DNA of 64,000 bases from the NCBI GenBank assembly GCA_002269645.1, contig NIVC01000911.1:186001-250000 (forward strand). Reading direction: 5' to 3'. A program made the translations under genes and the position numbers. Below the pieces are notes generated by a model. The model ran no database searches. It saw only the letters and a list, made by a program, of their open reading frames with translations, and had not been told where the DNA came from. The stretch comes from Macrostomum lignano. Taxonomy: Eukaryota. Positions 1-64,000 of this stretch are shown one piece after another (within the stretch, counting starts at the first letter, position 1; each line of letters starts with the position of its first letter).

Positions 1-1490
1 GGATTTAAGGGCGATTCTTGATGGGAATTTGAGGGAGATTCTTGATGGGGATTTGAGGGAGATTCTTGATGGGGACTTGAGGGCGATTCTTGATGGGGGC
101 TTGAGGGAGATTCTTGATGGGGACTTGAGGGCGATTCTTGATGGGGACTTGAGGGAAATTCTTGATGGGGGCTTGAGAGAGATTCTTGATAGGGGCTTGA
201 GGGAGATTCTTGATGGGGGCTTGAGGGCGATTCTTGATGGGGGCTTGAGGGAGATTCTTGATGGGGGCTTGAGGGCGATTCTTGATGGGGACTTGAGGGA
301 AATTCTTGATAGGGGCTTGAGGGAGATTCTTGATAGGGGCTTGAGGGAGATTCTTGATAGGTGCTTGAGAGAGATTCTTGATGGGGGCTTGAGGGAGATT
401 CTTGATGGGGATTTGAGGCCGATTGTTGATGGGGATTTGAGGGCGATTCTTGATGGGGATTTGAGGCCGATTCTTGATGGGGATTTGAGGCCGATTCTTG
501 ATGGGAATTTGAGGCCGATTCTTGATGGGGATTTGAGGGCGATTCTTGATGGAGATTTGAGGCCGATTCTTGATGGGGATTTGAGGGCGATTCTTGATGG
601 GGATTTGAGGGCGATTCTTGATGGGGACTTGAGGGAGATTCTTGATAGGGGCTTGAGGGAGATTCTTGATGGGGGCTTGAGGGAGATTCTTGATGGGGAC
701 TTGAGGGAGATTCTTGATGGGGGCTTGAGGGCGATTCTTGATGGGGATTTGAGGCCGATTCTTGATGGGGATTTAAGGGAGATTCTTGATGGGGATTTAA
801 GGGAGATTCTTGATGGGGACTTGAGGGAGATTCTTGATAGGGGCTTGAGGGAGATTCTTGATGGGGGCTTGAGGGAGATTCTTGATGGGGACTTGAGGGA
901 GATTCTTGATGGGAATTTGAGGCCGATTCTTGATGGGGATTTAAGGGCGATTCTTGATGGGAATTTGAGGCCGATTCTTGATGGGGATTTAAGGGCGATT
1001 CTTGATGGGAATTTGAGGGCGATTCTTGATGGGGGCTTGAGGGAGATTCTTGATGGGGACTTGAGGGAGATTCTTGATAGGGGCTTGAGGGAGATTCTTG
1101 ATGGGGGCTTGAGGGAGATTCTTGATGGGGACTTGAGGGAGATTCTTGATAGGGGCTTGAGGGAGATTCTTGATAGGGGCTTGAGGGAGATTCTTGATGG
1201 GGGCTTGAGGGAAATTCTTGATGGGGGCTTGAGGGAGATTCTTGATGGGGACTTGAGGGCGATTCTTGATGGAGATTTGAGGCCGATTTTTGATGGGGAT
1301 TTAAGGGAGATTCTTGATGGGGATTTGAGGCCGATTCTTGATGGGGATTTGAGGCTGATTCTTGATGGGGATTTAAGGGAGATTCTTGATGGGGATTTGA
1401 GGCCGATTCTTGATGGGGATTTGAGGGAGATTCTTGATGGGGATTTGAGGGAGATTCTTGATTTGGACTTAAGGGGGATTTTTGATAGGA
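1..1490. repeat. 24-bp minisatellite (consensus TTGAGGGAGATTCTTGATGGGGAC), about 62 copies, runs off the window start
   Basis: Direct tandem periodicity; it produces the REILDGDL-repeat ORF 29..1519. Confidence 0.97.
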
Positions 1491-2180
1491 ATTCGATGGG
1501 ACTTTCTAAGTACTATTGATCTTCAAAGTTTTTAAATTTAAATTTTAGTCTCTAACTATAACAAGCTTGTTACTGACCAAAACTTTCATCACAAATATTT
1601 TTCCTAAATTCGGAATAAGATATTTTATGAAAGTGATGCAAATAGTCTCATTCTGTATCCTTTTTGCGTTTGCCTTCTTGTCATGGAATTTGTGTGTTTG
1701 TTTTGCTTATTTAAACTGTTTTGGTTTGGTGTTTACTTCAATTCATGTAATATAGAGCAGCTCCAGCAAGGTTTTGTGTTTTCATTTAGTTCATCAAGCA
1801 ACAAATGAGAAAGCTCACTTGTGTTGTGTCTTCATAGCATGTGTTCTGTCTGTTTTTTCCTGTCTCAAAGTTTTCTTTTCTGTCAAGGATTACTTTTTAT
1901 CAATATATTATTTAACATGCTAAATGGATACAGATTGCCACTTGTCTGTGCCGCGTTTTCTCTTATCGGAATTTAAAACAAACCGAGCCGTTTTTTTGTT
2001 TATTAAGAGCTAATCAAAAACGAAAATATAATTATATTGATGGGTTTGCATGAAACATCAGGCTCTGGTAAATTAGTATGCATTATTTTCTATTTATTTT
2101 AGATTATTTTAGATTTTTAGCGAACCAATCAGATTTAGGGTTGGAGCGTTGCCAATAAAATTTAAAATTCCTGTAAGAGA

Positions 2181-3260
2181 GCAAGCAGCCAATCAGATTT
2201 CAAGGTCAGGTTAGAGAGCAGCCAATCAGATTTCAGGGCCGAGTTAGAGAGCAGCCAATGAGAATTCAAGGTCGGGTTAGAGAGCAGCCAATGAGATTTC
2301 AAGGCCGGGTTAGAGAGCAGCCAATTAGATTTCAAGGTCGGGTTAGAGAGCAGCCAATCAGATTTCAAGGTCAGGTTAGAGAGCAGCCAATGAGATTTCA
2401 AGGTCAGGTTATTGAGCAGCCAATCAGATTTCAAGGTCAGGTTAGAGAGCAGTCAATCAGATTTCAGGGCCGGGTCAGAGAGCAGCCAATGAGATTTCAA
2501 GGTCAGGTAAGTGAGCAGCCAATCAGATTTCAAGGCCGGGTCAGAGAGCAGCCAATGAGATTTCAAGGTCGGGTTAGACAGCAGCCAATGAGAATTCAAG
2601 GTCAGGTAAGTGAGCAGCCAATCAGATTTCAAGGCCGGGTTAGAGAGCAGCCAATGAGATTTCAAGGCCGGGTTAGAGAGCAGCCAATGAGATTTCAAGG
2701 TCGGGTTAGAGAGCAGCCAATCAGATTTCAAGGTCAGGTTAGAGAGCAGCCAATCAGATTTCAAGGTCAGGTTAGAGAGCAGTCAATCAGATTTCAGGGC
2801 CGGGTCAGAGAGCAGCCAATGAGATTTCAAGGTCGGGTTAGACAGCAGCCAATGAGAATTCAAGGTCAGGTAAGTGAGCAGCCAATCAGATTTCAAGGCC
2901 GGGTCAGAGAGCAGCCAATGAGATTTCAAGGTCGGGTTAGACAGCAGCCAATGAGAATTCAAGGTCAGGTAAGTGAGCAGCCAATCAGATTTCAAGGCCG
3001 GGTTAGAGAGCAGCCAATGAGATTTCAAGGCCGGGTTAGAGAGCAGCCAATGAGATTTCAAGGTCAGGTAAGTGAGCAGCCAATCAGATTTCAAGGTCAG
3101 GTTAGAGAGCAGCCAATGAGATTTCAAGGTCAGGTTATTGAGCAGCCAATCAGATTTCAAGGTCAGGTTAGAGAGCAGTCAATCAGATTTCAAGGTCAGG
3201 TTAGAGAGCAGCCAATGAGATTTTAAGATCAGGTTAGTGAGCAGCCAATCAGATTTCAAG
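2181..3260 (+). repeat. 33-bp minisatellite (GAGCAGCCAATCAGATTTCAAGGTCAGGTTAGA), about 32 copies, nearly all with a CCAAT box
   Basis: Direct tandem periodicity; AGCCAATCAG/AGCCAATGAG core in almost every unit; ends 17 bp before the nudE ATG. Confidence 0.95.
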
Positions 3261-3277
3261 ACGATGTGATAACCCGG

Positions 3278-3743
3278 ATGTTCCTGTCTAACCAGGCTGC
3301 CTCAGACTCGCCCGCTCAGGCCAGCGGCGGCAGTTGCTGCGAAAGATGCGCCGAAGTTGAACAGATGCTGGAGGAGGCGCGCGAAGAGCTGGAGGAGTTT
3401 CAGGTGAGTGAATTTAGTAACTTTCTACTATCAGGGATTATTTGATTTTTTGATTTTTTATTTGTTTGATTGTTTTTAAATCCCAGACCAGCTCCCGGGA
3501 GCTGGAAGCGGAACTGGAGACGCAACTGCAAGCGTCTGAGCGTCGCGAGCAGGAGGCCCGCAGCGCGCTGGAGCGGTCGCACAACGAATTGCAACGGTGT
3601 CGGGAGCGATCGGAACGGCAGATTGCCAGCTTAAATGGCCAACTAAATAGCTTGCAAGATGAGCTCAATCAGGTGTGTTAGTTAGATAGTTAGATAGTTA
3701 GTTAGTCAGTCAGTCAGTTAGTTAGTGAGTTAGTTAGTCAGTC

Positions 3744-3774
<31 letters not shown>

Positions 3775-3779
3775 CAGTC

Positions 3780-3814
<35 letters not shown>

Positions 3815-3867
3815 CAGTTAGTTATTTAGTCAGTTAGTTAGTCAGTTAGTTAGTTAGTCAGTCAGTC

Positions 3868-3906
<39 letters not shown>

Positions 3907-3988
3907 CAGTTAGTCAGTTAGTCAGTCAGTTAGTTAGTTGGTTAGTTAGTTAGTTAGTTAGTTAGTTAGTCAGTTAGTCAGTCAGTTG

Positions 3989-4022
<34 letters not shown>

Positions 4023-4063
4023 CAGTCAGTTAGTTAGTTAGTTAGTTGGTCAGTCAGTTAGTC

Positions 4064-4098
<35 letters not shown>

Positions 4099-4443
4099 CA
4101 GTCAGTTAGTTAGTCAGGTAGTTAGGTAGTTAGTCAGTCAGTTAGTTAGTTAGTTAGTTGGTCAGTCAGTTAGTCAGTTAGTCAGTCAGTTAGTTAGTTA
4201 GTTAGTTAGTCAGTTAGTTAGTTAGTAAGTTAGTCAGTTAGTTAGTTAGTTGGTTGGTCAGTCAGTTAGTTAGTTAGTTAGTTAGTCAGTTAGTTAGTTA
4301 GTCAGTTAGTTAGTTAGTAAGTTAGTCAGTTAGTTAGTTGGTCAGTCAGTTAGTTAGTCAGTTAGTTAGTTAGTTAGTCAGTTAGTCAGTCAGTTAGTTA
4401 GTCAGTTAGTTAGTTAGTTGGTTGGTCAGTCAGTTAGTTAGTC

Positions 4444-4479
<36 letters not shown>

Positions 4480-4971
4480 GGTCAGTCAGTTAGTCAGTTA
4501 GTCAGTCAGTTAGTTAGTTAGTTAGTTAGTTAGTCAGTTAGTTAGTTAGTAAGTTAGTCAGTTAGTTAGTTAGTTGGTTGGTCAGTCAGTTAGTTAGTCA
4601 GTTAGTTAGTTAGTTAGTCAGTTAGTCAGTCAGTTAGTTAGTCAGTTAGTTAGTTAGTTGGTTGGTCAGTCAGTTAGTTAGTCAGTTAGTTAGTTAGTTA
4701 GTTAGTTAGTCAGTTAGTTAGTTAGTCAGTTAGTTAGTTAGTAAGTTAGTCAGTTAGTTAGTTGGTCAGTCAGTTAGTTAGTCAGTTAGTTAGTTAGTTA
4801 GTCAGTTAGTCAGTCAGTTAGTTAGTCAGTTAGTTAGTTAGTTGGTTGGTCAGTTAGTCAGTCAGTTAGTTAGTTAGTTAGTTAGTTAGTCAGTTAGTTA
4901 GTTAGTAAGTTAGTCAGTTAGTTAGTTGGTCAGTCAGTTAGTTAGTCAGTTAGTCAGTCAGTTAGTTAGTC

Positions 4972-5018
<47 letters not shown>

Positions 5019-5641
5019 CAGTCAGTTAGTCAGTCAGTTAGTTAGTTAGTTAGTCAGTTAGTCAGTCAGTTAGTTAGTTAGTTAGTCAGTTAGTCAGTTA
5101 GTCAGTCAGTTAGTTAGTTAGTCAGTTAGTTAGTCAGTCAGTTAGTTAGTTAGTCAGTTAGTAAGTTAGTCAGTTAGTTAGTTGGTCAGTCAGTTAGTTA
5201 GTCAGTTAGTCAGTCAGTTAGTTAGTCAGTTAGTTAGTTAGTTAGTTGGTCAGTCAGTCAGTCAGTTAGTTAGTCAGTTAGTCCCTCAGGTAGTAAATTA
5301 GGTCAGGCAGCCGGTCAGTACTTTTAACGCTACTCTGCCCCCATCAACCAGGTGCGGCAGGAGCGCGACAGACTCAGAGGCTGCGTGAGGGAGCTGGAGA
5401 CGCTCAATGACGATCTGGAACGGGCCAAGCGGCACACTCTGGCTTCGTTAGAAGATTTCGAACAAAAGCTCAACGCCGCTATCGAGCGGAACGCTTTCTT
5501 GGAATCTGAGCTGGACGAGAAGGCGGCTCTGGTGGAGATGGTGCAGCGATTGAAGGACGAGTCTAGAGACCTGCGCGAGGAGGTGACCGTGCAGGTGCAG
5601 ACTCGGCAGCGGATCTCCTCTACCGCCAATCAGGTGCGCGC

Positions 5642-5734
<93 letters not shown>

Positions 5735-6401
5735 GCCTGTTTGTCCGTCTTTTTGTCTGTCTGTCTGCCTGTCTGTCTGTCTGTCTGTCTGCCTGTCTGT
5801 CTGTCTGTCTGTCTGTGTCTGTCTGTCTGTCTGTCTGTCAATCTCAGCAGTAGCACCCCCTTCCACCCACCCTCTTCAGAGCTCCGTAGCCGGCAGTCCA
5901 CCCTCAAACGTGGCCACAGCCGCCGCGCAAGTGGCAGCTTCGAACAGCCAAAATCATGACAGACCCCAGCCGCACCAGCAACAGCAGGCCAGCGACTCCA
6001 CCGATAGCGACGCCAATCGGACTGCAGACCGCCAGCGCCTCGACGCGGTCAGTCAGGGCGACTCCGACGCCAATTCCGTCGGCCTGCAAACTGAGGTGGG
6101 CGGCGGCGGTGGCGGCGGAGGCGGCCCGACCAGTCTGCTGCTAAACAACGGCCAGCTTTCCGGCATCTCTGCAGATCGATTGAATCCGAATGTTCGGGTC
6201 TGCGCTCTCAATCTTGTTGGCGATTTGTTGACCAAGGTAACTGTGATTAGTTGCTGCTGATGACGTCTGTTTGGTTTGAGTACTTGGTGGACTGGGAGGG
6301 AGGGAAGTAAGACAGACAGACAGACAGACAGACAGACATTGAGACACAGACAGAAAGACAGACAGACAGACAGACAGACAGACATTGAGACACAGACAGA
6401 A

Positions 6402-6444
<43 letters not shown>

Positions 6445-6480
6445 AAGACACAGACAGAGAGACAGACAACACAGACAGAA

Positions 6481-6543
<63 letters not shown>

Positions 6544-7008
6544 AAGACACAGACAGAGAGACAGACAGACACAGACAGACAGACAGAGACAGACAGACAG
6601 ACAGACAGAAAGACAGACACAGACAGACAGTCACAGACAGACAGACAGACAGACAGACAGATAGATAGACAGACAGACAGACAGAGAGACAGATACACAG
6701 ACACAGACAGACACACAGACAGACACAGGCAGAGACAGTGCATCAAGAAGCTAAGACACTGCAATACTGAAGCACTACTCATTTTCAAGGTCGGCGCCCT
6801 GGAGTCCAAGCTGGCCTCCTGTCGCAGCTATTATGTCCGCGACCATCAGCTGCGCGCAGTCGGTCAGTCCTCTCAGCAGCAGCTCGCCAGCGTTGTGGCC
6901 GCCTCCTCTGCCGCGGCATCGCCACCGCCGCCTTCTTCGCAGTCGCAGGCGCCGGCGCCCCCTCCCCGAAGCCTGTCCATAGCGGCAAGAGAGTCCGTCA
7001 GCCCGTAG
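3278..7008 (+). CDS. nudE: NudE/NDEL1 dynein regulator; 5 exons: 3278-3403, 3487-3672, 5352-5633, 5880-6236, 6790-7008 (about 389 aa)
   Basis: The translation matches NDE1/NDEL1 motifs: [10 protein letters not shown]|[56 protein letters not shown], and the NUDE_C-like [11 protein letters not shown]|[12 protein letters not shown]. All introns are GT-AG, phase 0. The start codon and exon-4 acceptor are less certain. Confidence 0.93.
3680..5282. repeat. (GTTA/GTCA)n tetranucleotide microsatellite filling nudE intron 2
   Basis: Direct. Confidence 0.97.
5641..5839. repeat. (TGTC)n microsatellite in nudE intron 3
   Basis: Direct. Confidence 0.95.
6311..6728. repeat. (GACA)n microsatellite in nudE intron 4
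   Basis: Direct. Confidence 0.95.
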
Positions 7009-8151
7009 TGCGCTTGTACAATGCTTTTAAGTGTCCAAAAATATCCTAAATAAAATTATTCTCATCTATCTACTGAAAGTAGAAATTCAAGAAAATTTAC
7101 TGTAGAAAAAAGTCTGTATTCGGAAAAAATATTCTTGAAATACTTTTATTAGTAGTCTGTGCAGGTTTTCATCTAGGTTCAGTGTTTACAGTTTATAATT
7201 TTAGAGATTTAATTATAGTCTACAAAATGTACTTTTGCTGTGCACTTTCCTCGATTTGTATTAGTTATAAATATACTAATGTTTTAATTGACCTTCAATT
7301 GTTCCCCTATTTTTATGGTCAATTTTCTATCCTATTTTTCCTAGCTATGAATATAATTGTGTTGTGTTTCTCTTAGGTATGTTTTTTCGCATGTCATAAA
7401 ATAATATATATAATCTGTTTCATAATGTTTGCATACCTACTGGTTATTGTTATTAATATGCTAGCATTTATTAATCTCTCCAAGTGTGTGTTTGCTGCAA
7501 ATGTAAAGAAAATTTATTAATTATGATTATTATTCATTAGTTGTTATTGATTCAATTGTCTTCACTGATTAAGTGGAAGATTGACAAGCCATGGACAAAT
7601 TTAACAATGGTAATCCACGGCCATTGTGAGAGGAATTCAGCGCTGTCAGGCTAATGCTGATCGACTTAATTTGGCCTACTAATCTTCTGATGAATGATAT
7701 TGTAATGAATTATACAGCTGCTACCGTATTATGCTACTCACAAGTAGAGTTGGTACCAGCTGTTACAAATATCTACTTTGCGTATTAAACTAAATGATAA
7801 TACTTGCCTCTGATTATAAAATTAATTTTTTTTGTATCACCCGTGTGGCCGTTGGTGATTTTGGATTCAATTTGTATTGTTTATTGTATGATTGAAAAAT
7901 GTTTGCATACATCAAATTACATTACATAGCATGTCGTGGTTTTAATGTGTATATTTTGAATAGCAATGATGCTTATTTAAAGTGCATTGTGTTCGAGCTT
8001 TTGTGTTGTTCTCTTAAGCACACCCGTTATTACGGTGCGTTACGGGTTCGATTCCGGGTTTGTGCTTTTCTCTGAAACATCGCACTTTCACTGACAATCT
8101 GACGGTGAATGTTACAGAAAGAAAGTGGCACTCACAGACACGCATTAAGGA

Positions 8152-8182
<31 letters not shown>

Positions 8183-8606
8183 ACAGACAGACAGACGGAC
8201 AGACAGACAGAGAGGCAGGCAGACAGACAGAGGCAGGCAGACAGGCAGGCAGGCAGACAGACAGAGGCAGGCAGGCAGACAGACAGACAGGCAGGCAGGC
8301 AGACAGACAGAAAGGCAGACAGACAGAAAGGCAGACAGACAGAGGCAGGCAGGCAGACAGACAGAGAGACGGACAGACAGACAGAGAGGCAGGCAGACAG
8401 ACAGACAGGCAGGCAGGCAGACAGACAGAAAGACAGACAGAGTCAGGCAGGCAGGCAGACAGACAGAAAGACAGACAGAGTCAGGCAGGCAGGCAGACAG
8501 ACAGACAGACAGACAGGCAGGCAGACAGACAGACAGGCAGGCAGACAGACAGACAGACAGACAGAAAGGCAGACAGACAGAGGCAGGCAGACAGAAAGAC
8601 AGACAG
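8152..8606. repeat. (GGCA/GACA)n microsatellite, intergenic
   Basis: Direct. Confidence 0.95.
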
Positions 8607-9837
8607 ATGCTTATTAAAAGTGCTAAAGTTTTTATAGGGTGCGTTCCAGGTTCGAATCTGTAACAACGCATGAAAAGCGGTGATTTTCGAACTATATAAG
8701 GCGCTGACAAGACCGGCGCAGTCACTCCCATAATCTGTCAATGACTCAATACAGTTCTGTGCTGATGCGATTGACAGCATTCTCAAGCCACTGGAGAAGT
8801 TGGTTACAACAGGTGGAGACTGTGTTAATCAGGCTTCATTGATACGTGATGATGCAGAACACAATTTGTTTCTTGAGTCTACCAGAAAGCAGAAATGACA
8901 GCAGAGAGTTTGTAGTTGCTTCCGTTTTTGGTCTAGGAAGCCATCTGCTACTACTTAAAGTACACGATTAAAAAATAAATGAAGACTTATAAAAAATATA
9001 ATTAATGAGCATTTTTATACACAAAGTGACAAAGCTCACTCGTTAAAAAATAATATTACTTAAAGCTTTGGTTGTGAAATTGATAAAATAAAATCTATTT
9101 TCAATCAGTCGATTGGCATAATCTAGTTTTGAACAATTTACCAGCATGCTCAAATCAAATCAAGTAACAATCTAGTAAATAGAAAACTGGAAAGTGGAGC
9201 AACTCTAGGAATTGCCAAACTAATTAAAAATACTATATAAGAGAATGTGAAGCACAAGGCGGGGCTGTGAGCAATTGTTAGTGGAATACACGGTAGAAAA
9301 CATTTACACAAATATGTCAAAAGGCCCTTGCTAAACCTGTGGTAAATGGGTGTGCAAAATTCACAGGTGCGCTATCTGATTCTCAGCGGCTAAATTCGAT
9401 CAGGAAGCAGGGATTCAAAAATAGCAAATTATACAAAACAATAATAATAATAAGTTGTTCATTTTAAATTCGTTTTCTGGAGAGATTAGTGTGTAAAAAC
9501 AGTGCAAGGTGTGTACACAACAGACCCTCATCAAATTCTATAATCTAACTATAAGAAACTCAGCAATTAGCAAGAATATAAAAACATCGCAAGCAATCTA
9601 AGTTAATGCTCTAATTACCCTACTTAAAGTAGAAAAACTCGCATTTGTCAATTTTAACCGTAGATTTAAATCTGCCAGATTAAAATAATTCGCTTACTGT
9701 TCTACTGAGCGCGGTAACAGTTAGTAGGCTGCTACGTAAGACACGCGAAATTGATTGGATTCATTTAAATTTCGAATGAACCGTCAAATAATAAATCCCA
9801 CGCTGATTAAATAAAAGTCCCAGACAGCTGTCTGTCC

Positions 9838-16307
<6,470 letters not shown>

Positions 16308-18854
16308 AGCTTTGCACTTTACCAGCCTTAGTAGTCTGAGAGAGTTCTCTGTTGGGTGTTGCTGCTTCAACAAGTGCCAGTTTTAATGCTATTCGATGTT
16401 TAATATCCAAGTCATGTAGATATTCTTGAACAATTAATAGTATCTATCTTCTAGTTAAAATCTGAAATTTGAATGAAATAAGCAAGCAATAGATAAAAAA
16501 GCAATATTGTAGTAGTGGTACCTTATTTCTAGGAATTATTGTTTTTGAACTAACGCGAAAATTAATATTCTTTTGTTATAATACGCGAAATATTCTCAAG
16601 TTGTAAGAGTTTGTTTTAAATATACGCGATTGATTGGTATAAATAGGAGAGAGCCGAAGGGATGGAAGAATAACTCGTTCGTTAGCTATAAGCTCAAAAC
16701 GTGTTCGATAAACATTCTCAGATCTTTGCTCATTTTAAAAAGGTATTGAAAGCCAAGAATTGGGAATTCATGCAGAGAGAGTACTAAGAGTAATCGCTGT
16801 GACCCTCTAATCTCGGTAACGCCCAGACTGGAGAGAGAAAGTACATATACCAGTAAGACCGCTCAGGCCATATACTAAGAACGCTACCAGACTAATACAT
16901 AAGACGCTACCAGAAACGCTACTAAAAACGCTACCCAGAAAATACATGAGATTCTAAGAAACAGTTAGAAATACTAAAAGCAGAATTTAGTAACAGGGAA
17001 TTTGAAGGCCTGTCACAACTTGGTAACAGCGGTGAAATCATTTGTAGGGACAGAAGTTACCCCTGGAACAACTTGGTGTCAGCGGCTGAGAATTCTAGAC
17101 AGAGCAATTAGCCCTAGTACAATATTTTTTCAATAGAAAAAGTAGGAAAAATTCAGTTATATCTATTCATTATAAAAGCTACTATATTATCTAATAGACA
17201 CCAACAAGAATTAATCTACAAATCAAACAAAAAAGTAAATAAAAATAGAATAATGCTACAAAAATCAGGAATAAACAAGGACTAACAACCATAGCCTCAT
17301 AGGACAATTTTGCTATTAATAAGAATAATATGATTTAGTTATAATGATAATCTTGCAAAAATGCAATCAAAAAGCTTGATTTTTCATTTGCAATTTCAAA
17401 TAAAGTAAAGAACTTATTGCTTGTTTATAAAATTATAGGACAAAAATAATGTAGGATTGTAAGTGTAAGACAATTAAAATTGTCATTAGAATAGGCCCCT
17501 GCTTTACATTTTTTAAAGAACTAGCATTGTAAAACATTATTATTCAGCCATTTAAAGGCAATGATCCAGGCTTCTTCATGAATTAACTTTGATTTGTGAA
17601 TTTTTTGTAGAATAACACACATTGTGACATTACACATTGCATATATGCTCATGTCATATCATAATAATTACTAATACTATGCATTTTTAAAGCATCTACC
17701 TGCTCTGTCTCTTCCTAAAAAGCTTGCTTGCTGAAGCTTTGATTTGGCAATCCTCGGCCCGAGCAGAAACTTTTATATAGAATTGGTGTACACCATGGGT
17801 CCAAGACGAGGCCAGACCAGACAAGACAACTAGACAAGGTAGTACTAGTCTAGTCTAGACTTCTGTCTTAAAACTTAAAGTCTAAAGCTAAGAAAACTAA
17901 AATATAAAATAAAATTGATTTTTTTGAGAAGGCAATATCTTACTAACCGCGAACTCAAAATATACTGATTAGTTTTAAAAGGCCTGTATTTGATATTTCA
18001 CAAACTTCATCATGAAACTTGTTAAATAGTGGGGATTATAAGAGACCTTATTTCTCGTTTGTATCTAGTAATTAAGGCATCTTATGGTGATTAGTGATAT
18101 TTCTGTAAGCTGCTTACTTTTTAAGACGACATTTTTATTGTACTTCAAAACATTTTATTGTCAAGGTGATGCGTTAGGGCGATGATGATAAAAATATGAT
18201 TATGTTAATTTTGTTTAAAAAAGCAGAAAACTTAACGAGTTTGACCTGTTAATAGCTAAGTAACCTAAGTTCGACACATAGCAGCATACGATTGGAATTG
18301 TAAAATTGCACAGAAATTTCAAACATTTCTGTGCTTGATCATTTTATAGCCATCCATCATTAGATAACACCATCATCCCGAAAAATCATTGGCTTAGTAA
18401 TATACACCGTCTGCTTGCATCAGTTTTAATTAAAACATATTTTGTTGCACCGCTAGCGTTAAATTCTTTCCTAGCTCATCATCGTCCTTCAGCGTCTTCT
18501 ACACTGAGTGACATATATACGGACATGAAGTCAGGCACGGTGCTTCTCTTGCTGGCGATATACTTACTTCACGTCGAATTCGTACGCCATCGCAGCCTGT
18601 CAGCCCATGACATGTCGCAGTCGCCTGTGCCCTGTGCCAGCATGATGATCGGTTGAGTAAGGCCATGCAGCGAGAGGGCTAGCAGTCAGGCCCTTGTCGC
18701 TGATCCCAGAGCTTTCTCAAACGTATCCTCAGGCATGCACACTCTATATACTCTCCTTTTTGGATGAAATTGCAGAAATCTTTGACCACGCGGTTTACAT
18801 GTACTTTTACGAGGCCTAGGCCGGTTTTAGTGTAAATAGTTGAAGGGTCTGCTC

Positions 18855-19580
18855 CTGCCGCCCCCTGACTTTCACTAATACAGAGACTTCATTGAGGCAA
18901 TGAAGGACAATAAAACAAAAGATTTTGCGGTATCAATACTAGGAAGTTAATTTTATATCAAAGAAGCAGATTTGAAGAACTACAGTGTATTAAGACACTA
19001 CACGAGTTAGAATTCATTCCCATTGCCTTAAGCGCATTAATTGTGATTCCTCCGGGTTGCTAGGGTGAAAAAAAGGTAGCTATATATATTGAAAGAGGTT
19101 AGAGTGCCGCAACGTGCGCGCGGCCTCATCAAAATCCTACGAGGTACATGTATAGCCCGGGTGCTTTGGCCTTGGTAACCCGGGGCAGCAGAGTTAGGAA
19201 AATGATGCTGGTAGTGTAGGATACTGCAGGGGCCTTGATGCTGGTGGGTTGGCACGCACAAAGCCTCTGGATAGATAGAGATGGCAAAAAGACAGAAGAG
19301 CTGCATATTTTTTTAGACCTGCATGACATGCGCAAGTTAGAGAGTGGTAAGGATCGAGGCCGCTGCGAAACAAAATTTCAGGTCTTCAATGGCGATTTTA
19401 ATTTTTCCCCAAAAGCCATTGATGAAATAATTCGTAGGGAGGTTTTGACAGCTGCTACTGCTGCTGCTTCGAGAGACCGTTCCTGGCTTGAGCTCTGATT
19501 TCCTCAGCTAAACTGCTCAATTCAACTCTCTCATGATGCGCGAATACTGGGAATCCAGTTTTGTAGGCACGCTTGAAACC
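18855..19580. repeat. Dispersed repeat, copy A (about 700 bp; copy B at about 57877-58545)
   Basis: Colinear shared blocks: CAATGAAGGACAATAAAACAAA, ATCAAAGAAGCAGATTTGAA, GATTCCTCCGGGTTGCTAGGGT, GCGCGGCCTCATCAAA, CCCCAAAAGCCATTGATG, AATCCAGTTTTT. Confidence 0.85.
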
Positions 19581-21249
19581 ATAGCGATCCACCACGCTAT
19601 CACCGAAGTCATCACTGCTTCATTAACGATGACGTCTTAGTTTTTTTGGGAATAATTCTGCGGAATTATACATGCATATGCTAGCTAGCTATAGGATATA
19701 TGCTAGCTAGCAATAGGATATATGCTAGAGCCAGCTTTTAAACTTTCTGCTGCATGCCAGGACGACGCCTTTGGAAGTGTTGTTGGCTGAGCTGTCAAAA
19801 AAGATGGTCGCTCCTGTTTCCTGATGCAGTCGATCGATTCACAAGTTCTGTGCAGCCAGGGTCGACAGAAGGAATTGCGCTCGACAGGGCACAATCGACT
19901 TTGGTGGAGTTTCGAGTTTTCTGTCGGTGATAGACTCTTGACTCATGATCTACGAAGGAGGGAGGGACAGCAGGTGAGCTGACGGAAGGATCTGGAAAAG
20001 ACATGTGTGATGGGTTTCGACCTTTCGGCCCCCTTGTGGGGAAGCCTTCGGCCTCAGGTCTCAGAAATAAATCAATTAGAGTCCTGGCCCCCCACTCCTG
20101 TCAGATGGTCAGCCCCATGGTAGCTTGATCGTGTGGCGAGCAGTCTAGGTCCTATAGCTAAGAGAGGGACAGCGAGAGACAACCAGGGAGAATTTTGAAG
20201 GTAGAGATCAGCTAATCCGCAGATTAACTAACCCGCTGCCACCAGCCCGTGCGTCCTGGCTCACACCGGGACTCTCGAAATCGGGCTTTGCACTTACCTG
20301 CCAACTAGTGTCTTTTTGCTGTCAATCTCGAAGTCATAGCCGATGATAAGGGACACTGCTGGGACTAGATCGCATTTGCCATGCAGGTACAGAGGGGATT
20401 TGTGCAGGGGATTCTTGCAGTGGCGAGACTATGAGGTAGCTACATGTACTATTACATTGCTAAATACGAGAAATTGTACTTTTGGCCTTCAACACGCCAA
20501 CCAGCCTCTCCTAGCGCTGATGATAGGCTAACTCGAACCTCAGAGACTGCATGATTCATCACCCGAGCCGCTTGGCTAACCTAGAGTGCACAGAGTACAT
20601 CTCTGGAGCCGATTCTGTACTATTGGCAATTTCGCTAACTGATTTGATAGATTGATCGACTGAGAACTGCCTTGCCATGCTGCCTTGCCTTGCTACTGTG
20701 ACCGGCGCCCACTAGCTTAGCTACTCATCTGAGCCATCGGCGAACAAAGAAATAAAACCGATAAAAATAACTGTCAGACTTAACCTTCTTCTTAGATCAC
20801 TTCACACTTCAGATTGAATTGGAGTTTTGGACTACTAGCAGTATTATTGAATGATTTCTGCCTCAGTAACAGCACTGCTGAACAAAATGAGCAAAAGTGT
20901 GCGCCTAATCCAGCAACTGAAACAGGGGACAGATGAGGAATCACCCAATCAAGTAAGTCTAGGCAGCCTCTCACCCAACCAATCAGAAACTCAACAGCCG
21001 GAGACCAGGTAATCCGCAGTGACCGAATCGGCTTAGTGCTTCGCAGCTGTAGACCCGGGATGGTGCTGATGTCACGGTGTTCGCAGATAGCTAGCAGGTG
21101 ATGCCCTTAACTTTGATGTTTGCAGCTGATGACCGGGGGGACTCGTCCTTGATGATGATGGGGGAGGTCGCAATCCGGAGATCAAGAAACGACGGTCGAG
21201 CTCCGGGACGTCTCAATCTAGGCTAAGGTCCCAGGAGAAGTTGATCCAA

Positions 21250-21420
21250 GCGGGCCAAAAACACCGGTTTAAATAGCCGCCAACTGGACCGCAGTTTGTT
21301 ATAATGGAACACGTCGATTCTGATTGGCTGAGCCGATTTGTTAAAATGAGCGCCGAATTTTCTGATTGGCTAAGCTGGTTGCTACCCAGAATCACGTGAC
21401 CGGGAGATCCTATCAGTTCC
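21250..21420 (-). promoter_or_regulatory. Candidate promoter: two CCAAT boxes on the minus strand plus an E-box (CACGTG); possibly the DYRK2 promoter
   Basis: TTCTGATTGGCT occurs twice (about 21319 and 21360), TCACGTGA at about 21392, in a CpG-rich context. Assignment to DYRK2 is inference. Confidence 0.35.
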
Positions 21421-22217
21421 CACAGGGTCGTAAAAAGATGACAGGTGCGGCCATAAATCAATCAAAATCGCAACAAAATGATTTATGACTTTTCGCGTAG
21501 GATTGACAGAAATTAATGAAAAAATATACATTAGAAAGCTCTTATTAAATAGAAAGTGAAGATAATGAAGAGAAATCACTAATCGCTAATCCCAAGGTAC
21601 TTTTAGGGGTAAAACACATAGCTGTCAAAGCTGTCACACGCTTGAGTGAACCTGAACAATAGGCTCTGACCTCATAAATCTTGATGGCCTGTCAAAATGA
21701 TGAGAAAAAAGCTACCGCCCGCATCCTCTCAGACCATCTGGCGCCCGCCTCAACACTGAGTGAGGCGCAGGTGGCTGTCAGACCAGCTTCGAAAGCGATG
21801 ATTTATGACCCAAAAAGCTGCGCCTATGTTATTATGACTACTAGTATGACCAAAAATTATATCTAGTATAGATTCTACGACAATTCGCAGAAAAAGGATA
21901 AAAATGCCCATTGCCCACTGTTAGTAGGCTAGTAAGTTCAGAGCCCATGTGCTAGCGCGGGATTTGAAAAAAAGTGCGTCCTCATTATGTGAATGAACTA
22001 AAAAAACTGACCAGAGAATGCAGGAGACAAAGCAAACCCAAATTCCTCTGGGAAACTGATAACCGCAAAACTGGAGGACGGACTAGTAGACTGGAGGACC
22101 GGGCTCCTGCGATGGAAACATCTCAGCCGGAGCAACCTTGGGTCCCATACGTTTCATTCAGGGGGAAGGGAGGAGTGTGACGTCTGCACTTTTAGGTGTC
22201 TATGGCCTAACCCAGGA

Positions 22218-22746
22218 CACAGACCTACACAGACCTACACAGACCTATACAGACCTACACAGACCTACACAGACGTACACAGACCTACACAGACCTACAC
22301 AGACCTACACAGACCTACACAGACCTACACAGACCTATACAGACCTACACAGATCTACACAGACCTACACAGACCTACACAGACCTCCACAGACCTACAC
22401 AGATCTACACAGACCTACACAGACCTACACAGATCTACACAGACCTACACAGACCTACACAGACCTACACAGACCTACACAGACCTACACAGACCTACAC
22501 AGACCTACACAGACCTACACAGACCTACACAGACCTACACAGACCTACACAGACCTACACAGACCTACACAGACCTTACACAGACCTACACAGACCTACA
22601 CAGACCTACACAGACCTACACAGACCTACACAGACCTACACAGACCTAGACAGACCTACACAGACCTACACAGACCTACACAGACCTACACAGACCTACA
22701 CAGACCTACACAGACCTACACAGACCTACACAGACCTACACAGACC
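22218..22746. repeat. 10-bp minisatellite (ACAGACCTAC)n
   Basis: Direct. Confidence 0.97.
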
Positions 22747-23039
22747 TTGACGCTTTGACTAAGAGGCGTCCCCCGCCCCTCTTACTTCCACAGTGCGAGA
22801 GCTTTAGAGTACCTGCTAAGCTAAGTCGAGTCCTTCTGCTATAAATGTTGAGGACAGACAGATTCTCGTGGGAAGTGGAATCCAACAAGCCATCAATGCA
22901 GCTTAGCAGTATAGTTGCGTTCCTCTAAAAACTAAACAAACTAGAGGTCCTGAATGACAGGAGCTTAACATTTGCACCCCTTGAAAATGGTATCCACCGG
23001 CCTTGGAGGCAGGTCTAGTCTAGGGGCGCTTACAAAAAT

Positions 23040-23670
23040 TATCAAGGGTGCCCGCGTCCAAGAGACAGGGGCTCCCACCAAGAGTCAGGGGCGCCCACCA
23101 AGAGACAGGGGCGCTTATACAAGACAAGGGCGCTTATACAAAAAGACAGGGGCACTTACAAAAAGACAAGGGCGCTTATACAAAAAGACAGGGGCACTTA
23201 CAAAAAGACAGGGGCGCTTACAAAAAGACAGGGGCGCTTACAAAAAGACAGGGGCGCTTACAAAAAGACAAGGGCGCTTATACAAAAAGACAGGGGCACT
23301 TACAAAAAGACAGGGGCGCTTACAAAAAGACAGGGGCGCTTACAAAAAGACAAGGGCGCTTATACAAAAAGACAGGGGCACTTACAAAAAGACAAGGGCG
23401 CTTATACAAAAAGACAGGGGCACTTACAAAAAGACAGGGGCGCTTACAAAAAGACAGGGGCGCTTATACAAAAAGACAGGGGCGCTTACAAAAAGACAGG
23501 GGCGCTTACAAAAAGACAGGGGCGCTTACAAAAAGACAGGGGCGCTTACAAAAAGACAAGGGCGCTTATACAAAAAGACAGGGGCACTTACAAAAAGACA
23601 GGGGCGCTTACAAAAAGACAAGGGGCGCTTACAAAAAGACAAGGGTGCCCACCAAATATTGGCGCCCTTT
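23040..23670. repeat. 20-21-bp minisatellite (ACAAAAAGACAGGGGCGCTT), related to the array at 45648-46530
   Basis: Direct. The first units are CCACCAAGAGACAGGGGCGC, and the 3' flank is CACCAAATATTGGCGCCC. Confidence 0.92.
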
Positions 23671-23946
23671 AGGGTTGCGGCCTCTTCAATTAACATTAAC
23701 ACTGTCTCTCTCTCAAACCACATCCGCAACTATACATTGCCACTGGTTTAACTGATAGCGCATCTTCAGCTACAGCCATCAACCATCAGCGATTGGTTTT
23801 AAAAAACGTGCGCCCAATGAGCGCAGACGCAAATTTGAATAAAAACGTTTTTAAATAAAAAGCACTTGAATAGATCAGTTTTAAGGCCGACTCCTAAACT
23901 CTAAAGATAGAATCAAGCAGTTGTTTCTGAACTCAAACAGCACGCT

Positions 23947-24860
23947 ATGAACTGCCAAACTTTTGAGCACATTCTACCGCTGCTCCTGCTGCTGCTGACT
24001 GCCAGTCCACCAGTGGCTGGCTTCGTCTTCAAAATTGTGGGATCCGAGAGCTCCGCGATGCCTGCCAGCATGAAGTTTGTAACTGGCAGCGGCACCGTAA
24101 ACTGCTCGCTAGAGTGTGCTCAGATAGCCGACTGCAGTGAGTTCTCCTTGCTGCTGCATGGCCTGTGCCAGCTGTTCAACTTGAGCGCCTTCTCTGGCAC
24201 CTGGTTGAGCTCGCCACCCTGCGAGGTGTTCAAGCTGATGGAAGACCCGGCAGTTGCCACCAGTAAGGAGCGCAACGTCGCTTGCTTGTACTAGTTTAGT
24301 TTATTCTGGTTTAACCTAACCTAAATAGTATAGTATAGAGTATAGAGTATAGAGTATAGAGTATACTTTAACATAACCTAACCTAACCTAAAGTTTAACC
24401 TTCTGGTTTAAGTTTAACCTTGAAGCTCATTCACAACTCTGGCTACTCGTTCCCACAGGTTCTCCGGCCAGCAACATGGCAAAGTTGAACATTTTCAGCT
24501 TCCAGCACAGCAATACCTACATTTGCTACTATTGCAACATCTCTATGGACGGCAACAGGGATCAGAACCTGTACAGCGCTACTGTCCAAGGCATCGGCGA
24601 ATGGTGGGAGGCGCGGCTGGCCGCACCAGCTTTCGTGGCCTACCTCGATCACCATCTACAACCGGTATTTGTGGCCTGAATTGCTCAACAAGTTCAACCT
24701 GCTGGTTGATGGCAGTGAGTGCAACCGAGTGGACCGCACAGAGTCATTCTCCATCGCCAACTTTACCTGCAATGCTTTCGGCAGCGGTGTTCGAGTTGTC
24801 ACCCAGATGACCGACCATCTTATATGCTCTGCGAAGTTGAGATCTACGATTACCTGAGGC
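23947..24860 (+). pseudogene. Secreted PAN/apple + F-type lectin (fucolectin/FTP-like) gene; exons 23947-24262 and 24459 onward; frameshifts at about 24647 and 24822 (pseudogene or assembly error)
   Basis: Signal peptide ([17 protein letters not shown]); PAN-like CSLECAQIADCSEF..CQL; phase-1 intron GTAAGG..CCCACAG. FTP-type motifs are spread over shifting frames: DGNRDQN..EWWEARL (frame A), ITIYNR..FTCNAFGSGVRV (frame B), MLCEVEIY (frame A). The 3' end is uncertain. Confidence 0.75.
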
Positions 24861-25869
24861 GTGAGAAAAATACTTTGTTTAGCAAGATCCTTCTACTAGT
24901 ACATGTACTCAAGGAAAAACATTTTATTTCTCAAAAACGTTCCAAAATTCACTGTTTTATTAATTGCAAAAAGTCAGTACCAAAAAGGAAGTTTATTACT
25001 TTTTTTGAAGAAAAAAGTTATACAAAACTTAGATGAAATCTCTGCTTACTTTGTTATTTTACTTCATTTTAATTGGCCCAAAAACAAGCTATATAAGACT
25101 TTTATTTTGACTCTGAATTTTATTTGATTTTATGAGCGTTTATAGGTAGATTAGCTGTCAAATATAAAACAAAATATTTGCAATAAAAGCTCTAGAAGGT
25201 ACGATTTCCTATCTTTAAAGTTGTATTAGTAATATATATTTTTTTAAACGAAACGAAATCCTTTGCTTATTTTTATAACTTATAATTTATAATATGACAA
25301 TATCGATGGGTTGTTATGGCAACAAACTGCAATTCAAGAGAACAATTTTGTAAACTAGATTTCTTAGAAAAAAATTAGAAGGCAGGTTTTACCAAAAAAT
25401 AAATTACGGAGAATGTAGTTTTTCATTTTTTAGTCCAAAGGATACAGACCCAAAGGCCTATCAACAGTTATTGCCAAGTTTGTACTACATAAAAATGAAA
25501 ACCGCATTTTTTCGGTAAACATTTTCAAGAAACGTATAGCTTCTAATCCTTCTACTTGAAGTAGGCCTTGCCAACACGTGTATCTAAGCTGGTTATAAGG
25601 TGCATTTATAGAATAATTGCGATTAGCTATAAATCACAGCGATAAGAAGCAAAGTCAATGCTTGCTGGTAGTCATAGCAACTAAACTAAAAACATATAAG
25701 AGTATAGCTAGCATATCTCCATGCCAATCAATTGAAGTTGTGGAATTTAAACACGCAGCGCTGCAAGCTTTCAAAAGAGGACAATCACCACCGAAAGACA
25801 GATCAATATTCGCGCGAATGAATAGAAATTCAAAGTGGAATTTGAAAATTCTGATCAAGTCAGAAGCCA

Positions 25870-28800
25870 TCACGGCTCCTCGGCAGCAGCCGAGAATCTG
25901 GTGAGAGAATTCGCCATCCTGCGTCTTGGCTGCCCGTTCTCAGCGACCAGCTTCAGGCCGGGTACTGAGAACACCGAATCAGCTGAAGGCAGTGGGCGGG
26001 GGTTTGGTCTGCGTGTGCTTTTTGAAACTGCCGATTGTTGCCTAAACACCAGCTCGATAAATTCACCCATTAACTAATAGCGTCATTCATTAAGCTATAG
26101 ACTCACTCATCGAATTACTCATAAACTCACTCATCGAATTACTCATAAACTCACTCATGAAGTCACTCGTAAACTCACTCATGAATCACTCATAAACTCA
26201 CTCATGAATCACTCATAAACTCACTCATGAAGTCACTCGTAAACTCACTCATGAATCATTCATAAAATCACTCATGAACTCACTCATAAAATCACTCATG
26301 AAATCACTCATTAAATCACTCATGAAGTCACTCATAAAATCACTCATGAACTCACTCATTAAATCACTCATGAACTCACTCATAAAATCACTCATGAACT
26401 CACTCATAAAATCACTCATGAACACTCACTCATAAAAACACTCATGAACTCACTCATAAACTCACTCATGAATCACTCAAAAACTCACTCATGAAATCAG
26501 TCATAAACTCACGCATGAATCACTCAAAAACTCACTCATGAAATCAGTCATAAACTCACGCATGAATCACTCATAAACTCACTCATGAAATCAGTCATAA
26601 ACTCACTCATGAATCACTCATAAACTCACTCATCGAATTACTCATAAACTCACTCATGAATCACTCATAAACTCACTCATCGAATTACTCATAAACTCAC
26701 TCATGAATCACTCATAAACTCACTCATCGAATTACTCATGAACTCACTCATGAAGTCACTCATAAAATCACTCATGAATCACTCATAGAGTCACTCATGA
26801 GATCATTTGGAACTCTACTACTGAACTCAGTTACAACTATCTCACTCTCGCACACCCCATTCCCTCACTGGGCTGCAGCCGGTGCAGGCAGTCCGGCAGG
26901 CAGTCAAAGTACGGATGCCGCAGCGCCTCAGCGGTGGTGCAGCGCAGCTCCGGCCGGAGCTGCAGGCAGGCGCGGGCCAGCGAGTCGGCGTGGGCGATGG
27001 ACAGCAGGCGTGGCACCAGGCGGTGCAGGCGGCCGCCAGTGGACCCGATCGGTGCCACCCGACGCTGAGGCGACAGCAGCAGCTGCTGCTTGAGTTCTTG
27101 CCGTTGCTGCTGCTGCTGCTGCTGCTGCTCCTCAGTTGGCTGAGCCGGTTTCAGTCGAGCCCATCCGGGCAGTGACGTCACTTCCGGCCAGACTTTCTCT
27201 GTGGGCTGGCCGGTCACCTGCGTGACGCGATTTGGCTTGGCTTAGCATAGTGTGAGTGGGTGAGTCGCTTTTGCAGCTGTTAGTGGTCAAGTAGATAAAG
27301 TAGGTCGATAGATGAGTTAATATATAGTCAAGTATAAAGTAAGTAGATAAGGTAGCTACAGTAGATAAGGTAGCTACAGTAGATAAGGTAGCTAGAGTGG
27401 ATAAGGCAGCTTCAGTAGATAGGGTAGCTACGGTAGATAGGGTAGCTTCAGTACCTTGAAAATTTTCTTCAGCTGATCCTCCGCAGTCCTGGCTCCCGGA
27501 AACAGCGGCGACCCGCTCAGCATCTCGGCGTGGATGCAGCCGACTGCCCACAGATCCAGGGAGCCGGCATAGGTGGTGCTGCCTAGCAACACCTCCGGCG
27601 GCCGGTACCACAGGGTGACAATCTCGGAGCTGTAGGATCTGCTGGGAACTGTTTGAGCTCGGGCCAGACCGAAATCGGCCAATTTCAATTCGCCAATAGC
27701 TGAGATTAACAAATTTTGCGGCTTTAAATCGCGGTGCAAAATGCGACGTTTATGACAGAAATCCAGACCGCGGAGCAGTTGGAATAGGAACAGCTGAAAG
27801 GGGTGTACACAAACTGTGCTCAACTTGATTAGCTGAGACTATACTCAAACTCGATTACCTGACAATAGTAACACTCGATTACTCTAACTGTGATCAAAGC
27901 TGATTTACCAGCATGTTAGCTTAAACATCTACCTATAATTTATCTCACCTTCGCATTGTGAGACCTTAATCCTGTCGGATGCTGTTCCATGTACTTGGAC
28001 AAATCCATGGGCTAAAAAATATTAGGATAAGCGCAGTAGATACTTGTTTATTAAGCTTTTATAATTAAACACGGATAGCTATAAGTCAATTCTCACCACA
28101 AATTCGAACACAAAAGTTAAATTTGTACTGGTATGAACAATGTCGTGTAGGGTGACAATGTTGGCGTGCTTGAGGCCTTTCAGCAAAGAGGCTGCAATGA
28201 GATTAAAATACTTGAATAATACACCTGGATAATACTACACCCAGGTGTGCTAGAATGTTACTCCCGGATATGTTTTAAAACTACACCTGGATGTACTATA
28301 TGAATACGTACCACTCGAGAAGTTACCCAGAACATCACACCAGAGTCGGGCTTTTCTGAAGACAGTTCTTAAAGGACACGGCTAAATGTTCTTTTAGCTC
28401 GTATTTAATTAACCCTCCAGATTTTGTTTTACATTGTCAGAGGTTCTTAGCTACTCAGCCAACCAGTAATTACTGCTTTAAACACTACAAACTTGAAGCA
28501 ACGGAGCTACACAAATGCCATAAAGTCACCTTCTCGTATGGCAGTAAACGGGGTACCCTCATCGTGCTGCAGCCTGATGTCTTTGAGAGCCACGACCGAA
28601 TTCGTGACGCTGAAATTACAGTAGGAAGTTAATCAAATTGCTTATCTCATCGTTATACGATTAAATGAATCGTAATTAAATGATTAGTAATTAGGGCGTA
28701 AACTTAACCACCGGAATGAAGCCCGAAGTCCAAAACACCTCTGCCAAATCAGGGAGCAGAGTATGACTATTGCGCCACGACCCAGGTGGTTCAATTATTC

Positions 28801-31800
28801 CGTGCGCGGCTGCATCCATTTGGGACTTTTTCACAAAAATGGCCAGGGGCTTTGGCGTGCGATTCACACACATGATCGAGGGCTACTGATGATGCATGAT
28901 AATGCAAAACCAAATAACAGCAAATACTGTACTGTGGCTTCGACTTAAACCCTTCGACTTAAAAGACGATGGAACGCGCACAATTAATGCAAAGTTGCCG
29001 ATTTTCCTATCGATCTAATGCAACTGTGGCTACACAGATTATTCTTGTCCCAAGTTTGTCAACCGTAAAATCCCATTTGATGCAATGCAATAAAAAGAAC
29101 AGATTGTATTGTAGATTTTATCCAGCTTTAAAAAACTCGTTGACCAAACCTTCGATCAAACATGCACTAGATTTACGATCCATAGATCCTAGATATCCAT
29201 ACTGGAAGTCCTGGGTGAGATTGCTGAGATTCCACGGCCTATAGGGGTATTTTTGAGGTGTCAAGGGTCAATTGGAAGCTGTTGGCAGGCCAAGCCAGAG
29301 GGTTAAAGCCATGACTTAAAGGGAGGTTTTGATGCTAAAGCCCAAAGGGGGTGCTGATTGTAGTTTATGTCGTTTATGTAGCAGATTGCTAGTCTTGTGC
29401 TAAAAACTAACAACTTCAATTATGGTTTTTATAGAACGCGAGCTTTACGTCCTGATGCCACGGTTATTTTCTAGTGGTACTTGGATACTTCTGGCTTCAT
29501 TCCGGTGTCCTAAGCTGACATTCCATTTGGCTTTATTCAGAGTCTCAGCGGCTCACAGTGAGACGCCCTTGTACACAGTGGCGTAACTGCCTTCGCCCAT
29601 GGCCTCAAGCCACTGATAAGAATTCGAACGGCCAAACGCAGCCAAAGGTTGGCAGCGGCGATTGCTTTTGGTCTTGTCCGAATTAGCAGCGGCATCGACG
29701 GTTGGTGTCCTTGATGCTGCCGACGTCAAAGCCGCAGCACCGCTAGAAGAGATCGCGCCAGTTGAACCAACCACAATGGTGCTGACCGACTGGTGACGGC
29801 GAATCTGCAGGGCGCTGCTGCGTCTGGCAAAGTCTGGCGGTGTGTTTTAAAACGTTGAATGAATCAGTTGATATTCTGAATGCCATATTTCAGCGAATAT
29901 GTCATTATTTCTACTCGCAAGTAAGTAGTATATTGCTCTTATCAGTCGAGTTGATAATTAAGCCGATCAAGTGGAAAATCCCCATTTAATTCCACAGAAC
30001 TGCACTCGGCCATAGACAATCGAGCGAATCAAGCTGATAAAAAGTCTGGACGCAGCGCAAAAACCTCGGGGTTAAGACCATAGACTGTAGCTTCTGCTAC
30101 TCTCAAGCTTTAGCAACAGCTCTAGTGTCTGCGGCCATAACCCCGGAGTTTTCGGGGCCTTAGAGACGTCCGCTAAATGCCTTAGAGAATGCTGGAGTGA
30201 CACATCTAGGAAATATAGACTCTGTGGTGGAGACGATAAACAATGGCTGAAATTTCAGGGCATTCCAAAAAACATGGAAGTTCTTGATTTTCATTAGTGA
30301 AGTTTTTTATACTTTTAAACCGAGTTTCACTTTAAACTTTTAAACCAAAAAGAAAAAAAAACTCTTTAACTCACATTGAAAAAACTTTTGTCTTTGTCGA
30401 CTGGAGGCCGTGTCCTGAACCTGACCGGTGTCGCCAGGTGAGCAGTCTTTGTGAGGAGTTGCGCTGGTGACTCTCTGAGTTGGCTGCGCCTGACCATCTG
30501 ACAGACAGGCGGCGAACAGACTCTGGTTGGATGCGAAGGTTCAGATTGATGTTGGAGACTGCAATCAACGGCAACTATTAGAGAATATTGAGGTTTTAAC
30601 TAAGTTGTCCATTATAGAACCTGTCAATTTTACGCCCTGATACAATGCTCATTTTCGAGTGAAAGTTCTAGAGTCCAACCCAAAGTGAACCGTTATAGAA
30701 GCTGTTAGGAGCGCTTGAAAGACTAAATAAGCCCTCTTAAATATTAGGAATAATAATAATATTATGAATAATATTATTATTGATTACACCTGCCCCAATT
30801 GGGCAGATGTGCAACCGACAGCTCAGCCCCAGCTATTGCGAGGCTTCAACTACCCCAGCTAATACTGGCACCCATTTTACAGCTGGGTGAACTAAAGCAA
30901 TACCAAATATCACCGAAACAATTACCAAAGTACTATTTTAGTATAAAAAACAAGCAAGGTAGTTATTTTTTTCCGTACCTACCTGCAAAATAAATTAGTC
31001 ACGTTATTCTCGTAGGCATTTAGCTTCTGTTCAAAATCTTCAAATGATAGATAGAGTACCTGGTTTGGGTTCAAGGTATTTTATCCGGCTACCGAGATAC
31101 AGTAGTATAGAATCGAAAATCTGATCCACTTTCTATCCCTTGGTTTAATTAATGAAGTTTGCCTAAGAAACGCCGCTAAGGCACGCTCGACAGACAGGTA
31201 CAGCAGTTGATATGGTAAGCTAAATTCTTTATCATACTGGTATCATATCCGCTGCCAGGAACTCTCTCTTTCTCCACTATCCGTTTGCTTCGGGAAAAGC
31301 CGGCTAGCGTAGATGCCTTTGCAGTGGCTGTGGCTTCTGCAGCATGTCTACAGTCAAAGAAAATTTAGACCCATGGTCAGTTGAAGACATGGTTTAGAGG
31401 AGAGAAGAAACGATCGGGGAAGGGTAATTTACCTTCCTGGCCTTGCCCAGACCGAAAAATGGGAACGCAAGTAGAGAAAGGGGTAGGCTGAAAAAGGATA
31501 GAAAAAAAGTTCAGTTGTGTTGCACGATTTGGGCAACAAGCGATGGCGTTTCCTTAGCCCAGCAACACGCATCAGTCTTGTATCTTGCCTGTGCGGACTT
31601 CTTCTACCATAACATATTAGTTCGTATAGCAAATTTCGTCAAGAATGTTTTTGACAAGAAAAGTTAACAATTTCTATTTCTACATTCTTTAGTGCATGTA
31701 GTTAAACTACCTAACGCAAATGCTGCGTATTTTCATTATGTAACTCATCTACATTCTAAACAAGTGCATAGTAGTAAAGTGCTCAGGAGAGTCAGCCTAA

Positions 31801-34408
31801 TGGACTGAGTTGCCCGATCACTAGTTATGGGACGATGTCGCCTCAGAGCTCGCACAGACTCAAGAAGATCTTCTTGAAAACGAAGATTAGATATCTGCAG
31901 GCTATAAGGAGCCAGTGTACTTTGAAGTTACCCAACGCTACAAGAACTCCAAGTTTGAGCGTACTTGCAGGTGCATCGGAGAGTGAAATATCTCGAAGTG
32001 CTGATTAACAAGCTGCAATTGCTGTCCTAATTACATGGTCTTATTAGCAATACCTGGCACAGAGGAACACGGCACCGCGTCTATTTTGTTTGAGCTGAGA
32101 TCTCAGGCGCTTTGCTTCTCAAAGAGCCTGCTAAAACACAGTAAAAAGTGGCTCAGAAACAGGCTATTTTTGCAGAGAGGGTTTCTCTCCCCTGCTCTGG
32201 CAGATCTCTCAGCGACTTTGTCAGTTTCCTCAAGCATCGCAATTAATTGAACGCGTGTTGCCGGTAAAAAGACCCCGGAGTGAACATCGAATCAGTCTCT
32301 GATATGGGTAACACTGGTTAACAAGGAAGAAATGCTGGGGATAGTTCCACAGTGAGTAAAGACATCGAGCGAACTACATGAAATGAAATTGCTAGATGTC
32401 CTTCAGCTCTTTTAGCTAGTATGAAAACTTTTTATTAGAATGAACCTACTATGTCAACGTATTAGTTTGAGGCTTCGTGATATCTCAATCTGACAAAAAT
32501 ATGAAACCTGAAACCTGAACTATTAATAGAACTCACCGTGGTTGACAGCTGTTTTCCTAGTACTCTAGTTCGCCTCAACCGACGGTTGGCATCGTCCTGA
32601 CTTGATTGGCTTGTTCCTGTTGACTCTGCAAGGATGGGAAGCAAAACAAGCTTTACTAGCCATCTGGGTCAGTGTCACTAATAACAGTATGAATATGGGT
32701 GTGGTTTATTTTCTGGGTCTCTAAGGCCTAAAAATAGCGGCCTCGATCAAGGACAGGAGAGCTACCAGCGACAGATTGAGATTCTGTGATAAGGGAAAGA
32801 CAGGGGTAGGCACAGGAGTGGTTGTTGATAAAATCAGATTGGCTAAGGTGTGAAAAAAATCAGGGCATGGTGGAGGCGAGATGCGGTCGAAAATATTGAG
32901 ACTGTTTAAATATAACCGCTCTGGAGAGTGGGGTGGCTATTAAAAATAACAACCATGGGGAATGGGGTGGCTGTTTAAAAGTAACAACTCCGGGGAGTGG
33001 GGTGGCTAATAAAAATAACAACCACGGGGAATGGGGTGGCTGTTTAAAAGTAACAACTCTGAGGAGTGGGGTGGCTATTAAAAATAACAACCACGGGGAA
33101 TGGGGTGGCTGTTTAAAAGTAACAACTCTGAGGAGTGGGGTGGCTATTAAAAATAACAACCACGGGGAATGGGGTGGCTGTTTAAAAGTAACAACTCTGA
33201 GGAGTGGGGTGGCTATTAAAAATAACAACCTCGGGGAATGGGGTGGCTGTTTAAAAGTAACAACTCTGAGGAGTGGGGTGGCTATTAAAAATAACAACCA
33301 TGGGGAATGGGGTGGCTGTTTAAAAGTAACAACTCTGAGGAGTGGGGTGGCTATTAAAAATAACAACCACGGGGAATGGGGTGGCTGTTTAAAAGTAACA
33401 ACTCCGGGGAGTGGGGTGGCTATTAAAAATAACAACCACGGAGAATGGGGTGGCTGTTTAAAAGTAACAACTCCGGGGAGTGGGGTGGCTATTAAAAATA
33501 ACAACCACGGGGAATGGGGTGGCTGTTTAAAAGTAACAACTCCGGGAGTGGGGTGGCTATTAAAAATAACAACCACGGGAATGGGGTGGCTGTTTAAAAG
33601 TAACAACTCCGGGGAGTGGGGTGGCTATTAAAAATAACAACCACGGGGAATGGGGTGGCTGTTTAAAAGTAACAACTCCGGGGAGTGGGGTGGCTATTAA
33701 AAACAACAAACATGGTGAATGGGGTGGCTGTTTAAAAGTAACAACTCTGGGGAGTGGGGTGGCTGTTTTTGAATAGCAACTCTGGGGAGTGGGGTTGCTG
33801 TTTTCAAAAGCACAACAGTGGGGGAGTGGGGTGGCTGTTTTAAAATCTCAACAGTGAGAGTGGGATGGCTGTTTTACTATCTATAATCATACATGCAACC
33901 GGGACTGAGCTTGTGGGGGGGGGGGTAATTACGAGCGTATAAATCTCTACCTTCTACTAGCTGTGTTTAAACTGATCAACAGGTGACGTCGCGCAAAACC
34001 AAATTTTCAATCAGAGCCCTACCATCAAAAACTTTATCCTTCGTCTCTCCCTGCTCGTCGTTGTGTTTATTCCTCTTTAACTCAGTCTCGACAGACGTAT
34101 CCAAGTTGAACTCATCTCGCTCAGAAGGCATTGACTCGCCGAGCATGCTCCGTGACATTGGGTTGAACAACTCGCTCACGGGCCGTCGAGCACTTCTGGT
34201 GGCGCTTGACGAGCGTAGAAAGAAGAATCGCTGATAAGTGGCTGCTAAGTGACAGTTTTTGCTGTTGTCGTTGCTGCTGCTGCTAGCTGGCCGGACCTTC
34301 TGCCTGCTTGATCCGCTGACTCTGCGATGGTCTTCGAGGTTGCGCAGTGGATTCTGCGGCAACGGTGGCGGCTGCTGCTGCTGCGATAACTGATGAGCTG
34401 TCTGAGAC
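25870..34408 (-). CDS. CDK14: PFTAIRE cyclin-dependent kinase (CDK14/15, Eip63E-like). Core exons: 29557-29823, 28530-28609, 28097-28191, 27949-28011, 27455-27793, 26869-27217, 25870-25982. Probable N-terminal exons: 30375-30558, 31433-31487, 32537-32625, 34023-34408 (first in-frame ATG at 34158 gives about 589 aa)
   Basis: [32 protein letters not shown]|[55 protein letters not shown], and a C-terminal [10 protein letters not shown]. Core exon phases are consistent. The N-terminal exons are phase-compatible but lack homology support, and an alternative acceptor exists at 29833. Confidence 0.88.
26097..26800. repeat. About 12-bp minisatellite (AACTCACTCATG-type) in the last CDK14 intron; reverse-complement copy at 38965-39240
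   Basis: Direct. Confidence 0.93.
27290..27452. repeat. 18-bp minisatellite (GTAGATAAGGTAGCTACA) in a CDK14 intron
   Basis: Direct. Confidence 0.85.
28708..29510. mobile_element. Degenerate non-autonomous TIR DNA element (about 800 bp) in a CDK14 intron
   Basis: The left end CCACCGGAATGAAGCCCGAAGTCCAA, preceded by TTAA, is inverted relative to TTGGATACTTCTGGCTTCATTCCGGTG at 29481-29507. Confidence 0.6.
32925..33865. repeat. 69-bp dimeric (34+35 bp) G-rich minisatellite in a CDK14 intron
   Basis: Alternating units GAGTGGGGTGGCTATTAAAAATAACAACCACGGG and GAATGGGGTGGCTGTTTAAAAGTAACAACTCTGAG. Confidence 0.95.
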
Positions 34409-35445
34409 CTTTAAGAATGTGTCAGAGAATTTTATTGACAGTTGCGAAAAGTTAGAAGAGTGTATAGCACGTCCGACATTTTATATTTAATAACGATGGA
34501 AAGTTCCTTAATTATAACAAAAGGCGCAACTGCATTTGAGCAAGCCTTTGTTCTTCTTATCCACTTAGGTCCGCGGAACGTTTTCTTTCTACCTCAAAGA
34601 GATAAATTAGAGGCAGGAAAACTTGATACAGTAATAGCAATTATTAATTTGCTAATTGATTGCTACGCGTGCATTGCAATGTGCATACACATGTATATAA
34701 AGCACAGGATTTGAATAAATTGGAAAAGCAGCTACATAGCCAGACTGTAACTCATCCAACGTAGATAACAATATTCGAATATTAAAAAATCCCAAATTTC
34801 CGTAATTACGATAGTAGCTATTCAGAAGATAATATGTATACTTACATTTATATTTAAAATATTCTAAAGTTTAAAACCGAGACAGATGTACTTCTGATGC
34901 TATTTACATTTAGAATTTTATATAACAGAAATATGATATATCTACTATATTTTCAGTTTTGGCGGTCTTGCTTCTGCAAACAGTGTACACCACAAAAACG
35001 AATTTTGCTGTTTTTAAACACCAAACGCGTGGAAGACCGCGAAAATTTTATTGCTTTTGAAAACGTGGGAAAACTGACAAACTTTAACAAAATCGATGCA
35101 TTGCTGGATTAAGTCAGCAACTGTGATTATCTAGACAGAAAAAAAATGTACGTAAAAACGAAAAAATAGATTTTTAGATTTCTTTTAATGAATTTCAATA
35201 CATTTAAAAAAATTAGTATTATATTTTCACGAAAAGTCTTCCATTTAGCCTGTAGTATAATAAAGCACATAGATACATATATTTTTATTTATGTTCGGCT
35301 GCTTTCAAAGTAAGACTAATCAGTTTATTTGATAAAGAGCGAAGGTTAATTACATGCTACATTATAACAAGTTTATTCTAACAAAGCGTTAATTAAATAT
35401 TTGTTGCTACCGAAGATTTTGAATAAATTTATAGCTATAGTTCCA

Positions 35446-35955
35446 TCAGTGCACCGTAGTCCCACCGCTACTCTTCCTGTTTGGACCTCCATCGCCTCCC
35501 GTGGACAAATTTGGCGGGAAACGTCGAAAATGTTGATTAGAGTTGAACAGGCTCGGGTCGCGGCTCTCTCCTAGTCGTTGTTGGGCTGCCAAAGCCTGTA
35601 GGAAACTGCCAAGGCGAGGCTCGGGCCTGCGGAACTTCAGCACAGTCAGGCACAGCAGGAGATGGGCGACTCCGGCCGCGGCAGCGCCAAGTCCGACGTA
35701 GCACCAGACGCCGAGAGTTCGACTTGATTTTCCCTCTCTGCCGTAGGTGCCAGGCTTTAGCATGACCAAGCTGTCATTGTCGATGTCTCTCAGCAGCAGG
35801 GCTAGAGAGCTGAGACCGCCAAGAATGCAGCCGCAAATTGTCAGAGTGACCGGCGGCATGAGGTGAATATAGCGAAGACAGCGCACCTCGTCACATTCGG
35901 CCACCAGTTTCTGCTCCTTGTCTTCACTTCGATCGTATTCCAATGTTATTGTCAT
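35446..35955 (-). CDS. Intronless small membrane protein, 169 aa, two predicted TM helices, family unknown
   Basis: Non-repetitive GC-rich ORF starting MTITLEY. Hydrophobic segments are PVTLTICGCILGGLSSLALLL and LGVWCYVGLGAAAAGVAHLLLCLTVL, followed by KFRR. Confidence 0.65.
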   Translation of the reverse strand: MTITLEYDRSEDKEQKLVAECDEVRCLRYIHLMPPVTLTICGCILGGLSSLALLLRDIDNDSLVMLKPGTYGREGKSSRTLGVWCYVGLGAAAAGVAHLLLCLTVLKFRRPEPRLGSFLQALAAQQRLGESRDPSLFNSNQHFRRFPPNLSTGGDGGPNRKSSGGTTVH

Positions 35956-36212
35956 GCTTGTGTAGAATAAAATTGCTTTTCTGACTGTTTTTGACGGCAA
36001 TATGAACAATTGGTAGTTATTATATCGAAATTGAATTGGGATTGGTTGTAAATTAGCTATTGAACAATCTATCAATTTTTAAGCTGAAGCCACGGACTGC
36101 TCAATAACGGGAAGCTACAAAAGTTGGAGGCCTTCTAATAATATGTTAGTCCTCGAAAAGCATCACCAGGATAGGTTTTTACCATAGACAAAACTCACTG
36201 ACGACTTCTCTC

Positions 36213-36552
36213 CATGGATGAATGAATAGAATGGATTGCTATTCTGGCTCTGGCTATTTTCGTTTTTGACTCTTTTGCATCTGGTTCCCCCCGTGCCTTT
36301 TCATTGGTTGATGATTGCCATAGACAATTTTCGGCCTTCGCCCCTTTCTTTCGATGCACAAGCGCTTTCGCTCGTGTTTTGAAATAAAGGGGGAAGACCT
36401 ACGAGCGCTCGATATTCTCTGCAAGTAACTGACAATTGTCTATGGCAATCATCAACCAATGAAAAGGCACGGGGGGGGAACCGGATGCAAAAGAGTCAAA
36501 AACGAAAATAGTCAGAGCCAGAATAGCAATCCATTCTATTCATTCATCCATG
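36213..36552. mobile_element. hAT-type MITE, 340 bp, TIRs of about 117 bp, 8-bp TSD CTTCTCTC
   Basis: Arm 36213-36329 is the reverse complement of 36434-36552 (2 substitutions and a 2-bp G-run indel). CTTCTCTC occurs at 36205-36212 and 36553-36560. An 8-bp TSD is characteristic of hAT. Confidence 0.9.
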
Positions 36553-37055
36553 CTTCTCTCGCACTTGCAGACCTTTAATTTTTTCTCCTCTTAAATCGCG
36601 TTTTGATGCTCAGAATTCAGTCTTAACATGTAGCAATCGAAAATGCGGTACGCATGCAGTTGTTGCGGCTGCTATTCAATACATTATAATCCGCTTTAAA
36701 TATTCATACAGAAGTTCAAGAACGAAAGCAGGAATGCTACTTAGGTCAAAATTAGCTCGATAAAATAAATGTGTTATATTTAAAATGACATTTTCACGTT
36801 TTATTGTACTGCATTTCACGGAAGAATTGACAGTTGCAGATAATGGCACCTATACGGTGCAGTGCAGGCAAGCGTACAACAGCAATTGCTATGCAATTAT
36901 TAGCTTGGCTGCCAATGTCATACAGTGTGTACTTTTACTTAGAGCTGAAGTTGTCAAAAATGAGGTCATACCGGGTGTATGGAGAGTAAAAAAGTGTCAT
37001 GTACATCTGGAATAGCTAAAGTATGTCGACCATTTAGGTATATCGTTACTTTTGC

Positions 37056-37681
37056 TCACGCAGCAATCTGCAGCTCGCAGGCGTAGTCTTGTTGAGCAAT
37101 TTCGTACCTGTAAATCATTGGTTCGCCTTGCCCAGGACCGCAGTAGGTGGTCGCCTCGTCCGACACTCGCTTCACCTGCCTGAGCACAAGAACCTGACGG
37201 CTGCGCTGTACACAGCGTGTGTTGCTGGCGCTGATAAACTTTGTCCTACCGTCCGGGCAGAGGCACCGGGTCTGCGCAACCAGAGCCGGCTCTCGGGTCA
37301 TTTCCAAGTCGTCCAACAGCTGCACAGTGGGACAGATGGCGTCACTTTGAACGCCGCGGACAGACTGCAGGCTCTCAGGCGCGTCGCTGCATAGTTTCTG
37401 AGCAGCTGGCCTGATTTCGTTAACAAGCCGCTGGATTTCCGTCTGAGCTTTGGCAGCTTGGCTGGCATTGTAGCAGAGCACCACGCTGTCGCTGCCGTCA
37501 GGAAGTGGAAAGGCGCTGCTGATCTCGCAGGGAAGCAAAACCAGCAGCGGTAGGATGAGCCAGCATAGCGGTACCGCTGAAATTCACAGTTAGATCACAG
37601 TTAGATCACAGTTAGATAACTCAACTTTATATATGAACTCTGTGTACTGCATTTTCTTTACTTACCTTTATAAGTGTTCAT
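37056..37681 (-). CDS. Secreted IL-17-like cystine-knot protein; exons 37666-37681 and 37056-37576 (178 aa)
   Basis: ATG AAC ACT TAT AAA G|gtaagt..tttcag|CG gives MNTYKAVPLCWLILPLLVLLPCEISSA (signal peptide). The C-terminal half, AICPTVQLLDDLEMTREPALVAQTRCLC..CVQRSRQVLVLR..YRYEIAQQDYAC, follows the IL-17 pattern. A TATA box lies upstream and AATAAA downstream. The gene model is firm; the family call is pattern-based. Confidence 0.72.
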
Positions 37682-37742
37682 AGTTGTGCACAGGCGTACT
37701 GACGAATAGGTGCCTGATTTAATTTGAAAGACTGCTGCTTGA

Positions 37743-37748
37743 TTTATA
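37743..37748 (-). promoter_or_regulatory. TATA box (TATAAA) about 62 bp upstream of the IL-17-like ATG
   Basis: TTTATA on the plus strand at 37743-37748; the position fits a short 5' UTR. Confidence 0.5.
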
Positions 37749-38192
37749 TAGTTTTCTTCTGCAATCCAAGGCTTTCTCGCGGTGATTCCTTCAGCATTTG
37801 CTCTTATCTGGGACACGAAAATAGATAGACGAACGACTCAAATTATTTGGTTTTGACAAAAATAGCTCAAACGAATAACACTGGGGTGGTGCAGGGCAGC
37901 GATTAACCAAGTAACATGTACAGTTATGATTCATAAATTTGCATTCAAATAAAATACCGTGTCAAATATAGTGATTGCATAAAAATTGACTTGGTTATTA
38001 ATAAACTAACAGGATGATCGTCACGACTGAGTCAGTCGGTGTAGTCATGAACGCATTAAAAGATCGCAATGTTGTTTATTAAACTGCCGCCTTGTAAAAA
38101 ACTTTGAAGCGGCGCAAATGATATTATGATATCTAAAATTAAAATAACTATATCTACAGAAAAAAATATTTATCCATAATATATTTCTGCTT

Positions 38193-38216
38193 AACAACAA
38201 TAACAACAATAACATT

Positions 38217-38251
<35 letters not shown>

Positions 38252-38922
38252 AGTACTTCACCCGCGCAGTGGCTAGAAAGAGTGGAGAAGTCAGAGAGCG
38301 CCTCTCTGGACCAAAGCCCTAAAAAATTCACACCCCCGGCTTGGTCCCGGGCGCCAGCATCGGTCAAAAACCTGTCAGGGTATCTCGCTCGCGCGAACCC
38401 TGCAGCTTGAGCAGCAGCACCTCGTGCAGCGGCGAAGCGTCCAGCTGCCTCTCCAAAGCGTCCGTCAGGGTCCATGTCTCGGCGTTGTACAACAAGACAG
38501 TCTCAACGATTGCCTGAAACAGCCGACAGAAGCGCACAGAACGAAAAACGGCCCAAGTCAGTCCTCGTCGTCTCACCAGGTCGTCGGCAACGTCCGGCAC
38601 ACGAACATCGAGGTACAGGAACCGCTGGCAACGGGTAAGCATGATTGCATACCCGGCAGCGTCTCGGTAGTTGATCTCGGCAGGCAGGTCGGAGGGCACC
38701 GTGAAGACTACCGTCTTCCGCGCGTTCAGCATGAGACCGATTTGCTGACTTCAGCATAAAGGCGCTGAGCGCCTTCAGCCGACGATGACAGCAGCGCGAG
38801 GTCGTCCGCGTAGCCGAGAACGGAGAGCCGCTTCTCCGGGTGCCGCCGACTCGGGCGTCTTCTCAGCATGAAGCCGTCATCAGCACCCAATCCAGTTCCA
38901 GCACAAACAGGAAAGGCGCGAA
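38193..38922 (-). mobile_element. 5'-truncated, degenerate RTE-like non-LTR retrotransposon fragment with a (TTG)n tail
   Basis: Minus-strand translation gives APFLFVLELDWVL, LSVLGYADDLALL (RT YADD motif), IGLMLNARKT and RLFQAIVETVLLYNAETWTLT, with frameshifts. The simple-repeat tail is at 38193-38250. Confidence 0.85.
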
Positions 38923-38964
38923 TTTTTGTTGGTGAGTTCGTTAGTTGAGCTTATTATTGAATCC

Positions 38965-39240
38965 GTTCATGAGTGAGTTCATGAGTGAGTTCATGAGTGA
39001 GTTCATGAGTAAGTTCATGAGTGATTTCATGAGTGAGTTCATGAGTGATTTCATGAATGAGTTCATGAGTGAGTTCATGAGTGAGTTCATGAGTGATTTC
39101 ATGAATGAGATCATGAGTAAAATTCATGAGTGAGTTTATGAGTAAATTAATGAGTGAAGTTATGAGTGAGTTCATGAGTGAGTTCATGAGTGAGTTCATG
39201 AGTCAGTTCATGAGTGAGTTCATGAGTGAGATCGTGAGTT
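38965..39240. repeat. 12-bp minisatellite (ATGAGTGAGTTC), reverse complement of 26097-26800
   Basis: Direct. Confidence 0.92.
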
Positions 39241-40056
39241 GATTAGCAGCTTGGTGAGTAGCTTTACTCGTACTGACATGGCTACTCAAAGTTCGGTTCC
39301 ATGTTATCCAAATTAATGCATTTTTGGATAGCAACCCTGATTTGGGCAGCAACCCTGTCTCAGCTACTGTGTTTCACTATAACAATTTTAATTGTACTTT
39401 ACAGACACGGCCGAAAACTATGCATACAAATACAGAAGACGACTGGAGTTAATTTTTATCAGTATCTCAGCAACAAGGTACATATGTTTAAATGTCAGAT
39501 TAGAAATTTTCACGAGACCTAAGTTACATATTGGTTGCTTAGCGCTCACGTGATTTCGTAGATGAGAACATGTTTTATGTCATGCGAGTACGATGCTGTA
39601 TGTAATATTCAATTTTTTCAGTAAAATGTTGTTTTTCTCTTGTTAAATACAGTAAGCTGTGAAAAGCTGTACTTTTCATAATTTAGTTGGTTAAGCTCTG
39701 ACCATGCAAATTTATAAATTTATGCGACAGTTGAGCCTTCAGAATCGGTTTCCATCATGAGAAATAAATGATCTCCTCCTTCCCACCGGTATCTATGAGG
39801 TCCAGTTAGAAATTAAGCACTGTCTGTCTGTCTCTGTGCTCTGTCTGTCACTACTAATACAGACTACTTATGTTTCCTACAAATATGTGTTTAAAAGCCT
39901 ACTATCCTGAGCGGGTTAAGTAGTGAAGAGCAGTTTTTAAAGTCTGTTATTCAATCCTCATAATAAACTTCAAAACTGTTGCCCTGCAAATAAAATTAAA
40001 ATAAAACTGACAAATACTTGTAGCGTAAAATTATGAGGTGGATTAATGGTAAACCG

Positions 40057-40877
<821 letters not shown>

Positions 40878-41589
40878 CCACTAATAATTTTCTCAAATAT
40901 CTGTGACGTGAGAATACCATCTGGTAGAAATATTTACAGGCAGACCCAAAGTCGCCCAGAACTTTAAGTGCCGAACGTCTTTAAAAATAGCCTGAATCTT
41001 CTACCAAGCTTTTTTTGAGGCCTATTCCAACTTGAGTAGCTCTATGTGCCTGTGTACATGATCAGTCCCTAAGCGCAGGCCAATGTGATAGTGGAGCAGG
41101 ACTCTTAAGAAGGTTGGACAAATACACAGCTAAGTGTGCAGTACGACTCGGGTAATATATATCCCCCTCCCCAGGTGAGCCGTCACACCGCTAAGATTGC
41201 TTCTTTCAGAAACCGCGTCGCTGACCTCTCCCTCCCCCCCCCTATCAGCCCTCCGCTCCGCTATCTGCAGACCCGCCTACAGTTTTTAATTAGCGAGTGG
41301 GCCTTGAAGTCCAACTAGCAGTTTTTTACCTGTGTGTGAAAGAGGGGAGAGAGAGGGAATGAATCGACAACACACAGCGATTGAGACAAATGCTAAAAAA
41401 TAAGGATTTGTTCTCGAGCAAGTGGCCTGTCTCTTTTGACTCAAAAGCACCTCTGATTTTTCGCTAAGTGTTGCTTCAGAAGTTGCGCACTGCGCACAAT
41501 ACACTGTACTGAATTACCAGCGCTGCAATTCAGACACCTGTCTAATCTGCCTAATCTGAGGTCCGCTTCAATTTCTTATTTGCTCACAG

Positions 41590-41694
41590 CAGTCACTACA
41601 ACTCGTAATGGACGCTTTGCTAGCTCCACCAGACGGCAGTGCTGACCTGAACACTGACGGCTCCACCGCGGCTGACCACTTCTCTGCTCTGGTG
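41590..41694 (+). other. Exon-like segment ([35 protein letters not shown]) of an unassigned transcript
   Basis: Acceptor TTTGCTCACAG, donor GTG|GTAAGA directly before a (TGTC)n array, GC-rich open frame; no recognisable homology. Confidence 0.3.
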
Positions 41695-41706
41695 GTAAGA
41701 CTCTGG

Positions 41707-42143
<437 letters not shown>

Positions 42144-42684
42144 TTAGGATCTCCTATTCCGCAGTGAGTAGCGGATGCAGCGCCCACTACAAGATGAAAG
42201 CTAAGAGCAGTTTGGCCAAACGGAAGTGCATTAAATATTTGCTAAGTCATATTCCACTCCTAGGGAAGCTGTCTAGAGATGAGGGATCATTATTTGTGCC
42301 GAGAGGCCACACAGGGCAAAGCTAGCGGGGCTATTCTTGAGCTCAGCAAACAGGATCAATTAGATGCCTGTTTGATGGCGGTCAGGCAGTCAGAGATGAC
42401 TAAGAGAGGCAAATTGCGTATATTTGTAAGTTTCCGCAACACGGACCTTATTTTCGCCAGATTAATGATTAATGAGCTGACAGCTTTGCGGCAGATTAAG
42501 TCAATAATCAGCTTGAATCTTTATTGGCTTGTCTTGTCTTTGCGGCGGGAGTATAAAGCAAATATGTAGTATATTGAGTAGAATTTCTAGTATTACCGAA
42601 ATTTATAATTATTTTAGCTTTAGTAAACATAATGTATTTGGTGCTGGAATGTATCTTTTGTTCCTAGATCGGAAATCCCCAAAT

Positions 42685-42840
42685 CCTCAGAGATCCCGAA
42701 TTCCCAGAAATCCCAAATGCTTAGAGATTTCAAAACCTCAGATATCCCTAAATCCTCAGAGATCCCAAATCCTCAGAGATCCCAAATTCTCAGAGATCCC
42801 AACTCCTCAGAGATCCCAAATCCTCAGAGATCCCAAATAT
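42685..42840. repeat. About 17-bp minisatellite (CCTCAGAGATCCCAAAT) upstream of the NK2 gene
   Basis: Direct, degenerate. Confidence 0.8.
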
Positions 42841-43082
42841 TCCAGAAAACTACCCGACGAACAATCTCATAACTGATAATTATTATAATTTACGTCAATC
42901 ATAGCTCATGGAAGAAATATTTCCCGAAAACGCTTTCAAATCCAAAGGACGAAGCGGGCGGATTCACCTCAGCTGCGTCAACCAGCGTGCTATCCGAGCA
43001 TCACATTTTGTTAAAACGCGATCCAAGAAGTTCCGGCTTTGGCTGCGTTGACTTTTATGAAGACCGCGGCAACAGCGACGCC

Positions 43083-45343
43083 ATGGCAGTCAGGAGTTCG
43101 CCGTCCCAGCAGCAGCAGCAGCAGCGCGGTGGCAGCGCGTCATTTTCGATGCGCAACATCCTTGCAGAGACTGCAGCCACTTCTACCTCGGATTCAAATG
43201 AATTTCAAAGCCGTCCGATGCACAGTCAGTTGCAGGGACACCTGTATCTGAGGCCAGGTAACTCCGAGATTGGGTGTTGAAACCTGAGGATCGAAAGTCG
43301 ACAGTACATGTATGGCCTTAAGACTGGAATCATTTGACCGTAGGATCTTTGAACAGTAGGATCTTTGGACAGTAGGATCTTTGGACAGTAGGATCTTTGA
43401 ACAGTAGGATCTTTGTACTGTGAGATCTTTGGACTGTGGGATCTTTGGACTGTGGGATCTTTGTACTGTGGGATCTTTGAAGTGTGGGATCTTTGGACTC
43501 TGGATCTTTGTACTGTGGGATCTTTGGAGTGTTGATCTTTGTACTGTGGGATCTTTGGACTGTGGGATCTTTAGACTGTGGGATCTTTGGACTGTGGGAT
43601 TTTGGACTGTAGGATTTTGGACAGTGGGATCTTTGGACTGTGGGATCTTTGGACTGTGGGATCTTTGGACTATCTGATTTGCAAGCTTCAAAAACTTGCA
43701 ACCATTTACAACTTCAATCTTCAACAGCTCCAGACGAAGCCTCTTTTGTCTATCAGCAGCACCAGCAGCCTCAAACGGCAGTCATGCAGCAGCAGCACCA
43801 GTATGAGCGGTATGCTTACCAGCATCAGCTGGAACAGCCACAGTACTCAGGCCAGCATCATCAGCATCAGCTACTCCGCCATCAGTCTTTGCAAGACTAC
43901 ACACCCACTTGGAACTCATTTCGACCTCGAATCCAGCAGTATCATCAGCCGTCGACATCTCGACAGCATCCCAGTCTGAATTCCAGAAGCTGCCGTCGGC
44001 AGATCAATTTGTCTTCAGATTCTCCTGACACCTCCGTCGGTGCCGCAGCTGTCTTGATCGCCGCTTCCGATGAAGCCGAAGATGAAGAACTGGGCGAGGA
44101 CCAGGACGCGGCAGTGGACATTGACTCCGCCGCCGGTGTCGGCGACAGCGCTGAGGCGAGCGGATCGAGGAAACGGAAGCGGCGGGTGCTGTTCACGAAG
44201 CAACAGACCTACGAGCTGGAGCGACGATTCCGTCAGCAGAGGTACCTGTCGGCACCCGAGAGGGAGAGCCTGGCCAGGTGCATCAACTTGTCGGCGACTC
44301 AGGTGAGCCCTCCTACTGACTGTTGGCTGTGAATGTTCCACGAGATGTCCTCATTCACCAATATGTTCTGAGACATGTCCCCATTCACCAATATGTTCTG
44401 AGACATGTCCCCATTCACCAATCTTTTCTGAGACATGTCCTCATTAACCAATATGTTCTGAGACATGTCCTCATTCACCAATCTTTTCTGAGACATGTCC
44501 TCATTAACCAATATGTTCTGAGACATGTCCCCATTCACCAATCTTTTCTGAGACATGTCCTCATTAACCAATATGTTCTGAGACATGTCCCCATTCACCA
44601 ATCTTTTCTGAGACATGTCCTCATTCACCAATATGTTCTGAGACATGTCCTCATTCACCAATATGTTCTGAGACATGTCCTCATTCACCAATATGTTCTG
44701 AGACATGTCCTCATTCACCAATATGTTCTGAGACATGTCCCCATTCACCAATATGTTCTGAGACATGTCCTCATTCACCAATATGTTCTGAGACATGTCC
44801 TCATTCACCAATATGTTCTGAGAGATTTCCTCATTTACCAATCTGTTCTGAGAGATGTCATCATTCACCGAGCTGTTCAGAGAGACTGTGAGATCCCGCC
44901 CGCTCGCCCGCCAGGTGAAGATCTGGTTCCAGAATCATCGCTACAAGATGAAGCGCGCCCAAGCTGAGAAAGGCCAGCAGCCGGAGCCGCTAGCGCCAGT
45001 CATGAAACGAGCGGCAGCCTCTGCTGCGGTGGCCGGCATGATGGCTTCTGACATGAAGCAGCAGCAGCAGCAGCAGCAGCCGCAGCATCAGTACCAGCAC
45101 TATCATCTGCCACTACCAGCTGCTGTTGTATCGACACCTGTAGCGACTCCCAGCATCCATCATCAGCCTCATCAGTATCAGCAAAATTTTCAACAATTTT
45201 ATCACCAGCCACAGCAGCCACAGCAGCAGCAGCAGCAGCAGCAGTCGCATCTTGCTAGTTATGCTACGGGATTTAGCGATAGTCCTTACGGAGCTTTTGT
45301 CCAGCCTCATCATATTCATCATCATCATATTCCGCGATTATAA
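43083..45343 (+). CDS. NKX2-2: NK2.2/vnd-type homeobox transcription factor; exons 43083-43257, 43728-44302, 44915-45343 (about 392 aa)
   Basis: TN/eh1 motif FSMRNIL. Homeodomain [43 protein letters not shown]|[15 protein letters not shown] carries the NK2 Tyr54 and the NK2.2-type [14 protein letters not shown]. Intron phases are consistent. Confidence 0.9.
43340..43672. repeat. 16-bp minisatellite (CTGTGGGATCTTTGGA) in NK2 intron 1
   Basis: Direct. Confidence 0.92.
44340..44890. repeat. 30-bp minisatellite (AATATGTTCTGAGACATGTCCTCATTCACC) in the intron inside the homeobox
   Basis: Direct. Confidence 0.95.
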
Positions 45344-45647
45344 CTATTCCGCGAACTGTTGTGTAATGCTTTCTCAACACAGTGCTTGATTTGCGTCGGT
45401 TAACTTAATTTTTATTTCGGTATACTTTTTTTTGCTCGAACAAACTAGTTAAAAATCGCTGATATACACAAAGTGAAATTTCACTTCGAGAGTTGAATTC
45501 CAAATAAGAGTTGATATGAACACAAGTGTGTTAAAGTTTTGCAATAATTATTCCAACACGGAAATATTGATTTTAACTGATTGGGTTTGACTAATGGTCC
45601 AGAGTTTCGTGCGGGACGGAATTCAATAATATAAAAAGCTCTGACAG

Positions 45648-46530
45648 GTAGGGGCGTCCACCAAGAGATAGGGGCGTCCACCAAGAGACAGGGGCGTCCA
45701 CCAAGAGATAGGGGCGTCCACCAAGAGACAGGGGCGCCCACCAAGAGATAGGGGCGTCCACCAAGAGACAGGGGCGCCCACCAAGAGACAGCTAGGGGCG
45801 TCCACCAAGAGACAGGGGCGCCCACCAAGAGACAGGGGCGCCCACCAAGAGACAGGGCGCCCACCAAGAGACAGCTAGGGGCGCCCACCAAGAGACAGGG
45901 GCGCCCACCAAGAGACAGCTAGGGGCGTCCACCAAGAGACAGGGGCGCCCACCAAGAGACAGCTAGGGGCGTCCACCAAGAGACAGGGGCGTCCACCAAG
46001 AGACAGGGTGCCCACCAAGAGACAGGGGCGCCCACCAAGAGACAGGGCGCCCACCAAGAGACAGGGGCGCCCACCAAGAGACAGGGGCGCCTACCAAGAG
46101 ACAGGGCCGCCCACCAAGAGACAGAATGTGCCCACCAAGAGACAGGAGGCGCCCACCAAGACAGCTAGGGGCGTCCACCAAGAGACAGGGGCGCCCACCA
46201 AGAGACAGCTAGGGGCGTCCACCAAGAGACAGGGGCGCCCACCAAGAGACAGGGGCGCCCACCAAGAGACAGGAGGCGCCCACCAAGAGACGGGGGCGCC
46301 CACCAAGAGACAGGAGGCGCCCACCAAGCGACAGGGGCGCCCACCAAGAGACAGGGGCGCACACCAAGAGACAGGGCCGCCCACCAAGAGACAGGGCCGC
46401 CCACCAAGAGACAGAATGTGCCCACCAAGAGACAGGGCGTCCACCAAGAGACAGGGTGCCCACCAAGAGACAGAGCGCCCACCAAGAGACAGGGGCGCCC
46501 ACCAAGAGACACCAAATATTGGAGCCCGTT
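45648..46530. repeat. 20-bp minisatellite (CCACCAAGAGACAGGGGCGC), related to 23040-23670
   Basis: Direct; 3' flank CACCAAATATTGGAGCCC. Confidence 0.93.
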
Positions 46531-47522
46531 AGAACTAATTAACATTCCTGAGTAGGTCAGGTTCTTGAATTTTTTAATTTAATTTTTACGGCTGATAGTT
46601 AGCAACACAGTCTTTCAAACAAATCTGCCAGCTAGAAAAATGCAAAAACAAGCAAAGCTTATGTTATTCGAAAATGGAAATTCTTGGAAACATAATTATT
46701 TCAAAAACGCATTTAAGCTATTTATTTTCTGTGACAAGCAGAGAGACAAGCCGATCGGAGAAGGCAACAAAGATATCAACTGTTCTGAAAAATTGCAAAC
46801 CAATTTCGCCAAAATCTTGAAGTAAGAGCTAAGGTCCAAGCCATGCTACAATTAGTATAAAAAATCATGCAAAATAATTTAGTTACAACAAAGAGAGTGG
46901 ATGAACACAAAAATGAAAGTCAATCCTTTATATACAATCTAAACGTGAGCAAGTTTTCCAATAGTGGCTGAGGTTTTGATGAGGCGGCACATGCTCGCAA
47001 GGAAAGATCGCACAGGAAAAAAGCAAAATTAAAAGCAGAAAAATAGCGGCTCCAAGACAGACAACTTCGGTACTTTTTTAAGCAACTCATTTTAAAAGCT
47101 ACAATTGCACTCTAAAAAATAAACTCTGGATTAATCTTAAGGCCCTAAATATATTTTTTTCGGTACTATAATCATTAATATATTTCTACCAAAGCAGTTT
47201 CCCAATCCCAAAAGTTAAAGATATTACGACATTAAAGACGCAAAAATATTTCCATTTCTGTCCTAAAATCTAAACGGAAAGACCAAATTAAACTTACTTA
47301 AACAGTAGGAGCTATGAGGCAGACAGCACATCAAAGAAAAGAAAACAACTATTCATATTTTCTGATTTTCCCAGAAAAAATAAAACAAAATTTATATGGG
47401 ATAATTTTAACAAAAATAAATCTTGATCTAATAAATATTGCGATCGCAAATATACGAAGTAAATCATGCAACCATTATTTGCATAGTTAAACAAAATCAA
47501 TTTTAAATGTAAAACTGAATTT

Positions 47523-57037
<9,515 letters not shown>

Positions 57038-57359
57038 CGCAAGCAGCTGCTGCAGTTCTGTTTGGCAACTGTTGCGATTTCAACTGTGACATTTTGACAG
57101 CTCTGCTTTCAGAACTCAATTCTGCTTTTGATAGTTAAAATGATAGGTAGCATTGATGGGTGCTTCCGGTACCTATACCTGTTTTTAGCTACCGGATTCA
57201 GTGACAGTAAAATCCTGGAACTGTCTTGCTACCTTTCCCCTTTTGATCCTCAACCAATCCTCAACCAGGATGCAGCTCGTAGTGCAACGAGAGGCAATCA
57301 GTGCTTGTCGGGGAAGGCGCGAGGCTGCGTTACTCTTATGTTGAGTTGTCATAGCAACC

Positions 57360-57680
57360 ACGGGTCGCCATCTTAAACCCGAAACCATCTTAAACTCGAA
57401 AAATCACACCTCCGAAAGCACCTCTCAAACCAAATCGAAAACCAAAATAGCTGTTGACATTGCTAACACTTTCGGGGTTATGATATTTCGGGTTTGTGAT
57501 ATTTCGGGTTTGTGATATTTCGGGTTTGTGATATTTCTGGTTTGTGATATTTCGGGTTTAAGATTTTTCGGGTTTGTGATATTTCGGGTTTAAGATATTT
57601 CGGGTTTGTGATATTTCGGGTTTGTGATATTTCGGGTTTGTGATATTTCGGGTTTATGATATTTCGGGTTTAAGACCCCC
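57360..57680. repeat. 16-bp array (GATATTTCGGGTTTGT) with inverted degenerate copies on its left; foldback-like
   Basis: The tandem array at 57478-57675 ends TTCGGGTTTAAGACCCCCC; the left side carries TCTTAAACCCGAAA at about 57370. Confidence 0.6.
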
Positions 57681-57876
57681 CCGCAACCACCATCTTTAGT
57701 TGAATCGGTGACTTATGTCAGTTGGGTCCTAGTCGTGAGTTGGGGCTTTTGCGCTGTCACAGATCAGGGTAGCACCAAGGACAACTTAAGTAGGCATGTA
57801 CTCTCTATGTACTCTCTTTGGTTGTCTTACAGAAATCTCAGACCAATTTGGTGTACTTTTGCAGCGATTGTCTTGC

Positions 57877-58545
57877 AGCTGCCGCCCCCCTCCCCCAGAC
57901 TTGCACTGAGACACACAGACTTCCTCGACACAATGAAGGACAATAAAACAAAGGGTTCTGCAGTCAGAACATCACAGAGAATCAAAGAAGCAGATTTGAA
58001 AAACGATTGAGAGACTACTCGGGTTAGAATTCATTCTCATTGCTTTAAGCGCTTTAATTGCGATTCCTCCGGGTTGCTAGGGTTTGAAAAAAATAGTAGC
58101 TATTGAAAGAGTTTGGAGTGCCTATCCGGAGGACGCGCGGCCTCATCAAACTCTTCAGTCTGGCGCTTGGTAACCCGCCACGCATCCGGCCTCTGTTAGA
58201 TAGAGATGGGGACAAAGACAAAAGAGCTGCATTTTTCATACGCGCGCGACATGCACAAGTTTACAGGGGCGGAATGGGGGGGGGAAGAGGGAGGCCTCTG
58301 CAACACAATTTCTGGCCCTTAATGGCGATTTTGTTGTTTCCCCCAAAAGCCATTGATGGAGTAATAAATTTGAATCCCCAATCCTTTCGTAGGGAGCTTC
58401 TGACAGCTGCTATACTGCTGATGCTGCTGCTGCGACAGACTGCTCCTAGCCTGAAGCTCTGAGTCCCTCAGCTAGACTGCTCAGTCAGTTCGCCCATGCG
58501 CTCACACTGGAAATCCAGTTTTTCAGGCACGCATTGGGCGCCTGG
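57877..58545. repeat. Dispersed repeat, copy B (homologous to 18855-19580, same orientation)
   Basis: Same shared blocks as copy A. Confidence 0.85.
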
Positions 58546-58777
58546 CATGCGAGGCTGAGCCCTACTGGAGCTGTGGGGAGAGAGGCGACGGGACGAGAGG
58601 CAGTGAGGAAGTGATGAAGAAAGGAGGCTGACGGACTAGAGCTGCCGGCTGCCAATGCTGAATACAATATTGAAAGGTTTTTTTACGCTAAAACAATCCT
58701 AGCCAGGTTTTGAGTATGAAGTAGGCCGACAGAAGGACACTAAGACAGGAATATAGGCAGGTGGCACACAGGCAGTA

Positions 58778-59160
<383 letters not shown>

Positions 59161-59494
59161 GGTAGACAGAACTCATAACCCAGCACTGCCAATGGGTTGA
59201 TTGAAACTGCTTTCCTCCCTTACCAAGGAAACTTACAATCTGCCTTGTCATTCATAGAAAGAGAGTACTCGTATGCTTAAGCATTTGTTCTGCGTCTAAA
59301 GTTACTGTGCTCCACAGCTCAAAGAAGAACAACGCACTATGAAGTATTTCTATAAATGCAGCTTTAAGGTACCGTATTAGCTTTCGGTGCATCGAAAATC
59401 TATTGATTTGTGTAACCATAACGAATTATAATGCTATCATCTGACGAAAAGTGCTTTTGAAGGTCTAGTGTATTGAGAAAAAGATTTTGTTTTT

Positions 59495-60870
59495 GAGAGT
59501 GTCTCCCGATTCCAGAGTGTCTCTCCCGATTCCAAAGTGTCTCTCTCGATTTCTGAGTGTCTCTCCCGATTCGATTCCTGAGTGTCTCTCCCGATTCCAG
59601 AGTGTCTCTCCCGATGCCAGAGTATCTCTCCCGATTCCAGAGTATCTCTCCCGATTCCAGAGTATCTCTCCCGATTCCAGAGTATCTCTCCCGATTCCAG
59701 AGTATCTCTCCCGATTCCAGAGTGTCTCTCCCGATTCCAGAGTATCTCTCCCGATGCCAGAGTATCTCTCCCGATTCCAGAGTATCTCTCCCGATTCCAG
59801 AGTATCTCTCCCGATGCCAGAGTATCTCTCCCGATTCCAGAGTGTCTCTCCCGATTCCAGAGTGTCTCTCCCGATTCCAGAGTATCTCTCCCGATTCCAG
59901 AGTGTCTCTCCCGATTCCAGAGTGTCTCTCCCGATTCCAGAGTGTCTCTCACGATTCCAGAGTATCTCTCCCGATGCCAGAGTGTCTCTCCCGATTCCAG
60001 AGTGTCTCTCACGATTCCAGAGTGTCTCTCCCGATGCCAGAGTGTCTCTCCCGATTCCAGAGTGTCCCTCCCGATTCCAGAGTGTCTCTCCCGATGCCAG
60101 AGTATCTCTCCCGATTCCAGAGTGTCTCTCCCGATTCCAGAGTGTCTCTCCCGATTCCAGAGTGTCCCTCCCGATTCCAGAGTGTCTCTCCCGATGCCAG
60201 AGTGTCTCTCACGATTCCAAAGTGTCCCTTCCGATTCCAGAGTGTCCCTCCCGATTCCAGAGTGTCTCTCCCGATGCCAGAGTGTCTCTCCCGATGCCAG
60301 AGTGTCTCTCCCGATGCCAGAGTATCTCTCCCGATTCCAGAGTGTCTCTCCCGATTCCAGAGTGTCCCTCCCGATTCCAGAGTGTCTCTCCCGATGCCAG
60401 AGTGTCTCTCCCGATGCCAGAGTGTCTCTCCCGATTCCAGAGTATCTCTGGCCCGGTTCCAGAGTGTCCCTCCCGATTCCAGAGTGTCCCTCCCGATTCC
60501 AGAGTGTCTCTCCCGATGCCAGAGTGTCTCTCCCGATGCCAGAGTGTCTCTCCCGATGCCAGAGTGTCTCTCCCGATGCCAGAGTATCTCTCCCGATTCC
60601 AGAGTGTCTCTCCCGATTCCAGAGTATCTCTCCCGATGCCAGAGTGTCTCTCCCGATTCCAGAGTATCTCTCCCGATGCCAGAGTGTCTATCCCGATTCC
60701 AGAGTATCTCTCCCGATGCCAGAGTGTCTCTACCGATGCCAGAGTGTCTCTCCCGATGCCAGAGTATCTCTCCCGATTCCAGAGTGTCTGTCCCGATTCC
60801 AAAGTGTCCCTTCCGATTCCAGAGTGTCTCTCCCGATTCCAAAGTGTCCCTTCCGATTCCAGAGTGTCTC
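59495..60870. repeat. 20-bp minisatellite (GAGTGTCTCTCCCGATTCCA)
   Basis: Direct. Confidence 0.97.
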
Positions 60871-60961
60871 CTGATTTCTAAGGTGTCTTTCTTGACTCCA
60901 TAGCAGGTTGTTAAAGTGCACATGCACATACAATCAAAAAAAGCCACACACTGCGTCTCAC

Positions 60962-62164
60962 CGTTCTCGCTGGGTACCTCCGAGAGCCTCGATAAGATTG
61001 GCCACCTCCAGCGGCTCTGGTTGACTGAAACTGGATCGGTGCCAGCAGAGCCGCGGCGGTTCTGTCCGGACCTCGCAGCGACTGGTGCTGCCTGCCCAGT
61101 GGCCCCGTGGTGCTTGTCGTTGTTGCCGTGGTCTGTCGGTAGATTGGGTATTGTGCCATAATTACACAGTGATTCTAAATATTTTCTCCCTTTTTTATGA
61201 TTGGTAACTATTAATAGTTCTGATTAACTAAGCTATTATTAATTACTATTGGTCATGGGTTCATTGGTCACGGGTCATTGTTCACGGGTCATTGGTCATG
61301 GGTCATTGGTCATGGGTCATTTGCCATGGGTCATTTATCATGGGTTATTGGTCACGGGTCATTGGTCACGGGTCATTGGTCAAGGATCATTGGTCATGGG
61401 TCATTGGTCATGAGTCTTTGGTCATGGCTTATTGGTCATGGTCATCGTTATGGGTCACTAGTCATTGATCATAAGCCATGAGTCTTTTGTCATGAGTTAC
61501 TTTGGTCATGGGTTATTGGTTATGGATCATTGATCATGGATCATTGGTCATGGGTTATTGGTTATGGATCATTGATCATGGGTCATTGGTCACGGGCCAG
61601 TTATCATGGGTCATTGGTCATGGATCATTGGTCATTGGTCATAGGTCAATCAAGAATCGCAGGGGTTGAAGTCGCGAGCTGCTTAAGCCACAGGTCAGTC
61701 CGGTTACCTCCTCGAGATCCTGCAGCATGGCGGCATTGGCACAGGCGTCCCTGGTCAGATCCATCATGTTCCGCAATGTCACTTCACGCTTCACACGACT
61801 AGTTTGCATTTGACTGGGAATTGCCGAGTAATTATTATTGATTCAGCTATTGGAGATCGAGTAGCATTGTTTGGGATCCTCTTGGTTGGCGGCACACAAC
61901 GAGTCGCTTGAGTAGATGGGATCGGGGAATGGGGTTGTGGGATTCTAATGGGGAAAACCAGAAATAGGGGATTGAAGCGTTGGGAATAGCCAATGGAGAA
62001 TCGCATACTATTGTTTCTGACGCTTTTAGCATCAACTTTCTGCTTCACCTGCCTCTCTCTTTTCTGCTTCTGCGTCCCCAACCGCTTGCAGGAAGCAAGC
62101 AGAGAAGAACAGCTGCCCGGGTAGGCGTTTCTGCATTCATTGTACGCATGCTTGCAAACACCAT
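60962..62164 (-). CDS. Tentative spliced gene (exons 62049-62164, 61708-61813, 60962-61174; last exon unresolved). Either a prepro-protein or extra 5' exons of DYRK4
   Basis: Phase-consistent GT-AG chain (CAG|GTGAAG..TTCCCAG; GAG|GTAACC..TTTAG; ACG|GTGAGA) giving MVFASMRTMNAETPTRAAVLLCLLPASGWGRRSRKERGSQMQTSRVKREVTLRNMMDLTRDACANAAMLQDLEENHCVIMAQYPIYRQ. No homology recognised. Confidence 0.4.
61250..61645. repeat. 14-bp minisatellite (TCATTGGTCATGGG)
   Basis: Direct. Confidence 0.92.
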
Positions 62165-62477
62165 GGCAACAAGCTATTGTCCCGCGCGCATTGCTATTTA
62201 GCATGGATACTCAAACTAATCGGGAGTTTTATCTCATATCTGGATATGGGAAAAGATAGAATTGCGTGGCTGCCGCACAGGATCCTAATTCTGCCAGATG
62301 CACTCAGGTGGAAAATTGGTAGAAAAATTATGCGTGTAAAATATTGATTATGACCGGCGCGCATGCTGGATGCAACTTAGGGCAAACTGCCTTATTGCAA
62401 CCAGCTTATCTATTTGGCAATTGAGTGCAATATATTACCAAATGAAGTGGGTTTCCTGGTATCTGATACTGATAGTG

Positions 62478-62740
62478 TATTGCTGTGACCCCCTCCCATT
62501 GATACTGCATTGCTGTGACCCCCTCCCATTGATACAGTGTTGCTGTGACCCCCTCCCATTGATACAGTGAGTTGCTGTGAGCCCCTCCCATTGATAATGC
62601 ATTGCTGTGACCCCCTCCCATTGATACAGTGTCGCTGTGACCCCCTCCCATTGATAATGCATTGCTGTGACCCCCTCCCATTGATACTGTGTTGCTGTGA
62701 GCCCCTCCCAATGATACAGTGGTGCTGTGACCCCCTCTCA
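62478..62740. repeat. 30-33-bp minisatellite (GCTGTGACCCCCTCCCATTGATACAGTGTT)
   Basis: Direct. Confidence 0.92.
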
Positions 62741-63104
62741 CGTGAACCCCTTTCACTTATCCATAGAACATTCACGTTTCTTTCAACGCATCATACACTG
62801 TTTTCTACTTGGTAAAGTTTGAGAAGTACACAATAAACTTCTTGAGCTTCCCTTGCAAGGATAAATTGAGTGAAGTAAATACTGCTTGATTTTTCAAGAC
62901 CTCCTACAACTGTACTTATAAGGGCCTATTGTCTGGGTGAAAGTTAATCAATCATCTTTTGCTACAGCATAGAACATGCGTTCACGCACCCACACTTGAG
63001 CTGGTGCCACTCTGACAGTAGAATTCTAAGACTGATTGTTGGCACTGACACTTCCTGTCAAATGTAATTGCTTTTACTGGTGATAGCTATCTGTCAGTCC
63101 TTTG

Positions 63105-63885
63105 TTTGGGTATTTGTAATTGTCTTTGGGTATCTGTACTTGTCTCTGGGTATCTATGTTGGTCTTTGGGTATCTCTTATGTCTCTATAAGTATCTCTAT
63201 TTGTCTTTGGGTATCTCTACTTGTCTCTGGGTATCTCTATTAGTCTTTGGGTATCTCTACTTGTCTCTGGGTATCTCTATTAGTCTTTGGGTATCTCTAC
63301 TTGTCTCTGGGTATCTCTATTAGTCTTTGGGTATCTCTACTTGTCTCTAAGTATCTCAACCTGTCTCTAAGTATCTCTACTTGTCTCGGGGTATCTCTAT
63401 TTGTCTCTGGGTATCTCTATTTCTCTCCGTGTCTCTTTGTCTCTCAGTGTTTACACTTATGTACACTTATGTTATACGTCTTATGTTTGTCTCTGAGAAT
63501 CTCGTCTAGTGTCTGTGTATCTCTACTTGTCTCTGGGTATCTTTACTTGTCTTGGGGTATCTCTATTTGTCTTTGGGTATCTCTATTTGTCTCTGGGTGT
63601 TTATATTTGTCTTTGGGTATCACTACTTGTCTCTGGGTATTGTTATGTAGTTGGTTTGCAATATGTACATCTGCCATGTACATCTGCTATGTACATCTGT
63701 TTGCCGATATTGATTTGTCGCATGCTAGATAAATATATAAGTATAAAAATACCAGTCGGAAGGCCAACTTGGTCTAAGTTCGTGTGTACCCCAAAAATCA
63801 GTCTGACTCTCTCAAACACAACAGGTATTTATATTTGTCACTGGGTATCTCTTCTAGTGTCTGGGTATCTCTACTTGTCTCTGAA
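63105..63885. repeat. 20-bp degenerate minisatellite (GGGTATCTCTACTTGTCTCT)
   Basis: Direct. Confidence 0.88.
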
Positions 63886-64000
63886 TACTATTTTTGATAT
63901 CTCAGGATTTTTCTGTCCTAGGTTACTTCTCATTTTATCTATGCATTCATATTTCAATTTTTTTGTTATTTCCATCTATCTCTCCTTGTATATAATCTTG

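Follow-up and report, generated by a model that had tools for sequence, protein, structure and literature searches.

The window, that is, the whole 64-kb stretch of DNA analysed here, contains on its minus strand a compact frame that the first-pass annotation attributed to a secreted cystine-knot cytokine of IL-17 type. We wondered if this locus is a real gene and, provided that it is, to which family and which knot class its product belongs.

All sequence features named in that annotation, including the TATA box, the micro-exon coding for MNTYK and eight cysteines of the mature part, were located at their coordinates on the minus strand, both by direct reading and with a script (Table 1). The TATA box lies 62-69 nt 5' of the start codon. 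Going 3' from this box, the first ATG is that at 37681, which has A at position -3. Exon 1 contributes the codons of M-N-T-Y-K together with the first base of Ala6, and so provides the translation start as well as the charged n-region of the signal peptide; its donor (AAAG/GTAAGT) is a perfect consensus. The following intron holds three tandem copies of CTAACTGTGAT, each with a branch-point-like CTAAC. Read without splicing, the ATG frame meets a stop after seven codons; the spliced coding sequence (537 nt) is in frame and gives a predicted 178-aa product, MNTYKAVPLCWLILPLLVLLPCEISSAFPLPDGSDSVVLCYNASQ...YACELQIAA. The earliest ATG within the long frame is that of M98, so that translation must begin further upstream, and the upstream 324 nt hold only one in-phase ATG...GTRAGT model. 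We infer the 37666/37576 junction from the sequence. The polyadenylation signal is found about 250 nt 3' of the stop codon. The gene had been described as hidden from the ORF track. This is true of ATG-based calling only, since the mechanical ORF list includes exon 2 as a 160-aa frame with a TTG start. Mussel IL-17 genes most often have two exons, and it is a known difficulty in annotating IL-17 genes that the exon of the signal peptide is overlooked (PMC8353272).

Table 1. Features of the candidate locus and its predicted product (positions in the window; residues numbered in the 178-aa protein)
Feature	Position	Strand	Description and basis
TATA box TATATAAA	37743..37750	-	read directly and by script; putative promoter function
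Exon 1, coding part ATGAACACTTATAAAG	37666..37681	-	16 nt; putative exon
Intron, GTAAGT...TTTCAG	37577..37665	-	phase 1, 89 nt; predicted from the sequence
Exon 2, coding sequence	37056..37576	-	521 nt; residues 6-178 and TGA stop (37058-37056)
AATAAA polyadenylation signal	36800..36805	-	script pattern; presumed use
Signal peptide, exon-2 part AVPLCWLILPLLVLLPCEISS	37515..37576	-	residues 6-26; hydrophobicity
N-terminal region of mature protein	37401..37514	-	residues 27-64; C40, sequon N42-A-S, predicted alpha-helix
IL-17 domain	37059..37400	-	residues 65-178; HMM, MAFFT register, sub-threshold Pfam
C68			near conserved upstream 'tCP' cysteine; alignment to canonical IL-17s
C87 (ICP)			knot cysteine 1, Ser of SPW in chordates; alignment to canonical IL-17s
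C110 / C112			C.C column: cysteine 2 and extra Cys, as in IL-25, IL-17B-E-like and CFSH
C127			knot cysteine 4, Ser of NSVP in chordates; alignment to canonical IL-17s
C151 (TYCGP)			conserved 'RRtgC' loop cysteine, equivalent to HCP Cys of IL-17A; after 9-residue insertion
C172 (YAC)			knot cysteine 5; alignment to canonical IL-17s

Exon 2 stands out as a sharp GC island (58% vs 36-37% in both flanks) that is exactly coextensive with the open frame. Its codon-position bias (GC1/2/3 = 0.63/0.46/0.67) shows the same pattern as the host exons of NDE1 (0.67/0.37/0.74) and CDK (0.56/0.42/0.64) in the window, and that of the NK2 exons in the window is also equal to it. The frame stays open in only 0.2% of ORF shuffles. 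Because of the GC island, the host-like codon bias, the rarity of open shuffles and the unique micro-exon model, we consider it very likely that the locus is a real two-exon host gene. It is likely to code for a secreted ligand of the IL-17 superfamily with a knot of the invertebrate T1C class. No paralogues were detected by tblastn within the 64-kb window.

The predicted protein has ten cysteines, two in the signal region and eight in the mature part (C40, C68, C87, C110, C112, C127, C151 and C172). Its only hydrophobic stretch (Kyte-Doolittle values up to 2.9) is the N-terminal signal segment. Cleavage is predicted after S26 or A27, the -3/-1 rule being obeyed at both 26/27 and 27/28; the signal peptide proposed earlier is thereby borne out. 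The mature protein would comprise about 152 aa (16.7 kDa, pI 5.2), with N42-A-S as its sole N-glycosylation sequon. The domain that follows displays, in order, C87-P-T, R100-E-P, C110-L-C112, C127, V134-LVLR, C151, Y161-R-Y-E and C172. As far as the proposed splice is correct, the product has the format of the family (secreted, about 125-220 aa, C-terminal domain), with 178 aa and the domain at residues 65-178. AlphaFold2 run on the single sequence returned a mean pLDDT of 41 and a beta-rich half of low confidence; with a 13-row alignment of crustacean female sex hormones (CFSHs) the mean rose to 49, only the N-terminal helix being confident (pLDDT 70-84).

Routine searches were performed with the predicted protein. 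The Pfam scan of its whole length gave no match at E<=10, Noggin or any other knot family included, and a sequence search of the PDB gave only a noise match to a phage head protein. No relatives were retrieved by a word-indexed search of 5.8 billion proteins, and exhaustive phmmer against 1.84 billion representative proteins yielded nothing at E<=0.001. BLASTP against human IL-17A, the sequence of which was checked against PDB entry 5n7w, produced no alignment at E<=100. The product of the TTG-start ORF had no match in an exact-sequence look-up, and a motif search in the 2021 IL-17 dataset found nothing. We also searched the Daphnia Nkx2.2 locus and one Nkx2.2 contig from ENA; nothing resembling the candidate was present in either.

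The Nkx2.2 protein encoded in the window itself is also missing from the database, its best match being a Daphnia fragment with 55% identity, and Rfam gave no match. The source of this DNA is therefore not represented there, which weakens the lack of detected homologues as a result.

When residues 65-178 alone were submitted to Pfam, IL17 (PF06083) came out at the top of 24,736 families with 14.3 bits (E 0.057), which is below the cut-off of this family (24 bits). Residues 31-81 of the fragment, i.e. 95-145 of the protein, are covered by the alignment. The genuine CFSHs P0121 (21.4 bits) and P0124 (19.0 bits) likewise fall below the cut-off; it is passed by the IL-17s of C. elegans (55 bits) and Daphnia (50 bits).

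We constructed an invertebrate IL-17 HMM from 28 sequences of the S1 Dataset of PMC4517768, which holds IL-17 proteins from nematodes, an annelid, molluscs, Daphnia and sea urchin; CFSH, vertebrate and candidate sequences were kept out of it. The candidate scores 25.8 bits against this profile (domain i-Evalue 8.6e-10), the domain alignment spanning residues 65-143 with 25.1 bits. Beyond residue 143, where the local alignment ends, the position of the C-terminal strand (YRYE...AC) depends on MAFFT only. The score of the candidate was reached in neither of two sets of composition-matched shuffles, one of 5,000 and one of 60,000 sequences (maximum in the latter 16.3 bits, Gumbel tail about 1e-6), and the reversed sequence scored -0.8 bits. 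When 2,005 six-frame ORFs from the window and from five fetched loci were scanned blind, the first three ranks went to genuine CFSH genes and the fourth to the candidate (E 1.3e-6, with noise at 0.81); it was the sole match that was not a control. As to the controls, IL-25, IL-17F and IL-17A score 60.5, 55.5 and 53.7 bits against the same profile, and CFSHs 27-40 bits. A second HMM, built from CFSHs and the PDB-verified IL-17A, IL-17F and IL-25, gave 17.2 bits, again unreached by any of 60,000 shuffles, and a three-sequence vertebrate HMM gave 6.1 bits. In pairwise phmmer comparisons the closest sequences were C. elegans F25D1.3 (19.3 bits), sea urchin SPU_030204 (18.6) and oyster IL-17 (16.3). 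Thus, with suitable profiles of invertebrate IL-17s, the assignment to IL-17 is statistically supported at the sequence level, in keeping with the divergent IL-17 ligand postulated by the first-pass annotation. It is likely that the locus is a genuine gene for an IL-17-superfamily ligand.

The motifs of the family (CP., R.P, A..C.C, VLR, Y.YE and AC) are in register with those of the candidate in the MAFFT alignment. The earlier reading of these motifs (ICP, R.P, RCLC, VLVLR, Y.Y, yAC) coincides with the MAFFT and HMMER register against invertebrate IL-17s. The same annotation had noted a departure from the SPW motif of IL-17s. Replacement of Trp (by Thr) is real, and the position usually occupied by CPW reads CPT; the cysteine of ICP is no departure, being the ancestral knot cysteine 1 that chordates have replaced with Ser (PMC8353272). 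CPT also occurs in CFSH and in one oyster IL-17, and CPS in Daphnia. The norm in invertebrates is CPW with a sporadically varying third residue (PMC8353272).

IL-17 knots are classified according to three disulfides. T1A has all of them (1/4, 2/5 and 3/6), T1B is devoid of 2/5 and T1C of 3/6; the vertebrate T2 is devoid of 1/4, and T3 is devoid of cysteines 5 and 6 (PMC11087794). In IL-17A, the bonds between CxxxxC and CxC join the two first cysteines to each other and likewise the two second ones (PMC4692990). In the candidate, as had been noticed before, the terminal CxC is represented by one Cys only: C172 corresponds to cysteine 5, and cysteine 6 is absent, as is cysteine 3. This joint absence is common to F25D1.3, T22H6.1 and Lottia 169526. 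By its aligned cysteines, the candidate is a T1C-class IL-17. Lack of cysteines 3 and 6 is no bar to membership, because the published T1C subtype is defined by it (PMC11087794). The "rewired knot" proposed earlier thus turns out to be a type already described. Neither is the cysteine of TYCGP an extra one, as had been supposed, since it aligns with a conserved loop cysteine. C151 had at first been equated with the terminal knot cysteine, which the alignment to canonical IL-17s overturned. Judging from the alignment, knot disulfides 1/4 (C87-C127) and 2/5 (C110 or C112 to C172) would be kept and 3/6 lost. N-terminal and loop cysteines of IL-17A/F make interchain bonds (PMC4869123); by analogy, C68 and C151, which are similarly placed, might pair between chains.

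Further, we compared the candidate with T1C IL-17s (F25D1.3, T22H6.1 and Lottia gigantea 169526; PMC4517768, PMC11087794). The order of signal peptide, variable N-terminus and C-terminal domain is the same, and CP., R.P...A..C.C, the position of cysteine 4, VLR, the loop Cys and a single terminal Cys are shared. F25D1.3 is the best pairwise match of all (see above). On the contrary, overall similarity is very low, so that no match would survive a database-wide search, and F25D1.3 scores 55 bits in Pfam as against 14 bits for the candidate. Peculiar to the candidate are CPT where CPW is usual, the 9-residue insertion before the loop cysteine, four additional residues in the loop between strands 2 and 3, and, in the N-terminal part, an additional cysteine (C40) accompanied by a sequon. 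Vertebrate IL-17A, IL-17F and IL-25 (5n7w, 3jvf, 7uwj) share with it R.P...EA.C, VLVLR(R), the loop cysteine and terminal xxC, as well as knot disulfide 2/5, and RCLCP of the candidate is identical in IL-25. In the vertebrate T2 knot, 1/4 is missing (Ser in SPW and NSVP) and 3/6 is kept, the reverse of the situation in the candidate.

Arthropod ligands of the IL-17 family include CFSH and PTTH (PMC11087794, PMC10604874), and the product might be a CFSH-type neurohormone acting in sexual differentiation instead of a cytokine. We regard this as improbable. Nkx2.2 of the window matches arthropod sequences best and most broadly, those of Daphnia ahead of crab and hemipterans, and CFSHs bind IL-17 receptors (PMC11087794). 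Types 1 and 2 of CFSH resemble the candidate in being secreted, of similar size and with 8-10 Cys and a helical N-terminal part; CPT/CPS, P..V.EA.C.C and RC motifs are shared, and many CFSHs are also below the Pfam IL17 threshold. Eight mature cysteines with one sequon beside the N-terminal Cys are reminiscent of type-1 CFSH (PMC10604874, PMC9662296). The candidate also scores 9.2 bits against an HMM of 20 CFSHs (8 precursors from the supplement of PMC4888303 and 12 from the database, 10 of these 12 without a precomputed Pfam hit), a value reached by 2 of 5,000 shuffles, and its register in CFSH profiles is constant (residues 85-136). Alignment with hhalign to CFSH alignments was weak (E 0.02-0.08). 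However, 9.2 bits compare with 25.8 bits for the general invertebrate IL-17 HMM, and in pairwise comparison any CFSH reaches at most 10.2 bits, whereas the best canonical invertebrate IL-17 reaches 19.3. Cysteines 3 and 6, absent from the candidate, are present in all 20 CFSHs, which carry all six knot cysteines (T1A-like). The eight conserved cysteines of CFSH comprise, among others, both Cys of the C-terminal CxC and one Cys located 5 residues beyond the central CxC. Six of these eight columns are matched, CFSH Cys5 and Cys8 being absent, and the cysteine spacing is unlike that of CFSH. In type 1 CFSH, a precursor peptide delimited by KR precedes the mature peptide (about 167 aa); the candidate has neither a precursor-related peptide nor a KR site before its mature part, its sole dibasic site (K141-R142) lying inside the domain. 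Decapod CFSH genes consist of a single coding exon (see also PMC4888303), as opposed to two in the candidate. Synteny was uninformative, decapod CFSH loci sharing no neighbours within 10 kb. The CFSH reading was demoted on account of the better match to general invertebrate IL-17s and the lack of features that define CFSH.

Marginally less probable still is that the IL-17-like ORF is real but the gene model is wrong, with another first exon, or that the gene is a dead or unexpressed relic. The exon junction is a predicted one, shuffling of the upstream sequence also yields an in-phase ATG...GTRAGT in 2.3% of cases, and no orthologue for a conservation test was found in protein database searches or at the Nkx2.2 loci. 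Against this, no other ATG separates the start codon from the TATA box, and both donor and acceptor agree with consensus; the sequence upstream is AT-rich (23-42% GC), without a second coding-like island before 38100. The frame is intact, every family cysteine expected of the T1C class is present, and codon bias is that of expressed-looking host exons. It is very improbable, finally, that the product is another cystine-knot ligand (PTTH, Trunk or noggin-like, as the first-pass annotation had allowed) merely resembling IL-17: IL-17 has relatives in PTTH and Trunk (PMC11087794), and Bombyx PTTH, in an unverified sequence, scores 20.9 bits against the 28-sequence HMM, near the 25.8 bits of the candidate, but phmmer of the candidate against the same PTTH sequence gives -1.9 bits, Pfam lists no Noggin or other knot family at E<=10 and IL17 as top family for residues 65-178, and the IL-17-specific motifs are all in register.

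For a gene coding for an IL-17-type ligand, the following course of events may be outlined. By the logic of the sequence, transcription would start about 30 nt 3' of the TATA box. The first AUG would open the 16-nt coding micro-exon, the 89-nt phase-1 intron would then be removed, and the splice would place MNTYK before the hydrophobic core, giving a complete signal peptide. After signal cleavage, the N-terminal segment of the protein would be helical and bear one sequon, presumably glycosylated at N42, and the IL-17 domain would form the C-terminal part. By analogy with the family, it is probably dimeric, possibly disulfide-linked, and would bind a receptor of IL-17-receptor type (FN3 and SEFIR).

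What such a ligand might do can be judged from other members. A role of the IL-17 family in gut and mucosal immunity is described for sea urchin and molluscs, and roles as neurohormone or neuromodulator are known from CFSH, PTTH and C. elegans ILC-17.1 (PMC5457136, PMC11087794). It is conceivable, although rather unlikely, that the candidate is a lineage-restricted IL-17-type ligand with a non-immune neuroendocrine or developmental role like that of CFSH and PTTH, acting through a diverged or non-IL-17R receptor. This is suggested because no relative was found among 1.84 billion representative proteins and because the T1C knot is combined with an unusual helical, presumably glycosylated N-terminus.

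The literature already documents the IL-17 repertoires of invertebrates, their two-exon genes, variation in the third residue of CPW and the overlooking of signal-peptide exons (PMC8353272). Although very divergent, the candidate belongs as an ordinary member to a known family and subtype and is no new kind of molecule; it opens no new mechanism and overturns nothing known. Some "signal-peptide-less" invertebrate IL-17s are suspected to be artefacts of missed exons (PMC8353272). The locus provides a worked example of how IL-17 genes escape annotation, with a 16-nt start exon, a sub-threshold Pfam score and no relatives detected by BLAST or phmmer. Should the source be an arthropod, the locus also has a bearing on the number of IL-17-type ligands found there in addition to CFSH and PTTH. 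As a very divergent T1C sequence, it aids the construction of sensitive IL-17 profiles and the tracing of repeated loss of knot disulfides.

High-scoring tandem arrays make up about 21.5 kb, roughly one third of the 64,000-nt window. They consist of tetranucleotide microsatellites (a 1.6-kb stretch of (GTTA)n, and (AGAC)n/(GTCT)n in several places) together with numerous minisatellites whose unit size ranges from 10 to 84 nt. Across the whole window, none of these arrays overlaps the IL-17-like gene. Within its 89-nt intron, the CTAACTGTGAT triplet gives rise to three consecutive CTAAC motifs, branch-point-like in sequence and situated just upstream of the acceptor.

Features of the window surrounding the IL-17-like gene
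Feature	Position	Strand	Remark
Tandem arrays (examples)	1-1486, 3677-5282, 10039-12146, 14655-15872, 40061-40877, 55842-56890, 59502-60870		
Host exons: NDE1/NUDE, CDK-type, DYRK-like	5352-5660 (+); 27428-27823 (-); 12205-12510 (-)		both lists in reported order
ATG-initiated ORF (MTITLEYDRSEDKEQKLVAECDEV...)	35446-35960	(-)	about 170 aa; directly downstream of the IL-17-like gene, same strand
Three tandem copies of CTAACTGTGAT	37577-37625	(-)	3' half of the 89-nt intron
Nkx2.2-class homeobox gene	43640-45343	(+)	head-to-head with the IL-17-like gene, about 6 kb away
ORF with weak profile match	47312-47842	(-)	176 aa

The homeodomain of the Nkx2.2-class neighbour is interrupted after ...LSATQV (about 44307) and continues from about 44912, the splitting intron consisting mostly of a 30-nt minisatellite (44345-44883). 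The homeodomain of a related gene on an ENA contig is uninterrupted. Conserved host genes contribute exons to the window. The NDE1/NUDE exon (Pfam NUDE_C, 7.9e-20) passes without gap into a (CTGT)n microsatellite. A CDK-type protein-kinase exon was recognised as well (Pfam Pkinase, 5.9e-35), and one further stretch, for which no Pfam match was obtained, looks DYRK-like when its sequence is inspected by eye.

The ORF downstream of the IL-17-like gene lies in a second GC island (53-67% versus 25-36% in the flanks). Its product contains two hydrophobic segments and has no Pfam match; it may represent another unannotated orphan gene. The 176-aa ORF matched the profiles containing crustacean female sex hormone (CFSH) weakly, with E about 0.04, and did not match the invertebrate IL-17 profile. 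Since this ORF borders a tandem array with a 151-nt unit and is without Pfam match, the CFSH-profile match is probably noise.

Finally, among the twelve decapod CFSH-type database proteins (P0121-P0132), most of which are named merely "uncharacterized protein", ten have no precomputed Pfam domain. When P0121 and P0124 were rescanned, IL17 was found at 21.4 and 19.0 bits, respectively, slightly below the 24-bit cut-off. Arthropod members are thus systematically under-called by the Pfam IL17 model.
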